64,000 bases of DNA, from NCBI GenBank assembly GCA_964549615.1, contig CAZJVP010000072.1, positions 1 to 64,000 of the forward strand, given 5' to 3'. The position numbers were made by a program, and so were the translations under genes. Shown here one piece after another: positions 1 to 64,000 of the stretch (positions are counted from its first letter, which is position 1; every line of letters begins with the position of its first letter). The notes beneath the pieces are model-generated. The model made no database searches. It was not told the DNA's origin and saw only the letters and a list, made by a program, of their open reading frames with translations. The stretch is from an uncultured Thermococci archaeon. GTDB taxonomy: Archaea > CAYQAE01 > CAYVLA01.

Positions 1-97
1 GCCTAGGGCCGGCGCAAGACGGCCGGAACACTTCAAGACCCTCGCACGAAACATATAACAACCTTCAAGGGGTTGCCCGGGCAGGGAGTGGAAAGGG

Positions 98-439
98 TTG
101 GCAGGCAGGATCAAGAACAAGCTCTCCGATTTCTTCCGTGCCACGGCCGTGCTGAGGGCCGAGATGCCCGAATGCGACGGCTGCAAGATGCACTTCAATA
201 AGGAGAAATACGGACACGAGTGCGAGTATCCAGGCTGCACCGTGATACTCTGCCCCAAGTGCAGGTTCTGTTCCAAGCACGGCCAGTGCCCCGACTGCGG
301 CAGGCTGTTCCTGGTCGATACCGGACATGCCTGCGGAGATCCGTACTGCGACAAGCTTCTCTGCCCGAACTGCGGGCCCTACTGCAAGGACCACGCCGAA
401 AAGGAAGAGAAGTTCGAGGAAGAGAAGTTCGAGTACTAA
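98..439 (+). CDS. Small Cys/His-rich protein with two tandem zinc-finger-like repeats
   Basis: Two aligned repeats: CDGC..GHEC..PGC...LCPKC.FCSKH and CPDC..GHAC..PYC...LCPNC..YCKDH. TATA-like ATATAA at ~53-58. TTG start at 98, alternative ATG at 164. Confidence 0.75.
   Translation: MAGRIKNKLSDFFRATAVLRAEMPECDGCKMHFNKEKYGHECEYPGCTVILCPKCRFCSKHGQCPDCGRLFLVDTGHACGDPYCDKLLCPNCGPYCKDHAEKEEKFEEEKFEY
404..433 (+). repeat. Perfect 15-bp tandem duplication (GAAGAGAAGTTCGAG x2) encoding the EEKFE-EEKFE tail
   Basis: Read directly: 404-418 is identical to 419-433. Confidence 0.9.
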
Positions 440-527
440 GCCCCGCCGACGGCTACGCCAGCCTTGGCTAGAACGCCACTTCTCATCCCGCCCAGATGCC
501 AGACGCTGCTGGTCGGATCCTGAGATC

Positions 528-1181
528 CTATGCCGCCTTCCCGGTAAGCCAGTTTTCTATCATCCGGACGCCCAGCACCGCGTCCGGGGCGCAGGCGTCG
601 GCCCCCATCTCCTTGACCAGTTCGTCCGTCGCGGCAGCGCCGCCGACGATGATCTTGACCTTGTCGCGAAGGCCAGCCGCCTTGAACGCGTCCACGATCT
701 CCTTGGTGTAGACTATGGTCGTCGACAGCAGGGCGGAGAGCCCCACGACCTTTGCCCCCTCCTTCTTGACGGCCTCCACGAACTTCTCCTTAGGAACGTC
801 CACGCCAAGGTCCACGACGTCGATTCCCGCCGCAACCAGAAGCGAGACCACCAGGTCCTTCCCGATATCGTGAAGATCGCCCTTGACCGTGCCGATGACG
901 ACCTTGCCCTTGCTCTTGACATCCCCCGACTTGAGAGCAGGCTGGAGAACCGACATCGCCTCCTTCATGGTCTCCCCCGCCATGATCAGCTCGGAGAAGA
1001 AGAACTCGCCGCTCTCGTACTTGTCTCCGACAACCTTCATCGCATCCCCAAGGGCGTCCACCAGTTTGAGGGGCGGCGTCTTGGCGTCAAGGGCTTTCTT
1101 GACGGTAACCTTGATCCCGTCTATGTCAAACTCGATCAGTTGCTTCTTGATTTTGCTTGCGTAGTCGACCATTCTAGTCAC
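528..1181 (-). CDS. Corrinoid (B12-binding) protein, MtaC/MtbC/MttC family
   Basis: Cap domain (VGDKYESGEFFFSELIMAG), B12 motif GDLHDIGK, then GLSALL and IIVGGA. Confidence 0.93.
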   Translation of the reverse strand: MTRMVDYASKIKKQLIEFDIDGIKVTVKKALDAKTPPLKLVDALGDAMKVVGDKYESGEFFFSELIMAGETMKEAMSVLQPALKSGDVKSKGKVVIGTVKGDLHDIGKDLVVSLLVAAGIDVVDLGVDVPKEKFVEAVKKEGAKVVGLSALLSTTIVYTKEIVDAFKAAGLRDKVKIIVGGAAATDELVKEMGADACAPDAVLGVRMIENWLTGKAA

Positions 1182-1313
1182 CCGGATGCCTCAGGCATTC
1201 CAAGCTTCAGCCACACGCCCGAAGGAGGCCTTATTAGTGTTTCGACAGTGGACAGCGGACAGTGGCGCGCGTCGTCTCCGCGCGCTTGGCTTTGAAACTC
1301 AGGGCTAGGCTAT

Positions 1314-2471
1314 CTAAACGCTCTCCCATGATCGGCTCGCAAGTTTGCCGTCGCGCGTGTACTTGCCGATCAGCGATGGCGCCTCCCTCCTACGCCTCCT
1401 GTGTTCTTCCAAGAAGTCAACGATGTACCGGGTCAGTTCGGCCTTGCAGGCCCCGCAGAATCTCTCCCCGGCCCTGCACTGGGCGGCCCTAGTCTTCACC
1501 TCCTTATCATCGGTCAGGAAAAGCGTGTACAGCCACTGGAATACGACGCAGTGATCCGGCCTCCCCCCTTTCTTCCGCTGCTCCTCCTTGGTTGCACCCC
1601 CGCCAGTGAAGGCGTTCCAGATCTTCCGTTTCACCTGCTCCGGGCTGTCCGAGAGGAATATGGCGGTGTCGGGTTGGGAGGCCGACATCTTGCCTCCGAT
1701 GCTCAGGAGCCCGCTGAGAAGCCTTGAGTGAACCGCGCCCGGCTTGGGAAAACCGAGCTTTGGCGCGACGTCGCGGGCGATTTTTAGGAAGCTGTCCTGG
1801 TCGATCCCCATCGGCACGATGACGGGGGTGGGTCCGTCAACGAAGTTCGCCAAGAGAAGGTGCGCGGCCTGAACGGCCGGGAAGAAGCTCCAACCTATGT
1901 TCCTCAGCACCGAGTCCCCGAAGGTCGCCCGGGCCGTATTGAAAGTGACGTGCTTGGCGATCTTGGCCGCAGCCCGGTAGATCTTGGTGAACTCCAGGTT
2001 GCTGAAGATGAAGGTCTTGTCTGGGTCGAACCCAACCGCGGCGATGTCCAACGCGTTCTGCTCGGCGAACTTCTCGGCGGCCTCGAAGGAGAGGTCTGGG
2101 TTGACGAAGAACTTCTCGTCCGTCGTGAGCTGTATGTAGACGTCCGCGTCGAACCTCTCCTGCATCCATCTCGTGAACTCAAGCGGTATGTAGTGCGCGA
2201 TGGTCATGTCTCCGGAAGGGCCGCGGCCCGTGGCCAGGGCGAACCTCGAGCCCGAGTAATAGTCATCGAGTATCTTGTCCAAATCCCTGTGGGAGAAGAA
2301 GTATCCCCGCCGCAGGTAGATGTGGAGGGGCTCGCCAAACCTCCTCAGCACCCCCGGCCCGATCTTCTTGACGCCGAACTCCTCGATGAGCCTGTCGTAG
2401 TCGATCTCGCCCTCGACTTCCCAAGGAGTTACCCTAAAAGCTGGGCCTTCAGAAGATCCGGACAAGTCCAA
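1314..2471 (-). CDS. trpS: Tryptophan--tRNA ligase, archaeal/eukaryal type
   Basis: VTPWEV..IDYDRLI..FG, GRGPS, GIDQD, KMSAS, NAFTGG and CGACK motifs. Confidence 0.95.
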   Translation of the reverse strand: MDLSGSSEGPAFRVTPWEVEGEIDYDRLIEEFGVKKIGPGVLRRFGEPLHIYLRRGYFFSHRDLDKILDDYYSGSRFALATGRGPSGDMTIAHYIPLEFTRWMQERFDADVYIQLTTDEKFFVNPDLSFEAAEKFAEQNALDIAAVGFDPDKTFIFSNLEFTKIYRAAAKIAKHVTFNTARATFGDSVLRNIGWSFFPAVQAAHLLLANFVDGPTPVIVPMGIDQDSFLKIARDVAPKLGFPKPGAVHSRLLSGLLSIGGKMSASQPDTAIFLSDSPEQVKRKIWNAFTGGGATKEEQRKKGGRPDHCVVFQWLYTLFLTDDKEVKTRAAQCRAGERFCGACKAELTRYIVDFLEEHRRRRREAPSLIGKYTRDGKLASRSWESV

Positions 2472-2508
2472 GTCCCACCCTGGCAGGTTTCGGCCGGCGG
2501 GAGAACGC

Positions 2509-2721
2509 CTATCTCCTCGAGGTCCTCACCTTTCCGCGCCTGCTCGTCAGGCACTCGGGACAGACCTCCCAACGAAGGCCCCCGGAGCCCTCGAGCCTCT
2601 TGGTGTGGTCCTCGCATATCGGCCTCCCGCATCTCTTGCACTCGCTGATCGTGAGTTTGTCGCAGAAGGCGCATTTCTTCTTTCTTTTCTTCGCAAGGCC
2701 GAAGAAGAGGAAGCCAAGCAT
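2509..2721 (-). CDS. 70-aa zinc-finger microprotein (CxxC-CxxC-CxxH-CxxC, B-box-like)
   Basis: CAFC..CKRC...CEDH..CPEC. ATG at 2721, about 40 nt downstream of the AT-rich box at 2761-2770. Lies just upstream of trpS. Confidence 0.7.
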   Translation of the reverse strand: MLGFLFFGLAKKRKKKCAFCDKLTISECKRCGRPICEDHTKRLEGSGGLRWEVCPECLTSRRGKVRTSRR

Positions 2722-2758
2722 CCGAGCACCCCGGTGGGACGGGCATGCGTCCCTCGAA

Positions 2759-2772
2759 GCTTTTATTAATGT
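2759..2772. promoter_or_regulatory. Probable bidirectional TATA box (TTTTATTAAT)
   Basis: Isolated AT-rich box between the divergent zinc-finger/trpS and CinA-like genes. Confidence 0.6.
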
Positions 2773-2832
2773 TTGGGGGGGCCGCCGGCCGCCGGCAACA
2801 CATATCAGCCGGTCTCCGAGCGCGTTTCCCGG

Positions 2833-3603
2833 ATGGATTCCATGCAGGTCGAGATCATCACCGTGGGCTACGAGATCCTTGACGGGGATGTCTTGGACAC
2901 GAACTCTAACTGGCTCGCCACCCAACTATCACGGGCCGGTCACAGGCTTACGAGGATCACGGTGGTGGAAGATCTGGTGCCTGTCATCGCAGAGTGCCTC
3001 AAGGACGCACTATCGCGATCGCCGGACGCGATCTTGGTTTGCGGCGGCCTTGGGCCGACGAAGGATGACTTGACCCTTGAGGGCGTGGCCATCGGCGTGG
3101 GGCGCGGGCTGGTCGACAACGAAGAGGCGATGGCGATGATTCGGTCGCGCTACGCGCAGATGCATCCCGATGTGCCTCCGAACCAGCTCATGACCGAGGC
3201 GCGGCGCAAGATGGGAAGGCTCCCCGCGGGTGCCACCCCGCTAAGAAACCCCGTAGGGTCCGCTCCCGGCGTGCTCATGCAGGTCGGGAAGACAAAGATC
3301 ATCTGTCTCCCGGGAGTCCCCGACGAGCTTAAGGCAATCTTCACCGAATCCGTCGCTCCGATGCTTGGGAAGGGAGAGAGGCTGGAAATCCGTACGCCCA
3401 TCGTCATCGGCATCGGGGAATCGCTGCTTGCCCCTCACCTGAACAGGGTGATGGACGAGACTGGAGTCGAGATAAGGTCATACCCATCAAAGGGACGCAT
3501 AAGGCTTAAGATCCTCGGCGCCAACGCGGGGAGGGCAGTCGATCGGCTCAGGGAGCTGCTGGGCAAGGACGTCGCGATCTTGGAGGAAACGCCCGCGCAG
3601 TGA
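2833..3603 (+). CDS. CinA-like molybdopterin-binding-domain protein without a PncC domain
   Basis: IITVGYEILDG..LDTN, GGLGPTKDDLT, NPVGSAPG, LPGVPDEL, GESLLA and IRSYP motifs. Start at 2833 or 2842. Confidence 0.88.
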   Translation: MDSMQVEIITVGYEILDGDVLDTNSNWLATQLSRAGHRLTRITVVEDLVPVIAECLKDALSRSPDAILVCGGLGPTKDDLTLEGVAIGVGRGLVDNEEAMAMIRSRYAQMHPDVPPNQLMTEARRKMGRLPAGATPLRNPVGSAPGVLMQVGKTKIICLPGVPDELKAIFTESVAPMLGKGERLEIRTPIVIGIGESLLAPHLNRVMDETGVEIRSYPSKGRIRLKILGANAGRAVDRLRELLGKDVAILEETPAQ

Positions 3604-3722
3604 GCGCGCCGCGCGCAGCGGGCCGGACATCGCGGCGACCATGCGACACCGGGGGGCCGGATCGTCCTGGGAAAAAGATTGATAAGAACTCGAAGGCGGC
3701 CGAACCCACCAGAGCTGGCAGG

Positions 3723-4736
3723 ATGGCTGACCGTCCTACGGATCTCCTCACCGAGAGCACGATAATGGTGACGGGAGGGGCGGGCTTCATAGGCAGCAAC
3801 ATGGTGGACGTACTTTCTAGGGATCCGTCGAACACCGTGATCGCGGTTGACGATCTCTCGACCGGAGATCCGGCCAACGTTGTCTGGATGAGACGCCGCA
3901 AGAACGTGTCCTTCCACAAGCTGGACGTATGCAAGACCCGGAGGCTTGCCTCGGTCATGCGTTGCGGCGTCGACCTGGTTTTCCACGAAGCCGCCGTCGC
4001 GAGCGTGCAGGCCTCGATCAACGACCCGGTCTCAACGAACCGCGCCAACGTCGAGGGCACCATCTCCTGCCTCCAAGCCTGCGTTGATGCCGGAGTAGGT
4101 GGGCTAGTCTTCGCTTCATCCTGCGCGGTCTACGGGGACCAAACAGCACCTCCTTTGAGGGAGGACGGCCCGGCAAGGCCGACGTCGCCGTACGGCGTCA
4201 GCAAGCTCGCAGGGGAGAACTACTGCAGGGTGTTCCACGAGCTTCATGGCACCCACGTCGTGAGCCTGAGGTATTTCAACGTCTACGGTCCGAGGCAGAA
4301 TCCCGACTCCGAGTACGCTGCCGTCGTGCCCACATTCATCAAGCTGATGGCGTCGGGCAGGCCGCTCACCATCCACGGAGATGGAGAGCAGACGAGGGAC
4401 TTTGTCTACGTTCAAGACGTGATACGGGCAAACTGCATCGCTGCAAGGACGGCGAAGGCAGCAGGGCGGACATACAACGTTGCAAGCGGCAGGGCGGTCT
4501 CGATCAACACGCTCGCGGAGCTGATAAGGCAGGCCATGGGGAGCGACCTTAAACCGAGGCACGGGAAGCCCAGGCCCGGGGACATTCGGCATAGCTGCGG
4601 CGACCCGACGCGGGCTCGCGTTGAGCTGGGGTTCGAGCCCCTGTACTCGCTGGAGCGAGGGCTCAAGGAGACGGTATCTTACTTCCTAGACGGGAGGCAG
4701 TTGAATGCGAAGCGACGCGGTCAAGAAAGGAATTGA
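3723..4736 (+). CDS. NAD-dependent nucleotide-sugar epimerase/dehydratase (extended SDR)
   Basis: [23 protein letters not shown] and GDGEQTRDF motifs. Confidence 0.93.
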
Positions 4737-6363
4737 GAGGATCCCGCACCGAGCCCTTCTGAGGGCGTGCGGGTTGAAGGACGAGGACCTGACGAAGCCA
4801 CTGGTGGCAATCGCCAATTCGTGGAACCAGGTCATACCCGGCCATGTCCACATGATGGAGCTCTTCGAGGAGATCGCTGCCGGCGTCAGGGAGGCCGGGG
4901 GGGTTCCCCTCGGGTTTGGGGTCCCCTCGATCTGCGACGGCATAGCGATGAACGTCGAGATGAGGTACTCGCTGCCCTCCAGGGAGCTCGTTGCCGACTC
5001 GATCGAGGCGGTGGTTCGGTCGCACAGCTTCGATGGGTGGGTGGGCCTAACCAACTGCGACAAGATCACGCCAGGCATGCTGATGGCCTGCGGAAGGCTG
5101 GACATCCCGGCCATAATCGTGACCGGCGGGCCGATGAAAGCTGGGCGTCTGGGCGAGGAAAGGCTGGACGTGATATCGTGCTTCGAGGCCGTCGGCAGGG
5201 TCAAGGCTGCCACGCTGAGCGAGCAGGATGCGGAGAAGGTGTGCAGGCTTGCCTGCCCTGGGCCGGGCTCCTGCGCCGGCCTTTTCACGGCGAACTCGAT
5301 GGCCTGCGTGACCGAAGCCCTGGGAATGTCGCTTCCAGGTTCGGCCACCGTGCTCGCGGAGGACCCGAGAAGGAAGAGCATTGCCCGCGAGTCGGGACGG
5401 CGGATCGTCCAACTCATACGGGAGAACATCACGCCATCCATGATAATGACCGAGAACGCCTTCGAGAACGCCATCCGCATGGACATGGCGATCGGCGGTT
5501 CCTCCAACACGGTGCTGCACCTTCCCGCCATCGCCCGGGAGCTCGGAATCCACATCGACATCGAGAAGTTCGACGATATCTCGCGAGTGACGCCCAACAT
5601 ATGCTCCATAAGGCCCTTTGGTCCCTACTTCATGGAGGATCTCGACGCCGCCGGCGGGGTGCCCGGCGTTCTGAACAGGCTCAAGGACGACATCCGCGAT
5701 TCGCCGACTGTGTCAGGGATCAGCATCCTGGAGATAGCGAGAAGGAGCAAGGTGAAGGACGGGAAAGTCATACGCAGCAAGGGCAGGGCGTTCCACCGTG
5801 AGGGCGGGATCGGCGTCCTCAAGGGCAACCTAGCCCCCAAGGGATCCGTGGTCAAGATGCCCGGCGTTCCCCGCAACATGCTGGTCCACGAGGGGCCGGC
5901 CCGGGTGTTCGATTCGGAGCAGGAATCCATGGAAGCGATCCTTTCGGGTTCCATACTTCCTGGCGATGTGGTCGTGATAAGGTACGTAGGCGTCAGGGGG
6001 GCCCCAGGAATGCCCGAGATGCTCTCCCCGACCTCGGCCCTGGTCGGCATGGGGATGATCGACAAGGTAGCGCTGATCACTGACGGGCGCTTCTCGGGCG
6101 GCACGAGGGGACTATGCATCGGCCACGTCTGTCCGGAGGCGATGGACCGAGGACCCATAGCCGCCGTCAAGGACGGAGACAGGATCAAGATCGACATCCC
6201 GGCAAGGAAGCTCGACGTTGACCTTTCGGATGGAGAGATTCGCAGAAGGATGGTGCAGGCCTCCAGAAAGATCCGCAAGGTCGCCACTAGAAAGCTCGGG
6301 GGATACCTTTCTTTGTACTCCAAGGTCGCAGGGCCCGCAGACAAGGGCGCGTCCCGACTCTAG
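4705..6363 (+). CDS. ilvD: Dihydroxy-acid dehydratase
   Basis: [35 protein letters not shown] and TDGRFSGG motifs. Confidence 0.96.
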
Positions 6364-6486
6364 CCTGCCATCTCCAGCCGCGGACGAAGTTCTTCCTGGT
6401 TGGGCTTCGTTTGCGAGGGACTTCTCGCCGCGCTGCCGGCCCACTACCATTTGTTTGGCCATTTCGTCGAGGGGCGATGTTCTCGG

Positions 6487-6849
6487 TCAAGCATAGGGGT
6501 GAGGTTCGATCCCTCGCCGTTGGCTCGGCAGGTTCTGATGGCCGGCAAGGAGAGCACGGAGCGGCGCAAATCCTTGATAGATTACTGAGAACAGCTTTGC
6601 CCGCGACATGTGGATGCGAACCGAGACCTTCCTGCCCGCGAGAGCGGAGAGATCGCTTCTGGCCCTCCTTGTGACGACCCTTGCCCACTCGTCACCGACG
6701 AGGGGGTCCGCGTCGGCGAGGCCGAACCCCTCGAAGGCTTCCACGGGGGACGCGGGCGTCGACGGAGTCCGTACCAGCTCGATCCTCAGGCGAGCCTGGC
6801 ATGCTGGCGGGCCTGGTGACAGACACGCACGTAATGCTCCTTGGAGCAT
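6487..6849 (-). pseudogene. Probable C-terminal remnant of a glycosidase-like beta-propeller protein gene
   Basis: EGFGLADADPLVGDE..RVVT....SDLSALAGRKVSVRIHM..AKLFS resembles a C-terminal module I recall from PVC-type glycosidase-like proteins. No N-terminal body is present. Confidence 0.45.
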
Positions 6850-7020
6850 CTGCGAAGTATCCCGGGCTCACGAATCACCTGTCCTGAAGCCCTGAGCCCT
6901 CGGGTGAGACGATGCAGCGGAGAGAAGCCTCTTCCTGCGGACCCACCAGATAAGTGAAAGACAAGAAGTAAGGAGCATCCCCTGAACAGTGGATAGGCTC
7001 GGACCGGAAGGCAGCGTGAG

Positions 7021-7035
7021 GAAACACTTTATAGA
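7021..7035 (+). promoter_or_regulatory. BRE/TATA promoter of tRNA-Cys
   Basis: GAAA...TTTATA at 7028-7033, about 30 nt upstream of the tRNA. Confidence 0.7.
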
Positions 7036-7059
7036 AACCTTGGGAAGTGCGGGACGGTC

Positions 7060-7131
7060 GCTGGGGTAGCCTAGAGGTGAGGCGGCGGACTGCAGATCCG
7101 CTTTACAGGGGTTCAAGTCCCTTCCCCAGCT
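7060..7131 (+). tRNA. tRNA-Cys(GCA), intronless, CCA not encoded
   Basis: Acceptor GCTGGGG/CCCCAGC, anticodon arm GCGGA-CTGCAGA-TCCGC, T loop TTCAAGT, U discriminator. Confidence 0.96.
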
Positions 7132-7435
7132 CCTCATGGCGAATGCTCTCTTGGGCGGAAGCCTTCCAGTATCCTCGTAAGCTGGCTTGGAGTTGGGTAC
7201 GGCAGCGATCATGTGCGTTCCCTGCCGCCGGGGAAGCGCCCATCACGCCAAGTCCGTTGACCGGCCCGAGCCGGCCGCCGATGGGACTTAGACTGATCGG
7301 AAACCAGCGTATCGATTTCAAGGAAATGTGGACCTTTCTTTCGAACTCGCCAAGGCCCAGGGAAACCGAGGTTGATGCTTTTCAGCACGGCATCTTTATC
7401 AGTTGCCGAGTTCGACGGGGACGTGAGCGGCCGCG

Positions 7436-8575
7436 ATGGAGAACCTGGAGCGTTTCATAACCGTCTTGGACTTGAAGATTCCCGACAAAGTTCCGATATT
7501 CGCCCAGAGCATCCTGCCGGAATTTGAAGCAAGATGCCGGTCACTGCCGGGCATTCAGAAGCTCGGTGCGCTGCGCGGAAAGAATCGCATACTCGATTTC
7601 TCAGTCCACGCGGCGTTGGGCATAGAAGGAGCGCTGGCAAGGGGCGACAGCGCTCTGGTCCCAAACCTCGAAGGCCCCTTGAGGGTGGACCCGGACGACC
7701 TACCGAGATCGGATGGGACGGCCCGGATTGGAGGCAATCGTTTCGTGGACTTCTATGGGCGAATAATGGAGACCGGCATCTGGATGGGCCGCGAGACGAC
7801 ATGGTACGTGGGGCCGTACTTCCGAAGCGAAGAGGAGTTTGACGCTTGGCCCCACCTTTACCCCCGCCCGCTCGCCGAGGAATATGTCGAGGACCTGGAG
7901 CAGACGATGGAGGCCGGCAGAGAGCTTGGCTTTCTGCCCGTCCCCATCTGCCAGGGATTGTTCGCCAAGACGATGGAGATGTTTGGTTTGGGTCAAGTTG
8001 CACGCATGCTCCTACGTAACCCTAGCTTCCTGGAAACGGTGCTCGACAGGTTGCTCAAGATCAAGCTCGACATCACGGACCAGTACGGCGCCCTCCAAGT
8101 CCCCGTCGTTGCGGTCGCCGACGACATCGCCATCAAGGGTTCGACCTTCCTCACCCCCAAGCACTACGAACAGCACTTCGTCCCGCGCCTGAGAAAACTC
8201 ACCGAAAGGGCCAAGTCACATGGGATCAGGACGATGCTGCACTCTGACGGCTACGTGACGCCATTGATTCCAGGGGTGATTCGGGCAGGCTTCAACGCCA
8301 TCGAGTGCCTCGAACCTTCCGCCGGCGTCGACTTGGAGACGGTGAAGACGCAGTATGGCGGAAGGATCTGCCTGGTGGGCAACGTCGATGTGCCCCGCAT
8401 CCTTGCTCGCGGCTCCCTAGAGGATGTTCGAACGGAAGTGAAAAGGATCCTAAAGATCGGGATGCCTGGGGGAGGATTTTCCCTTTGTCCAGCGGGGGAC
8501 ATACTCGACGATTGCAAAGTCGAGAATGTACGGGAGATAGCGTGCATGCGGAACCGTTTCGGCATCTACCGATGA
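7436..8575 (+). CDS. Uroporphyrinogen decarboxylase/MtaA-CmuA methyltransferase superfamily protein
   Basis: ADDIA.K...FLTP, LHSDG, LEPSAGVD, LVGNVD and PGGGF motifs. Confidence 0.85.
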   Translation: MENLERFITVLDLKIPDKVPIFAQSILPEFEARCRSLPGIQKLGALRGKNRILDFSVHAALGIEGALARGDSALVPNLEGPLRVDPDDLPRSDGTARIGGNRFVDFYGRIMETGIWMGRETTWYVGPYFRSEEEFDAWPHLYPRPLAEEYVEDLEQTMEAGRELGFLPVPICQGLFAKTMEMFGLGQVARMLLRNPSFLETVLDRLLKIKLDITDQYGALQVPVVAVADDIAIKGSTFLTPKHYEQHFVPRLRKLTERAKSHGIRTMLHSDGYVTPLIPGVIRAGFNAIECLEPSAGVDLETVKTQYGGRICLVGNVDVPRILARGSLEDVRTEVKRILKIGMPGGGFSLCPAGDILDDCKVENVREIACMRNRFGIYR

Positions 8576-8644
8576 AGAGGGAGCCCGCCTCCCCGCATGC
8601 CGCACGCAAGGCCATTCACATCCGGTCATCCATGAGAGCCGGCC

Positions 8645-11600
8645 TCATGAGCCGGATACGGCCGCGACGCAATCCATCATCTCTTTACGCACCTCGTTTA
8701 ACGTCTCGCCCAAGTTCTGGGGGATCTGCAGGAAGTTCATGACCTGATCGATGAACTTGGGCACACTGACCTCAATCAGGTGTCTGATCCGGCCCTTCAC
8801 GTCCTCGTCCACGTCCGTCTTCCCGGACGCCTCCAGGCATGCACGCAGGGCGGCCAGTATGCGGTAGTCCTCTATCCCTTCCCTCACAGCTTCCCAACGG
8901 CGGCTGGTGACCGGAGCGGTGCGGCCAGGATAAAGGATCATGTAGTCGTATCCCTCGGTGCGGGTCCAGGGGTCCTCGGTTCCCATTATGGAAGTCCAGA
9001 AGCCGATGCCGTTTACGCCGTAGCGGAACGCGAAGATGCCCGCGGCGCGATACTCGGCTACGAGGTCGCCGCCCTTGAGCGTGCGGCCGGCGGAGGTGCA
9101 GTTGGAATAGGAGCAGTTGTAGGACCATATCTCCTTTCCTGGGCCAGCCATGACCGCAGTCTTCTCGGGCTCCTGAGCAATCTGGTTGAGTCCTGGGCAC
9201 CAGATGTCGGTCACAGGAGCGAGAGCCTCGAACATCGCGACATCGCCGCCGCCGTTCACATAGATCCTGACCAGCGGGTCGGCTTCCTTGACCATCTTCC
9301 CGAACTCGACGAGCCTGCGAACAGCCGGCCACCCGATGCCGCCTGGCTCGTCGACGGGGTAGAGCGCGTAGTGCTGGCGATCAAACCCCAGCGACTGCAT
9401 GTGGGCGACGAGGTCGCTTAGGTACCCCTTCAACGCCTTCTTGTAGGCGGGGCTTCCGAACCCACAGGCCCCTTCCGCCGCCTCCAAGCTCGGATATCCT
9501 TGGAGAAGCACGACCACATCCTTCCCCCTGAGACGAGCTATCCGCGAATCCAGGCCAGAGTAGTCAAGCGGGCCGCAGAGCCTCCCATCCGCGCCGTACT
9601 TGGCGGAAGGGAGGCCGCCCACAGTATACACGTTGTTCCCGTGATCGAGCAACAGCCGGTATGTCGAATCGGCATAGTCCCTGAACTGCGAACTCTCAAC
9701 ATACGCCCACGTGCACAGCCGAAAGGCTCCAGGCGGCGCCATCTCGAACGGTATCACCTCAAGGGAGATCCTTACATGCGTCTCCGGGGCGGGCACCGCG
9801 CGTCTGTCCCTAGGCCCCTCGAGGACGCCGGCACCGTCGAGGGCCTGAATCCGCACCCTGACCTCGTGCTTGCCCGGGCTGACGGAGGCAAGATTCAGGT
9901 CCAGCCACACCTGAGCGTTCGACAATGAGGGAATCAAGACGGTGGATGACTGGTCGAGTTCGGGGAGCGCGTCGTACGCGATCTCGCCCATGGGGGTCGG
10001 CACGCCCACGACGTTGTGGATGGTAACCGACGGTCCGCCGGAATCGACCTCGGCATGGACGCGGGCCCTCAGCGTGCGGTCAGTGATGTTGAAAAGGTTC
10101 AAGACCACCGGCTCGTGTTCGCCGGGGACGGCGCGGCGGCCGATGGACAAGGGCTGGACTGCACTCCGTGGCACCTCGTCGGCCACCCCGAGGTTCTCCC
10201 ACGGATTGTCGGGCTCCGAGACGATCACGCTCGTCCCCGGCCCAAGGGACGCGGCCTCGCAGACCAGATCGGCGATCCGCATCGCCCGGAGGGCTGATGC
10301 CGAGAGAGCTGACGTGCGCTCCAGAACTTGGGTCCTCTCCGCCTCAGCGCCCCTCCCCGACAGGGACGCCTCCTGAGGCTGAGCCAGGGCACGAGCGCGA
10401 TCCTCAAGGAAGCAGGCCTCCCGTCTGAGGGCGGAAGCCGAGAGGGGCAGCGTTGCGTCAACCCTGTCGGCGGTTATACGCAGCTTTGCGACGGCCCGGG
10501 AAACGACCGAGCGGTCGTTGGAGAAGGGCTGGATGAAGAGTTCACGCGAACCAGATGCAATGGAGGTCCCGTTCGGATCGACCAGACACCAGGTGAAGGA
10601 GTATATCCCGGGCTGGGTTGCCTCAAGAGGCAGGACCACCTTGGCGTGATCCTCGCAGATTCCGACGGTGACGGACTGGGCCGATCCATCCGGCTTCAGA
10701 CAAGCCACGGTTGCCTTCAGGGGACGACCATCGCATGTGGGGTGTCTGACCGCGAATCTTGCGCCCTGGCCAGAGAGCATCTCGCCGGGGCACAGGTTCT
10801 CAGGCCACATCAGAGCCACCGATGCACGTTCCTCCCTGATCGCCGCGCCCGACATCGCAGAGTCGCGCCTGTACGAAAGCCAGCCCCTGGCATCGGGGCG
10901 TGCATCGGTCGAGAAGCACAGGACCTTCCCGGCCTCGCCCCCAGTGATCACCATCTCCAACCCCGTCGAACCGGCGTTCATTCTGCCGAACGCTGGGGTG
11001 GAGTTGATCGTGCGATGCCCAAACTGCTGGTCGAACAGCACTTCACCCCTCTGTCCGAGAACGAGCAACCTCCCGTTCTGAGTGCACAGCACGAATTCCC
11101 TCTGCCCGTCGGCATCGATGTCGAGTATCGCACCCGGAGCGAGCGTCCGGCCCTTCACGTCCAAGCACCAGAGTTGGGTTCCGTCCTCCGTGAACCGGTA
11201 GACCACGCCTCGTTCCGTGACGAGGAAGATGTCGGCCCAGCCGTCCCCATCAAAGTCTGCGACCGAGATGGACGAAGGCACCGGCCCATTGACGCTGCGC
11301 TGCCACAGCACATCTCCGCGGGCGTCAAGGCAGAATACCTGCCCCCCTGGCGTGCCCACTGCGACGCGCGGATGACCTTCGCTGGACGAGAAGACGACCG
11401 GGGCGCCGGTTTGCCAGGACTGGCTCGGGCCTCCGATCTTCCTGCTCCACAGAATCGACCCCTCCCCTGTGACCGCATAGATGTTGCCGCTTCCGGTGGC
11501 GATGACGATCTCCAACCGTCCGTCGCCGTTCAGATCCGAGACGGCAGGGCTCACCGGTGCACCCTCAACGCTCGCCTTCCATCTCACGGCGCCGGTCGAA

Positions 11601-12007
11601 GCGTCGAACGCCCAGACTGTGCCGTTTGCGTCCGTCTGAAGGACCTCCTGCTTTCCATCCCCTTCCAAGTCGCAGATCACCGCGGCCGACCAGCTCGTGG
11701 AGGAGCTCAGCTTGGCCCGCCAAACCTCCCTGCCCTCTCCGTCCAAGCAGTACAGATTCGCAGCGAGATCGGCCGCGTAGATCAGCCCGGGTCTGCCCTC
11801 GAGTCTTAAGACGGCCGGGTATGTGCAAAAGCGGCCCTGCGCCTCCCAGCGCCACTTCACCCTTCCGGCCCCGTCCAAGACTATGATCGAGGTTTGCCCC
11901 GCGACAACAGCTTCGTCCAAACCGTCTGCATCTACATCGGCGACGGTGGCTGCGCTCTCGATGAAAGTGTCGAGCGCCGCGGTCCAGAGGTGTCTTACCT
12001 TGAGCAT
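8645..12007 (-). CDS. PQQ-like/FG-GAP beta-propeller fused to a GH123/DUF4091-like glycoside hydrolase domain
   Basis: Repeated DxxxDG loops (DVDADG, DLEGDG, DLNGDG, DFDGDG, DIDADG) with G..LW blades. C-terminal PVDEP and SRRWEAVREGIEDY. Start uncertain (12007-12088). Confidence 0.8.
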   Translation of the reverse strand: MLKVRHLWTAALDTFIESAATVADVDADGLDEAVVAGQTSIIVLDGAGRVKWRWEAQGRFCTYPAVLRLEGRPGLIYAADLAANLYCLDGEGREVWRAKLSSSTSWSAAVICDLEGDGKQEVLQTDANGTVWAFDASTGAVRWKASVEGAPVSPAVSDLNGDGRLEIVIATGSGNIYAVTGEGSILWSRKIGGPSQSWQTGAPVVFSSSEGHPRVAVGTPGGQVFCLDARGDVLWQRSVNGPVPSSISVADFDGDGWADIFLVTERGVVYRFTEDGTQLWCLDVKGRTLAPGAILDIDADGQREFVLCTQNGRLLVLGQRGEVLFDQQFGHRTINSTPAFGRMNAGSTGLEMVITGGEAGKVLCFSTDARPDARGWLSYRRDSAMSGAAIREERASVALMWPENLCPGEMLSGQGARFAVRHPTCDGRPLKATVACLKPDGSAQSVTVGICEDHAKVVLPLEATQPGIYSFTWCLVDPNGTSIASGSRELFIQPFSNDRSVVSRAVAKLRITADRVDATLPLSASALRREACFLEDRARALAQPQEASLSGRGAEAERTQVLERTSALSASALRAMRIADLVCEAASLGPGTSVIVSEPDNPWENLGVADEVPRSAVQPLSIGRRAVPGEHEPVVLNLFNITDRTLRARVHAEVDSGGPSVTIHNVVGVPTPMGEIAYDALPELDQSSTVLIPSLSNAQVWLDLNLASVSPGKHEVRVRIQALDGAGVLEGPRDRRAVPAPETHVRISLEVIPFEMAPPGAFRLCTWAYVESSQFRDYADSTYRLLLDHGNNVYTVGGLPSAKYGADGRLCGPLDYSGLDSRIARLRGKDVVVLLQGYPSLEAAEGACGFGSPAYKKALKGYLSDLVAHMQSLGFDRQHYALYPVDEPGGIGWPAVRRLVEFGKMVKEADPLVRIYVNGGGDVAMFEALAPVTDIWCPGLNQIAQEPEKTAVMAGPGKEIWSYNCSYSNCTSAGRTLKGGDLVAEYRAAGIFAFRYGVNGIGFWTSIMGTEDPWTRTEGYDYMILYPGRTAPVTSRRWEAVREGIEDYRILAALRACLEASGKTDVDEDVKGRIRHLIEVSVPKFIDQVMNFLQIPQNLGETLNEVRKEMMDCVAAVSGS

Positions 12008-12237
12008 CGCGGCTTCGCCCTGGGTGCATGTGGCTGGCACGAGCGCGGTCGCCCTCGGCTTCATGCGATCTCCATCCGAACAGGCCATACAGTGACCAAC
12101 CCCCGCCAGTACGTCCGCAGAGGGGTATCTAGCCTTGACGGGACGTGCGCTTGATAATTGTCATCTGGGCATGCCGGCCGTCCACTGCCGACGTTGACGC
12201 CACTTGGGAAGGAACCTCGACGAGCGGGGATCGGCTC

Positions 12238-12810
12238 CTAGCTCTGCCCGTCCAAGGGCTTGGCCCAGAACCTGTAGGCGCACGTGGGGCAGGTGTTCCT
12301 GTAAGCATCGCCGAGGTGCACGGGGCTCCATTGCCTGTCGAAAACGGTTCCACATCTCGGGCACCGCGTCTTGCCCTGAGGCCTGGAACGTTCGCGCTGT
12401 GCAAGGTAGAGGGTCAGGAGGATGCTCCCCAAGATCGAGCCTATCAGAAGAATCCACAAGGCGGTCCCGGCAGCACCAAAGCTGCTCACGAAGTGGACTG
12501 AGATCGAGGCCCTCTCGGTTCGGTCCGAGAAGTACGCCACCGCCTCTATGAGGTGTGGCCCGTCCGGGTAGTCCGTCGTCCTGAACGCCCACCTGAAGGG
12601 CGGGCCCGTGAGGGCAAGTTGAAGATGACCGTCAAGGTAGAACTCCACTCTCGTTGCCCCTTCTGCCTTGACCCTCGCCGAGTAGCTGCCCTTGATCTTA
12701 CCACCCATACTCGTGCCGAACTCCCTTCGGAGCTTGAGCTCGATGGAACTGCAGCTTCCAGGAGACATCAGCAAGGCGATGACGAACGCGCCGATGAGAT
12801 ATCTTCGCAT
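12238..12810 (-). CDS. Membrane protein: signal peptide, Ig-like domain, TM helix, cytoplasmic zinc ribbon
   Basis: MRRYLIGAFVIALLM leader, VEFYLDG..PFRW..T..YPDGPH.IEAVAY, a TM segment, then CPRC...CPTC. Confidence 0.8.
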   Translation of the reverse strand: MRRYLIGAFVIALLMSPGSCSSIELKLRREFGTSMGGKIKGSYSARVKAEGATRVEFYLDGHLQLALTGPPFRWAFRTTDYPDGPHLIEAVAYFSDRTERASISVHFVSSFGAAGTALWILLIGSILGSILLTLYLAQRERSRPQGKTRCPRCGTVFDRQWSPVHLGDAYRNTCPTCAYRFWAKPLDGQS

Positions 12811-13334
12811 CTTCGTGCCCCCGCGAACCAGTTGAGCCACGTTGATGTCCGGGCATCCCTGAAGTATGTTGTTCCCTTGGGTTCTTGGGGCGACGACGTT
12901 CACGAGCTGCGTCGATGGGCGACCCTAGTCCCCGCATCCAAGCGGTCTCTCGAGAGGCCACAAAGCGCCGCGGAGCATCAGCGGAAAAGCGACATCAGAG
13001 CGGCCAAGCAAGGCCTTCCCGCCACGACCCCCCGGAATCAAGCTGAGGGTAGCTATTTAAGGTACGTCCCCCAACGAACTGCCGTCAAAGGCAAGGAACC
13101 GACTAAGTCGACGGAATCTGGGTCCCCGCCGACCTGGGAATGCGTTGTCTCCGTTGAGGCTGAGGGTTCCAGAGGAAAGAGTCCGGCCAAGAACGTCTGT
13201 TCTTCCCAAGCCCGGTGCTTTGGCTGCGCCGCGCCCGAACACCAGAAGGGCAGAGCTCGCGGCATCATGAGAGGGATGATAGTTTGGATTTGCTGAACTC
13301 GAAGCATCGACCTCAGGAACCCCTAGTCAATGAG

Positions 13335-14246
13335 ATGGACGCACCGCTTGAATGCCCCGAGTGTGGCTCGCTCAGGCATGCCTACGACCACAGCCGAGCG
13401 GAGGTCGTCTGTTCTGACTGCGGGCTTGTCCTCGAGGACAGGATAGCCGACCAAGGGCCGGATTGGAGAGGATTTGACAGCGACGAAAGGATGGCCCGCG
13501 AACACACTGGGCCCCCGATGACGTACACCATTCACGACGGGGGGCTCTCTGCCATGATAGATCCCCGCGACTACGACGCAGGTGGGTCGCCGCTGAAACC
13601 GGCGACCAGAGCCCAGATGTACAGGCTGAGGAAATGGGACAGGCGGGCCAGGGTATCCGGATCGGTTGAGAGGAATCTGTCCTGGGCTCTTTCCGAGTTG
13701 GACAGGGTTGCGGACCAGCTACGGCTTCCGCGCAACGTTCGTGAGGCCGCCTCGCTGCTCTACAGGAGGACCGTCGAGAATGGGTTGACGCGGGGACGAT
13801 CGATAGAATGCTCCACAGCCTCGTCTCTGTACATTTCCTGCAGGCAGTTCGGCATACCCAGAACCCTTGAGGAGATTGCCGAGGTCACGAAGTACGACAA
13901 GAAGGAGATCGGCAGAAGCTATCGACTGATGGCCAGGGACATGGGCATCCATCTTCCGCCCGTGAACGCGATGGACTATATCCCGCGCTTCACAAGCCTC
14001 CTGGGCCTTCCGGGAAGGGTGGGGACCAAGGCAGTTGCGATCTTGAAGGAGGTAATAGAGGAGGGAATGGGGTCCGGCAAGGGTCCGGCTGGCATCGCAG
14101 CGGCGGCCATCTACACTGCCTGCGTGCTTGAGGAGGCTCCGCGCACGCAGAAGGAGATCTCAGCGATCACCGGCGTCACCGAGGTGACCGTGCGCAACAG
14201 GTACAAGGACATCGCCGAGTATCTGGACCTCGATGTGGTGACCTGA
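13335..14246 (+). CDS. tfb: Transcription initiation factor IIB (TFB)
   Basis: CPECGS..VCSDCG zinc ribbon, RLRKW, ERNL..AL, RGRSIE, PRTLEEIA and GVTEVTVRNRYK motifs. Confidence 0.96.
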   Translation: MDAPLECPECGSLRHAYDHSRAEVVCSDCGLVLEDRIADQGPDWRGFDSDERMAREHTGPPMTYTIHDGGLSAMIDPRDYDAGGSPLKPATRAQMYRLRKWDRRARVSGSVERNLSWALSELDRVADQLRLPRNVREAASLLYRRTVENGLTRGRSIECSTASSLYISCRQFGIPRTLEEIAEVTKYDKKEIGRSYRLMARDMGIHLPPVNAMDYIPRFTSLLGLPGRVGTKAVAILKEVIEEGMGSGKGPAGIAAAAIYTACVLEEAPRTQKEISAITGVTEVTVRNRYKDIAEYLDLDVVT

Positions 14247-14489
14247 TTCCTCCCGCCACCGATCAAAAAAAGTCGGCCCATTCCCAGGCCACTCGGTGGA
14301 ACCCGGAACATGGGCCCTTCATCAATTGCTTCGGGATGGCACAGGACATGAGAGGTCTTGGACTTCTCACAAGAACGGGATGTATCTCGAACGAACCCTC
14401 ACGCCCTAAGAAAAGGGATGAAAGCAAACGCCCGTGAAACCCTGTTCCACGTTCTGTTCTATCCCTATCTCTTCCGATTGCTCTAGGCT

Positions 14490-14666
14490 CTAGAAACCTC
14501 TTCTAGCTGGCCTGTGCTTCCTGTAGCAGTCTTGGCAGTATACGGGTCGCCCCTCGGTGGGCTTGAACGGGACCTCGCACTCGTTCCCACAGTCAGAGCA
14601 CACAGCCTTGTGCATCTCTCTGGGGCCAGCGCCAAAACCGCTGAAGCTTCGCCTTCCATAACTCAA
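14490..14666 (-). CDS. CxxC-x17-CxxC zinc-ribbon small protein
   Basis: REMHKAVCSDCGNECEVPFKPTEGRPVYCQDCY. TTG at 14666 with an AAGGAG SD upstream. Confidence 0.9.
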   Translation of the reverse strand: MSYGRRSFSGFGAGPREMHKAVCSDCGNECEVPFKPTEGRPVYCQDCYRKHRPARRGF

Positions 14667-15158
14667 TTTCGTTCGCTCCTTAGGGGGGAACACTGACGCA
14701 TAGCATGCGCCAAGGCGCTCCCCCGGGCAGGCATCGCCAGAGAGGCCTAATAAATGAATGCATCCGGCTTCCTGAAAACACCATTATGTCTTCTCGAATG
14801 CCGTTTGCTGGGGAGGAGGCTCGAGCCAAAGCTCGGTGAGGCGAAAGCAGAGCTGAGGAGAGCTCCGAGGCGGCTGACGAGGTTGACCTGCCCGCGCGTC
14901 CGGCCGCTAGCAATCACGTTCCGCAGGCTGTCCGTCGACCACATCAAGGGTCCTTGATGCCGCCCCTGCACGGCGAGGCGATCCCCAAACGAATGGCCCA
15001 TGCAGGGCTCGGCTTCGGCCCTGGAGCGAGTTGACTTCTGCGCAGACGAACCCCTGAAGGAGCCGGTGGCAGCGAAGGCTGCGGCGACACACGCAGCCGG
15101 TGATCGGCTCAAATCCTGCTTGGATAGATATTTTGGCCGCCGAGCATCCGGCCCCTCC

Positions 15159-16781
15159 ATGACCGCCTCTACGACCATATCGCAATCCGATTCTAACCCA
15201 CATCCCGGCACCGAGGAGTCACTTGACCCAGCTGACTGGGCAGCGATGCGAAGGCTGGGGCACAGGATGGTGGATGACATGATGGAATACCTGATGTCCG
15301 TGCGCGAGCGGCCCGTCTGGAGACCCGTGCCGGAGGAGGTTAAGGAGAGACTGCGTCGGCCCCTGCCCCTCGATCCGGAAGCCCCCGAAAGGATCTACGA
15401 GGACTTCACCAAGGACATACTTCCCTACCCGCTGGGCAACATCCATCCGCGCTTCTGGGGATGGGTGTGCGGAACCGGCACCCCGCTCGGGATGCTCGCC
15501 GAGATGCTGGCGGCCGGCATGAATTCGAACCTTGCCGGTGCCGACCATGTCGCAAACTACGTTGAGGCTCAGGTACTCCAGTGGTGCAAGGAAATGCTGG
15601 GCTACCCCCGTGAGGCCAGCGGCATCCTCGTCAGCGGCTGCTCCATGGCCAACCTGATCGGGCTGGCTGTCGCGCGGAACGCCGTGGCAGGTTTCGATGT
15701 GCGCAGGGAAGGGCTTCAAGGGGGAAACAGGAGGATCGTATTCTACTCGTCGACGGAGGCGCACGCCTCTGTCCAGAAAGCCGTCGAGCTGCTGGGACTG
15801 GGCTCGAAATCGCTACGCAAGATCCCGGTGGACGAGGAGTTCCGCATCCATATCGCATCGCTCAGGAGGGCTGTCTCGAGGGACCGAAAGAGGGGGTATC
15901 ACCCGGGATGCGTCGTCGGGAACGCGGGGACGATCAACACGGGGGCGATCGACGACCTCGATCGGCTGGCGGACTTCTGCGAGCGAGAGGATCTCTGGTT
16001 CCACGTGGACGGCGCGTTCGGAGCGCTAGCTGCCCTATCCGCCGAACTCCGCCACCTCGTCTCAGGGATCGAGAGGGCCGACTCGCTGGCCTTCGATTTC
16101 CACAAGTGGATGTACATGCCCATCGAGATCGGATGCGTCCTTGTGAGGAACGAGGCCTACCACAGGCAAGCCTTTTCGATCGTCGAGGGATACCTAGCCC
16201 ACGAGGAAGGAGGATTGGCGGGCGGGGCCCCGTGGTTTCACGAGTACGGTCTCCAGCTCACCCGAGGCTTCAGAGCGCTGAAGGCGTGGATGTCCATCCG
16301 GGAGCATGGAGTCAGGAAATACGGTCGCCTCATCAAGCAGAACGTCGAGCAGGCGCGCTACCTCGCACGGCTGGTGGACGGCTCAAAGGAGTTGGAGCGT
16401 CTAGCCCCGGTCCCGCTGAACATCGTATGCTTCAGGTTCAAGGAGGCGCCAGCCGGCGTTGACCTCGACGCGGTGAACCGCGCCATATTCCGTGAAATCT
16501 CGGAACGAGGCATCGCGGTTCCGTCCTACGCAAGGATCCGGGGCAAGTACTGCCTGCGGGTGGCAATAACAAATCATCGCAGCCGGAGGGAGGACTTCGA
16601 CCTGCTGGTACGCGAGGTCATCCGAATAGGCCGAAGCATCGTCGGAAAGGCAATCCGAGAGGGAGAGGAGCACGCGAGGCGAAGCACCGCCCTAGGGCGA
16701 AACAAGCCAGGCCGAAGAGCCAGAGTGCCACGCCCTCATCCAGCTGCTCCCTCAGGGAGATGGGATAGGCGCACATGCTGA
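15159..16781 (+). CDS. Group II PLP-dependent decarboxylase (aromatic amino acid decarboxylase-like)
   Basis: HPRFWG, SGCSMANL, GTINTGAID, WFHVDGAFG and DFHKW (PLP lysine) motifs. Start uncertain. Confidence 0.92.
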   Translation: MTASTTISQSDSNPHPGTEESLDPADWAAMRRLGHRMVDDMMEYLMSVRERPVWRPVPEEVKERLRRPLPLDPEAPERIYEDFTKDILPYPLGNIHPRFWGWVCGTGTPLGMLAEMLAAGMNSNLAGADHVANYVEAQVLQWCKEMLGYPREASGILVSGCSMANLIGLAVARNAVAGFDVRREGLQGGNRRIVFYSSTEAHASVQKAVELLGLGSKSLRKIPVDEEFRIHIASLRRAVSRDRKRGYHPGCVVGNAGTINTGAIDDLDRLADFCEREDLWFHVDGAFGALAALSAELRHLVSGIERADSLAFDFHKWMYMPIEIGCVLVRNEAYHRQAFSIVEGYLAHEEGGLAGGAPWFHEYGLQLTRGFRALKAWMSIREHGVRKYGRLIKQNVEQARYLARLVDGSKELERLAPVPLNIVCFRFKEAPAGVDLDAVNRAIFREISERGIAVPSYARIRGKYCLRVAITNHRSRREDFDLLVREVIRIGRSIVGKAIREGEEHARRSTALGRNKPGRRARVPRPHPAAPSGRWDRRTC

Positions 16782-18270
16782 CGACGGAATCGTACAGACC
16801 CTGATCCATGGACAGCCTTGCCCTTTCGAGGAACATCTCGTGGCGGCTTGTGTCTATGCCCGCCCTCTTCGCATCCGATATGGCCGCTTCGGCTGCCATC
16901 AGGTAGGCCTCGGCCCTCGCCTTTTGCGCATTGCGGGTGGCGGTCCAGATCGTCTCCAGCAGACGCGAGACGTTCGCACCCATCTCCGCGAGGTAGGTCG
17001 CGTAGAGAGAATCCGTCAAGGACCTCAGATCACCCACGCGGCCCCCGACCTGCTCTGCGGAGGCGACGGTTGCATTGAGCTTATCGATCTCGACGACAAC
17101 CTCCTGTGGGAGGAAGGCCGTCAGGGAGTCCACGTCGACCCCGGAATCCCGAAGCAGGATCTCCAGACGAACCATGAGGGACAGGGTTGCGGCCATCACC
17201 CGATCCAGGGGCACGTACTTTCGGAAGAAAACCTCCAGGGCCGTGCGGTGCTGCTCAAGGATCCGGGGCTCGAAAAGGCTAAGGTAGGGCCAGGTGCTCG
17301 CCAGACGGGTGTAGTCGTTATTCGGGTCCACCGTTCCGTCCACACGCATCGCCAGGGCTATGCCGGTCCTGAACATGTTGGTCCCCTGCCAGATCCTCCT
17401 CTGGTAGGTATTGACCAGACGTCGCATGTCCGTCTCGTCGAAGACAAGTGAATGTTGAAAGGCCCTTATCATGAACTCGAGATCGATGGATCCGTGGGAG
17501 ATATCCTCAGCTCCAGCTTTCCCGATCTCATATGGCCAGGTGTAGCAGTCAAGCGCTTGGTCATATCTCAGATTGTTCTTGATCAGCCGCGCCATCCTCT
17601 TCGGCTTGTCCAGATAAGCGGGATCATGCAGGATGTCGTGGAGGATGAGCTCTGCATTCCCCAGCGCAGCGAAGCGATTGACGATCACCAGCTCGTCGCT
17701 TGTCGGGTCATTCCAGTAGTAGCCGGAGTCCTCCGTCACGTCGGTCCAGTAGGCATGGTGCCTGTCGACAACCCTCTTGACCAAGCCGAGGTATGAATCC
17801 GCTCTTTCTTTCAAGGTTGCATTTGAGGCGAGCTCGGGTCGCCCGTAGATCAGTTGGACGAGCTCGAGAAGCGGGACCGAGATCACGCCGTCATGGACCG
17901 TGAACTCGACGAAGTCATAATCGCTGGTCCCCCAGGTTTCGTTGTAGTTTCCCCAGGCTGGCTCGCCGTCGCCGTTGACGTCCGAGTAGTTGAGAAGGTG
18001 ATCGGCCCAGGAGACCGCCCTTTCGAGCCAAACCCTATCCCCCGTCAGGCCATACAGGGCCACGAATGCCCTCTGGGCATAGGAGAGACCCCAGGCAAAG
18101 GACCCCGGGTTGTAGGGGTCGTCCAAGAGTCGTTTCGACCAGACCTCCCAAGAGTTGATTGCGGCCTCCTGACACAGAACCATCAGGGGAATCCCATTGA
18201 TCTCCATCTCGCCGTGGCATGAGGTCAGCGCCACCAGCACCGCCAGCGCAAGAAACGCAGCCTTGGCCAC
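16618..18270 (-). CDS. Secreted, C-terminally anchored (alpha/alpha)-toroid glycosidase-like protein
   Basis: Signal peptide (GTG at 18270, TATA-like box at 18293-18300), LYGLTGD..WL..A repeats, EDISHG, helical stalk and C-terminal hydrophobic segment. Confidence 0.7.
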   Translation of the reverse strand: MAKAAFLALAVLVALTSCHGEMEINGIPLMVLCQEAAINSWEVWSKRLLDDPYNPGSFAWGLSYAQRAFVALYGLTGDRVWLERAVSWADHLLNYSDVNGDGEPAWGNYNETWGTSDYDFVEFTVHDGVISVPLLELVQLIYGRPELASNATLKERADSYLGLVKRVVDRHHAYWTDVTEDSGYYWNDPTSDELVIVNRFAALGNAELILHDILHDPAYLDKPKRMARLIKNNLRYDQALDCYTWPYEIGKAGAEDISHGSIDLEFMIRAFQHSLVFDETDMRRLVNTYQRRIWQGTNMFRTGIALAMRVDGTVDPNNDYTRLASTWPYLSLFEPRILEQHRTALEVFFRKYVPLDRVMAATLSLMVRLEILLRDSGVDVDSLTAFLPQEVVVEIDKLNATVASAEQVGGRVGDLRSLTDSLYATYLAEMGANVSRLLETIWTATRNAQKARAEAYLMAAEAAISDAKRAGIDTSRHEMFLERARLSMDQGLYDSVVSMCAYPISLREQLDEGVALWLFGLACFALGRCFASRAPLPLGLPFRRCFGLFG

Positions 18271-18499
18271 GGAATCGCCAGCCAGCTTGAAGGTATAAAG
18301 GTTATGAATGCCCGCCGATGTGCGGGGTTCAGTCCCGTCCACCGACGTTTCTAGCAGATCCCTCTCCGATGCCCGTCCTCTCATCAGATGGACGGAAAGT
18401 CAGCCCCGTCTTCCCCCGGGTATCCAAGCGGCCGGGGTCTCTCAACGCCCAAGACATCCTTCAATCAATCGCCGCTTCCGGTCGATCGCCCATCTTGGC

Positions 18500-19771
18500 C
18501 TATGTCCTTTCCTTGACAGGCTCCTCAAACGAATGGACCGCCAGCAGCTTGATGCGGGGCTTGCCGACAGCCCCTCTGATGATCAGCCGCACGGCCTCCA
18601 CTTCCGTCTCCTCGATCGCCAGGATCCTCTTGTGCCCCACGACGGATCCCTGGGCCAGATCCCTCCATCCGCCTGCCAGGCCCTGGACGACGAAATCGCT
18701 GATCCGTTCGCCCTTGGAGATGTCCTCCTGGATCACAATGTGATCGATGGGCGATGACCTGGGGAGTTGGAGATCCACCTTCCCTCCTTCACCGCTTGTC
18801 TGGGCAATGCTATGCCCAAGCAGCTTGCGTATCTCCCTTCCCAACTGCCTTAGACGAAGGACATCAGTCTCATGGAAAAGCCCGCGCGTATCGGGAGGGA
18901 TGTTGAGCAGGAGATTGGAGTTTCGCCCCACTGAGGCGCAATATATCTCAATCAGTTCCTTGAGGGTCTTGACCTTGCCGTCCTGGCTCTCGTGATAGAA
19001 CCACCCCGGCCTGATGGAGACATCGCATTCGGCGGGCCACCAGACCGACCTGCCGCGCTGCCAGAGGATCTGGTACCTCCTCACCGGTGAGTCGTCCCCA
19101 GCGGGGACTTCCTGTGTGCTGGCCTCATCTTCCCGAGCTATCCCGCTCTCGTTCCCGACCCACCTGATGTCCGGGCCGCATATTGCGATCAGAGCTTCGG
19201 GCTGGAGTCTCCTGACCAGCTCGTAGTATGCGGCCCAGTCGTATTGCTGCTTCTTTCCGTTCGGGCCTTCGCCACAGGCGCCGTCAAACCAGACCTCGGA
19301 TATGGTTCCGTATCCCGTGAGGAGTTCCCGGAGCTGTCGCAGGAAGTATCTGTTGTAGTGCCGGGTGCCGTATGTCCTTTCGTGTCGATCCCAGGGGGAT
19401 AGGTAGATGCCAAACCTCAGCCCTCCTCTTCGGCAGGCCTCGGAAACCTCCCTCACCACATCCCCTTTGCCCCCCTTCCATCGGCTGCTCTTGACGGAAT
19501 GCTCCGTGTACCTGCTCGGCCAGAGGCAGAAGCCATCATGGTGCTTGGCCGTGAGCACGAGCATCCCCATTCCCGCCGCTTTGCATGCCTCCACCCACTG
19601 GTCGGCGTTCAGCTCCGCAGGGTCAAAGATTGCCGGGTCCTCCGTGCCGTCCCCCCATTCCTTATCCGTGAAGGTATTCATGCCGAAATGGACGAAGCCG
19701 GCCATCTCCATGTCCTGCCAGATTGCCTGTTGTCGCGTTGGCCTCGCATATCCAGCTCTCTTCAAGTCCAC
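18500..19771 (-). CDS. Alpha-L-fucosidase, GH29
   Basis: FVHFGMNTF..EWG, TAKHHDGFCLWPS, YLSPWD, WFDGA, RWVGNE and ECDVSIRPGWFYH motifs. Start uncertain. Confidence 0.95.
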   Translation of the reverse strand: MDLKRAGYARPTRQQAIWQDMEMAGFVHFGMNTFTDKEWGDGTEDPAIFDPAELNADQWVEACKAAGMGMLVLTAKHHDGFCLWPSRYTEHSVKSSRWKGGKGDVVREVSEACRRGGLRFGIYLSPWDRHERTYGTRHYNRYFLRQLRELLTGYGTISEVWFDGACGEGPNGKKQQYDWAAYYELVRRLQPEALIAICGPDIRWVGNESGIAREDEASTQEVPAGDDSPVRRYQILWQRGRSVWWPAECDVSIRPGWFYHESQDGKVKTLKELIEIYCASVGRNSNLLLNIPPDTRGLFHETDVLRLRQLGREIRKLLGHSIAQTSGEGGKVDLQLPRSSPIDHIVIQEDISKGERISDFVVQGLAGGWRDLAQGSVVGHKRILAIEETEVEAVRLIIRGAVGKPRIKLLAVHSFEEPVKERT

Positions 19772-20053
19772 TTCCCACTGCCCTCTGCGGGCGGTCAGCT
19801 CCTGGACCCTAAATTTCTTCTCCCAAGGCTGGAGTGCCCATGAGGCGACCACAAACCGGCTTGATCGTTTCTTCTCGCAGGCAAGCCTCCCTGACATATC
19901 TTCATCCCGGCCGGTGCTGACGGTCGACGGTCCCGAGGCGTCTTGCACTCTATCAATGAAGCGGGCTTGCACGAGGGTCATGACCGGCAATGTCCAGAGG
20001 CTGGGAACCAGCTCACGATGCATATTTGACGTGAGCCCTTTCTCGCACCTTGC

Positions 20054-22147
20054 GTGTCAAGTCCCACTTGTGGCTTGCCAAGTCATAAGGATGAGAACCT
20101 CGCATTTGGCAAGCTGTTCACCCTGTCCGACGGAACCGGCCCGTGGTTGCGCTTGCCACGCCTGAAGGAATGGAAGGCGCTATCCATCACCCACCTCTGG
20201 TCATCCATACTGGTGGAAAGCGGGCTAGGCCCCCAGGTGTTTGGGTACAGGAACGAGAGAGTCAGAAGCTCGGTTGAGGAGTTCAGGTCCGACATCGCGA
20301 CGGCGAAGGCGTTTGTCGATACTCTTCACCGCAACGGCATCCGCGTCTGGGGCTACCTGGCAGGCACCTACTTCTGGGGAGACCCAAGGCAGAGGGACTT
20401 CTTCCTCAACTTCTACGACAAACACTGGGACGAGTACAAGGAGGTGCTCGGCCTGGGTCCCAAGCCATCGGACCCCATGGGGTGGGTCCAGATCGGCCCC
20501 GATGGCAAACCCTTCTTCATGCACTATCAATACGGCGATGTCCTCATGCCCCACATGGCGGTCTCGCCCTACAGCCCCGAGTGGCGCGAATACGACAAGG
20601 CGGTGCTTCGCTTCCTGATCAAGGAGCTCGATATCGACGGCATCGAGGTGGACGAGGTCTACGTGGGCCACGCCCCTGCCGCGAATCCCCTCGGCACGGT
20701 CAGCTTCGATCGCCACACGCTTGAACGATTCAGGGCGTTCCTCAAGGAAAACTTCACGGTTGCTCAGCTCAAGGACGTGCTTGGACTTGGGAGCTTGGAT
20801 CAGGTCAACCCCACGGACTCGATGGGCCTTGCCAAGCAGCTCAGTGCAAACGGCCCACTCAAGTTCGTCTGGAACGACTTCCAAGCAAGGACGGTCGCCG
20901 ATTTCCTCTCCGAACTTAGAGACTGCGCCCACCGTCTGAAGGAGGGCTTCGAGGTTGCCACCAACAACTACGCGGGCAACGGCAACATCTACTTCCAGTT
21001 TCAAAGGCTCGGCATCAACCCGGAGGCGACGATCGAGGCCACTGACTACCTCCGCTCCGAGATGATCCATCAGACGTTTCCCCGCCTCCTCCACGGCAAG
21101 AAACAGAGCAACAGCCCACTGTTCAAGTACCTCAGAAGCGTCGCCGGGGACAAACCGGTCGTCATCATCAACAACCGAGGGAGCATAGATTGCTCCGACC
21201 TGCCCCTCGTGTACAGGGCCATGGTCGCAGAGGCTACGGCGAACGGCGTCACCTTGGCCGTGGAATACGGTGCAGACCAATTCCTGTCGGATTACTTCAC
21301 CTTCCTCAGGCAACATCAGGATCTCCTTGTCGGCTCAAGGCCCGTCGGCCGCGTAGCGGTCCTGTGCTCGATGCGTCAGGCCTACGCCGACAGATACACG
21401 CTGGCCCTGACCGTCTCGCGGATCTTGAGCGATCATCACATCCTTCACAGGATCATCCTGGACAGGGACCTCAAACGCAAAGCGCTCACCGATTATTCCG
21501 TTCTCATCCTGCCCTACGTACCACTCATGACGGACCGGGAGATCAGCGATGTGACGGGATTCGTCAGAGGCGGTGGCCGGCTGGTCATCATCGGCAGGAC
21601 CGCCCACCTCAAAGAGCTAGGCATGAGGAGAGAGAAACCAGGATTCGGCGAGATGCTTGGTACCGAGTGGCCTGAGACAAAGAGGGAGGTTGAGTACCAC
21701 AAGGGCAGGGCCCTCTACATCCCATGCAACGAGATGCCCTACTTCCAGATCGACCCGAGCTTGGACCCATCGACCACATTCCTCGAGTTGGTGGACGGAA
21801 TCCCCTCGGCTGTCCGCGGACCCAACAGCAGTCTCTTGGACGGGGACCTTGAGGGACCAAGCACGGTAGAGTACAGCCTGATGCGCCTTCGGGATGGGAG
21901 GCTGGTGGTCCACATGGTGAACTACGGGATCGGCGGCGGGAAACTGACCCCTGTGGATGACATGGAAGTCAGGGTCGCGACGGGAGGCAAAACGCCCAAG
22001 AAGGCAACCCTCCTTTCGCCCGATACGCCAGGGGAGAGGGAACTGGAGGCAATCACGGAGAAACAGAACGGCGAGATCTATGTCCGGCTCAAGATCCCCA
22101 AGATACAGATCTACGCCTTGATTGCTGTCCAGTGGCGGCCTGCCTAA
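20054..22147 (+). CDS. Putative glycoside hydrolase: TIM barrel plus beta-galactosidase trimerisation (GATase-like) domain
   Basis: FVDTLHRNGIRVWGY, DIDGIEVDE, YSVLILP..FVRGGGRLVIIG and VVHMVNY motifs. Confidence 0.7.
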   Translation: MSSPTCGLPSHKDENLAFGKLFTLSDGTGPWLRLPRLKEWKALSITHLWSSILVESGLGPQVFGYRNERVRSSVEEFRSDIATAKAFVDTLHRNGIRVWGYLAGTYFWGDPRQRDFFLNFYDKHWDEYKEVLGLGPKPSDPMGWVQIGPDGKPFFMHYQYGDVLMPHMAVSPYSPEWREYDKAVLRFLIKELDIDGIEVDEVYVGHAPAANPLGTVSFDRHTLERFRAFLKENFTVAQLKDVLGLGSLDQVNPTDSMGLAKQLSANGPLKFVWNDFQARTVADFLSELRDCAHRLKEGFEVATNNYAGNGNIYFQFQRLGINPEATIEATDYLRSEMIHQTFPRLLHGKKQSNSPLFKYLRSVAGDKPVVIINNRGSIDCSDLPLVYRAMVAEATANGVTLAVEYGADQFLSDYFTFLRQHQDLLVGSRPVGRVAVLCSMRQAYADRYTLALTVSRILSDHHILHRIILDRDLKRKALTDYSVLILPYVPLMTDREISDVTGFVRGGGRLVIIGRTAHLKELGMRREKPGFGEMLGTEWPETKREVEYHKGRALYIPCNEMPYFQIDPSLDPSTTFLELVDGIPSAVRGPNSSLLDGDLEGPSTVEYSLMRLRDGRLVVHMVNYGIGGGKLTPVDDMEVRVATGGKTPKKATLLSPDTPGERELEAITEKQNGEIYVRLKIPKIQIYALIAVQWRPA

Positions 22148-22384
22148 TGGATGCGCAATGAATCGGTCACTCAGCTGCCATTTTGTTTTCTGGTCCATCC
22201 GCCTGGCGTGAGGTCCGCAATGGACAGATTCGAGGAACGGCAGCAGGTTTGACGGTCCCGGTAGAGGAGACCGAAACTCTCCCCGGGATCTGAGGATGCT
22301 ACATCCCCGCCACTCGGCTGAGGATACCGGGGGATTTAATAGCCGATGCCACGATCGCGAACCGAGCTTCCAAGGCGATATCCC

Positions 22385-23071
22385 ATGGAGGAGAAAAGAG
22401 GAATGCCCATGCTCGGGGACCAGTTCCCGAAGATGAGCGTAGTGACGACCCATGGACCCATGGATCTGCCCGACGCCTTCTCCGGCAAGTGGTTTGTGCT
22501 GTTCAGCCATCCGGCCGACTTCACGCCGGTCTGCACCACTGAGTTCGTTGCGTTCCAGAAGAGGTACGACAAGTTCAGGGCCTTGAACTGCGAGCTTGTG
22601 GGCCTGAGCGTCGACCAGGTCTTTGCCCACATCAAGTGGGAGGAATGGATCAAGGAGAAACTCGGGGTCGAGATAGAGTTCCCAATAATCGCTGACACGG
22701 GCAAGGTGGCGCAGATCCTAGGGCTCATACACCCCGGGAAAGGAACGAACACGGTTAGGGCCGTGTTCGTCGTGGACGACAAAGCGATCATCAGGACCAT
22801 CCTGTACTACCCCCAGGAACTCGGCAGAAACATGGACGAGATCCTGCGGGTAGTCGAGGCCATACAGATCTCCGACAGGAATAACGTGGCCATGCCCGCA
22901 AATTGGCCCAACAACGAGATCGTCGGCGACCACGTCATCATCCCCCCTGCCCGGGACATAGCTACCGCGAAGGAGCGGCTAAAGAAGGCCAAGGCCGGAG
23001 AGTTCGAGTGCTTCGATTGGTGGCTGTGCCACAAGAAGCTGACGCCGCGGAAAAGCCAGCCCAAGGCCTAG
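22385..23071 (+). CDS. Peroxiredoxin (archaeal Prx6 type)
   Basis: [29 protein letters not shown] and C-terminal CFDWWLC. Confidence 0.96.
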
Positions 23072-23488
23072 AATCGTCGGTCAACAGCCGGTTCCGCTTC
23101 TCGATGCATGAACGGCTGGTTCGCCGTGATGGTCGGCCCATAGGACGACCCACCACGGAAAAGGGTCGGAAGACCCTTTGGACGGACAGCACGTCTCGGC
23201 CCAGAGGCCAAGACGATGATCACGCAACGAACCAAAACGACGTAGCGACCCGAATGCCCTCGGGAGGGTCAGGAGAAAGCACCCGGGACTGGCGATGAGG
23301 ACCTCGATGCGGCCAAGTCTAATGCCAAGGCGAGCCGAACCGTGGACCCCCACGGTCCTCTCTGACGGAGGAGGCACACATAGAGCGACGACCCATTAGC
23401 TCGGCAAAGGTTGAGAGATTTAAGCCGAAACTGGACTGCTTGCCGTGAATTGGCTACGGGAACGGAAAGACCGACGCATTCATCACGT

Positions 23489-24718
23489 ATGGAACTCCCG
23501 AAGCGTCGCCTTCGGCACCTCCTTGGATCCGGATTCCTTGTGCTCATCCTGGCCGCCACATGCACGGCCCGTCAGGCTAGGAGAGACCCCGAGAACTGGA
23601 AGATCCGGGTCAAATACATCGGCGACTGTCTGGCGGTGCAGACGCCCACATGGGGACTGAGGCAGGACCCCCTAATATCGCTTCACCTCATTCCATCCTC
23701 CATACAGGAGCTTGCAGTGGACCTGGCGGGAATCCGGCGGTACATGCGGCTTTACATGCCGAGGACGCTGAGCGATCTGGTGCAGCACACCGATGTCACG
23801 ATGCTGAGCAACACCGCGGCCGATTACTTCACCCAGGACTGGCTACAATGGATAGCACGGGCAACCGATGAAGAAGGCCTGGGACTGATCATGGTTGGCG
23901 GGCTGTGTTCCTTCGGCGGGTACGCGGGTTACGGCTATCCGGACTGGGCAGGGACGCAAGTCGGCCGGATGCTTCCAGTGGACAGCATCGTCGTGAACGG
24001 GGTGGCAAATCGCAACTTCGCCTTCAGGCTGTCCCCGGCGGTGCCTGAGGACCCGCTCCTCTCGGCCTTTGACTGGAGCAGGGGGCCGTTCTTCTTCTCG
24101 ATCAATACGGTCGGCATGAAGCCGGGCGCCAGGATGCTGGCGACATCAGACCCTGAGGACAGGCCCCTGCTTGCCTATCAGGAGGTCGGAGGGGGGTCAT
24201 CCCTAGCCTTCATGTCGACCTGGGGCAGCCCTTGGGGGAGCGAGTTCGTCAAGTGGGAATACTTCTTGGACTTTTCGGCTGACATGATCTACTACTCGGC
24301 TGGGCTTGAGATACCCGATCCTGCCGTCGTCCACGAGATCAGGATCCAGTTCCAGAAGATCCAGCTCGCCGAGGAGCTGGTCCGGTCGGTCCTGGACTTC
24401 GTGGACAGGCTTGGCGGAAGGGTCACGGCAGTCCAACGATCACTTGACGAGTTGACCGCCGAGAAGGCGAAGGCCGAGAAGCTGTACGTAGATCAGGACT
24501 ACGGTGGCTGCCGGATGAGCCTTTCGGAAATGCTTGCGCGGACGAGTGGGCTTTCCGACCAGGCGCTCAGAGCCAAGAACGCAGCGTTCATCTGGATCTA
24601 CGTGACCGAATGGTCGGCGGTCGCGGCTACCTTCTTCCTTTCGGGTTACGTTCTCTACTCGACGATGATCCGCAGAAGTCTTTACAGACAGGCCATGTCA
24701 ACCAGGACATCGTCGTAG
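23489..24718 (+). CDS. Surface-anchored GATase1-like-domain protein (paralog A of 3)
   Basis: Signal peptide, RRYMRLYMPRT, GLGLIMVGGLCSFGG, helical stalk, and tail WIYVTEW-TM-MIRRSLYR. Confidence 0.82.
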   Translation: MELPKRRLRHLLGSGFLVLILAATCTARQARRDPENWKIRVKYIGDCLAVQTPTWGLRQDPLISLHLIPSSIQELAVDLAGIRRYMRLYMPRTLSDLVQHTDVTMLSNTAADYFTQDWLQWIARATDEEGLGLIMVGGLCSFGGYAGYGYPDWAGTQVGRMLPVDSIVVNGVANRNFAFRLSPAVPEDPLLSAFDWSRGPFFFSINTVGMKPGARMLATSDPEDRPLLAYQEVGGGSSLAFMSTWGSPWGSEFVKWEYFLDFSADMIYYSAGLEIPDPAVVHEIRIQFQKIQLAEELVRSVLDFVDRLGGRVTAVQRSLDELTAEKAKAEKLYVDQDYGGCRMSLSEMLARTSGLSDQALRAKNAAFIWIYVTEWSAVAATFFLSGYVLYSTMIRRSLYRQAMSTRTSS

Positions 24719-24884
24719 CGCGTGGCTGGGGGAATGCGTTCTGCAGAGCGCCGGAACCTGGGGACTTCACGAACTCGGCCATGCGCCGAGATCCAGCGGC
24801 CTTCACCAGCTGCCCAGTCATCCACGCCGCAGCACTATTAAGCCTCCGCCTGACTGCCCGGCAGATGTTTCGGAGGAGAGCGGG

Positions 24885-26699
24885 ATGGCTTCAGTGGGCG
24901 GCCGACTTGGCCCATCTTGGGAAACGGTGAAGCGCTGGAACATCCTAGTCGCTAGGGATGCCTTGCCAAGTGAAGCGCACGCAGCTTCGGAACTACGTGC
25001 TTTCCTTGAACGAGCCGGGGCAGAGCAGATGGCGATCGTCAACGACGCCGACCATGGGGACCCTCGCATATTCATCGGGCCGGGCGCAGCCGCCCGGGCG
25101 GATGGACTGGCCGTCAATACCGAGGGATTTGGCCCAGAGGATCTACGCGTCGTAGTCAGCAGAGACGGCATTGCTATAGCCGGCGGGCGGCCTCGCGGCA
25201 CCCTCTACGGCGTCTACACCTTTCTGGAAGATGTGGTCGGGGTCCGCTTCCTAACGCCGGATCACACCCACGTGCCCTGCCTTGGCGACGAGGACTGCTT
25301 GCCACTGATGGACAAGACTTACCGTCCCCCCTTCCGCTTCAGGTGGAGCTACTTCGGCGAGATCGCAGAGGACCATGCCTTTGCGACGAGGATGCGCACC
25401 AACACGGTTCAGAGCGAGGATCATCTGGGAGGGAGGACGCCCATAAACCTCGTGAGCCACACGTTCGGCAGCTTAATGCCCTGGGCCAAGTACGGGGCCG
25501 AGCATCCGGAGTACTACAACGAGACCGATGGCAAACGGCCTAAGGATATCTGGAACGATCAGTACGACCCCGGCGTCCAACTCTGCACGACAAACCCGGA
25601 CGTGGTGCGAATCGTCACGGATGCGGTGCTGCAGGATCTAGCCTCAAACCCGGGAGTTGCCAACGTCTCGGTATCCCAGAATGACAACAGCCGAAGGTGC
25701 GAGTGCGAACGGTGCCGGGCAGTGGATGAGCAGGAGGGCTCCCCCATGGGTTCGCTCCTCACGCTGGTGAACGCCGTGGCGGATGCGGTCGCCAAGAAGT
25801 ATCCTGGCGTTATGGTCGGCACCCTTGCATACGACTACACTAGGAAGCCTCCGGCCACGATCAGGCCTAGGCCAAATGTGCAGATCCAGCTCTGCAGCAT
25901 CGAGTGTTGCCAGACGCATCCCATCGATGACCCCAACTGCCCAAAGAACCAGGCTTTCTGCGAGGATCTGAAAGGCTGGTCGAGGATATGCCAAAACCTC
26001 TACGTTTGGACCTACGTGACGAACTTCCATAACTACCTCATCCCGTGCCCCAATCTCCGGGCCCTGGGCCGCAACGTCAGGTTCTTCCACGCAAGGGGTG
26101 TCAAGGGGCTCTTCATGCAGGGACCCGCGGCCGGCGCCGAGCTCGGCGGTCTGCGAAACTACATCATCAGCAACATGATATGGGATCCGAGCAAGGATGA
26201 TAAGGCGCTGATGGACGAGTTCCTGAGGCTCCACTACGGCAGGGCGGCCCGGTTCATCAAGCAGTACATAGACATGGTCCACGACGCCGCGGAGAGATGG
26301 GGCCAGCATCGTAACTGTTTTGGCTCAGCGGCCGAGCACGGCCTGAGCGCCGAGCTGGGGCGGGAGGGCCTGGAGATCTTCGCCAGAGCCATGGCAGCGG
26401 CCGAGTCCGATGAGATCCGCAAACGGGTCGAGAAAGCCTCCATCGCCTGCCATGCGCTCATCGTCGAACCGCTTGCGGCTCCCGCGTTCCAGAAGATCAG
26501 AAGCCGCAAGAAGACCCGAGACAAGACGCCCTTCATCTTGGATCCGACCCTTGCCCGAGAGCTCCGTCCCCATCTGGCTCGATTCCTCGATCTGTGCAGA
26601 CGGCACGGTGTGCTCCGGATGGGAGAATGGGCGAGCATCGAAGAAGTGGCCGATGCGCTCAGGGAGGGGTGCGGAATGCAAGCCGGCGAGCCCTTCTAG
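24885..26699 (+). CDS. DUF4838-type glycoside-hydrolase-like protein
   Basis: IAGGRPRGTLYGVYTFLE..GVRF, HPEYY, QLCTTNPDV, VSQND..CEC and TLAY motifs. Confidence 0.85.
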   Translation: MASVGGRLGPSWETVKRWNILVARDALPSEAHAASELRAFLERAGAEQMAIVNDADHGDPRIFIGPGAAARADGLAVNTEGFGPEDLRVVVSRDGIAIAGGRPRGTLYGVYTFLEDVVGVRFLTPDHTHVPCLGDEDCLPLMDKTYRPPFRFRWSYFGEIAEDHAFATRMRTNTVQSEDHLGGRTPINLVSHTFGSLMPWAKYGAEHPEYYNETDGKRPKDIWNDQYDPGVQLCTTNPDVVRIVTDAVLQDLASNPGVANVSVSQNDNSRRCECERCRAVDEQEGSPMGSLLTLVNAVADAVAKKYPGVMVGTLAYDYTRKPPATIRPRPNVQIQLCSIECCQTHPIDDPNCPKNQAFCEDLKGWSRICQNLYVWTYVTNFHNYLIPCPNLRALGRNVRFFHARGVKGLFMQGPAAGAELGGLRNYIISNMIWDPSKDDKALMDEFLRLHYGRAARFIKQYIDMVHDAAERWGQHRNCFGSAAEHGLSAELGREGLEIFARAMAAAESDEIRKRVEKASIACHALIVEPLAAPAFQKIRSRKKTRDKTPFILDPTLARELRPHLARFLDLCRRHGVLRMGEWASIEEVADALREGCGMQAGEPF

Positions 26700-27040
26700 G
26701 AGGCTTAGAGGCCTTTCACTCCCCAAAGAGCCACAGCGGGCAAGCCCCAGACATGTCCTCAAGATAGTCTCCCGCATCCTGCTCGTCCGATCTCCCGGCC
26801 TGCGCCGATGCCTGCAGCGGGGTGGCAACTGGCCAGGCATGTGTACGCCGATGTGACTGTCGGGCGAAACCCATGAGACCAAAACGCCGATGACTTGACG
26901 ATCCTAAGGAACGCTAGATCTGCCCTGGGAGCGATCGGAACTTTCAGACCGGTCAGCAGCTGTTCTCGTCCCGACGCCCAGTGCGGTCGTTGGCTCCTTC
27001 GGTCCATCTGGAGGCCAAAAACGCGGGTTGAAGTGTACCC

Positions 27041-28993
27041 CTAGCAACCTCCCAAGATCGGCTTTGCTGGTCCGTGGCCGGGGCGTTCGATAGGGAGATC
27101 CTCCGTCATCGCAAGAAGCTCCGGCACGTCGAACTCCCTGAGCAGCCCGAAGCAGAACAGTGGCACCGCGCTTTCGTATTCGACGGGAAGCTCGATGAGC
27201 CGTTTGAGCGAATCGTAGAGCCCGTCGAGGTAAAGGTTGCTGAGAATCCCGGGATTAAGGGCAGCAGCGCAAAGCGATGCAAAGGAGACGATCGGCCCTG
27301 CGCTGCCCAGGCCGACCCTTCCGTCCCTGGCGCTCGATGCAGCCCACTCCAGCAGGGCAAGGATCTGGCCCGTCAGGACCCCGAGAGGCCTCTCGCCCAC
27401 GGTCCCCAAGAGCATCTGGTACTGCGCAGGATATCGGCACTCCCCCGTCCCGAAAACGTCTGCCGCAACAACCGTCCTTCCCTGCGCGATATGCGACGCA
27501 CAGAGTTGAACGAGGCCACCGCGTCCCGCATCGGAAAGTAGGACCTGCACGTGCCCCGGGGCTTGGCATTCCAGACCCACCTGCCCCGCCCGGGCCTCGG
27601 TTTTCGTCTCACCCTTTGCCAAGAGGACGGTCACGGGCAATGTCCACTCGTCGTCCATGTGCAGAAGGTGGTGGGCGGACTGCTCATCCCGTTGAACGAC
27701 CTCGTCCCTGACCGAGTAGCGGTGGAGACGGATGACTTTCTCAAGTCTAGCTCGGGACCGCTGCAACCACGCTTCTCGCTTGGGCCCAAGACCTCTCGGA
27801 ACGCTCAGACGCGGCAGCCCCATCGCGGCCTCTTTTGCTAGGGAGATGAGGGTCGCGTTGTCCTCCGGCAATCCGACCCGCAGCTGCGATTCGCTCAACA
27901 GCTCATCCTCATAGGGTAGATCACGCTCGGGGCTCTGCAGCCCGAAGTGTCGGTTCAGAAAACGGTAGAGCTGGGCCCGGTTGTCCGCCTCGTAGTTGTG
28001 GGTGCCCGGGTCCACGTTCACGTAGAACTCGATGTTGTCCGGAACCCCCAGAAGGTCGTAGAGGGGCTTGACCGGCTCGTAAATGCTGACCTTGGTCCGC
28101 TCCGGACGGAAACAGCAATCATCCTTCTCGTTGTAGATGAGGAGGGCCGGCCGCGGGGCGAAAAGAGCCGTCAGGAGGTCGTAGTCCGCGACCGTGCAAA
28201 GGTCGACCGGGGCCTGCTCCAGATCTCCGATGTCGGCGGTGCACGATGGGCGTTGCCAGATCGGTGAATGGCCAGCGACGGGCACAACCACCCTCACCCT
28301 TTCGTCCAGAGCGCTGAGGACGGCCGTCTGCCAACCCCCGCCTGAGAGCCCGGTCATGGCGACCCTCCTTGAATCGCAGTTTGGATGCGAGAGTAGGACA
28401 TCCAACCCCCGCTTCATGGCCAGGTAGAAGACCGCGACCCCTGCCTTGCCGCACAGATCAAGGTGGGCTATCCGCCCGTGGTTGATGTTCATCGACAGCT
28501 CGCCCATTCCGATGAACTCGGTGCTCAGGGCCAACATTCCCCTCTTTGCTAGGTTGATGCACCGGGCCTGCTTGTACGGCATGGCCTTGCCGCCGATGTG
28601 ATGGCCATTTGGATTGAGCACCGCTGGCACCCGGCCCTTGATGCCATCGGGCTCGTAAAGCAGCGCGGGAATCCACATGCCTGGGAAGCCCTCATACATG
28701 AGCTTCCGTATCCGGTATCCTTTCCCTGTCTTGATGACTCCCCGCCACCGGACTCTCGGCTTCTCATCCAAAAGCCGCTTCGGATGGCCCCTCAGGTAAA
28801 TCTCTCGAATGGCCGTCCTTCGGGTATGCGACGCCAGCCGGGCCCACTGCCGCTTTTCCTCAGGACATCTGAATCGGCTCACCTTCGAGAGAATGAAGCG
28901 GTGGAGCTCACAGCTCTTGGGATCCTCCGGGTCGCGCCGGGGAAGAAGCTGCCGTCGCAGTGCCTCTTGCAGGCTGTCTAGCGGTCCTGTCAT
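27041..28993 (-). CDS. Alpha/beta hydrolase, acetylxylan esterase-like, with a degenerate second hydrolase domain
   Basis: PAVLNPNGH, TGLSGGGWQT, DLEQ, APRP..DDCCF and THNY motifs. Confidence 0.85.
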   Translation of the reverse strand: MTGPLDSLQEALRRQLLPRRDPEDPKSCELHRFILSKVSRFRCPEEKRQWARLASHTRRTAIREIYLRGHPKRLLDEKPRVRWRGVIKTGKGYRIRKLMYEGFPGMWIPALLYEPDGIKGRVPAVLNPNGHHIGGKAMPYKQARCINLAKRGMLALSTEFIGMGELSMNINHGRIAHLDLCGKAGVAVFYLAMKRGLDVLLSHPNCDSRRVAMTGLSGGGWQTAVLSALDERVRVVVPVAGHSPIWQRPSCTADIGDLEQAPVDLCTVADYDLLTALFAPRPALLIYNEKDDCCFRPERTKVSIYEPVKPLYDLLGVPDNIEFYVNVDPGTHNYEADNRAQLYRFLNRHFGLQSPERDLPYEDELLSESQLRVGLPEDNATLISLAKEAAMGLPRLSVPRGLGPKREAWLQRSRARLEKVIRLHRYSVRDEVVQRDEQSAHHLLHMDDEWTLPVTVLLAKGETKTEARAGQVGLECQAPGHVQVLLSDAGRGGLVQLCASHIAQGRTVVAADVFGTGECRYPAQYQMLLGTVGERPLGVLTGQILALLEWAASSARDGRVGLGSAGPIVSFASLCAAALNPGILSNLYLDGLYDSLKRLIELPVEYESAVPLFCFGLLREFDVPELLAMTEDLPIERPGHGPAKPILGGC

Positions 28994-29103
28994 TGCCTAC
29001 ACCTCCGTCCACGGATCACAACGCGCGGACCTGTGCAAGGCTCGCCGGTGAAAAAAGCTTTGGTCGCCTGCCGGCTCATTGTTGGCCGCAGCCTCTATCC
29101 GTC

Positions 29104-29976
29104 TTAGGACCGGGCAACGTGCGAGGACTGATGCTCGGGGCCAGAGGAGATGCCTGCCTTGACTTGGGATACAACGCCGGGCTGCGCAGAAACCACGATC
29201 GTGCAATTGATGTCCTGGAAGGTTATGTTGATGTCAAGGCCGCAGTGCTTGGCCCTGTCCCTCATGACCAACGAGTAGAGTTCCTTGTACTCCTCGGGGT
29301 CTATCTTGTCCCGGAAGATGGCCTTGTGGATCACATCCAAGTGCGCGAGGGGATGCATCACCAATTCAGCGCGTCTGTCGTCGGCCTGCAACACCGTGCA
29401 CTTCGACCCCCTGAGGTTCGCCTCCATAACTGCAGTGTAGAGCGCGAACTGCGGCGGGCCCTCGATGAGAGGCATCCATGCGTCCATCGCGACCTTGAAC
29501 GCGGCGCCGTCCAGAAAGAACCGCTGAGCGTACTCCTTCCCTCCGATCCTTTTGAGCTCCTTGTAGATCTTAGAAATCATGCGGACCTCTAGCTCCGAGC
29601 ATATCCAGCATCTCTGTCCCTCATCCAGCTTGAGTATCTGGCCGTATGGCATGCTGGGAACGGAGTGGAGCGGTATGAAGATCGTCTCCAGGTGGGAGAT
29701 CCTCCATTGACCCTTGCTGCGGACGAGCGTGAAGATGAACCTTTCGCGGTCCTCCGTGAGATAGGTCACCGCCTTGGCCCTTCCGTCTTTGAGGACCTTT
29801 ATCCTGTGGACCTCCATGGGAAAGGAACGGCCCGAGTATGCCTTCTGCAGCACCTGGTAGAACGCGAGTATGACCGACGAGAAGGGGCCCTTGGATATCA
29901 GCTCATTCGCAGCGTTCTGGTCGCCGGTTTCGATCCCGAGCTTGAACTTCTCAAGGACGGATGCTATTTCCTCCAA
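29104..29976 (-). CDS. Hypothetical protein, possibly with an NTF2-like N-terminal domain
   Basis: 290-aa ORF with native codon style. The FTLVRSKGQWRISH strand is typical of NTF2-like folds. Confidence 0.65.
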   Translation of the reverse strand: MEEIASVLEKFKLGIETGDQNAANELISKGPFSSVILAFYQVLQKAYSGRSFPMEVHRIKVLKDGRAKAVTYLTEDRERFIFTLVRSKGQWRISHLETIFIPLHSVPSMPYGQILKLDEGQRCWICSELEVRMISKIYKELKRIGGKEYAQRFFLDGAAFKVAMDAWMPLIEGPPQFALYTAVMEANLRGSKCTVLQADDRRAELVMHPLAHLDVIHKAIFRDKIDPEEYKELYSLVMRDRAKHCGLDINITFQDINCTIVVSAQPGVVSQVKAGISSGPEHQSSHVARS

Positions 29977-30146
29977 GGTCGACCCCGGCCCATCTATCCC
30001 CGGTCACAAAATCATCGCCGTCCGGGCTCTTAACTTTGCCCTCCGAACCTCCGAACCTGATCCGTCGGTTGGAAGTCCGGCGGCCTTCGTCCGCAGCTCG
30101 AGATCGCCCGTGCCAGTCGTGCCTATCTTTTAGGCAAGGAGGGCGC

Positions 30147-31325
30147 CTATTGCCGGGCGTGGTTCCACCTGTCAAAGAAGCTTCGTTTCTGTCCCTTTCT
30201 GGGCGTTCCTTCCGCCTGAAGAGATTTGAGCTCTTCGATAAGCTCCCTCTCCCGTCCGGAGACGTTCTTGGGAATGCTCACCTCGACCTTGACGTGCTGG
30301 TCCCCCACTCCACCCCTCTCAAGGTCAGGCAGGCCTTTGCCCTTCAGCCTGAAGATGGTTCCGCTCTCAGTCCCGGGAGGAATCTTGATCACAGCGGTTC
30401 CCTTCAGAGTCGGGACCTCAAGTTCCCCGCCCAGAACCAGCAGCGCGTAGCTGACCGGGACCTTCATGTAGATCTCCGGGCCGTCCCTCTGGAAGACCGG
30501 ATGCGGCCTGACGTGCACAACCACGTAGAGGTCGCCCGGCGAGCCTCCCATCCTGCCCTTCTCGCCTTGGCCGGATATCCGCAGCCGCGATCCGTCATCG
30601 ATGCCGGCCGGAACGTTCACCGATATCCTCCTGGATCTTCGAACGATGCCCTTCCCGCGACACTGCTGGCACGGCCTCTCAACGGTCCTGCCGCTTCCCC
30701 TACACCTTACACAAGGCTGGATGCGGACGAACTGGCTGAAGCCGCGGGTCTGAACGTCCCTGATCTGCCCCCGTCCCCCGCAATCCGGGCAGGTCCTGAG
30801 AGCCGTACCGCCCTCAGCCCCGGTGCCCCCGCAGGCCGGGCAGTCCTCCTCATGATCGAACTCGATCTCCTTCTTTGCCCCGAAAGCTGCCTCCTCGAAA
30901 CTCACCTCGAGGTCGTACCGCAGATCGGCACCGCGCTCACGGCCGCGGGGTTCACGACGGTCGAAGAAGAAGTCGAAAAGGGATCCCCCGCCTCGACCGA
31001 AGAATTCCTCGAAGATGCCGCCTCCAAAAATGTCATCGATGTCGCCGAAGTGGGTGAAGTCCCTCCACGTGAAGCCGCCGGGGCTGAAGTTGCCCTGCAC
31101 GCCCGCGAAGCCGAACTGATCGTACGCCGCCCTCTTCTCCGGATCCGCAAGGACCTCGTAGGCCTCGGAAAGCTCCTTGAACTTCTCCTCGGCACCCTTC
31201 GGGTCGTCCTTATTGAGGTCGGGGTGGTACTTCTTGGCCAGTCTCCTATACGCAGCCTTGATCTCGTCGAGGGTCGCGTTCCTCGAGACCCCCAACACCT
31301 CGTAATAGTCCCGTTTCTGGGCCAA
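30147..31325 (-). CDS. dnaJ: Chaperone DnaJ
   Basis: J domain with HPD, G/F region, four CxxCxGxG motifs. Confidence 0.97.
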
Positions 31326-31348
31326 TAGGTACCACCGACAGGGTTCCC

Positions 31349-33217
31349 CTACTTCTTGTCCTCCTCATCGACGACCTTGTAGTCTGCATCCACCACCTTC
31401 TCCTTCGACCCCTTCTTCGCGCCCTCGGACCCGCCCTTGTTCTCGGATCCGCCCTTCTCATCGGGCCTGGGCCCCGCCTGCTGGTAGATCTTGGTGGTGG
31501 CTTCGTACATAACCTTCGTCAGCTTCTCGATCGCCTCGTTGATCCTTGAGGCGTCTTCGCGTCCGACCGCCTCCCGAAGCGACTTCACCTCGGTTTCTAT
31601 GGCCGATTTCTGGTCCGCGGTGAGCTTGTCACCCATCTCCTTTAGCGTCTTTTCTGCGGTGTAGATCATCGTGTCTGCTCTGTTCTTCAGCTCGGCCATC
31701 TCCCGCCGCTTCCTGTCCTCCTCGGCGTGCTTCTCCGACTCCTTCATCATACGGTCGATCTCTTCCTTGCTGAGCTTGGTCGAGGCCGTTATGGTCATCT
31801 TCTGCTCCTTGCCCGTGGCGAGATCCTTGGCGCTCACGTTCAGAATCCCGTTCGCGTCTATGTCGAAAGTGACTTCGATCTGGGGAACTCCCCTCGGGGC
31901 CGGCGGAATCCCAACCAGGGTGAACCTCCCGAGGGAGATATTGTCCGCCGCCATTGCCCTCTCACCTTGGAGGACATGGATCTCGACGCTCGTCTGGAAA
32001 TCGGAGGCGGTCGTGAATATCTGGCTCTTCCTCGTCGGAATCGTCGTGTTCCTGTCGATGAGCTTCGTGAACACGCCGCCCAACGTCTCTATCCCCAGCG
32101 TCAGGGGCGTCACGTCGAGCAGAAGTATGTCCTTTATCTCACCGGCGAGAACCGCGCCTTGGATTGCGGCCCCCATCGCCACGCACTCCATCGGATCTAT
32201 CCCCCTCTCAGGCTCCCTGCCGAGGATCGATTTGAACTTCTCCCTCACGCAAGGCATCCTTGTCGGACCGCCAACCAGGATTATCTTGGAGATGTCACTT
32301 GGCTGAAGCTTGGCATCGGACAACGCCGTCCTTATCGGCTGTTCGAGCTGTCGCAGGATCGGATCCACGAGCTCCTCCAGCTTCGCCCGCGTAAGCGTCA
32401 GCTCCAGGTTCTTTGGCCCCTTGGAGTCACTCGCTATGAAGGGAAGGCTGATCTGTGTCGTGATGGTGCTGGAGAGCTCAATCTTTGCCCTCTCCGCAGC
32501 CTCCCTGACCCTCTGCATCGCGGTGTGATCCGACCTCAGATCGATCCCCGTCTGGGCCTTGAACTGCTGAACCATCCAATCGATGATCTTCTGGTCCATG
32601 TCTGTTCCGCCAAGTTGCGTATCGCCGCTGGTCGAAAGCACTTCGAACACGCCATCTCCGATCTCCATGATGGTAACATCGAACGTGCCTCCGCCGAAGT
32701 CCAGTATGGCAACCCTCATGTTGCCTCCTTTATCAAGCCCGTAGGCCAGCGCGGCCGCCGTGGGCTCGTTTATTATCCTCACGACCTCGAGGCCGGCGAT
32801 CGTTCCTGCGTCTTTGGTGGCCTGTCTCTGATTGTCGTTGAAGTAGGCGGGGACGGTTATCACCGCCTTCTTGACCTCCTCGCCCAAGAACGCTGAAGCG
32901 TCGTCCTTGATCTTCCTGAGGATTCTGGCCGAGATCTCCTGAGGGGTGTATGACTTGCCGTCTATCGTGACGGTGTAGTCCGTCCCCATCTTGCGCTTTA
33001 TCCCGATGATCGTTCGATCCGGCTTCAGGGCGGCCTGTCTCCTTGCCGGCTCGCCCACCAAGACGGTGCCGTCCTCCATGAAGCAGACTACGGAGGGAAA
33101 CATCTTGCCGGCATAGGTGGGCCCCTCGGCGCTTGGAACTATCACGGGCCGGCCGCCTTCGACAACCGCGCATTGAGAGTTGCTCGTCCCAAGATCTATG
33201 CCAACGATCTTAACCAA
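31349..33217 (-). CDS. dnaK: Chaperone DnaK
   Basis: [25 protein letters not shown] and DVTPLTLG motifs. TTG at 33217 with a GGAGGT SD. Confidence 0.97.
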
Positions 33218-33231
33218 GTCGAGACCTCCAT

Positions 33232-33807
33232 TCAGCTGCTTGCCTTTCCTGATGAGACGGCGACCTTCGCGGGCCGTATGGTCTTGGAGTTGAGGAGATA
33301 GCCCCTCGAGTATTCCTGGACGATGACGTTCTCCGGGTGTTCTTCGCTTGCAACTCGGCACACTGCTTCGTGATACCGCGAGTCGAATGGCTTCCCCACC
33401 GACTCCACCGGCGTGAGCCCCTCTCTTCTGAGTATCCCGTCCAGCTGTTCCAAGGTCATCTTGACTCCCTTCATCAAAGGATCCGAGTCCCCTCTGCCGA
33501 GCGCCTCACCCGCCTGTACCGCTCGCTCAAGGTTCTCAAGGACGTCGACCAGGGACTTGACGATGTTCTCGGACGCAAACTTGACGAACTCCTCCTTCTC
33601 CTTCTCCATCCTCTTCCTGAAGTTATCGAACTCAGCCTGCAGCCTAAGGAGCCTTTCGAGGTACCCCGCGGCCAGCTTCGTCTGCTCGTCCAGTTTCTGC
33701 TGGAGCCCCTGGACCTGCTCCTCAAGCTCCCGGATCCTCTGAGCCCTTGGATGCCGCTTGGGGTCCTTCGGTCTCCCCACAGGCTCCTCCACGCCCTTCG
33801 GGTCCAC
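33232..33807 (-). CDS. grpE: Nucleotide exchange factor GrpE
   Basis: [18 protein letters not shown] and GYLL...IRPAKV motifs. First gene of grpE-dnaK-dnaJ. Confidence 0.95.
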
Positions 33808-33895
33808 AGAAGATCCCGCTCACCTGGTTGATAAGAATAGGTTCCCTTGGCGGGTTTTTAATTTATCCTCAAGAGCCCCCCGGGTACTTTCGGAG

Positions 33896-34735
33896 TCATC
33901 TCCGAAGGATGTTTATGAGCGGGTCGGTGTATTCGCCATCTAGGCGGACCTGCACGACCTGCATGATCGCCTGAGATCCCTCGACCCTCGCGCCATTCAC
34001 GGCCATCGAGAAGAATATTCGATCGTCCTTGTGCAGGTCTCGGAATCTGACGGTTCCCAGGGCCGGAAGGTCGTCGAGCGGCAAGACGCCAGACTGCCTG
34101 AGCGGAGTCGATGAATACTTCGTTGCATTGTCGTTGAGCTGGATGACGACGTCCTGTATTGAGTTCTTCCAAGCCAAGAAGAACTCCGCGAACCCCGAAT
34201 AGAACTGCGTAATGTTCCCCGAGCCGTCGAAGAAGAACGCGAAGACCAAGGGCAGATCTGACCCAGCCCCGGGAGGGGCGAGGCCCTCAAGGCAGCTAGA
34301 GTAGTCCATCAGGAGCAGCTTGAACGTTTCGCCCTCCGACCCAACCTCGAGTTCCTTCCGCACGACCTCAAGATCCACCACCTCGGAAAGGGCCCTCACC
34401 TTCTCGTCAAGCTCACGCACCTGTTTCACGCGCAGGGCCTTCTCCACCACCGTGAGGCTTTGCCAATCCGTATAGTTCACGGCGAATGTCCGGTTCCGCA
34501 GCACGCAGAACCTCAGGACGAGGTCGGTGACCGGCCGCCTCACCATGATGCTCAGGGTATAAGGCGACCTTCCCTCCGCAGGGGGAAGCTGTAATCGGCC
34601 GCGGGCTGACGGGACATCCCAGTCATTCTTCAGGATTTCGATGGTCCTTTCCACCCTCTCGCCAAAGAGGATGTTGAAGAGGGCGCTGGAGACGATCGCC
34701 GCAATGATGAGGGTCCCCAGAAGCCTTCTATCCAT
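33896..34735 (-). CDS. Hypothetical N-terminally membrane-anchored protein
   Basis: N-terminal hydrophobic helix, beta-rich body, TATA-like box at ~34782-34790. Confidence 0.7.
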   Translation of the reverse strand: MDRRLLGTLIIAAIVSSALFNILFGERVERTIEILKNDWDVPSARGRLQLPPAEGRSPYTLSIMVRRPVTDLVLRFCVLRNRTFAVNYTDWQSLTVVEKALRVKQVRELDEKVRALSEVVDLEVVRKELEVGSEGETFKLLLMDYSSCLEGLAPPGAGSDLPLVFAFFFDGSGNITQFYSGFAEFFLAWKNSIQDVVIQLNDNATKYSSTPLRQSGVLPLDDLPALGTVRFRDLHKDDRIFFSMAVNGARVEGSQAIMQVVQVRLDGEYTDPLINILRR

Positions 34736-34855
34736 CGGACCACGCTGCCCCTCAAGGGTCTGATCTGGGCGGGGCCCACTTCATAAAAAGCTCATGTAGA
34801 TCCTTTGTTCCGGAATCTTCCCCGCGTTTTTGGAATCAGCAGGACGGACCGCGCC

Positions 34856-35599
34856 CTACGCTGGGGCCGCTAGGTAGATGGCAGAAGACTCCCAGGGAAT
34901 CGTCTTCGTTAACTTGAGCCCCGCCTGCTTCAGCAAAGCCTCCACCTCTTCCGGAGCAAGGAGCATTAGGTCAAACCATGGCCCGATGAAGCTCTTGTAC
35001 CTGACGCGGAGCTTCACCAGGCCGGGCGGACGATGGGACGCGAGATTCCTCAAGCGATAGTCCTCGTCGACGGCCGTGCCCGGCTCGTTGGGATTGGAGG
35101 TGTGGGCTATGAGATGTCCCTGTGGGAGAAGGACCCTCCTCACGTCCCGCAGCATCTCACCCGTGTTCTTGACATCCCCCGAGATGCCCAACCCGTTGTT
35201 CATCAGGAGAACGGCATCGAAGATCCGCGCCTTGAACGGAAGCCTGCGCGCGCACCCAAGCACAAGCAGCTTCCCTCCCCTCTCCCTGCACACGCGCAAA
35301 ACGGTCCTAGAGTTGTCGAGCCCGACCGCGAAGGCCCTCCGCTGCAAACCGAGCAGGTGGCGCCCGGCCCCGCACCCGATATCCAGTACCGTGGAATCCA
35401 CGAAGGAGAGAGCCTGCGTCTCCTCGTACCTCCAGTCCTGCTCCGTTTCAAAATAGAGGTCGATCGGCTCCTCCATCAGTACGCCATCGTCCCTTTCGAT
35501 CATGCACGGATTCCCCCGATTGCCCCTATGGTAATCCATGACCGCAATTCCTAGGGAGTCGACGGCGCTCACGTCGCCTGACCACGAAAGACGAGTCAA
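34856..35599 (-). CDS. Class I SAM-dependent methyltransferase
   Basis: IERDDG, VLDIGCGAGRH and FDAVLLMNNGLG motifs. Confidence 0.9.
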   Translation of the reverse strand: MTRLSWSGDVSAVDSLGIAVMDYHRGNRGNPCMIERDDGVLMEEPIDLYFETEQDWRYEETQALSFVDSTVLDIGCGAGRHLLGLQRRAFAVGLDNSRTVLRVCRERGGKLLVLGCARRLPFKARIFDAVLLMNNGLGISGDVKNTGEMLRDVRRVLLPQGHLIAHTSNPNEPGTAVDEDYRLRNLASHRPPGLVKLRVRYKSFIGPWFDLMLLAPEEVEALLKQAGLKLTKTIPWESSAIYLAAPA

Positions 35600-36019
35600 T
35601 AAGTATTTCCGCCGATCGATGCCGCAAGTGATTCGTCGCGGGATCGCGGACCGCCCTCATGCACGTGGCTAGCCATCGTCCGCCTTGACTACAGCCTTCA
35701 GCCCGACCCGCTCCATTTCACGGGTGATTCGGCCGACTATGGACCTCAGTGCGGAGTGGGGCACCAGTGAATTCTCGTGGTCCCTGATGTCGCTTATGGT
35801 TATCTTCCACTCATCCGTCCCCGTTTTGGGCGCTCCCTTCCGAAAGCCCACGGCAGCCTTGAAGCTTGTTACGGGTTATTAGCTCTCTTGTCGCACCAGG
35901 CTGTTTGCCTAACGTTCATCTAGTCCCGTCTTCGAAGCTTCCGCGGCGACGCAACCACGATCGCGCACCAAGCTCCTGCGATCGTCCTTGGGGTCAGGGC
36001 TGTGCGAGGGATGCTCCGG

Positions 36020-36592
36020 TTATCCGGAGGGGCGGATTGCGTCTAGCGCCTGCTCGAAGACGTCCTTGATGGGTCGGCTGGCATCCAGTACTTTCATCTT
36101 CGTGGGAAAGCGGTTGGCACTCCTGAAGATTCTCAAGTACTGGTCCCTCACGAGTCCCAGGAAAGCCTCCCTCTCAAACTTGTCGGTTCTCGAGCACCTT
36201 GAGAAGGCAACGCTGGGCTGGACGTCGAGGATCAGCACGATGTCGGGAAGGCGGAGGTGCTGCCATCTGTTCGCCCTGAGGATATCCTGCCACTTCACTC
36301 CCTGTGCGCCTTGATAGGCAAGGGAACAGTATATCGACCTGCTCGATACGAGCGTCCTGCCCTGAGACAACCACTCCACGATCTTCGGTTTGAGCAGCCA
36401 CCTGTCCAGGGCGAATAGCAGGACGTCCGTCCATGGATCCTCGCTCTTTGCGAGAAGTTTCTTCACGAAATCGTGGTATGGCTCGGCGAATCCAACGACA
36501 TCCGTCCCCTGGCGAGCAAGGTGCTCCACAAGCATCCTTTGTAGGGTTGTCTTCCCCGACCCGTCGATGCCGCCGATTGCGATGTACGTCAG
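36020..36592 (-). CDS. tmk: Thymidylate kinase (probable CTG start)
   Basis: In-frame YIAIGGIDGSGKTT lies upstream of the track's ATG at 36535. Also EP, LLFALDR, SLAYQG and PDIVLILDV. Confidence 0.88.
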   Translation of the reverse strand: MTYIAIGGIDGSGKTTLQRMLVEHLARQGTDVVGFAEPYHDFVKKLLAKSEDPWTDVLLFALDRWLLKPKIVEWLSQGRTLVSSRSIYCSLAYQGAQGVKWQDILRANRWQHLRLPDIVLILDVQPSVAFSRCSRTDKFEREAFLGLVRDQYLRIFRSANRFPTKMKVLDASRPIKDVFEQALDAIRPSG

Positions 36593-36604
36593 GCTCCCTT
36601 CCCG

Positions 36605-38023
36605 CTAAGCTATCTCGCCAAGAACGCAACCGGCGGTCAGGCAGTCACCCAGGCCAACCGTGTTGAGCGTGACCCTGGAAAGGAGACACGGCGTGAGAAC
36701 GACCCATGCCTCACTGCCGTCGAACTTCGCAAGCCAGATGCCCTCGCTCGTCTCCTCGCCAAGGGCTCCGAAGCGCTCGTAGAATCCGAGGCCGGCTGGG
36801 GACGGCTCGAGCCGATCGGCCGAGATCAGTCTTTCCAGATCCTCCATGCCCCCGAACTCCCCACTGTAAGCCCTGTTCTGTGCCGATAGAATCCCCAGCA
36901 TCTGGGAATCCCGAACGACCTCAGGCGCCACCCCGTAGCTGTCCTTCAGGACAGACACCACGAAGTCCTTGCTGTGGACCAACACCTTTTTCACGCCCTG
37001 GGATGAGGCGAACCTGAACATCCCATCGACCATCCTCACGGGATCCTCCGGCCTCGCACCGTGGTTTGCGAGAACCGCTTGCAGCTCATCCTCGTTCATG
37101 CCGATGCTATCGGAGACATCGCACGCCCTGCTGATTATGTCCCTGCGGATGACCGCATCCTGCACATCCGCCAGCTCGAAGTGGACCCTGATCGCCGGGT
37201 TCTTTCCCCGCCACCGTCTGACCAAACCGAGGGCCTCTTCCAGCCTGTCAAGGTAGGTTGTGCCGTCCGGATACGACCGCTTGAGCATGTGGAGTCCGGT
37301 GAGGATGAGCTTGTCGATGTCGCTGATTCTCTCGTCCACCCCTTTCACGAAGGCCGGGTCGATGACTATCTTGCCGTTGTAGTCGTCCGCATTCGCGATG
37401 AAACGGTTGTTCCTCGGAGAGACGAACCTATGTCCCCGCCACTCAAAACCAGTCCCCTGCCTGAACTCAACGATCAGATGAACTAGCTCTCGATCCTCCC
37501 GCGAGGCCTCGCTGGGGCGGCGGAAGGTGACCTTCCCTCCCCTCATCACGGGCAGGAGGATGTTCCCCCTATCCAGGAAAAGCCTTGCCTGCCTCTCCGG
37601 AAGCTGGACGGCATGGGGGATGACGAACCTCGCTCCCAGGGCCGAGAGGGCGTTCGCCATTATGCCGGCGTTCCCCCCCATCCGATAGGCGTCGATGGGG
37701 AGGTTGGTGACGATCCACTCGTAGGCCGCCTGATCGTAGATCATATACTCCCCTCCAGCCCCCCGGCCGATGAAGTGCATCAGCCCGGCCAAGAAATCTG
37801 CAGGATTGTCTATGCGGCCCGGAGGCGAGTCCCTGCGAAGAAAGGCCTGATCCGCAAGCTCCGGATGGGAGACGAGAAGAGCGCGAAGCCGCTCATCGTT
37901 CAGGTTAATTATCCCGTCGATGTTCGTGTTGAAAGCGACGGCCACCCCCGCGGAACGGGGCAACCTTCTGCGGAAGTTTTGGATTGCCTCGTAGTAGAGT
38001 CCCAGCCAGTTAACGGCCGGCAT
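36605..38023 (-). CDS. ADP-dependent glucokinase/phosphofructokinase
   Basis: FNTNIDG, RMGGNAGIMAN, VHLIVEF, PRNNRFI, HFELA, SIGMNEDEL and TVGLGD motifs. Confidence 0.93.
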   Translation of the reverse strand: MPAVNWLGLYYEAIQNFRRRLPRSAGVAVAFNTNIDGIINLNDERLRALLVSHPELADQAFLRRDSPPGRIDNPADFLAGLMHFIGRGAGGEYMIYDQAAYEWIVTNLPIDAYRMGGNAGIMANALSALGARFVIPHAVQLPERQARLFLDRGNILLPVMRGGKVTFRRPSEASREDRELVHLIVEFRQGTGFEWRGHRFVSPRNNRFIANADDYNGKIVIDPAFVKGVDERISDIDKLILTGLHMLKRSYPDGTTYLDRLEEALGLVRRWRGKNPAIRVHFELADVQDAVIRRDIISRACDVSDSIGMNEDELQAVLANHGARPEDPVRMVDGMFRFASSQGVKKVLVHSKDFVVSVLKDSYGVAPEVVRDSQMLGILSAQNRAYSGEFGGMEDLERLISADRLEPSPAGLGFYERFGALGEETSEGIWLAKFDGSEAWVVLTPCLLSRVTLNTVGLGDCLTAGCVLGEIA

Positions 38024-38242
38024 AGTCCTGCCGAGAGGAAACGAGCGCCGGTATTGAAAACTCTAACCCACAAGCCGGCCGGCCCGGATCCCGTCGCAGG
38101 GAGCAAAAAATACATTTATGAGTGCAAAGGCCCGACTGCAGGCGAACGCGTTCAGGTTCGGGCCCGAGTCCATCGCGATCCCGGCTGGCAGCGGCGTCTC
38201 CGAGGGTGGGCTTGGCTGGAACCCGAGCGGGAGGGTTGCGAT

Positions 38243-38650
38243 TTGGCAGTCACCGATGAGATCGTGGAGTTTTATTCTTCGATCCTGAACGGGTCGTTGG
38301 GCCGGTATGCAGGAATTGTGGGGGCACCTGCCGTGGACCTCATCGTGAAACCCGCGGTTCAGAGAGCACAGAAGGAGCACAGGTTCCTGGAGGCCGTCGA
38401 AGTCAATGGGGGGAGGATCGTGGCAAAAGAGATCTCGGCAGACATCGAGGTCCTCAAGGGCGGGTTTAACACCCTAACCAAGGCCATCGTCGACAGCCTG
38501 GCATACGTGTTCGGCCCGGAGGAGGTCATCCCGGAAACCCGGAAGATATACGGCGATGTGGCCCGATCCAAGCAGCAGCTCATCCAGGACGCCAAGATCG
38601 CCAAGGGACTTCCTGCCTTCCTGTCGGAGGAGGTATGGGAGGAGGTGTGA
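38243..38650 (+). CDS. Hypothetical 135-aa helical protein, first gene of a three-gene operon
   Basis: TTG at 38243 after GGAGGG. The stop is 2 nt before the next ATG, and the ORF end carries the GGAGGTG SD for that gene. Confidence 0.72.
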   Translation: MAVTDEIVEFYSSILNGSLGRYAGIVGAPAVDLIVKPAVQRAQKEHRFLEAVEVNGGRIVAKEISADIEVLKGGFNTLTKAIVDSLAYVFGPEEVIPETRKIYGDVARSKQQLIQDAKIAKGLPAFLSEEVWEEV

Positions 38651-38652
38651 AG

Positions 38653-39675
38653 ATGGGATTTCTCGCCGGCCTTAAGAGCAGGCTCTCAGGGAAGCCCACT
38701 TTGGAGCAGTTCGAGAAGAAGACCATCGGACTTCCTCCCGCGGAGGCTGCCCCGAAATGGGTGGAGTTCGCCAAGGAACATGAGGAGCTCAAACCGGACG
38801 ACGCCATGTACGGATACAGAAGGGCCGCCGCCCTGTATCGTGAGATAGGGGACATGAAGGCGTTCGTGCAACAGTCCTTGAACTATGCCAAGGCAGCGGA
38901 GAGGGTTCCGGAGTACGCCATCGCGGGCGATGGGTTCAGGGTCGCCGCGGAGTACGAGAAGGAGGGATCTGAACAGAACTATGCGAGGGCGGCAGACAAC
39001 TACCGAAAGGCTGGGGAGAAGGCCGAGGCAGACAGGCACACCACCCTTGCATCCGACATGTATGCCGCTGCGGCCGACTGTTACGAGAGGGCCAAGGACT
39101 ACCAGAAGGCGATCGAGAATCACCTGAAATCCACAGCGATAAGCGAGAGGAAGAAGCACCTCATCAGGGTCGCAAGGGACTACGGCAAGGTGGCCGAGAA
39201 CTACCTCAGGCTCAAGGACTACGAGAAGTCAGCCGAGTTCTTTCTCAAGCACGCTGAGGCCGAGACGAGCAGGGCCAACGTCGCCTACTCGGACGGTTAC
39301 TACCGAGCCGGCGCCACATATGTGAAGGCTGGCAAGCTGGACAAGGCAGCGGAAGCTTACCTGAAGCATGCGGAGTTCTCCAATGAGCCGGCGTACGGGT
39401 ACAGGAACGCGGCACAATGCTACCAGAAGCTGGGCGACCCGGAGAAGGCGTTGGAGTACTACCTCAAGGCGGTGGACGACGACCTTGCCAAGGGGCGCAC
39501 CTTTGTGGCCGCGGAGGTGCTCAAACTAGCCAGGACGATCGCCAAGGATAAGTCGAAGATCGACGCAAAGCTTCAGGAGATAAGGGTTCCTGCAGGATTC
39601 GAGAAGGCCTCCTTAGAATTCCGAAAGACGCTGGGGAGGGAGCTTCAGCGCAAGGGGCTTCCAGCCCTGACCTAG
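38653..39675 (+). CDS. TPR/alpha-SNAP-like helical repeat protein
   Basis: Repeated A..Y..AA..Y / KA.E.Y.K helices, amphipathic N-terminus MGFLAGLKSRL, and GRTFVAA. Confidence 0.8.
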   Translation: MGFLAGLKSRLSGKPTLEQFEKKTIGLPPAEAAPKWVEFAKEHEELKPDDAMYGYRRAAALYREIGDMKAFVQQSLNYAKAAERVPEYAIAGDGFRVAAEYEKEGSEQNYARAADNYRKAGEKAEADRHTTLASDMYAAAADCYERAKDYQKAIENHLKSTAISERKKHLIRVARDYGKVAENYLRLKDYEKSAEFFLKHAEAETSRANVAYSDGYYRAGATYVKAGKLDKAAEAYLKHAEFSNEPAYGYRNAAQCYQKLGDPEKALEYYLKAVDDDLAKGRTFVAAEVLKLARTIAKDKSKIDAKLQEIRVPAGFEKASLEFRKTLGRELQRKGLPALT

Positions 39676-39691
39676 CCGCAAGCGGCCGCGC

Positions 39692-40804
39692 TTGGTGAAG
39701 TTGGTGGATTTGGGGCTAGCGTGGGCGAGGTATCTTAGGCCAACCAAAGTATTCCTGACGGCGGTGGTGCTGGGAGTTGCGCTCGGGCTCGCGCTCTCGA
39801 TCCTTGCCCCGCCGATTCTGACCGCGCTCGAGCACGCCCTTTATTTCAGGATCACGAAGCCCCTTGAGATCATACAGAAGCCCCTGTCAGGGATAGTTGG
39901 AACTGAGGAAGTAACGGCCCTCTACCTGCTTGGGAACAATCTGATCGTGTCGTTCATCGCGGCCTTCGGCGGGGCCATCTTGATCCGATACACGGTGAAG
40001 CCGGGCCAGGAAACCTACACAAGGGAGGGGCGCATCACCAACCTCCTCTGGAGGCTGATAGGGGAGGGGGATGAGAAGTACAAGGAGCCAGCGGTGCTGG
40101 CATTCCTCCTTCCCTTGGCCGTCGTCTTCGTCAACGGTGGCGTCTTCGGGCTCTTCTCGGTGAGCAATGGGCTGTCGTGGAAGGAACTCTACGTGTACTT
40201 GGCCTACGTGCTTCCACACGGTTCGGTTGAGTTGCCGGCCGTGATCCTCGCCGCAACCATTGGCTACGCCACCGCAGTGAAGCTGGACTCCTTTCTTAGG
40301 AAGGGCGACCTCGAAGCCTTCCTCACATACGCAGGCAGGAGCTTGAAATCCAGAAGGTCTTGGGGCCTTTTCTCCCTCGTCTGCGTCATGCTAGTCTTCG
40401 CGGCGGCCATCGAAGCTTACCTTACCCCCGCCATCGGAAGGACGGCTCTGCAGAACTCATACTTTGATCTTCGCGTGCTAAACGAGTCGGTCAGACAGGG
40501 AGAGCCAGCCTTCTTGGTCGTCCTGGCGTCGTTCGGCGCGACCGTGACCTTTCACAACGGCTCGCTCTCAGGGCCCCCTCTTGAGGTCGAGCTTTTCGGC
40601 AGCAAGCAATATCCCTTTGAGGTCGACGGGCGCAGGATTCAGGCATCGGAGGTCGTCAGCGGCCATCAGCTCCGCATCCCCCCTGACGTCGGTGCCCTCC
40701 TCCTCAAGTTCCGTGTCAGCAACTTGACGCGCACCACCGTGGTGCACATCCTGGCATCCTGTAAGAAGCTGACCCGCGAGTCCAGACTTGAGGTGCTCGC
40801 CTAG
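39692..40804 (+). CDS. SpoIIM-family (DUF95) membrane protein with a C-terminal beta-rich domain
   Basis: NNLIV, VNGGVFG, LPHGSVELPAVILA..IG and AAAIEAYLTP motifs. Confidence 0.85.
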   Translation: MVKLVDLGLAWARYLRPTKVFLTAVVLGVALGLALSILAPPILTALEHALYFRITKPLEIIQKPLSGIVGTEEVTALYLLGNNLIVSFIAAFGGAILIRYTVKPGQETYTREGRITNLLWRLIGEGDEKYKEPAVLAFLLPLAVVFVNGGVFGLFSVSNGLSWKELYVYLAYVLPHGSVELPAVILAATIGYATAVKLDSFLRKGDLEAFLTYAGRSLKSRRSWGLFSLVCVMLVFAAAIEAYLTPAIGRTALQNSYFDLRVLNESVRQGEPAFLVVLASFGATVTFHNGSLSGPPLEVELFGSKQYPFEVDGRRIQASEVVSGHQLRIPPDVGALLLKFRVSNLTRTTVVHILASCKKLTRESRLEVLA

Positions 40805-40830
40805 CCGGCTCGACGGCAACGCCCAGCGCG

Positions 40831-40848
40831 CAAGTAAGACTTAATAGC
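40831..40848 (+). promoter_or_regulatory. TATA box for the SRP RNA/leuA-ilvB-ilvH transcript
   Basis: AAGAC-TTAATA at 40836-40846, the only TATA-like box seen ahead of the SRP RNA and leuA/cimA. Confidence 0.6.
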
Positions 40849-40914
40849 TTGCACCCAGAGCAAGGCTTCTCGGCCAAGGCCTGTTCAGCAGGATCCGTGG
40901 CCGATGCACAGGAA

Positions 40915-41261
40915 GGCAGCTTGCGGCCAACCCGGCGGACTAGGCGGGAGGCTAGGCGTCTCCTGTCACCCGAAATCGTCTATACGCGGGGCTGAATGCC
41001 GCGGGGCGGTTCGGCCGCGGGACGTTGGGCCCGGGTCCCGAACGTTGACTCTCCGTCCCTCAGGGTCGGTGGATGTGGGGCCCCCTTCGGAGGAAGGCGG
41101 CAACCACATTTGCTTTCCGAACCCCACCAGGCCGGGAACGGAGCAGTGGTAGGAAAGACATGCGGCGCTTGAGGGGCAACGGGGACGAGGTAAGGCTCGA
41201 CAAGCCCACGTCCCGCGACGGGCCCACCCGCGGATGTTCGGCGGGGTCGAAGCAGGCTGCC
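40915..41261 (+). other. Bulge-helix-bulge processing motif closing the SRP RNA
   Basis: Outer helix 40915-40924/41252-41261 (10 bp), bulge GAA 41249-41251, central helix GGCC/GGTC (40925-40928/41245-41248), bulge AAC 40929-40931, inner helix 40932-40940/41236-41244. Confidence 0.85.
40931..41250 (+). ncRNA. ffs: Archaeal signal recognition particle (7S) RNA
   Basis: Alu domain with TGTCA (UGUNR) and loop-loop complement TAGGCG/CGTCTA. Helix 6 CCTTC-GGAG-GAAGG (41084-41097). Helix 8 CAGGCCG-GGAA-CGGAGCAG (41128-41146). Termini pair. About 320 nt. Confidence 0.95.
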
Positions 41262-41281
41262 CGATGGACGGACGGATGGAC

Positions 41282-42860
41282 ATGGGAAGGGACGGAGTTC
41301 TACGTCTCTGACTACAACGACATCGCCCTCGAAAGGGCAAGGCTGCCCGAGCGAGTAGCGATTTTTGACACGACGCTCAGGGACGGCGAGCAGACGCCGG
41401 GCGTCTCCCTGACCGTTGACGAGAAGATACGGATCGCTTGCGCGTTAAATGAACTGGGCGTGGACACCATAGAGGCCGGATTCCCAGCAACATCGGAGGG
41501 AGAACTGAAAGCCATATCCGAAATAGCCGGCCTTGGGCTGAAGAGCGAGATCTGCGCCCTGGCACGGTCCAACCAGAAGGACATCGACCTAGCGTTGAGC
41601 TCCGGGGTCAGCTGCATCCACACGTTCATCGCGACCTCGGACATACACCTGAAACACAAGTTGAAGATGACGAGGGATGAAGCCCTGCAGAAGGCTGTCG
41701 AGACCATAACATACGCCAAGGAACACGGGGTCGTCGTTGAGTTCTCTGCCGAGGATGCGACGAGGACCGAGCTTGGGTACCTGCTCAGGGTCTACTCAGC
41801 TGCCCAGGACGCAGGCGCTGACAGGATAAACGTCCCGGACACGGTGGGCGCCATGATACCGAGGGCTATGGGGTATCTGGTTGGCAGGGTATGCGAGGCC
41901 GTGAAAGTTCCCGTCTCTGTGCACTGCCACAATGATTTCGGGATGGCCGAGGCGAACTCGCTGGCATCCGTGGAGAACGGCGCGACACAGGTTCACGTCA
42001 CCGTCAACGGTCTGGGGGAGAGGGCGGGAAACGCCTCCCTGGAGGAGGTGGTGATGTCCCTGCACTCCTTCTATGGCATCAAGACCAGCATCGTGACCCA
42101 GAAGATCTGTCCGACGTCCCAGCTCGTCTCGCGCCTGACGGGCATTCCCGTGCAGCCCAACAAGGCAATCGTGGGCGAGAATGCCTTCGCGCACGAGTCC
42201 GGCATACACGTCCACGGGGTGCTCGAGTCCGCAGCGACCTATGAGCCGCTGATGCCCGAGATGGTCGGGAGCACCCGGCGGATCGTCCTAGGCAAACACA
42301 CGGGAGCGCATGCCATATCGGCCAAGCTCGGCGAGATGGGCATCAAGGCCACGGAGGCGCAGGTATCCGAGATCGCCCAGCGGGTCAAGAAGATAGGCGA
42401 CATGGGCAAGGGGATCACCGACGCCGACCTCATGGCCATAGCGGAGGCCGTCATAGGCAAAGTCCCAGAGGGCAAGCGAACGCTGGAGCTGGTGAACCTG
42501 ACGGTGGTAACCGGCGACAGGACCATACCTACTGCATCACTGGCGCTCATCGTGGACGGCAAGCGAGTTGAAGGTGCCAGCATAGGGGACGGCCCTGTGG
42601 ACGCTGCGATAAAGACGATAAAAGATGTCATCAGGGATTTTGGCAAGGTCGAATTGAAAGAGTACCGGCTCGAAGCCATCACCGGAGGTAGCGATGCGGT
42701 TGCGGAGGTCACAGTCAAGGTGATTGACGATCTGGGCAACCTTGCGACGGCCCGGGGCGTTAGCACCGACATAGTCATGGCGAGCGTTGAGGCCATGATT
42801 GAAGCGGTCAATAGGCTGTTCGCCAAGAGAGGGAAGGAAGGAGGAAAGCCAAGTGGCTGA
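41282..42860 (+). CDS. 2-isopropylmalate/(R)-citramalate synthase (LeuA/CimA family); 5' end anomalous
   Basis: FDTTLRDGEQ, HCHNDFG, NGLGERAGN, HESGIH and a C-terminal regulatory domain (GDGPVDA). No in-frame ATG/GTG/TTG between the SRP RNA and the conserved core (see findings). Confidence 0.92.
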
Positions 42861-44613
42861 GACCATCAGCGGAGCTGAGGCCCTCATCAGGGCCTTGGAG
42901 GCAGAGAAAGTCAAACACATATTCGGCTTGCCGGGCGGCGCCATCCTCGACGTCTACGACAAGCTCTATGACTCCAAGATCAGGCACATACTCGTAAGGC
43001 ACGAGCAGGTGGCAGCCCATGCCGCGGACGGCTATGCTAGGGCGAGCGGGGAGGTCGGAGTCTGCTTCACAACATCGGGGCCGGGCGCAACCAACCTCAC
43101 GACCGGGATCGCCAACGCCTTCTACGACTCCATCCCGGTCATCGCGGTGACGGGCCAGGTCCCCACTAGGTTGGTCGGCAACGACTCGTTCCAGGAGGCC
43201 GACACCATCGGCATCTTCATGCCCATAACCAAGTACAACGTCATGGTCAAGTCCGGGTCCGAGATACCCCAGGTCGTGAGAAAGGCCTTCATCATTGCCA
43301 CGAGCGGCCGCAAGGGGCCCGTTCACATCGACCTACCAAAGGACACGCAGCAGCAGAAGATAGAGTTCGAGTACCCCCCTGCGGTGAGGATGCTCAAGCG
43401 ACTCTCCAGCCCGCAGGGACACCCGGGCCAGATCAAGAAGGCGGCCCAGATGCTTGCAAATGCCGAGCGACCGGTCATAATCTCGGGAGGCGGGGTCATA
43501 GCCTCTAACGCGTCAAGAGAGCTGGTCAAGCTCGCCGAATCGCTGATGATTCCGGTTGGAGTCACTCTGATGGGAAAGGGATCTTTCCCTGACTCGCATC
43601 CGCTCTCGCTCGGCATGTTCGGAATGCACGGCAGGAAGATTGCCAACGACATACTAAGCGACGCGGACGTCGTGGTCGCCGTCGGGATGAGGTTTGCCGA
43701 CCGCGTGACCGGCGACACGTCGACCTTCTGCGCGAACGCGAAGATCATACACATCGACATCGACGCTGCAGAGATCGGCAAGAACGTGAGGCCGGAGATC
43801 CCCATCGTCGGCGATGCCAAACAGGTGCTATCCAAGCTCAACTTGGAAATAGCCAAGCTAAAGCCCGCCAAAAAGGCTGCGTACGCAGAGAAGGTCAAGG
43901 AGTTCATCAAGGAATGCACCTGCTGCCAAGACTACGCCTACGATGAGAAGCCCATCAAGCCCCAGCGCGTAATGAAGGAGCTGAACAGGCTGATAGACCA
44001 GGACACGATCGTGGTCACCGAGGTTGGCCAGTGCCAGATGTGGAGCGCCCACTACCTGAGAATCGACCGTCCCGGCCAGTGGATATCATCCGGCGGCCTC
44101 GGGACCATGGGTTTCGGCTTTCCCGCATCGATCGGGGCGAAGGTCGCCAGGCCCGAATGCAAGGTCATAGACGTTGCAGGGGATGGCAGCTTCCAGATGG
44201 TCCTGCAGGACCTGGCCACATGCATCATCGAGGACATACCCGTGGCCGTCTGCATCATGGACAACAGGACGCTAGGCATGGTCTACCAATGGCAGGACCT
44301 TTTCTACAACAAGAGGACGTCCGCGACGCTCCTTGACCACGCAGGCGTGGGGAAGGGGAGGGCCGTGCCGGAGGTGCCGGACTTCGTCAAGCTCGCCGAG
44401 GCGTACGGCGCCAAGGGGGTGAAGGTCGACTCGCCGGGAGAGCTCGGCCCAGCCCTCAAGGAGGCGCTCTCCAGCGACATCGTCACGGTCGTTGACGTGA
44501 AGATAGACAAGGATGAGAAGATGCTTCCCATGGTCAGGGCCGGGGGGTCCATAACGAGCATGATCCTCTCGAGCAGATGCCGGCCCGAGCCCTACCGATT
44601 CAGGGGTGATTGA
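42853..44613 (+). CDS. ilvB: Acetolactate synthase large subunit
   Basis: [27 protein letters not shown] and GDGSFQM motifs. GTG start at 42853. Confidence 0.96.
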
Positions 44614-45127
44614 ATTGGAACGAACCCGCATCATCGCAGCTTTGGTCGAGAACAAGCCAGGGGTGCTTCACAGGATCGCCGGGCTGTTCAGCAGGAGGGG
44701 TTTCAACATCGAGTCCATAGCCGTTGGGACCACCGAGAACGAGAGCATCTCCCGGATGACGATAGTCGTGCGAGGCGATGACAGGATCTTGGAACAAGTG
44801 GAGAAGCAGCTCAACAAGCAGGTCGACGTGATCAAGGTCTCCGACCTAGACAGGGACAACAGCGTCGTGAGGGAGCTCTGCCTAGTTAAGGTCAACGCCA
44901 AGAACGAACAGAGCAAGCTCCTATTGATGAATTATGCGGAGATCTTCAGAGCCAGGATAGTGGATGTCAATACCAGCACGCTGACCCTTGAGATCACCGG
45001 GGACGAGGAGAAGGTCAACGCGCTCATCAACCTCCTCCGGCCCCATGGAATACGAGAGATGGCCAGAACCGGGACCGTGGCCATGGCACGCGGGCCCAAG
45101 TCCACCGAGATTCCCGAAGGGGGTTGA
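44606..45127 (+). CDS. ilvH: Acetolactate synthase small (regulatory) subunit
   Basis: [26 protein letters not shown] domain and EMARTG. Confidence 0.96.
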
Positions 45128-45277
45128 ACCGGAAGGGGCGTTGATGCGGACAGCGACGGATGCCGAGCCTGCTAAATGCCCTCCACCCCTTCTCGCAGTC
45201 GACCTCGACACCCGCCTTCAAGGTCGGATGAGCTGGGGATCTGAATCCGCAGATGGCATGAGACCTATCCCCGGCCA

Positions 45278-46543
45278 TCAAGCGCCCGACATCCGCGTGA
45301 CGGAAACCTCCCGATAGAGCCTTCTCCTCACCATTAGCGTCCACAGGGCAACGCCGGCGAGCATGAACGCGCCGCTGACGACGAGCCACTCGACAAGGTA
45401 TATCCAGAAAAGGGCACGTTCCTTCAGTCTCACTGCGATTTCGCCCAGCCGGCCGATCCGCTCCAAAGCCTCGCCCATCTTCTCCGACGAGGCTTGGTAT
45501 TCCAGGGCCAAATACAAGCCCCTTGCCTCATCGACGATCTCCGATACCCCTTTCAGATCCTGCATGACTGGCGCTGCGTTTGCCCCGAACCGCTCTATGA
45601 ACTCGGCTAAGGATATCACATAGACCTGGGCCGAACCAAAGTCCGCGAACTTCCGCCGGAGCCAGTGCACGAGAACGACATCCTCTGGAAGCTTCCTGCC
45701 CGTACTGAAGAGCAGTTCCGCCACCAACATGTCCGGTGCAAAGGGGTTGTACGCAGTGTCCCAGTAACCCCCGATCATGTCCTGGTGGGTCCACGTCACG
45801 CCCTTGCCGTACGTCCAATACATAGTATGAGGGATCCATCCAGGGCTCTCGAATCGCGGGTCGGGATATATCCCCGAGTACCCATAGCGGTACGGGCCGA
45901 CCGAGTAGGAGGTGACGATGGCGCCTGGTTTCGGGATTGCGAGGTTCGTCCCGTAGCCGACGAAGGAAGCCTCGACGCCGGAAAGCCCTATGTAGGGCTT
46001 TAGGATCGGCTCGACCTGCGGATGGGTGTTTATGACGACCCGCATGGGGCCGGACCAGGAGTAGTCTACCCTAACCACCGCGTCCGCATCATTCGGAAAG
46101 GCCTCCGACAGGATCGACTCGGCCCAGGCTGTTGACAGAGCGAGCGAGACGCTCATGACGCTCCTAGTCTGCATGCCCCCGAGCCCATCAAGATAGATCG
46201 AGTCGTGCAGCATCTTCTGCTGCTCGGGCGTCAGGACGATGATCTCCATGTTTAGCAGCATCATGTACTCGTACTCCAGAAGCTTGGCGTAAGACCGTGG
46301 GAAGTACAGCCTGACATACCTGTATAGCTCCTCGTACGTCCACCCCGCGTGCGCCCTCGCCGGTATCACGGTTGGATCGGTTAGGGGGTCTGCAACGAGC
46401 CAAGCTGAGACGATAGGCACAGAGCCAACGTGGCCCGCGACGATGACCTTGGCCGGCTTCGGATGGTCGCCGGATGCGATGCCCATCGCTTCCACGAAGG
46501 ACAGGATCGAAAGAAGGACGACAAGCCTGCGCTGCAATCGCAC
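45278..46543 (-). CDS. Surface-anchored GATase1-like-domain protein (paralog B of 3)
   Basis: Signal peptide, RYVRLYFPRSY, FIERFG, and tail FWIYLVEW-TM-MVRRRLYREV. Start uncertain (46543 or 46636). Confidence 0.82.
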   Translation of the reverse strand: MRLQRRLVVLLSILSFVEAMGIASGDHPKPAKVIVAGHVGSVPIVSAWLVADPLTDPTVIPARAHAGWTYEELYRYVRLYFPRSYAKLLEYEYMMLLNMEIIVLTPEQQKMLHDSIYLDGLGGMQTRSVMSVSLALSTAWAESILSEAFPNDADAVVRVDYSWSGPMRVVINTHPQVEPILKPYIGLSGVEASFVGYGTNLAIPKPGAIVTSYSVGPYRYGYSGIYPDPRFESPGWIPHTMYWTYGKGVTWTHQDMIGGYWDTAYNPFAPDMLVAELLFSTGRKLPEDVVLVHWLRRKFADFGSAQVYVISLAEFIERFGANAAPVMQDLKGVSEIVDEARGLYLALEYQASSEKMGEALERIGRLGEIAVRLKERALFWIYLVEWLVVSGAFMLAGVALWTLMVRRRLYREVSVTRMSGA

Positions 46544-46703
46544 CGGCCACAGCCTGCCGTAGAACTCATAAATCTTCCGGGACCCGATCCAAAACACAGC
46601 CAGATATGACGCAGCAGCTTGGGTTTGCCCCTTCAAGTAGCCACGATCCCTGGCCGCATAGCAGACTGCAGCCCATGCCCGGGATGGATCTCCGCTCTGT
46701 CCC

Positions 46704-47699
46704 TTACTCCCTCAGCCAGGGCATCATCGCCCTGATCCGAGCGCCGACCTCCTCGATCGGGTGCTGCGCGCCGGCCCTCTCCAACGCCTTGAACCTGGGT
46801 CTTCCCGCCTGATTCTCAAGAATCCACTCGGTGGCGAACTCGCCCGACCGGATCTCGTCCAGGATCTTGCGCATCTCGTCCCTGACCCTTCCGTTTATGA
46901 CCCGCTTACCCCTGGTGAGATCGCCGTATTCGGCGGTGTCGGAGACCCTTCTGCGCATCCCGGTTATGCCCTCAGCATGGATCATGTCCACGATCAGCTT
47001 CAGTTCGTGACAGACCTCCAGGTAGGCGCACTCCGGCTGGTAACCGGCCTCCACCAAGACGTCGAACCCCGCCTTGATCAACTCCGAGACGCCTCCGCAG
47101 AGCACGGTCTGCTCACCGAATAGATCGGTCTCTGTTTCCTCAGCGAAGGTGGTCTCCAAGACTCCGGCCCTCGTACAACCCAAGCCCTTGGCATAGGCCA
47201 AAGCCAGATCCAGGGCTTTCCCGCTTGGGTTCTGGTGCACGGCCACCAGGGCAGGCACCCCCTTGCCCTGCTCGAACATCCTTCGCACGAGGCTTCCGGG
47301 CCCCTTGGGCGCGACCATGAACACGTCAACGTCCTCAGGAGGTATGATCTGGTGGTAGTGGATGTTGAAGCCGTGGGCAAAAACCAGGGCTTTGCCCGCC
47401 GAAAGATGCTCGACTATCTGGTCCCTGTAGACCTTCGGTTGGATATCGTCTTGGGTCAGGATCGCGATCACGTCGGACGCCTCGGCCAGCCGGGGCGTGG
47501 TCATGACGTTCCATCCAAGGTTCTCTGCCCTTCTCCAGGCCTCGCTCCCCGGCAGCTCGCTGACGATCACCTTCACGCCGCTATCCCTCAGGTTCATGGA
47601 ATGGGCGCTGCCCTGTATGCCGGCCCCGCCAACGATTCCCACGGTCTTCCCTCCGAGGTGGGAGAGATCCGCATCCTTATCGTAGTAGATGACGGCCAT
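46704..47699 (-). CDS. ilvC: Ketol-acid reductoisomerase
   Basis: [31 protein letters not shown] and SDTAEYG motifs. Confidence 0.96.
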
Positions 47700-47888
47700 C
47701 TTGTGCCCCTCGCCTCTTCCCCCGAAGCAACAAAGCTTAAAACTATAACTTGTATCCTCCCCGGCCAAAGGAGTGCCTCCCCGGAACGCTCCTTGAACCG
47801 CAAGCTCACGCGATGACCATGACTTTCGAGAAGATGGCCGCAGGTCAGCAGTTCGCTGCATGAGCATCCGAAAGAGAAATCAACCACG

Positions 47889-48731
47889 GTGGCAAAGCTG
47901 ATCGACATGTTCGGCAAGATCGGCGCATCGACCTGGACGTTCGTCGCCCGGCCCATAGCCGATTGCCTCGAGCCAATCGAGCGAATCGGTTTCAGATCCA
48001 TAGAGGTGTGGGCTGATCATGCCGCGCATTTTGACCTGGACGATTCGGACGACGTGAACCGATTGCGAGATCACCTATCCGCGTTCCGCATACGAGCCGA
48101 ATCTCTGCACATGCCCTTCGGTAGGACGCTCGACATCTCCAACCCCGATCCCAAGGTCAGGACGGAAGCCGTGAGGATGACGATTCGTCGCATCAGGGCA
48201 GCATCGAAGATCCCCGTTGAAGAGGTGGTGATTCATCCCGGACACGCCCGGGAGGTCGGCGAGGAACCCAAGAGATACGAGATGGCGGCCGCAAGCCTTG
48301 AACAGATCTGTTCGGCGGCCGATGACCTAGGGATTCGGGTGTGCGTGGAGAACCTCCACAGCGTCGGCCAACTTGCCTTCTGCGACACGTTGCCCAAGAC
48401 GTTGCATCTTGTCAGATCGATCGAGGGTCATGCACCTGGCATCTGCGTCGATACCAGCCACGCCAACCTCATGGGCGGGCTTGCCGAAGAGATGGAGATC
48501 TGCGGGACCTCGGTACTCAGGACGCACATCTCCGACAACCTCGGCGCGAGCGACGATCATCTACCTCCAGGGGATGGCGAGATCAACTGGCAACAGGTTC
48601 TCACCAGCCTAAGGCGGATCTCGTATCGGGGGTCCCTGATGCTGGAGATCGACGGCACCAAGGGACCGGAACGGATCCTCTCGAGGGCCCGCTCCAGGCT
48701 CAAGACGATCATCTCGAAATGGAGAGGATAG
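47889..48731 (+). CDS. Sugar phosphate isomerase/epimerase (xylose isomerase-like TIM barrel)
   Basis: VIHPG, CVEN, CVDTSHA, THISDN..DDHLPPGDG and MLEI motifs. Confidence 0.88.
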   Translation: MAKLIDMFGKIGASTWTFVARPIADCLEPIERIGFRSIEVWADHAAHFDLDDSDDVNRLRDHLSAFRIRAESLHMPFGRTLDISNPDPKVRTEAVRMTIRRIRAASKIPVEEVVIHPGHAREVGEEPKRYEMAAASLEQICSAADDLGIRVCVENLHSVGQLAFCDTLPKTLHLVRSIEGHAPGICVDTSHANLMGGLAEEMEICGTSVLRTHISDNLGASDDHLPPGDGEINWQQVLTSLRRISYRGSLMLEIDGTKGPERILSRARSRLKTIISKWRG

Positions 48732-48780
48732 TACGGTTGCCAGCTGGATCCAACCCTACCTTGGGGGACGGGATGCGAGG

Positions 48781-49557
48781 ATAATCGACGCCCATGTGCA
48801 CGTCTGGTCCGACCGAGACATCCCCATCGTCGTCGCAGAGGCGAGGAGATTGGGCATCGACCGGATATGCGTCTCGTGCCTAGCGGACTGGGACTGGACG
48901 TGCTCAGGCAACCCCGAGGCTGGCAACGCTATGGTCTTCAGAGCGGCGGACAGCCACCCCGAGATGCTTGGGTATGTCTACGTCGATCCGCGCGAGAAGC
49001 AGGAAGCGCTCAGGCAGATCAACGCGTATCTTGATCACCCCGCCATGATAGGCATTAAGCTGTGGATCTCGTGCCCTGCAAACGACCCCGTTGTGCGTCC
49101 GATCGCCCAGGTGGCCGCTGAGGCCGGCCTAGTGATGCTTGTGCACTCCTGGCGAAGGGGCACCAAGTTATCCAAGGGCTACCAGACCCTGCCGCGGCAG
49201 GTCACGGACCTAGCCTTGCGCTTTCCAGATGTCCCCTTCATAATGGCCCACATGGGCGGGGACTGGGAGACCGGAATCCTTGAGGTGAAGAGGGCCGACA
49301 ACATCCTCGTGGACACCAGCGGAAGCATAAACGAGGCAGGCATGATCGAGAAGGCCGTAGCCCTCTTGGGTGCCGACCGGGTGGTCTATGGCTCGGACGC
49401 CCCTGGATCCGCCTATTTGCCCAACCTCGGCAAGATCCTTTCGGCCGAGGTGGCCGAATCCGAGAAACTCAAGATACTCGCCGGAAACATGGAAGCCATT
49501 TTAACTCGCAGAAAGCGCGGGAGCCGGCCCACCATGCCGACAGACCCACTTACCTGA
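48781..49557 (+). CDS. Amidohydrolase family protein (start anomalous)
   Basis: IIDAHVH begins at 48781. Also GIKL, LVHS, IMAHMGG and YGSDAP. Confidence 0.85.
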   Translation: MIDAHVHVWSDRDIPIVVAEARRLGIDRICVSCLADWDWTCSGNPEAGNAMVFRAADSHPEMLGYVYVDPREKQEALRQINAYLDHPAMIGIKLWISCPANDPVVRPIAQVAAEAGLVMLVHSWRRGTKLSKGYQTLPRQVTDLALRFPDVPFIMAHMGGDWETGILEVKRADNILVDTSGSINEAGMIEKAVALLGADRVVYGSDAPGSAYLPNLGKILSAEVAESEKLKILAGNMEAILTRRKRGSRPTMPTDPLT

Positions 49558-49573
49558 ACACCGGAGGCATCAG

Positions 49574-50644
49574 ATGGACGTAAGGGAAAGAGTTCACGCT
49601 GTGCTCGAGGGTGAGATGCCCGATAGGCTGCCCCTCCTGATCTACTCAAACCACCTTCCGAGGGGCAGCTTCGAACGCAGGATGAGGAACATGGGGCTGG
49701 GAATCGATGTCCGTTGCACGGTCTACAGATCCCATACGCCCAACGTGAGGACCGAGACCAGGACGGTGGGGGACTACACCGACACGGAGATCATCACGCC
49801 CGTGGGGAAACTGCACTCGAAAAGGCGGATCAATCTCAAGTTCCAACTCACCGGCGGAAGCTGGATTGTCAGGCACCCCGTCGCCACGATCGATGACCTA
49901 GAGATAATGGAATTCGTCATCCAGGACACCGTCTTTGAGCCACAGTACGACGACTACCTTCATCTCCAGGCCGAGCTGGAGGGCGACGGCGTGGTCACGG
50001 CCGGCGGCCCCTACACGCCTCTCATGCGGATGATGATAGACTTCATGGGATTCAGGAACTTCGCCTTTTCATACAAGCGCGACCCGAAAGCGATCGAGAG
50101 GACCATGGACATATTGGACAAGAAGTACTTGGAGCTGTACAGAATAATTGCGGAGTCGCCAGCCGAGATAGTCAGGATAGGAGATAACATAGACGAGGTC
50201 ATCGTGCCAGCACGCCTTTTCGAGCGGTACTGCCTGCCCTACTACAACAAGTACGCGAGGATCCTGAAGAGGGCCGGAAAGAAGACGATTTCGCACATGG
50301 ACGGGAGGCTCAGATCGCTCAAGGAGCTGATCGGGGCAACCGAGCTCGACGCCATAGAGGCCTTCACGCCTCCGCCCACCGGAAACCTCCCGATATCAGA
50401 GGCGAGGGAGGCTTGGAAACCCAAGGCTCTCTGGTTGAACTTCCCGGAGACGGTCTTCCTTCTTTCAGCGGATGAGATACGGCGCTACACGCTTGGTCTC
50501 CTTCGCGAGATGGGCGAGGGGGCTGGGTACATAATCAGCATAACTGAGGACATCGAGCCCAGCCACTACAGGAAGGCGCTGGAAACACTCACGACGACCC
50601 TTCACGATCACGGCAAGCTCCCCCTGAGCCTCGGGTCCTCCTGA
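49574..50644 (+). CDS. UroD/MtaA superfamily protein
   Basis: RERV.AVL.GE.PDR.P, IGDNI, FERYCLPYY, HMDG and EAFTPPP.G motifs. Confidence 0.83.
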   Translation: MDVRERVHAVLEGEMPDRLPLLIYSNHLPRGSFERRMRNMGLGIDVRCTVYRSHTPNVRTETRTVGDYTDTEIITPVGKLHSKRRINLKFQLTGGSWIVRHPVATIDDLEIMEFVIQDTVFEPQYDDYLHLQAELEGDGVVTAGGPYTPLMRMMIDFMGFRNFAFSYKRDPKAIERTMDILDKKYLELYRIIAESPAEIVRIGDNIDEVIVPARLFERYCLPYYNKYARILKRAGKKTISHMDGRLRSLKELIGATELDAIEAFTPPPTGNLPISEAREAWKPKALWLNFPETVFLLSADEIRRYTLGLLREMGEGAGYIISITEDIEPSHYRKALETLTTTLHDHGKLPLSLGSS

Positions 50645-50847
50645 CCGCCCGGTCATCGCAACCTTCCGGCTGATGCCCCGGGAGCCTTGAATGATCCCGT
50701 CAGACGAGACCACGTTGACGCCGCCCAAAAAATGAGGCAAGACGAGGAGATCGGGCTTGCGCGGTCGTCGGGGCAGGCGTCGGCCAAGCGTAGAGCATAG
50801 CTCTCATGAGCGGTCGGGCCCAGGATGGTGCGCCGCGTCAGAGGGGA

Positions 50848-52062
50848 TCAACCGCTCTGTATGAGCTTGGTAAGCCTGACCTCCTTGTACAGCCGGCGCC
50901 TGACCATGACCAACCAAAGGACCGATCCACACAGGATGAATGTTCCGGTAACCGCGCACCATTCAACGACGAACATCCAGAACGTGGCGGCGTTTCTAGC
51001 CTTGATTGCCTGGGCCATTGCGGCCTCACAGAAGTCCAGCACCTCCGCATAGGCCTCCAGAGCCTGCTCCATTTGGCACTCAACGTAGAGATCGGCCGCC
51101 CTCTTCTTCTTCAGCTGGATTTCCCCGGCCAACTTTGTCAGCCCAACGCTGCTTCCCCCCATCCTCTCGACGAAGTCGATCATGTTGTAGAATGTGGTCA
51201 GCGCCAGCTCCGATTCCCTTATCCGTCGCCTGACAATGTAGACGCTGTCGAGGTCGTCGGGCAGACTGCGGCCCGCTAGGAAGAGCATCATGTTTATCGC
51301 GTAGTCTCCGTAGTACTTCCATCGCATGAAGATGCTCCCGCCCTCTGGCGTCCAGTCGGCGGACTGCCCCAACGTTCTCCCCTTGCCGATATCCCACCAC
51401 ATCAGAAACGGCCCCTCGCCGAATGCGCCCTGCTCAAGCACCGCCAAGAGCTTAGCAGACATCCTAGGCTTGATGTTACAGCTCTTGTAGAAGAAGCCGT
51501 AGCTCTCGAGGGTATCGAAGGGCAGGCTTCTGATGAACTCGTCCTCCCAGTCGAGTATCTTGATCCTGCCGCTCGGTCGCGATGCCGGGTAGGCGATCAT
51601 GTCGCAGGGCAGGACATCGGCGACGCTCGTGGGCTCCCAGGAAGGGTAGGACCCTCCGCCGCCAGCGAAGCTCTCCGCGCCCCCGATCATGACCAGGCCT
51701 AACCCCTCTTCCACAACCCCTCTGGACATCCAAAGGAAGTGCTCGTCGCGAAATGCTTCCCTGTTTGCGTCGCTGAGCACGATGACATCGTTCTCAAGAA
51801 ACTTGGAATAGGTCCTGGGCATGTAGCTTCTCATGCTCTTCTTTATGATGTCTATGCCCTGGTGAACCGTACATGCGTAGACGGCGGAGCAGTCCAGGAG
51901 AGGGTCCGACTTGAGCATGGGAAATGGATTGGGAACCCCTATGGCATCCCCTGCGTAGAGGACCCTGATCCTTCCGGTCACGGGATCGGCCCTTATGTCG
52001 CGGGCCTCGACAACCGGGAGGACCAAGAGGACAAGCAGAGACGATAGCAGATCACACCTCAT
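50848..52062 (-). CDS. Surface-anchored GATase1-like-domain protein (paralog C of 3)
   Basis: Signal peptide, RSYMPRTY, GLGLVMIGGAESF, DFVERMGG, and tail FWMFVVEW-TM-MVRRRLYKEV. Confidence 0.82.
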   Translation of the reverse strand: MRCDLLSSLLVLLVLPVVEARDIRADPVTGRIRVLYAGDAIGVPNPFPMLKSDPLLDCSAVYACTVHQGIDIIKKSMRSYMPRTYSKFLENDVIVLSDANREAFRDEHFLWMSRGVVEEGLGLVMIGGAESFAGGGGSYPSWEPTSVADVLPCDMIAYPASRPSGRIKILDWEDEFIRSLPFDTLESYGFFYKSCNIKPRMSAKLLAVLEQGAFGEGPFLMWWDIGKGRTLGQSADWTPEGGSIFMRWKYYGDYAINMMLFLAGRSLPDDLDSVYIVRRRIRESELALTTFYNMIDFVERMGGSSVGLTKLAGEIQLKKKRAADLYVECQMEQALEAYAEVLDFCEAAMAQAIKARNAATFWMFVVEWCAVTGTFILCGSVLWLVMVRRRLYKEVRLTKLIQSG

Positions 52063-52293
52063 ACCGCGAGAGGGGTGACTTCCTCGCCCTAAAACTATTG
52101 CTTCCGTCCATCTCATCGTAGGCCCATCTCGCCGAGGAGCCTCCGGCTTTCGTCTTGCACCCCAACAGCAGAGGTGCGAGGAAAAAAAGGCCTGCCTTTC
52201 CAAAAACCGGTCAAGGCACGAAACCCCACACCCACACCCCACACCGTTACATATTCATGCCACACGTTGCATTCCCGAGGGGGCTAACAACCC

Positions 52294-53529
52294 ATGGCTT
52301 TTCTGCAGGTGGCGCTCGATCTTCTGGACCTAGACAAAGCCTTGGAGATGGCTAAGTTGACGGTCAAGGCCGGGGCGGACCTGATAGAGGCGGGCACCCC
52401 GCTTATCAAGTCACACGGGATGCCGGCCCTCAAGCGGCTGGCATCGGAGATCTCCGACAGCGCCAGGATCGTCGCCGACATGAAGATCATGGACGCGGGC
52501 TACCTCGAGACCAAGATGGCCGCGGAGTCCGGCGCGGACATCGTGACCGTCCTCGGCGCCTCGACCGCGGCTACCGTGACCGAGGTGGTGAGGGCTGCTA
52601 GGGAGCAAGGCGTGGAGGTCATGGCCGATCTCATTGGTGTTGACAACAAACCGCGACGGGCCAGGGAACTGGAGTCGCTCGGGGTCAACTACATCTGCGT
52701 CCACACGGGGATCGACGAAGTTGGGTCTTCGCCCAACCAGATGCTAGACCTCGAAGACGTAGTGAAAACGGTGAAGATACCAGTTGCGGCGGCTGGCGGC
52801 CTCGACAGCGACACCGTCGGCAGGGCCGTTGATCGCGGCGCGTCCATAGTCATCGTGGGTCGCGCCATCACAAACAGTAAGGATGTGGAGGGTGATACCC
52901 GCCGGATCAAGCAGGCCATCATGAGGGAGCTCGAAATCATGAACGTGAGGAAGGCCATGAGAATCCTCTCCAAACATATCCAGGATTCCTCGTATCATAT
53001 TTCGCAGGACGAGGTGAACAGTTTGCTGGATAGGATCAACTCGGCTTCCAGGATATTCATATGTGGGTCTGGCCGGTCGGGGCTCGTTGGGAGGGCATTT
53101 GCCATGCGCTTAATGCACCTCGGATACCAAGTCTACGTGGTGGGGGAGACGATAACTCCTCCTGTCAGCCCGGAAGACCTCATAATCGCGGTATCAGGAT
53201 CGGGACAAACCACGGTTCCCCTAACCATCGCCAGCATAGCCAAATCGAAGAAGGCCTCCGTCGTGGCAGTGACCAGCTTCCCGGATTCTCCCCTCGGTAG
53301 CCTTGCCGACCAGATCGTCACGATTCCGGGACGGACGAGGAAGGGGGAATCCGAACCATCTGACCATCTGGAGAGGGAAGCCAGGGGCGGGTATGCCCCG
53401 CTCACTCCCATGGGCACCCTGTTCGAGATCGGTGCCATGGCCTTTCTTGATGGGGCCGTGGCCGAACTAATCTCGCGAAAAGGGCTTGCCGAGAGAGGGC
53501 TCGAAGAGCGGCACACCGACTTGGAGTGA
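52294..53529 (+). CDS. hps-phi: Bifunctional 3-hexulose-6-phosphate synthase/6-phospho-3-hexuloisomerase
   Basis: HPS half: LQVALD, EAGTPLIK, DMKIMDAG, HTGID. PHI half: GSGRSG, VGETITP, SGSGQT, PMGTLFE. Confidence 0.95.
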   Translation: MAFLQVALDLLDLDKALEMAKLTVKAGADLIEAGTPLIKSHGMPALKRLASEISDSARIVADMKIMDAGYLETKMAAESGADIVTVLGASTAATVTEVVRAAREQGVEVMADLIGVDNKPRRARELESLGVNYICVHTGIDEVGSSPNQMLDLEDVVKTVKIPVAAAGGLDSDTVGRAVDRGASIVIVGRAITNSKDVEGDTRRIKQAIMRELEIMNVRKAMRILSKHIQDSSYHISQDEVNSLLDRINSASRIFICGSGRSGLVGRAFAMRLMHLGYQVYVVGETITPPVSPEDLIIAVSGSGQTTVPLTIASIAKSKKASVVAVTSFPDSPLGSLADQIVTIPGRTRKGESEPSDHLEREARGGYAPLTPMGTLFEIGAMAFLDGAVAELISRKGLAERGLEERHTDLE

Positions 53530-53733
53530 AGGCGGAGAGCTCCATCTCTCAGGTACCGCCCATACCTGCGATGCCCCACGCCAACGGCTCTTCGCAAGCT
53601 TGCCATCTTGCGACCGCTGCGGGCGCCTAGCCACCATGAGAAAGACCTTCACGGTCGGGAAGCCCTCTGGCAAGAACCGGTTCGCAGGTGGTGGAAGAAG
53701 GCACGCAACCCAACGAACGCCTCTTATCGCCGC

Positions 53734-54615
53734 TCATGTGGGAGCCGAGGGCGAACGGATCCTTGAAAAGAACTCCGGAAGGCCCCTCATGCCGGGCCTC
53801 AGGTGGAAAAGACCACCGGCCCCAGTTCCCTCAACATCCTTCCTGTCCCCACCGGCGGTCGTGACGTACATATCCTTGTAGTCCTTGCCGCCAAAAATCA
53901 CGCTTGAGACCTTGCGCGCAGGGAAATCTATGCGCATGTCCTCCCTGCCGTCCGGGGTGAAGCGCACCAAGCAGCCCCCGTCCCATATCGCGGACCACAC
54001 GTAGCCCTCGGAATCCACCGTCATCCCATCGGGAGTGCCGCCCCCCTCGGGCAGCTTGACGAATGAGCGACCGTTCCAGATCAGGCCCGTCCTTGGATCG
54101 TAGTCGTAGATGCGGATCTCCCGATTGCTCGAGTCGGTGTGGTACATATGACGGCGGTCCAGCGTGAAGCCCATCCCGTTCGAACATCCAACGCCTTCCA
54201 AGATCTTGCTCAGTTTGCCGTCAGGGTCAAGCCTGTACAGGCTCCCAGGATGGTCCTTGCTCGACATGGTGCCGCAGAAGACCCGGCCCGCAGGATCCGC
54301 TATCACATCGTTGAAGCGAGATCCCCTTTCGGCGGGGATTTCCTCGAGAACCGTGGTCAGCTCACCATCTTTCCAGATCATCACGGTCCCCTTGTCCATA
54401 AACAGCAATAGCGACCCGTCCCACTGGATCGTGAAGCCGCCGACGATCCGTCCCTTGTAGAACTGCTCATGGCGGCCGGTGTCCGGTGCGTAGCGAAACA
54501 TCCGGCCGGTCGGTATGTCGACCCAGTATAGCCGCTGCTCCATCGGATGCCATAGCGGCCCCTCTCCAGTCAAACATGCGTAGTCCGCCACCAGTTCCGG
54601 TTTCATGGCCGGCAT
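53734..54615 (-). CDS. SMP-30/gluconolactonase family protein
   Basis: GEGPLW, RFND..DPAGR, SNGMGF and PDGMTVD motifs. Confidence 0.93.
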   Translation of the reverse strand: MPAMKPELVADYACLTGEGPLWHPMEQRLYWVDIPTGRMFRYAPDTGRHEQFYKGRIVGGFTIQWDGSLLLFMDKGTVMIWKDGELTTVLEEIPAERGSRFNDVIADPAGRVFCGTMSSKDHPGSLYRLDPDGKLSKILEGVGCSNGMGFTLDRRHMYHTDSSNREIRIYDYDPRTGLIWNGRSFVKLPEGGGTPDGMTVDSEGYVWSAIWDGGCLVRFTPDGREDMRIDFPARKVSSVIFGGKDYKDMYVTTAGGDRKDVEGTGAGGLFHLRPGMRGLPEFFSRIRSPSAPT

Positions 54616-54885
54616 TCGATCTCACCTGGCAATCCGTCCCGATCAACCGTATAAACGCTTGCGCACACCCTCTTAACCTGTACGGTGTTTGTCCCTGACC
54701 GATCGACCGCGCATATCGTGACGAACCGCTCGTGTACCAACTCCGAAGATGTCCGGCTTGCCAACCACCGCCGTGGACGATCTGTGAAACGTCGGCCGCG
54801 AGAACGCGTTAAGTGGCGCTTGGAAAGTCTTTTCTTTCCTTTCCGCAGCAACCTTACACTCACCTCGAATGGTGGAGTCCTCGAG

Positions 54886-55668
54886 ATGCCGGATCTGCAC
54901 GCACGGCATAGGATCATCGATTCGAACTGCTATCTTGGCCACTGGCCAACGCGCAATGTGGGCCTCGGCACAGCGGAAAGCCTGGTCAAGCTTGCGCAGG
55001 AAAACGGCGTGGACCTGTGCCTTGTGTCGGCGTTTGATGCGATCTTCCACAAGGACTACTTGGCCGCAAACCAACGGATGATGAAGGAGTTGGAAGAATT
55101 CAGAGGCAAACTCCTAGGAGTGCCAATCGAAAACCCCCAATCCCCCGTCTCGGGAAGCCTCCCGCCAGCAGTGGTTAGGCTTGTGCCTTCCTACCATGGA
55201 TACACCGTTCTCAGCAAGAGGTGCCAGCGTTTCCTCAGGCAATGCGAGTCCTGTGGGACGACGGTCTTCGTATCCTTGAGGATGAGGGATGAGAGGCTCA
55301 GCCATCCCCTGCTCAGGCTGCGGCCCTCACGCGTCATGGATCTCGCCCATGTCCTTTCGAAGGTGCCCGGCCTTGACGTCGTCGTGAACAACGCTAAGTC
55401 AAATGAGATCGATGAACTCCTCTCAAGGGGAATGGAGCGGGTCCGGGCTTCATGCGACTGGTCGTTTCCCATCGGGTTCATCGAGAAGATCGTCGACAGG
55501 TGTGGTGATGACAATCTGGTCTACGGCAGCAATGCGCCCCTCCACTACTACCGCAGCTCCCTGCTCCAAGTGCTCATGGCCGATATACCCGAGAAATCCA
55601 AGGCAAAGATCCTTGGCCACAATATCGGTCGGATTCTCCGAAGTTCGCACGCGTCTGTGTCTAGCTAG
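54886..55668 (+). CDS. Amidohydrolase-fold protein with a degenerate metal site
   Basis: IIDSNCYLGHWP replaces DxHxH. Also P.YHGY and YGSNAP. Confidence 0.75.
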   Translation: MPDLHARHRIIDSNCYLGHWPTRNVGLGTAESLVKLAQENGVDLCLVSAFDAIFHKDYLAANQRMMKELEEFRGKLLGVPIENPQSPVSGSLPPAVVRLVPSYHGYTVLSKRCQRFLRQCESCGTTVFVSLRMRDERLSHPLLRLRPSRVMDLAHVLSKVPGLDVVVNNAKSNEIDELLSRGMERVRASCDWSFPIGFIEKIVDRCGDDNLVYGSNAPLHYYRSSLLQVLMADIPEKSKAKILGHNIGRILRSSHASVSS

Positions 55669-55901
55669 ACCGATGGCCATGAACCGACCCGTGGCGTCAC
55701 GACAGGCTCGCAGGAGCTAAACGGCGATCGGCACATCCGAGCAATCCGAAACGGGCCGGTTTGCGCACCGGCGACATGCGCCGCAGAACCACATCGTTCA
55801 TGCATCGAAGGGAGCCCTGACCTTCTGCCCCGCGGCATGCACAAGGGACCGGCTTGTGGCATAGGATCTTCGTGACGGCGAGCCACGCCGCAGAACGGCC
55901 C

Positions 55902-57293
55902 TCAGATGGGCCCTCTCTTCCTGCTCGGAACGAACCACCTTGAGGTCCGCCTGAGTGGCTCGCTAAGCCTCCTTTCGCGGCGCGGCGGGAGTGCTGCAGC
56001 GAAGAGGAGTCCCAGGAAAACCACCAACGCGGCCCCGATCTCCATTTTTCCGGACAAGATCAGGCAATAAACGAGGAGCAGCGCAGCAAAAGGAAGAGCA
56101 ATGAACAAGACGAGCCTGCCCCTACCCGCCGTCCTTGCTGCCAAGAACAGGCTGGCTATCCCAAGCGCAACTAGGACCCAGAAGAAGTAGGCCGCCCAGC
56201 CGTACCCCAAGACCGAAGATAGCAGCATGAGCAATAGACAGCCGATCAGATCCAGCGCGGCCACCAGTCGTCGCACGCCTATCTTGAGCACCCCCAAGCT
56301 CATGTGCCCGAGGATGAGGCCCAGTAGCACGCCCGCCACGACCCCCGCGATGAGCCAGAAGACCGCACTGGAGATCAACCTGTCTGCCAGCGGCGTCTGA
56401 ACCTGTGAAACCGAGAGATCGGCGTCCAGGTCCTTCAGCTCGCCCGAGAACTTGATCGCAGAAAGCCATGCATCGCCGGAGAAGAGGCTCGATATCATCG
56501 GGTGGATGGACTCAAGATCAGTTTTTGGGACCTTGAATCGAACGGGCCCGCCGAGGGCACCCGCAAACCTTGCGAGATTAAGCGCAGGCGGTATCTCCTC
56601 TTCGTAGACCGGCCCGCTGCTTATCGCGAAGATGGCGATCTCCGTGCTGCCTGAGGCGAGCGTCGAGATCCGCAGCGGAAAGTACAACGAGCTGGACTTG
56701 AACTTGTAGAGAATCGGCTCGATGCTTCTTGGCTCAGGCGACAGCTCCACCAAGTCCAGAACGAAATAGGGAAACCTGTCGCGGATGTAGGAGTCCACCA
56801 AGCTGGCTAGCTTCTGCGAGGAAACCCTCTTTCCCATCCCCCGCTCCTCTAGGAAATCGTTTGCCCAATCCTCGAACTGCCGGGAATCGTCAACCCTTAT
56901 GACGGTGATGTCGTGTGAGCCGATCTTGTCGTGGAAGACGATCTCCACCCCGGTCTGCTTCCCGCCGCCCCTAAACTCCCCTAACGGGCTGTGATCGCGC
57001 ATCAGACTGTTGATAGCCACGAATGGAGCAAGATCGGTCTTTTCGATGACGTCGGGCTCAGAAGGAAGAGGCAAGACCTCCAAGACCGTCGTTGCTGCGT
57101 CGGCATACACGTCCGTGGAGAGTATCAGGATCTCCTCTAGGCCGTTCCAAGCAACGATTGCCTTCTGGCCTGGACCGAAGACGGAAACGTCGGCAAGGGG
57201 CAGCATTCCCCTGTCCGCCAAGCAGACCTGCACTGCCAAGCCCGCCAAGAGCAAACCAGCTACGAACAGGACCAGCATCCGAGTGCTGGACAC
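55902..57293 (-). CDS. DUF2330-like secreted domain with C-terminal multi-pass membrane region
   Basis: Signal peptide, GQKAIVAWNG.EEILILS, LPLPS.P, FPLRIS and about five TM helices. Confidence 0.78.
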   Translation of the reverse strand: MSSTRMLVLFVAGLLLAGLAVQVCLADRGMLPLADVSVFGPGQKAIVAWNGLEEILILSTDVYADAATTVLEVLPLPSEPDVIEKTDLAPFVAINSLMRDHSPLGEFRGGGKQTGVEIVFHDKIGSHDITVIRVDDSRQFEDWANDFLEERGMGKRVSSQKLASLVDSYIRDRFPYFVLDLVELSPEPRSIEPILYKFKSSSLYFPLRISTLASGSTEIAIFAISSGPVYEEEIPPALNLARFAGALGGPVRFKVPKTDLESIHPMISSLFSGDAWLSAIKFSGELKDLDADLSVSQVQTPLADRLISSAVFWLIAGVVAGVLLGLILGHMSLGVLKIGVRRLVAALDLIGCLLLMLLSSVLGYGWAAYFFWVLVALGIASLFLAARTAGRGRLVLFIALPFAALLLVYCLILSGKMEIGAALVVFLGLLFAAALPPRRERRLSEPLRRTSRWFVPSRKRGPI

Positions 57294-57474
57294 GAGGGCA
57301 CCCCTCTCCGCGTAGTCGTCCGTTCTGATAAATCCTCCCCTGCCTGCGTACTGCAACAATCAACTCTCTCAGGATCCTGAGCCTCTTCTCAGCCGTCTCC
57401 CACTTCTCCAACAAAAACACCAGCAAACCCACCCCACACAAAGTGTAACATATGTCGGTTTACCCAACAGTCGG

Positions 57475-57948
57475 TCAGCCCAGCGTCAAGCTTATCTCAT
57501 CGCCTGGGGAAAGCCCCCGCCACAACTTCCCACCCGTGATGGTTATGACCAGATCATCCTTTCCGCTCACCGAATGCAACCTGACGAGCTTCCTCGAGCG
57601 ATCCACCTTCGTCACCTTGCATTCGATCTTCTCAAGCGATCCTGGTGCCAGTTTCGGTCCGGCCGCCTCGGCCCATCGGTACATCTCAAGAAGCCGTCTG
57701 CCCTCATCGCTGAGCCTTGAGCAGCCCCCCTTCGCGCCTCCGCGGGTTGAGATGACGACCGGCCTTCCCGCGGCTTCCCCGATCTTCGAAACGATCCCCC
57801 AAGCATGCCTGTAGGAAAGGCCAAGGTTGGAAGCAGCGTGTCTGATCGAGCCGGTCCTCTCGATCTCCTCCAACAGCTTCGCCCTTCCCTTCCCGATCAG
57901 GGGGCGTCCGTCCCTCTCGATCCAGATCTTGGACCTCGCCGTTGCCAT
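57475..57948 (-). CDS. ModE-family transcriptional regulator (winged HTH plus single TOBE-like domain)
   Basis: G.GRA.LL..I..TGSI..AA..LGLSYR.AW, RGG..GG and L.PGD motifs. Confidence 0.88.
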   Translation of the reverse strand: MATARSKIWIERDGRPLIGKGRAKLLEEIERTGSIRHAASNLGLSYRHAWGIVSKIGEAAGRPVVISTRGGAKGGCSRLSDEGRRLLEMYRWAEAAGPKLAPGSLEKIECKVTKVDRSRKLVRLHSVSGKDDLVITITGGKLWRGLSPGDEISLTLG

Positions 57949-57950
57949 CC

Positions 57951-58670
57951 CTATCGACCACGGAGCATCTCGTACCTTCGGATGATCTGCCCGATCACGG
58001 TTCCATCCTCCAAACGTGCAGCGAGATCTTTGAGGACGGCCGGGGAATAGGTCCATGCCCCCTTCTCATTGAAGGAGACGCACCGCAGATATTCAATCCT
58101 CAAGGTGGGGTAGCAGGACTCCAACAGATAGCAGTAGACGGCCACCTGAGGCATGGAGTACAGAAACCTGCCCTCAGGCTTGTAGTCTATCACCTCGATG
58201 CAGTCGGGGCAGATCCGCATCAGATCGATGTGGCCCGTTAGCCTCAGAAAACCCGACCACACGGGCACCTCCATGGCCACCATGCCGGGGTCGTTCTTCA
58301 GCAGGTAGTCTTGAACCTGGAAGTGTCTGTCACGAACCTTCCTCATCCGGGCGATCGAGCCGCATATGGACTCGTATTCGCCCTCGGATGCCCTAGTGTC
58401 CAGAAGTCCCCGCTCCTCCAGATGGGACACGAACCACGCATCCGAAGGCCTCGCCGGCAACCTGAGTTGGGACGCGCGTTCGTACTTCTCGTCCTCGAAA
58501 ACGTTCAGGGGGATTCGTCCCTGTGCAACCGTCGAGAGGGCATGCCACAGATCCTTGCTGTGCTTCTGGTTGAAAGCCCTGTGATGCCTCAGGTTCCACT
58601 GGAAGAGGTAGCCCACACCAGTATGTCGAAGCCTCCTGCGAACGATGAGCCCGTATTCTTCCTCCGACAA
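57951..58670 (-). CDS. PD-(D/E)XK nuclease family protein
   Basis: EVPVW, TGHIDL, IDYKP and QVAVY motifs. Confidence 0.85.
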   Translation of the reverse strand: MSEEEYGLIVRRRLRHTGVGYLFQWNLRHHRAFNQKHSKDLWHALSTVAQGRIPLNVFEDEKYERASQLRLPARPSDAWFVSHLEERGLLDTRASEGEYESICGSIARMRKVRDRHFQVQDYLLKNDPGMVAMEVPVWSGFLRLTGHIDLMRICPDCIEVIDYKPEGRFLYSMPQVAVYCYLLESCYPTLRIEYLRCVSFNEKGAWTYSPAVLKDLAARLEDGTVIGQIIRRYEMLRGR

Positions 58671-58673
58671 GCA

Positions 58674-59069
58674 CTACTGCTCCGTCATGATGTACCGGGT
58701 CTGCTCGATTCCCCTGATACCCCTGATCCTTGAGGTCATGATCCTGATTTCATCACTCTTGCCCTTTGCCAGGAAAACGGTGATGTTGCGGCCTCCGCCG
58801 ATCTTGAACGATGCCTCTGCCTCGATGAGCCTGGAAAACTGCGACCTCACCCTGTCTATGCGACCCCTCTCGCTTTCACCCTCCCTGTAAAGGAACATGA
58901 ATGCGTTGAAGACGTCCTCCTTCACCTTGCCGTACATCCGCTGCTCCGATATGTGGCTCCTGATTGCGTCCCTAATCGCCTCGCTCCTTGAGGAGTACCC
59001 CACGATGCCCATCATGAGGTCCAGCTCCTTCATCAAAGCATCGGGAATGTTGAGACTAACGATCGGCAT
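58674..59069 (-). CDS. NikR-like ribbon-helix-helix regulator lacking canonical Ni ligands
   Basis: IVSLNIP..L..ELD...GYSSRSEAIRDAIR RHH domain plus an ACT-like C-domain with no His or Cys. Confidence 0.85.
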   Translation of the reverse strand: MPIVSLNIPDALMKELDLMMGIVGYSSRSEAIRDAIRSHISEQRMYGKVKEDVFNAFMFLYREGESERGRIDRVRSQFSRLIEAEASFKIGGGRNITVFLAKGKSDEIRIMTSRIRGIRGIEQTRYIMTEQ

Positions 59070-59472
59070 CTGCCTTCCCCGCTGCCGGTCCTCAGCGGAT
59101 CACCTTAAATCTTGTGCATATATGTTGAACGTCTCGTATGGCAAGAGGCGGGGGAACCACAAAAGGGGCCGCCGTGTGGGGCCCCTCCCATCGGACAATC
59201 GATGAAAAGCCCGGATCCGGTGGAAGTGATAAGACCGCCATTTGTGTCCACATCCCTACTCTCGGATCGCGCGCTCGTGCCCAAGCCGTTTCCATACACT
59301 TTCGGCGGACGTCGGAATGAATGCAATGGAAGGACGGCGACTGGGCCGAGGATTCTCAACGGTCACCAGATGACCAGCAAGACTCCGCCAGCGAACCTCC
59401 TGCCATGGAGCCCGAGGCATGCTATGCCCAACAACAGTCTTTATCAACTCGGACGCCAACGTATGTGGGGGA

Positions 59473-59721
59473 ATGAACCTGCAGTGGATCAAGTGCCCAG
59501 GCTGCGGCAACGACCTCTTCAGGATAAGGCTCGACGGGTTGGCCCAGTGCTCCCGGTGTGGAAGGCCCCTTGAGATTCCGACAAGGGAGAGGCGCCCCCG
59601 GATCCCCAGCCCTTACCCGGAGCAGCCGCCCGAGTACCCCGAGCCCTACCATCCTGACATCAAGGGTCCGACCTGGATCTCCGCCGAGGGCAGGACGCAC
59701 GGGGACAGGAACGCCTCGTGA
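59473..59721 (+). CDS. Small zinc-ribbon protein with a Pro/Glu/Tyr-rich tail
   Basis: CPGCG..CSRCG. TTTATC box at ~59440. Confidence 0.7.
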   Translation: MNLQWIKCPGCGNDLFRIRLDGLAQCSRCGRPLEIPTRERRPRIPSPYPEQPPEYPEPYHPDIKGPTWISAEGRTHGDRNAS

Positions 59722-59763
59722 TTCCTCTCGACCATCCGGTAGCGCCCCCGAGATGATCGGTCT

Positions 59764-60834
59764 ATGGGCAGGGCCAGGAACGAACCATTTGCACCTTCGG
59801 CCAGAAGAGAGGCGAAGCTCTACTCGCGCCTACGCGGAGGGAGGGTGAGGTGCGACCTCTGTTGCAGAAGGTGCGTCATTGCCGATGGCGAGAAGGGCTA
59901 CTGCAGGACGAGGCAGAACCTCGGAGGAACGCTCTACACGCTCGTCTACGGGGATCTGAGCGCCTTGGAAAGCCGGCCAATCGAGATCAAGCCCTTCTTC
60001 CACTACTGGCCGGGATCCACGGCCCTGACCTTCTCCACGTGGTCCTGCAACTTCGACTGTCCGTGGTGCCAGAACCATCACCTGTCCAGGACGCCTCCGG
60101 GCGAATCCGATCCTTCACGTAGCCCGCAGGAGATATTGGCCATCGCGGAACGCAACGGCGACCAAGGGCTGTGCGCTTCATTCCAAGAGCCTACCCTCGG
60201 GACCGAGTTCGCCCTCGACCTTTTCGCGCTGGCCCGCTGCAGGGGCCTGTATGCATGCTACGTCTCCAACGGTTACATGACCCAGCAGGCCTTGGCCCTC
60301 CTTGCGGAGTCAGGCCTTGACGGACTGAAGATCGACCTCAAGGGGCCGCCCGAGGTGTACAGGAAGTACTGCGGTGGCGTCGATGTCGACCACGTGCTGA
60401 GGAACGCCCGTGCCGCAAGAAGGCTCGGAATCCATGTTGAGATCGTGAATCTTGTGATCCCCGGGGTCAATGACGACCAGTCCTCCGTCGAATGGGTCGT
60501 GGACCAACATCTGCGATGCTTGGGCCAGGATGCGCCGCTCCACTTCACGAGATACTACCCGGCCCACCACTATTCAATGCCCCCTACCCCGGTTAGGCGG
60601 CTAGAGGATGCGGTCAGGACCGCAACGGAGAAGGGCGTCAAGTTTGCCTACGTGGGCAACGTCCCGGGGCACCGGTTCGAAAACACACACTGCCCCGAAT
60701 GTGGATCCCTCGCGATCGCAAGGCAGGGATACAGGGTCACCTCATTTCATCTGGATCCGGGTTTTCGCTGCCGAAAGTGCGGAACGGCCCTGCCAATCAA
60801 AGGTAGATACGTTGAGGGCCGATTTGCCCGCTAG
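59764..60834 (+). CDS. AmmeMemoRadiSam-type (PflA-like) radical SAM enzyme
   Basis: C.LC...C.I..G.C, PIEIKPFFH..PG, CNFDCPWCQN, LHFTRYYP, YVGNV.GH and T.CP.CG motifs. Confidence 0.9.
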   Translation: MGRARNEPFAPSARREAKLYSRLRGGRVRCDLCCRRCVIADGEKGYCRTRQNLGGTLYTLVYGDLSALESRPIEIKPFFHYWPGSTALTFSTWSCNFDCPWCQNHHLSRTPPGESDPSRSPQEILAIAERNGDQGLCASFQEPTLGTEFALDLFALARCRGLYACYVSNGYMTQQALALLAESGLDGLKIDLKGPPEVYRKYCGGVDVDHVLRNARAARRLGIHVEIVNLVIPGVNDDQSSVEWVVDQHLRCLGQDAPLHFTRYYPAHHYSMPPTPVRRLEDAVRTATEKGVKFAYVGNVPGHRFENTHCPECGSLAIARQGYRVTSFHLDPGFRCRKCGTALPIKGRYVEGRFAR

Positions 60835-60853
60835 GCCGTGCCCCAACGTTGGG

Positions 60854-63157
60854 CTAATGTCCCATCTCCCTTCTCGCTGCGGCGACCTGACCCAGGCTTA
60901 TGCAACCATCGCCGGGGGGCAGGAAAACGTGCCTGAGGAGCTTTCGGTCCAGGTTCTTCTCCATGACCGAGACGATATGCTCGTTGTACATGACGCCCCC
61001 CGAGCATGCCACGGCGTCCGGACCGAGGTCCTGGATGCAGAGGTTTGCCATCTCCGCGATGCCCCTCGCTATGGCGGCCTGGGACCCGGCCGCAATATCT
61101 TCCTTGGAGCGCCGTTTCTCCAAGGCCTCCACAACGCCCATCAAGAGCTTCGTTGTGTCCAGGATGTATCTACCCTCCTTCCTATAGACCTCGACCGGTA
61201 GATCCACAACATCTGGGTCGCCTCGGGAGGCGAAACCCTCCAGCCTCATCGCGCCCTCTCCCTCATACGTGCGTTCGTAGCTTATGCCAAGAAGGATCGA
61301 GATGGCGTCGAGCACCCTCCCCGTGCTCGTCGTCCAAGATACGTTGAAACCCGTATCAAGCTGGCGGATGATGAGGTCAAGCTCTTTTTCACCCTTCCTG
61401 AGGCCGTCGTAGCAGAACCTGCGCACGATCCTCCTGAGCCTTTCCTCCTCGTAAACGGGTGCAAGAATCCCTATCACCATGCGGACGGGGTAGATCGCCG
61501 CAAGGTCGCCGCCTATCAGGGGTTGCGGCTGGAGGGAACCCATTCGGACATTTCTCTCGCCAACGGCCAGGATCTCGCCGCCCCAGGCCTCCTTCTCGTT
61601 GCCGTACCCAACTCCGTCGCAGATGATGCCGATCACGGTTTGGCCTGGATCGATCCCGTTCTCGGCGATGACGCTGTGAAGATGTGCGTAGTGGTGTTGC
61701 ACCGCGAAGCTCGGACAGCCCCATTTCTCGGCAAGGGAATGTGCAAGCCTGGTTGAGAGGAACGACGGATGCAGATCATGCGCCACAGCGTCTAGGCTCA
61801 GCGTGTTGGTGTCCTTCATCAGGCACGCGATGGCTTCTTTCAGGTAATTGAATGTGTCGAAGTTAGAGGTGTTGCCGATATGCTGGGTCAGGAATGCCAA
61901 CCCGTCCTTTGCTATGCATGCGGTCGAGGAGAGCTCAGGCCCCACGCCCAGCACGGCCTCCTTGCCCTCCCATTCCAGCTTCAGAGGGTAGGGAGCATAC
62001 CCGCGGGACCGCCTGATCATGACCGGACGTTTCCCATGGAACCTGACCACGCTGTCGTCACACCTGTTGACTATCTCCCTGTCGTGCCAAAGGAGGTAGT
62101 CTATATGCTTGAGCCTCTCCTTCAGCTTCTCCGCCTCAAGCGCCATAGGCTCGTCGTGAACGTTGGCCGATGTCATCACCAGCGCCGGCTGCTCCGTCTC
62201 GCTCAACAGCAGGTGGTGCAAAGGACTGTAGGGCAGCATGACCCCGATGTTGCCTAGGTCGGGCGAGAGCAGATCGGAGAGAGGAAAGGGGTCCAACTTT
62301 TTCAGGACTACGATCGGCCGCTTCCAGTCCGTGAGCGCCTTCTCCTCCTCGGCCCCGACGCATGCAAATCGCCTGACCTGCTCGACGGATCTTGCCATCA
62401 GCGCGAAGGGTTGGTAGGGCCTCTTGAGGATCGCCCTCAGCCTTCGGATCGCCTTGTCGTCGGTCACGCTGCATGCGAGGTGGGTGCCCCCCACCCCCTT
62501 GACGGCAACCACCATGCCATCGTCCAACAGGTGCGCCGCCCTCGCTATCGGATCTTTGCACCTCACCTTCCTACCGTTGGAGTCGGCCAGCCAGACCTTG
62601 GGACCACAGATGGGACAGGCGATGGTCTGAGCATGGTATCTCCTGTCCCCGGGGTTGGTGTACTCGCTGCGACACTGGGGGCACATCTTGAAGGGTTTCA
62701 TCGAAGTGTTCTCCCTGTCAAAGGGGGGCCCCCGAGATATGGTGAACCTGGGTCCGCAGTCCGTGCAAGTTATGAACGGGTACCGATACCGCCTGTCCCT
62801 AGGATCCCACATCTCGGCCAGACACCCTTCGCACGTCGCCACGTCCTGGGGTATGAAGGAGTTGGACGATGGCTCGGCGTCGCTCACGCTCTCCTGTATC
62901 TTGAAGCCCTCTTGCGGGGGCAGGCTGACCTCCTCGGTACTCAGCGAGAGAATCTCGGCAAGGGGCGGAAGAGATCCGCGAAGATCGCTGAGGAAGCGCT
63001 CCACCGCGCCCTTGCCTCCGTCCAGGAGGATCTCGACGCTCCCGTTTCCCACATTTCGGACGTACCCGGAGAGCCCAAGCCGCTTTGCAAGGCGGTAGAC
63101 CGAGGGTCGGAAGCCCACCCCCTGGACCCTGCCCTGGACCAAGATCCTCAGCTGCAT
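60854..63157 (-). CDS. hypF: Hydrogenase maturation carbamoyltransferase HypF
   Basis: Acylphosphatase GRVQGVGFRP, two zinc fingers, KGVGGTHLAC, RRSRGYAP, QHHYAH and GDGCISLGQ. Confidence 0.97.
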   Translation of the reverse strand: MQLRILVQGRVQGVGFRPSVYRLAKRLGLSGYVRNVGNGSVEILLDGGKGAVERFLSDLRGSLPPLAEILSLSTEEVSLPPQEGFKIQESVSDAEPSSNSFIPQDVATCEGCLAEMWDPRDRRYRYPFITCTDCGPRFTISRGPPFDRENTSMKPFKMCPQCRSEYTNPGDRRYHAQTIACPICGPKVWLADSNGRKVRCKDPIARAAHLLDDGMVVAVKGVGGTHLACSVTDDKAIRRLRAILKRPYQPFALMARSVEQVRRFACVGAEEEKALTDWKRPIVVLKKLDPFPLSDLLSPDLGNIGVMLPYSPLHHLLLSETEQPALVMTSANVHDEPMALEAEKLKERLKHIDYLLWHDREIVNRCDDSVVRFHGKRPVMIRRSRGYAPYPLKLEWEGKEAVLGVGPELSSTACIAKDGLAFLTQHIGNTSNFDTFNYLKEAIACLMKDTNTLSLDAVAHDLHPSFLSTRLAHSLAEKWGCPSFAVQHHYAHLHSVIAENGIDPGQTVIGIICDGVGYGNEKEAWGGEILAVGERNVRMGSLQPQPLIGGDLAAIYPVRMVIGILAPVYEEERLRRIVRRFCYDGLRKGEKELDLIIRQLDTGFNVSWTTSTGRVLDAISILLGISYERTYEGEGAMRLEGFASRGDPDVVDLPVEVYRKEGRYILDTTKLLMGVVEALEKRRSKEDIAAGSQAAIARGIAEMANLCIQDLGPDAVACSGGVMYNEHIVSVMEKNLDRKLLRHVFLPPGDGCISLGQVAAARREMGH

Positions 63158-63294
63158 TCGCCGGGATGGGCGTCAGCAAGATCAAAAATCTATCTAGGAG
63201 CTATCCGACGCGACGCTTCCAGACCCTAGGAGAAGTCCGATGGCTAAACAAAGATTTAATTTGTGCGTCTCGGAGGAGGTCCAGGTCCTTGCAG

Positions 63295-63516
63295 TTGTGT
63301 CTGGCGATACCCGGGAGGCTGGAGGAGATTCGCGGCAAGAGCGGCATCGTTGACTTCGGGGGAGTCCGCCGCACGGTCGATCTCTCCCTCCTTGAGAAGT
63401 GCAAGGTCGGGGACTACGTCATCGTGCACGCCGGCTTTGCGATCCAGATCCTGAGCGAGGAGGAAGCCAAATCGACGCTGGACCTCTTGAGGCAGCTTGA
63501 GGCGGCTACGGACTGA
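63295..63516 (+). CDS. hypC: Hydrogenase maturation chaperone HypC
   Basis: TTG start giving MCLAIPG. Also VDFGG and VGDYVIVHAGFAI. Confidence 0.95.
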   Translation: MCLAIPGRLEEIRGKSGIVDFGGVRRTVDLSLLEKCKVGDYVIVHAGFAIQILSEEEAKSTLDLLRQLEAATD

Positions 63517-63529
63517 GGAGAGGATTTCC

Positions 63530-64000
63530 CTGGACCTGTCGCCTTTCCAGAGCAGAGAACTCGTTGAACGAGCAGCGGCGCTGCTGCGCAGGATCGCACC
63601 GAAAGAGGAACTGAGGTTCATGCACGTGTGCGGAACCCACGAAAACGTCGTGACCCGGTACGGCATCAGATCGCTCCTGCCCCCGCAGATCAGGGTCGTT
63701 GCCGGCCCAGGCTGTCCGGTGTGCGTCACTTGCCCCGCCGAGATCGACTCGGCAATCCAGATAGCCCGAAAGCACGCGACCCTATTCACCTACGGCGACA
63801 TGTTCGGCGTTCCCGGAAGCAGCATATCGCTGCGCGACGCGAGAGGGGAAGGGGCCAGGGTGAAGGTGGTCTACAGCATGGCCGACGCCATCGGCATGGC
63901 CAACCCGGTGGCCGGGCCCTCCGTATTCTTCTCCATAGGCTTTGAGACCACGGCCCCCATAACCGCCTCTGTGATACGCTCGGGGGTGCCCAAGGATTTC
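63530..64000 (+). CDS. hypD: Hydrogenase maturation protein HypD (runs off the window end)
   Basis: MHVCGTHE, GPGCPVCV, TYGDM..VPG, VVYS..DA and GFETTAP motifs. Probable CTG start. Confidence 0.94.
   Translation, partial: MDLSPFQSRELVERAAALLRRIAPKEELRFMHVCGTHENVVTRYGIRSLLPPQIRVVAGPGCPVCVTCPAEIDSAIQIARKHATLFTYGDMFGVPGSSISLRDARGEGARVKVVYSMADAIGMANPVAGPSVFFSIGFETTAPITASVIRSGVPKDF

What the first reader, a model, noticed from the sequence alone, without database searches (positions are those of the whole stretch)
40897..41320. SRP RNA may be an intron of the leuA/cimA mRNA: BHB splicing restores the reading frame
Seen: leuA/cimA has no in-frame ATG/GTG/TTG between the SRP RNA and its core, yet it keeps the FYVSDYN N-terminal segment that resembles archaeal homologs. 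No promoter fits in the ~20 nt after the SRP stem. GTG 40897 and TTG 40921 lie downstream of the TATA box and hit TGA 40993 if unspliced. Established: the archaeal splicing endonuclease cuts BHB motifs after the second nucleotide of each bulge. Applying that rule removes 40931-41250 (320 nt) and joins A40930 to A41251, giving MADAQEGSLRPKQAARWTDGWTWEGTEFYVSDYN...DTTLRDGEQ, exactly in the LeuA/CimA frame. Inference: one splicing event would release the SRP RNA and switch on translation of a branched-chain amino acid operon. BHB mRNA introns (crenarchaeal cbf5) and intron-encoded guide RNAs are known, but I know of no SRP RNA hosted as an mRNA intron. Caveats: a frame match has substantial chance probability (1 in 3 per frame, and ATG 40904 does not match), and both candidate starts sit in stems.
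Basis: partly seen in the sequence, partly recalled or inferred. Interest (0 to 1): 0.92.

Follow-up and report, generated by a model that had tools for sequence, protein, structure and literature searches.

The report
Circular SRP RNA upstream of leuA
In this hot-spring archaeon the signal-recognition-particle RNA is cut out of a longer transcript by the tRNA-splicing machinery and closed into a circle, but this cut does not appear to be what gives the neighbouring leucine-biosynthesis gene its start.

Summary
An archaeal SRP RNA (40933-41243) sits about 50 nt upstream of a leuA gene that has no in-frame ATG/GTG/TTG, and leader and trailer form a canonical bulge-helix-bulge (BHB) motif. All 3 metatranscriptome runs laid give contigs that close the SRP RNA into a circle: 320 nt in one run (exactly the predicted 40931-41250) and 322 nt in two (40930-41251). 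These match two alternative BHB registers. An independent DNA contig is linear and has no indel.

The interpretation that splicing restores the LeuA frame is not supported. In 0 of 5 relatives with the same SRP-leuA arrangement does any leader start codon read into LeuA under either junction. Three have in-frame stops in the trailer, and two have no usable leader start.

The missing start is better explained by a conserved arrangement. A short ORF (ATG 41282 to TGA 41311) overlaps the leuA start in the -1 frame. ACG 41292 lies where homologs in two other archaeal genomes (G034, G011) have ATG. The overlap is dual-constrained. Similar start regions occur in Bathyarchaeia and three other archaeal lineages that have no SRP RNA upstream.

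Whether the exons are ligated, and whether leuA is co-transcribed with the SRP RNA, remain untested.

The parts
40831..40848 (+). Promoter-like box (CAAGTAAGACTTAATAGC) with the TATA-like CTTAATAG, about 89 nt upstream of the 5' cut. The transcription start is inferred at about 40868-40874.
   Evidence: Read. The same box lies 79-90 nt upstream of the 5' cut in L036 (GTTAATAG), G001, G002 and L038; G003 keeps only the AACTTAATAGC core. Promoter function is inferred, not measured.
40870..40929 (+). Leader ('exon 1', about 60 nt) with a hairpin. It holds GTG 40897, ATG 40904 and TTG 40921, and ends at the 5' cut (after 40929 or 40930).
   Evidence: Fold; start codons and frames. ATG 40904 is present only in the window and L036.
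40915..40940 (+). 5' strand of the hBHBh' motif: outer helix, 4-bp central helix, 3-nt bulge (40928-40930 or 40929-40931), then the inner helix, which is SRP helix 1.
   Evidence: The circle junctions place the cuts after 40929 (322 form) or after 40930 (320 form).
40930..41251 (+). Excised, circularised SRP RNA: 322 nt (40930-41251) or 320 nt (40931-41250). The Rfam SRP match is 40933-41243.
   Evidence: RF01857, 186.1 bits; contigs of 352 nt (X3, X5) and 350 nt (X4) wrap around with a 30-letter overlap; the 'goes back 322' joint appears in X3 and X5.
41236..41261 (+). 3' strand of the hBHBh' motif: inner helix, central helix, 3-nt bulge (41249-41251 or 41250-41252), outer helix.
   Evidence: Compensatory changes in the outer and inner helices in L036, G001 and G003, read.
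41264..41311 (+). Short upstream ORF in the -1 frame relative to leuA. In-frame ATGs at 41264, 41276 and 41282; conserved core from ATG 41282 encodes M-G-R-D-G-V-L-R-L, stop TGA 41309-41311. It overlaps the leuA start.
   Evidence: Present in 6 of 6 family sequences as M-x-R-D-G-V-L-R-L-stop. The only variable base inside the core is 41296, the third position of its Gly codon.
41292..42860 (+). leuA (2-isopropylmalate synthase). Proposed start at the near-cognate ACG 41292, two codons before the conserved F-Y-V-S-D-Y-N; stop at 42858-42860.
   Evidence: Family match; ORF end. ACG is invariant in 6 of 6 family sequences. It aligns codon for codon with the ATG of L006 and L008: GGG ATG GCG TTC against GGG ACG GNG TTC. 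The start itself is inferred.

Best explanation
The SRP RNA gene of this Candidatus Hadarchaeota genome is transcribed with a roughly 60-nt leader and a trailer. These pair into a canonical hBHBh' motif at the base of SRP helix 1. The tRNA-splicing endonuclease cuts after the second nucleotide of each bulge and RtcB closes the excised RNA, giving a covalently closed SRP RNA. The motif can form in two registers one base pair apart, so two circles are made: 320 nt (40931-41250) and 322 nt (40930-41251). Excision and circularisation are shown; the enzymes are inferred. No promoter-like sequence or T-run separates the SRP RNA from leuA. The RNA polymerase therefore probably runs on into the leuA-ilvB operon, so the SRP RNA sits like an intron in the operon's 5' leader (inferred). 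LeuA translation does not use a leader start codon. It begins just upstream of the conserved F-Y-V-S, most likely at the near-cognate ACG 41292, which lies where homologs in two other archaeal genomes (G034, G011) have ATG. This start is overlapped by a translated short ORF in the -1 frame (ATG 41282 to TGA 41311). That ORF probably limits or delivers ribosomes to the weak start (inferred).
For: Circle: 3 of 3 RNA runs give contigs that cover only 40929/30-41250 and wrap. X3 and X5 are 352 nt with the joint 41250 to 40929 (one ambiguous A), which is 322 + 30. X4 is 350 nt with 41249 followed by 40930, which is 320 + 30. The DNA contig of X2 is linear. The cut rule follows from a review passage: anticodon nucleotides 34 and 35 lie in the 4-bp central helix, and the canonical intron lies at 37/38 (PMC4090602). 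Both observed junctions fit that rule in the two registers. Enzymes: three tRNA_int_endo (PF01974) domain matches, two of them in one 414-codon frame, and one RtcB (PF01139) at 607 bits. A strict hBHBh' around the SRP RNA is found in 4 of 32 SRP loci scanned, all in this family, and in 0 of 26 outside it. SRP-leuA synteny holds in 6 of 6 family sequences. None of the six has a run of 4 or more T in the trailer. leuA start: ACG at -2 is invariant in 6 of 6 and aligns with the ATG of L006 and L008. In L036 the leuA frame opens only 4 codons before F, leaving GAA, GGG, ACG and GAG as the only candidates. Dual constraint: codons F, Y, V and S are base-invariant in 4 of 4, against 3 of 35 downstream codons that keep the same amino acid. 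Wider pattern: 17 of 151 distinct leuA-type start regions have no in-frame ATG/GTG/TTG; 16 of those 17 have an overlapping -1 frame short ORF, against 3 of 17 for the +1 frame.
Against: No RNA contig covers the leader or the trailer, so co-transcription with leuA and exon ligation are not shown. Contigs cannot tell a mature circle from a processing intermediate. Initiation at ACG (or ATT/ATC/ATA in other lineages) is not documented for archaea in the papers I found. The SD-like GGAGG lies only 1 nt before the ACG, an unusually short spacing, and it is weakened in the window and L036. G002 (4-nt bulge) and L038 (outer-helix mismatch) fail the strict BHB rule. In G001 and G003 only register 1 is canonical. 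The 17 start regions without a canonical start come from about five lineages and are not independent. The Leu and Ile codons of the short ORFs are forced by the F-Y, F-S or L-S codons of leuA, so they say nothing about amino-acid sensing.
Confidence: 0.6

Rival explanations
1. One reading: the exons are ligated, and a leader start codon then reads through the junction into LeuA, so splicing switches LeuA translation on. The start would be GTG 40897 or TTG 40921 with the 320-nt excision, or ATG 40904 with the 322-nt excision.
For: In the window itself each observed junction puts a leader start codon in the leuA frame with no stop before FYVS. Both junctions are seen as circles. leuA has no canonical start of its own.
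Against: 0 of 5 relatives allow it under either junction. L036 (90% identical LeuA), G001 and G003 have stops in the leuA frame in the trailer. G002 and L038 have no usable leader start. ATG 40904 is present only in the window and L036. The trailer upstream of ATG 41282 takes indels and frame changes, as non-coding sequence does. An open 14-codon stretch and a 1-in-3 frame match are expected by chance. The conserved short ORF and ACG explain the missing start without splicing, including in phyla with no SRP RNA upstream.
Confidence: 0.06
2. LeuA is made by a +1 ribosomal frameshift. Ribosomes start at the SD-led ATG of the short ORF (41282 or an earlier in-frame ATG) and slip into the leuA frame before TTC 41298.
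For: The -1 frame ATG or GTG is conserved where leuA lacks a start: 16 of 17 regions and 6 of 6 in the family. In L006, L008, L007 and L015 a good SD sits 6-7 nt before the short ORF's ATG, not before the leuA start. In four of the Bathyarchaeia loci (L173, L174, L175, L184) the short ORF's ATG is replaced by GTG, which keeps a start.
Against: No shared slippery sequence precedes the F codon across lineages. L006, L008 and L010 have an ordinary in-frame ATG at the homologous position, so the short ORF exists without any need for a shift. The codon at that position is always within one base of ATG (ATG, ACG, ATT, ATC, ATA), which a frameshift model does not predict. A shift at the stop (CTC TGA) is excluded, because both frames are constrained across F-Y-V-S and FYVS-like N-termini occur in homologs with clear starts. 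The review of archaeal recoding (PMC8211752) holds no occurrence of 'isopropylmalate synthase' (listing).
Confidence: 0.2
3. The circle is only a by-product or intermediate, as circular pre-rRNAs are. The functional SRP RNA would be linear, and leuA would have its own unrecognised promoter inside the SRP RNA gene.
For: Circular pre-16S and pre-23S rRNAs are intermediates in other archaea (PMC7714728 passages). Contigs cannot show ends or amounts.
Against: The RNA contigs close on themselves with no branch into the flanks in 3 of 3 runs. In Thermoproteus the BHB-made SRP circle binds SRP19 and SRP54 (PMC4731332 abstract). The SRP RNA gene is about 68% G+C with no A/T-rich box near its 3' end.
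Confidence: 0.25
4. The missing start is an assembly or sequencing error, or leuA is a pseudogene.
For: A homopolymer (GGG at 41284-41286) sits next to an out-of-frame ATG.
Against: An independent DNA run shows no indel. Six genomes or contigs share the same frame arrangement. The 521-codon frame is intact, 77-90% identical among family members, and synonymous sites are saturated downstream.
Confidence: 0.01

Closest known systems
Circular SRP RNA of Thermoproteus tenax and T. uzoniensis (PMC4731332; abstract and passages read)
   Same: Leader and trailer form a BHB. The splicing endonuclease cuts and the ends are ligated into a full-length circular SRP RNA. The proposed benefit is stability at high temperature; the runs holding this locus are hot-spring and microbial-mat samples.
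   Different: There the gene is permuted, the junction lies in helix 8b, and circularisation is needed to restore the RNA. Here the gene is collinear with the Rfam model (positions 1-317) and the junction closes helix 1. Two registers give two circle sizes, and a protein operon follows with no terminator-like sequence.
BHB processing stems of archaeal 16S and 23S rRNA giving circular pre-rRNAs (PMC7714728, PMC7758197; passages read)
   Same: A long helix formed by the flanks of a structured RNA carries a BHB. Excision releases the RNA from a polycistronic precursor as a circle.
   Different: The substrate is the SRP RNA and the downstream cistron encodes proteins. Whether the circle is re-opened is unknown.
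BHB intron in the 5' UTR of Haloferax volcanii HVO_1309 (PMC7714728; passages read)
   Same: A BHB-flanked segment upstream of a coding region is removed as a circle. Removal changes the leader, not the protein.
   Different: That intron is 46 nt with no known function of its own. Here the excised RNA would be an essential 320/322-nt ncRNA. Exon ligation is not shown here.
cbf5 mRNA intron of Crenarchaeota (cited in PMC7714728; the primary paper was not read)
   Same: A BHB-dependent excision from a protein-coding transcript.
   Different: In cbf5 the intron interrupts the coding region and its removal restores the ORF. Here ORF continuity across the junction is not conserved (0 of 5 relatives).
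tRNA-Trp intron that carries a box C/D sRNA (PMC4090602 passage)
   Same: A functional small RNA is nested in a BHB-excised segment.
   Different: The host is a tRNA, not an mRNA leader, and the guest is a guide RNA, not the SRP RNA.
Weak non-AUG starts and leader ORFs that tune translation, such as the bacterial infC AUU start and leader peptides of amino-acid operons (recalled, from no call)
   Same: A near-cognate start codon combined with an upstream or overlapping short ORF at a biosynthetic gene.
   Different: This is in archaea. The short ORF overlaps the main start in the -1 frame, and no terminator or anti-terminator structure was identified. Sensing of Leu is not supported, because the Leu codons are forced by the leuA frame.

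Membership tests
Archaeal SRP RNA (Rfam RF01857) | Covariance-model score above the gathering threshold over the full model | tested here: met
   186.1 bits against 96.5, model positions 1-317 of 317, not truncated.
hBHBh' substrate of the archaeal splicing endonuclease | 4-bp central helix flanked by two 3-nt bulges on opposite strands, with flanking helices | tested here: met
   Strict scan (central 4 bp, 3-nt bulges, outer and inner helices of at least 4 bp) hits the window with outer 9 and inner 4. Register 1 is read; its inner helix has 3 bp before a G.G mismatch. L036 satisfies both registers.
hBHBh' substrate of the archaeal splicing endonuclease | Cleavage after the second nucleotide of each bulge, with the excised part ligated into a circle | tested here: met
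   Circle junctions of 320 nt (X4) and 322 nt (X3, X5) equal the sites predicted for registers 1 and 2. The rule is derived from PMC4090602.
hBHBh' substrate of the archaeal splicing endonuclease | The enzymes (EndA-type endonuclease, RtcB ligase) are encoded by the organism | tested here: met
   PF01974 at 99, 66.9 and 43.4 bits; PF01139 at 607 bits.
hBHBh' substrate of the archaeal splicing endonuclease | Cleavage by the purified enzyme in vitro, or dependence on endA in vivo | not testable with these tools
   Needs recombinant enzyme or genetics.
BHB intron inside a coding region (cbf5 type) | Exon-exon junction present in RNA | tested here: inconclusive
   No RNA contig covers 40870-40928 or 41254-41349 in X3, X4 or X5. 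Absence of cover proves nothing.
BHB intron inside a coding region (cbf5 type) | Splicing joins two parts of one conserved ORF, with start codon and frame conserved in relatives | tested here: not met
   In 0 of 5 relatives does a leader start read into LeuA under either junction.
BHB intron in a 5' UTR (HVO_1309 type) | The excised segment lies between the transcription start and the start codon of the downstream gene on one transcript | tested here: inconclusive
   Conserved promoter box upstream, and no T-run or A/T-rich box between the SRP RNA and leuA in 6 of 6. There are no transcription-start or read-through data.
Permuted SRP RNA (Thermoproteus type) | Gene order permuted relative to the canonical SRP RNA | tested here: not met
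   The match is collinear with the model from position 1 to 317.
2-isopropylmalate synthase (NCBIfam NF002085) | Score above the curated cut-off | tested here: met
   717.5 bits against 517; NF002086 at 579.3 against 532.
prfB-type programmed +1 frameshift | Conserved slippery codon followed by a stop or slow codon at the shift site, with the downstream frame continuing the protein | tested here: not met
   CTC TGA C resembles the site, but both frames are constrained across F-Y-V-S upstream of it. No shared slippery sequence lies before F.

The most novel reading that the evidence does not exclude
One BHB splicing event on a single long transcript yields two products. The first is a covalently closed, functional SRP RNA. 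The second is a ligated leuA-ilvB operon mRNA. An essential ncRNA would thus be hosted as an intron in an mRNA leader. The two cleavage registers would give two mRNA leaders differing by 2 nt, which place the leader start codons in different frames relative to the uORF and leuA. Independently, archaeal leuA-type genes in about five lineages spanning several phyla would share a previously undescribed translational control element: an SD-led short ORF overlapping, in the -1 frame, a main start that is often non-AUG (ACG, ATT, ATC, ATA).
Probability: 0.3. Interest if true: 0.8.

Novelty: new variant of a known kind. Interest (0 to 1): 0.55.

Why it matters
BHB-made circular SRP RNA was known from permuted Thermoproteus genes. 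Here a normal, collinear SRP RNA gene uses the same route, with direct RNA evidence from environmental transcriptomes and two alternative cut registers. This suggests that covalent closure of SRP RNA is a more general heat adaptation, and that the splicing endonuclease has more non-tRNA substrates than is usually assumed. In my searches I found no report of a collinear SRP RNA gene processed this way.

The fixed position directly upstream of a promoter-less amino-acid operon offers a testable case of an ncRNA hosted in an mRNA leader.

Separately, leuA-type genes repeatedly lack a canonical start and carry a dual-constrained overlapping short ORF. This affects genome annotation, because gene callers will pick wrong starts. 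It also points to an unstudied mode of translational control in archaea. Searches found no description of it.

Tried and rejected
**Sequencing error at ATGGGAAGGG.** Rejected. The X2 DNA contig has no indel, and six sequences share the frames.

**Leader start codons reading into LeuA.** Rejected as a conserved mechanism.

**Frameshift at CTC TGA.** Rejected, because both frames are constrained across F-Y-V-S.

**Leu or Ile sensing by the short ORF.** Not supported. The Leu and Ile codons follow automatically from the F-Y, F-S or L-S codons of leuA.

**Thermodynamic folding.** It gives the outer and inner helices but draws the BHB core as an internal loop. It could not choose a register; the RNA junctions did.

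**The count of structure pairs.** Not run. The MAFFT alignment A1 misplaces the 2-nt longer outer helix of G003, so pair changes were read by eye.

**RNA cover.** There is no RNA cover on the leader or trailer in X3-X5, which says nothing either way about exon ligation. The short cover at 41350-41420 comes from other organisms' conserved leuA core.

**Other SRP loci.** The G004 SRP locus and 25 other non-family SRP loci show no strict BHB; relaxed motifs could be missed. The mismatched-flank control (38 of 992) is inflated by pairs within the family.

**Other Hadarchaeota leuA loci.** 0 of 8 (L118, L119, L120, L124, L126, L127, L128, L168) have an SRP RNA within 1.5 kb.

**Literature.** Searches for a leuA uORF or non-AUG start in archaea found nothing relevant. 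Supplementary files of papers were closed and not seen; the circRNA tables of PMC3326292, PMC12558985 and the T. barophilus preprint could list full-length SRP circles that I could not check.

**The search of earlier findings.** Closed.
Full report
**What is at the site.** The window carries an archaeal SRP RNA at 40933-41243 on the + strand (RF01857, 186.1 bits, full model). About 50 nt downstream begins the conserved part of a 2-isopropylmalate synthase gene (NF002085, 717.5 bits against a cut-off of 517), followed by an acetolactate-synthase-like ORF. The leuA frame is open back to 41073 inside the SRP RNA. It contains no ATG, GTG or TTG between the SRP RNA and DTTLRDGEQ. Record titles of the nearest relatives place the organism in Candidatus Hadarchaeota.

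**The BHB and the RNA evidence.** Leader and trailer pair into a long helix interrupted by a bulge-helix-bulge motif that can be drawn in two registers, one base pair apart.
- Register 1: central helix 40925-40928/41245-41248, bulges 40929-40931 and 41249-41251.
- Register 2: central helix 40924-40927/41246-41249, bulges 40928-40930 and 41250-41252.

A review passage states that anticodon nucleotides 34 and 35 lie in the 4-bp central helix. With the canonical intron position 37/38, this puts the cut after the second bulge nucleotide. Register 1 then predicts excision of 40931-41250 (320 nt) and register 2 predicts 40930-41251 (322 nt).

I laid one DNA run and three metatranscriptome runs on 40750-41450. 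The DNA contig (X2) is linear over 40865-41446 with six substitutions and no indel. All three RNA runs give one contig that covers only the SRP RNA and wraps around:
- X3 and X5 are 352 nt, with the joint 41250 to 40929 and one ambiguous A. That is a 322-nt circle plus the 30-letter overlap of a circular unitig.
- X4 is 350 nt, with 41249 followed directly by 40930. That leaves one A between G41249 and C40931, which is a 320-nt circle.

Both predicted products therefore exist as RNA and not as DNA. The genome encodes three tRNA_int_endo domain matches, two of them in one frame, and one RtcB.

**How special this is.** The same SRP-leuA arrangement occurs in all six sequences of this family: the window, G001, G002, G003, and metagenome contigs L036 and L038. 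It occurs in 0 of 8 other Hadarchaeota leuA loci. A strict hBHBh' scan of 32 SRP RNA loci finds the motif in 4, all from this family, and in 0 of 26 others. G002 has a 4-nt bulge and L038 has an outer-helix mismatch, so both fail the strict rule. Outer- and inner-helix substitutions in L036, G001 and G003 keep pairing (read).

A promoter-like box with CTTAATAG lies 79-90 nt upstream of the 5' cut; the full box is kept in four relatives and its core in G003. None of the six has a T-run or an A/T-rich box between the SRP RNA and leuA. Co-transcription is thus plausible but not shown, because no RNA contig covers the leader or the trailer.

**Does splicing restore the LeuA frame?** In the window, the 320-nt excision puts GTG 40897 and TTG 40921 in the leuA frame. 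The 322-nt excision instead puts them in the frame of a short upstream ORF and puts ATG 40904 in the leuA frame.

I simulated both junctions in the five relatives. In none does any leader ATG, GTG or TTG read into LeuA (0 of 5).
- L036 (90% identical LeuA), G001 and G003 have stop codons in the leuA frame between the SRP RNA and FYVS, which blocks any junction.
- G002 has only an ATG followed at once by a stop.
- The only leader ATG of L038 ends at the junction.

ATG 40904 exists only in the window and L036. The trailer upstream of 41282 accepts indels and frame changes. Ordinary in-frame starts downstream of the SRP RNA occur in L038 (ATG, 9 codons before F), in G003 (GTG, 1 codon before F) and in the X2 strain, where C41269T makes ATG 41268. 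I put the splice-to-translate model at about 6%.

**What explains the missing start.** All six family sequences carry an ATG in the -1 frame: 41282 in the window, with further in-frame ATGs at 41264 and 41276. It opens a short ORF, M-x-R-D-G-V-L-R-L-stop, that ends at 41311 and overlaps the first leuA codons.

The overlap is under double constraint. The leuA codons F, Y, V and S are identical in base sequence in 4 of 4 cases. Only 3 of 35 downstream codons that keep the same amino acid are base-invariant. The single variable base in the core (41296) is the third position of a Gly codon in the short ORF and the second position of a variable residue in leuA. Both frames are therefore read across 41297-41308, and LeuA must start at or before TTC 41298.

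In L036 only four leuA-frame codons precede F after a stop, and ACG is the only near-cognate among them. This ACG (41292) is invariant in the family. It aligns codon for codon with the ATG of L006 and L008, which also carry the short ORF, preceded there by a well-spaced SD. At the corresponding position other lineages have ATG (L010), ATT or ATC (L013, L015, Bathyarchaeia, L191), and ATA or ATC (L018, L019).

Over all fetched loci, 17 of 151 distinct leuA-type start regions have no in-frame ATG, GTG or TTG. Of those 17, 16 have an overlapping -1 frame short ORF, against 3 of 17 in the +1 frame. They fall into about five lineages, so the count overstates independence. In Bathyarchaeia the substitutions within the overlap are synonymous in the leuA frame and radical in the short ORF. 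In four of those loci the short ORF's ATG is replaced by GTG, which keeps a start.

I therefore favour initiation at ACG 41292 with the short ORF as a translational control element (about 60%). A +1 frameshift from the short ORF before F remains possible (about 20%). How the short ORF acts, by occlusion or by termination and re-initiation, is inference.

**Comparison with what is known.**
- BHB-dependent circular SRP RNA is established for the permuted genes of Thermoproteus (PMC4731332; abstract and passages).
- SRP-associated circles are listed for Sulfolobus, Halobacterium, Haloferax and Thermococcus (PMC3326292, PMC12558985 and bioRxiv 10.64898/2026.03.23.713588; passages).
- BHB introns in mRNAs are known for cbf5 and for the 5' UTR of HVO_1309 (PMC7714728; passages).

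This locus differs in three ways. It is a collinear SRP RNA gene closed at helix 1. It uses two registers. It sits directly upstream of a protein operon. In four searches I found no report of such a case, but supplementary tables were not available. I rate it a new variant of a known kind.

**Verdict.** The headline claim, that splicing restores the frame and switches LeuA on, is not supported by comparative evidence. The most interesting open points are whether the exons are ligated into the leuA operon mRNA, and what the conserved overlapping short ORF with its non-AUG start does.

Noticed in passing
window 41264-41311; L006, L007, L008, L013, L015, L018, L019, L114, L169-L194 (start regions): leuA-type genes in about five archaeal lineages lack a canonical in-frame start. 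They carry an SD-led ATG or GTG short ORF in the -1 frame overlapping a codon that is ATG in some lineages and ACG, ATT, ATC or ATA in others. 17 of 151 regions have no canonical start; 16 of those 17 have the -1 frame ORF, against 3 of 17 for the +1 frame.
   Followed up: partly
window 41269: The independent DNA run X2 (about 99% identical over 582 nt) has C41269T. This turns the in-frame ACG 41268 into ATG, so that strain has an ordinary leuA start 10 codons before F (table 3).
   Followed up: partly
window 40928-40931 and 41249-41252: Two circle sizes (320 and 322 nt) appear in different RNA runs of what looks like one strain. This fits a BHB that can form in two registers, and such heterogeneity of splice-site choice may be worth measuring (table 8).
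   Followed up: partly
G000:C88:58736-59533 (-) and G000:C90:41769-42002 (-): One 414-codon frame holds two tRNA_int_endo domains in tandem, and a second locus holds a third domain. The subunit architecture of this endonuclease was not worked out.
   Followed up: no
L173, L174, L175, L184 (about 50-70 nt before the D of DTTLRDGEQ): In these Bathyarchaeia loci two short -1 frame ORFs follow each other directly. The first (L-K-R-D-V-I-stop) resembles the R-D-G-V-L core of the Hadarchaeota short ORF.
   Followed up: no
window 7060-7133: A tRNA-Cys (GCA) gene without an intron is the only tRNA in the window.
   Followed up: no
L035 800-1420 (-), genome G004: The SRP RNA of the only other family in the class sits in an A/T-rich context with a T-rich stretch downstream and no strict BHB. 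BHB flanking and leuA linkage therefore look like traits of this one family.
   Followed up: partly

Follow-up and report, generated by a model that had tools for sequence, protein, structure and literature searches.

In archaea, bulge-helix-bulge (BHB) motifs are cut by the endonuclease EndA and the products are joined into circles by RtcB, according to the available text of PMC4731332. So far, this cutting and joining has been known for the precursors of rRNA, for introns in tRNAs, for two mRNAs and for the SRP RNA of Thermoproteus, whose gene is rearranged and for which circularisation looks like the repair of a broken gene. In Thermoproteus tenax and T. uzoniensis, a permuted SRP RNA precursor is cut at a BHB and its ends are joined to form a circle, and an ancestor with simple BHB introns has been proposed for the gene (PMC4731332, in the part of that article open to us). 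The first-pass annotation of the DNA studied here had cited BHB-dependent circularisation of the permuted Thermoproteus SRP RNA and of pre-rRNAs as established, which matches the available portions of PMC4731332 and PMC7758197.

Several other RNAs provide points of comparison. BHB introns occur in the 5′ UTR of Haloferax volcanii HVO_1309 and in the cbf5 mRNA of Crenarchaeota (PMC7714728, available text), and a C/D box sRNA lies within the tRNA-Trp intron of Haloferax, Halobacterium and Pyrococcus, as far as the accessible text of PMC12558985 goes. Circular forms or segments of SRP RNA have been reported, in sources available in part, from Sulfolobus, Halobacterium, Haloferax and Thermococcus. 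In the open literature searched, with supplements and subscription journals outside its scope, we found no description of a BHB around a colinear SRP RNA gene. Here we analyse such a gene in a 64,000-nt stretch of DNA from an uncultured Thermococci archaeon (GCA_964549615.1, contig CAZJVP010000072.1), hereafter called the window.

Geometry of the BHB around the SRP RNA gene

A covariance-model search with Rfam identified the SRP (7S) RNA gene at 40933-41243 on the + strand (Archaea_SRP, RF01857; 186.1 bits compared with a gathering score of 96.5; E = 5e-44). The match spans model positions 1-317 and is not truncated, and the Alu domain, helix 5/6 and helix 8 follow one another in the normal order, which places the RNA in the class of archaeal SRP RNAs. 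Because the model aligned end to end, the gene is colinear; the permutation that defines the Thermoproteus-type class, with termini inside helix 8, is absent. The gene is single copy in the 3.2-Mb assembly and is likewise single copy in each of genomes G000-G003.

Both reading of the sequence and a motif scan place a BHB around this gene, spanning 40915-41261. In the first register, the outer helix pairs 40915-40924 with 41252-41261 (10 bp including one G.U), the central helix pairs 40925-40928 (GGCC) with 41245-41248 (GGUC), the bulges are 40929-40931 (AAC) and 41249-41251 (GAA), and the inner helix starts at C40932-G41244 and continues into the terminal helix of the SRP RNA. Both bulges are on the 3′ side of the central-helix strand to which they belong. 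The first-pass annotation had claimed a canonical BHB with 3-nt bulges, a 4-bp helix and a 10-bp outer helix around a non-permuted SRP gene, and had suggested an Infernal search with the archaeal SRP model; reading and scan confirm the geometry, and the full-length, colinear match to RF01857 described above (186.1 bits, complete) confirms the gene order.

The motif scan also revealed a second register, shifted by 1 bp and absent from the first-pass annotation, with an outer helix of 9 bp (40915-40923 with 41253-41261), a central helix of 40924-40927 with 41246-41249, bulges at 40928-40930 and 41250-41252, and an inner helix starting at C40931-G41245. Taken over both registers, the 5′ strand of the central helix and the 5′ bulge occupy 40924-40931 (+), and the 3′ strand and the 3′ bulge occupy 41245-41252 (+). 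Either register has the hBHBh′ form, with two 3-nt bulges on opposite strands exactly 4 bp apart and with flanking helices (outer 10 or 9 bp, inner 3 or 4 bp) that reach the required length of at least 2 bp on each side. The inner helix of 3 or 4 bp is followed by one mismatch and then by 5 more pairs; in the window the mismatch is a G.G at 40935:41241, and the same position is a G.U in L031 and L032 through a G-to-T change. Constrained folds gave -192.2 kcal/mol for the first register and -191.2 kcal/mol for the shifted one, compared with -194.1 kcal/mol for the free MFE structure, which retains the outer helix and only part of the 4-bp central helix. By these folding models, the two registers are of nearly equal energy, 1 kcal/mol apart.

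The positions of the cuts were predicted by a rule, cleavage after the second bulge base, that was calibrated on the genome's own tRNA introns as called by aragorn. The rule reproduces the aragorn intron ends exactly in tRNA-Thr(cgt) on contig C1 and tRNA-Gly(tcc) on contig C61. Eight short-intron tRNAs were tried in all; in the remaining six, which are non-canonical or doubtful intron calls, there was no top-ranked agreement. For the SRP locus, the rule predicts cuts after A40930 and A41250 in the first register, yielding a circle of 320 nt (C40931...A41250), and cuts after A40929 and A41251 in the shifted register, yielding a circle of 322 nt (A40930...A41251). As a side observation, aragorn detected only 25 tRNAs in the whole genome and assigned introns to 16 of these, including several implausible ones (250-2600 nt); the lineage seems to be rich in tRNA introns, and many of its tRNAs may be missed by standard finders.

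To put the motif in a genomic context, BHBs with an outer helix of at least 9 bp, a central helix of 4 bp and an inner helix of at least 3 bp were counted on both strands of the whole genome at an arm distance of 300-345. They occur at 27 of 95,031,540 position pairs, a rate that gives a chance expectation of 7e-4 BHBs in the 49x49 box around the SRP RNA ends, and the observed score was reached in none of 200 shuffles of the flanks. A BHB with the geometry seen at the SRP locus, and with outer, central and inner helices of 12, 4 and 11 bp, also encloses the 23S rRNA of this genome (C46:983-4014), and the scan listed no BHB at the ends of this genome's RNase P RNA. We also observed that the 23S rRNA BHB (C46:950-4050, L147) has a register alternative shifted by 1 bp; pre-23S RNA might yield two circle sizes too.

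The genome encodes two members of the EndA family (PF01974/PF02778), one at C88:58736-59533 (393 aa, with two catalytic-domain repeats) and one at C90:41769-42002 (403 aa, with a long N-terminal region ahead of the N and C domains), and an RtcB on contig C30 (PF01139, 607 bits). A search for an Rnl3-type ligase with PF09414 gave one 30.4-bit match in a 591-aa frame; the control gives matches in bacteria too, which makes this result uninformative. We infer that EndA and RtcB are the enzymes acting at the SRP locus.

Conservation of the motif in the family and at other archaeal SRP loci

The phylum was sampled through five species, and a scan of metagenome contigs with an 18-nt pattern added two loci, which share 92-93% identity with the window across the SRP gene and 60 nt on either side; the same pattern in genome contigs recovered 3 known relatives and 3 chance bacterial matches. 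A strict BHB with an unchanged offset occurs in five of the six family sequences. In the remaining one (L013, from genome G002) the BHB is degenerate: the helices are kept, but the outer helix contains an A.G mismatch and the 5′ bulge comprises 4 bases, and the relaxed-scan score of 9 lies inside the shuffle range. In the second family of the phylum (G004/L023), a BHB was not found; no more than a 3′-side bulge of 3 bases was present.

In an alignment of the family sequences (A1), the region upstream of the outer helix is little conserved, and conservation sets in at that helix. When the 23 pairs of the BHB are followed through the 6 sequences, 95.7% of the cells are paired, and pairing falls to 24-48% if the partner is slid by 1-3 columns. 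Both sides have changed in 4 pairs, compared with 1.2 in shuffles (4 was reached by 3 of 500 shuffles), a covariation signal that, coming from six related sequences, is supportive and not decisive. Of the 10 pairs of the outer helix, whose 5′ strand lies at 40915-40924 (+) and whose 3′ strand at 41252-41261 (+) is defined by motif scan and pairing conservation, 2 are compensatory, 4 have changed on one side only and 3 are invariant, with 93.3% of cells paired over the 6 sequences. Positions 40924-40931 are invariant in all six sequences save for one inserted base in L013. The window, L031 and L032 carry at position 41249 the G that makes the shifted register possible, and L015, L011 and L013 carry an A there.

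The comparison set outside the family consisted of 126 SRP loci; it is skewed to small genomes and holds only colinear genes found by Rfam. BHBs at these 126 loci are not enriched over shuffled flanks: the strict scan returned 2 AT-rich matches with a score of 12 (L053 and L077), and the relaxed scan reached a maximum of 11 in 1 of 126 loci compared with 3 of 630 shuffles. The idea that BHB-flanked SRP genes are a general archaeal habit was therefore rejected, scores at the 126 loci being like those of shuffled flanks. On the basis of sequence, the BHB-framed SRP gene is confined to this family among the loci searched.

Three further patterns were noted among these loci. The BHB-like flanks of L077 (G046) and L053 (G071) have outer helices of 8-9 bp and shuffle fractions of 0.005 and 0/200, respectively, and the predicted cuts fall 20 nt outside the SRP RNA in L077 and inside the RNA, truncating it, in L053; both may represent chance among 126 loci. 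Recurrent (+4,-4) matches in L008, L024, L028 and L006 were discarded as 3-nt slips of a GC-repeat terminal helix. Lastly, a tRNA gene lies 0-50 nt downstream on the same strand at 5 of 20 Rfam-scanned SRP loci (L002, L012, L022, L004 and L024), directly adjoining the SRP RNA in L012 and L022, which suggests tRNA-punctuated 3′-end formation in these lineages, unlike the BHB route proposed here.

Transcription of the SRP RNA and the leuA leader

Upstream of the SRP RNA gene lies a promoter-like block (40832-40848, +), made up of a purine-rich BRE-like stretch and a TATA-like hexamer at 40841-40846. The same 17-nt block, with 0-3 changes, is found 82-92 nt upstream of the SRP 5′ end in all six family sequences, and the spacer around it differs between them. 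From the known BRE/TATA architecture, we take this block to be an archaeal promoter, which would place the transcription start near 40870. The first-pass annotation had proposed that circularisation serves to excise the RNA from a polycistronic transcript and to stabilise it. With a promoter-like box directly upstream, the SRP RNA need not be carved from the transcript of an upstream gene, and any co-transcription would be with leuA, the gene downstream.

Downstream, leuA begins 20 nt after the outer helix. Neither this spacer nor the SRP gene's GC-rich 3′ end showed a promoter-like element, and no run of four Ts occurs within 60 nt downstream in any of the six family sequences; the missing T run is weak evidence, because a run of five Ts within 60 nt is rare at other SRP loci as well (only 39 of 126). 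A conserved ATG is present 35-39 nt after the SRP 3′ end in all six sequences. Given that neither a terminator-like T run nor a promoter-like element precedes leuA, the SRP RNA is probably removed as an intron of the leuA leader, and so would behave as a BHB intron there, a reading that presupposes co-transcription with the downstream leuA and ligation of the exons.

The leuA gene itself has an unusual start. It was identified as 2-isopropylmalate synthase by NF002085 (717.6 bits) and the Pfam domains HMGL-like, HCS_D2 and LeuA_dimer, and we delimit it provisionally as 41292-42860 (+), counting from the ACG that stands opposite the ATG start of orthologues in a codon alignment. Between the SRP 3′ end and the catalytic motif of leuA, no in-frame ATG, GTG or TTG is present in five of the six family sequences. 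The conserved ATG instead opens a short frame at 41282-41311 (+), one base out of the leuA frame, which runs for 9 codons and then meets a TGA; in all six sequences it is preceded by a Shine-Dalgarno-like stretch and encodes M-x-R-D-G-V-L-R-L. In the leuA start comparison (window 41262-41360, L150, L164, L166, L176 and L179), 3 of the 30 bases of this frame are variable compared with 40 of the 69 bases next downstream, in which 22 of 23 leuA wobble positions vary.

In orthologues from other families, an out-of-frame ATG likewise stands upstream, 7-11 nt ahead of the aligned start in the main frame. The codon at that aligned start is ATG in G034 and G011, ATT in G072 and G005 and ACG in the window's family. 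A GTG stands one codon before the aligned start in G004, and the orthologues in G021, G107 and several other genomes start normally. Because the SRP gene lies on another contig in G004, G011 and G034, the start anomaly is independent of the BHB. Candidate explanations that fit these alignments are near-cognate initiation under an overlapping upstream frame and an early +1 frameshift.

Circular SRP RNA contigs and comparison with known BHB substrates

An index search found part of the window in 23 RNA runs from 14 studies, and the best 10 of these 23 runs are microbial-mat metatranscriptomes that contain 0.50-0.66 of the sampled words. Four of the best 10 (X1-X4), which may belong to one sampling campaign, were examined as Logan contigs. 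All of the RNA evidence consists of assembled contigs and not raw reads, and so reports presence, not the ratio of circular to linear molecules, with rare variants dropped. Each of the four runs holds one contig, 95-99% identical to the window and without loose ends, which covers only about 40929/30-41250 and closes on itself at the bulges. Depth of contigs over the flanks is zero on 40800-40925 and 41262-41400 in all four runs, and the precursor and the spliced leuA leader are unseen.

The lengths of these contigs distinguish two forms. In X1, X3 and X4 the contig is 352 nt long and contains a joint 41250->40929, going back 322 with one ambiguous base, whose shorter side measures 150, 31 and 82 letters, respectively; since 352 nt equals 322 nt plus an overlap of 30 letters, these runs contain a 322-nt circle. 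The one-base ambiguity makes this joint equally A41251-A40930, the canonical product of the shifted register. In X2 the contig is 350 nt long, with record positions 3-29 on 41223-41249 and positions 30-350 on 40930-41250, which we interpret as a 320-nt circle joined A41250-C40931 (350 = 320 + 30; the short side has fewer than 31 letters and no joint is listed). The metatranscriptome strain differs from the window at 3-4 bases, including C41205T and G41210A; one or two of the differences lie near the 3′ cut with their letters not displayed, and the junction is read at contig level. At that level, the product ends fall between the second and third bulge bases on both strands, and the sizes of 322 and 320 nt equal those of the two registers. 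The contig ends and joints lie at 40929/40930, and in none of the four runs are there contig ends or branches inside the SRP RNA.

The first-pass annotation had predicted a circular 7S RNA from the BHB alone, with A41250-C40931 as its junction, and had counted non-conserved flanking helices as evidence against it. The self-closing contigs in all four runs agree with the circle, and the strict motif in five of six family sequences, together with the compensatory changes, agrees with the helices. The exact junction held, by our interpretation, in X2 only; in the other three runs the joint is 1 nt further out on each side. The earlier prediction is thus supported by RNA-derived data, with a refinement of the register by 1 bp.

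We propose, at a probability of roughly 0.78, that cutting and joining at the BHB gives a circular SRP RNA (322 and 320 nt) that is probably excised as an intron of the leuA leader. The SRP RNA would be transcribed with a leader of ~60 nt plus a trailer, and leader and trailer would pair into a helix-bulge-helix-bulge-helix just outside the SRP terminal helix. EndA, the tRNA-splicing endonuclease, would then cut each bulge after its second base, and RtcB would join the 5′-OH and the 2′,3′-cyclic phosphate into a covalently closed SRP RNA within 40930-41251 (+), in which the junction would form a 7-nt loop capping the terminal helix. The existence of two registers 1 bp apart would lead to the two circles, 322 nt from the shifted register and 320 nt from the first. 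The same cuts would remove the SRP RNA from the leuA leader, which after splicing would contain a hairpin of 9 bp closed by a 7-nt loop. The circle is presumably the working form of the SRP RNA.

One alternative accepts the cutting and joining and regards the circle as a short-lived intermediate or by-product, the working SRP RNA being linear after reopening or trimming. Such a fate would resemble that of circular pre-16S and pre-23S RNAs, which form at BHBs and are later opened (bioRxiv 10.64898/2026.03.23.713588 and PMC7758197, in their available parts), and only circular segments of 7S RNA, of unknown function, are described for Sulfolobus and Halobacterium in the accessible text of PMC3326292; moreover, the contigs do not give the proportion of circular molecules. 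However, the circle extends beyond the Rfam model by only 3 and 8 nt in the 322-nt form or 2 and 7 nt in the 320-nt form, and because the join merely caps the terminal helix with a 7-nt loop, no trimming is needed. The absence of internal contig ends and branches in all four runs also argues against reopening, and the Thermoproteus circle is the form that binds SRP protein (PMC4731332, available text). We therefore consider a linear working RNA rather improbable, although it is the rival that we take most seriously. The junction contigs might instead be library artefacts of template switching or intramolecular ligation, with the flanking helix serving as a processing or transcript-end stem. 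The 5′ and 3′ ends of the SRP RNA are base-paired neighbours and a good substrate for artefactual joining, and the library protocol is stated only as 'RNA-Seq other', with contigs as the only material. Against this, on either side the joints coincide with the canonical cleavage site (second|third bulge base), the two forms equal the two registers, the contigs are closed with no loose ends in all four runs, and the exact 3-4-3 spacing is kept in five of six sequences. An artefact would pick those positions only if the RNA had already been cut there, and we judge this explanation very unlikely.

The leuA anomaly raises the further idea that the SRP RNA interrupts the leuA coding sequence as an intron, so that splicing would bring a start codon from upstream into frame. 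Downstream of the SRP gene, leuA lacks a canonical in-frame start, and the window alone would accommodate such a frame: minus 322 nt, ATG 40904 falls in the leuA frame, and minus 320 nt, GTG 40897 or TTG 40921 does. In relatives the frame fails, since a stop lies between the 3′ cut and the conserved N-terminus in four of the six family sequences (L031, L032, L015 and L011), and in L013 the spliced frame is open but lacks a start codon. In addition, the same leuA anomaly occurs in other families that have the SRP gene on another contig. Exon joining as the source of the leuA start was rejected on account of these stops, and a coding intron is scarcely credible.

If the circular SRP RNA proposed above is the product, the RNA of a normal SRP gene is closed into a circle in the same way as that of the rearranged Thermoproteus gene, which implies that circularity is selected for itself or for 3′-end formation and not as a rescue. 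It would be a plausible pre-adaptation for gene permutation, as the position of the gene ends is irrelevant in a circular product. An essential RNA of ~320 nt would be added to the natural cargo of archaeal BHB introns and, if co-transcription is true, an mRNA leader intron would carry it. The two registers, seen as two circle sizes, amount to a natural experiment on how EndA measures its substrate. A more far-reaching version, which we offer tentatively and think doubtful, is that the SRP RNA has no source other than the leuA mRNA, of which it would be a BHB intron; splicing would give both a permanent, working circle and a translatable leuA leader, and the colinear but circular state would be a stepping stone to the Thermoproteus permutation. 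If so, one promoter would drive both the SRP RNA and leuA, and SRP biogenesis and leucine biosynthesis would share one processing event.

Each of the known systems shares part of this arrangement. Like the circular pre-16S and pre-23S RNAs, the SRP precursor has long flanking helices and a 3-4-3 BHB that enclose a large structured RNA, and a circle is formed; the rRNA circles are reopened intermediates according to the available text of those sources, whereas the SRP circle here gives no sign of reopening. With Sulfolobus, Halobacterium, Haloferax and Thermococcus it shares the existence of circular forms of a non-permuted SRP RNA, but those are segments or low-abundance forms for which the accessible parts of the reports name no BHB and, for some, discuss BHB-independent ligases (Rnl3 family). 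Like the HVO_1309 and cbf5 introns, the BHB segment would lie between the transcription start and the coding frame and be excised as a circle; the HVO_1309 intron is 46 nt long with no known function, as its source describes it in the available part, whereas the segment here is an essential RNA of 320/322 nt that would be co-transcribed with leuA. As in the tRNA-Trp intron, a functional non-coding RNA would be released as a BHB intron from a host transcript, with the difference that in the available description a tRNA carries a small guide RNA, and in the present case an mRNA leader would carry the SRP RNA.

The likeness to the Thermoproteus SRP RNA is that leader and trailer form a BHB and the product is circular. 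In Thermoproteus, as the accessible text of PMC4731332 describes it, the gene is rearranged, the junction falls in helix 8b and circularisation restores the RNA. In contrast, the gene described here is colinear, the junction caps the terminal helix and the linear product would already be complete. Because a permutation of the gene is tolerated when the product is a circle, the colinear but circularised state is another possible precursor of the permuted gene.
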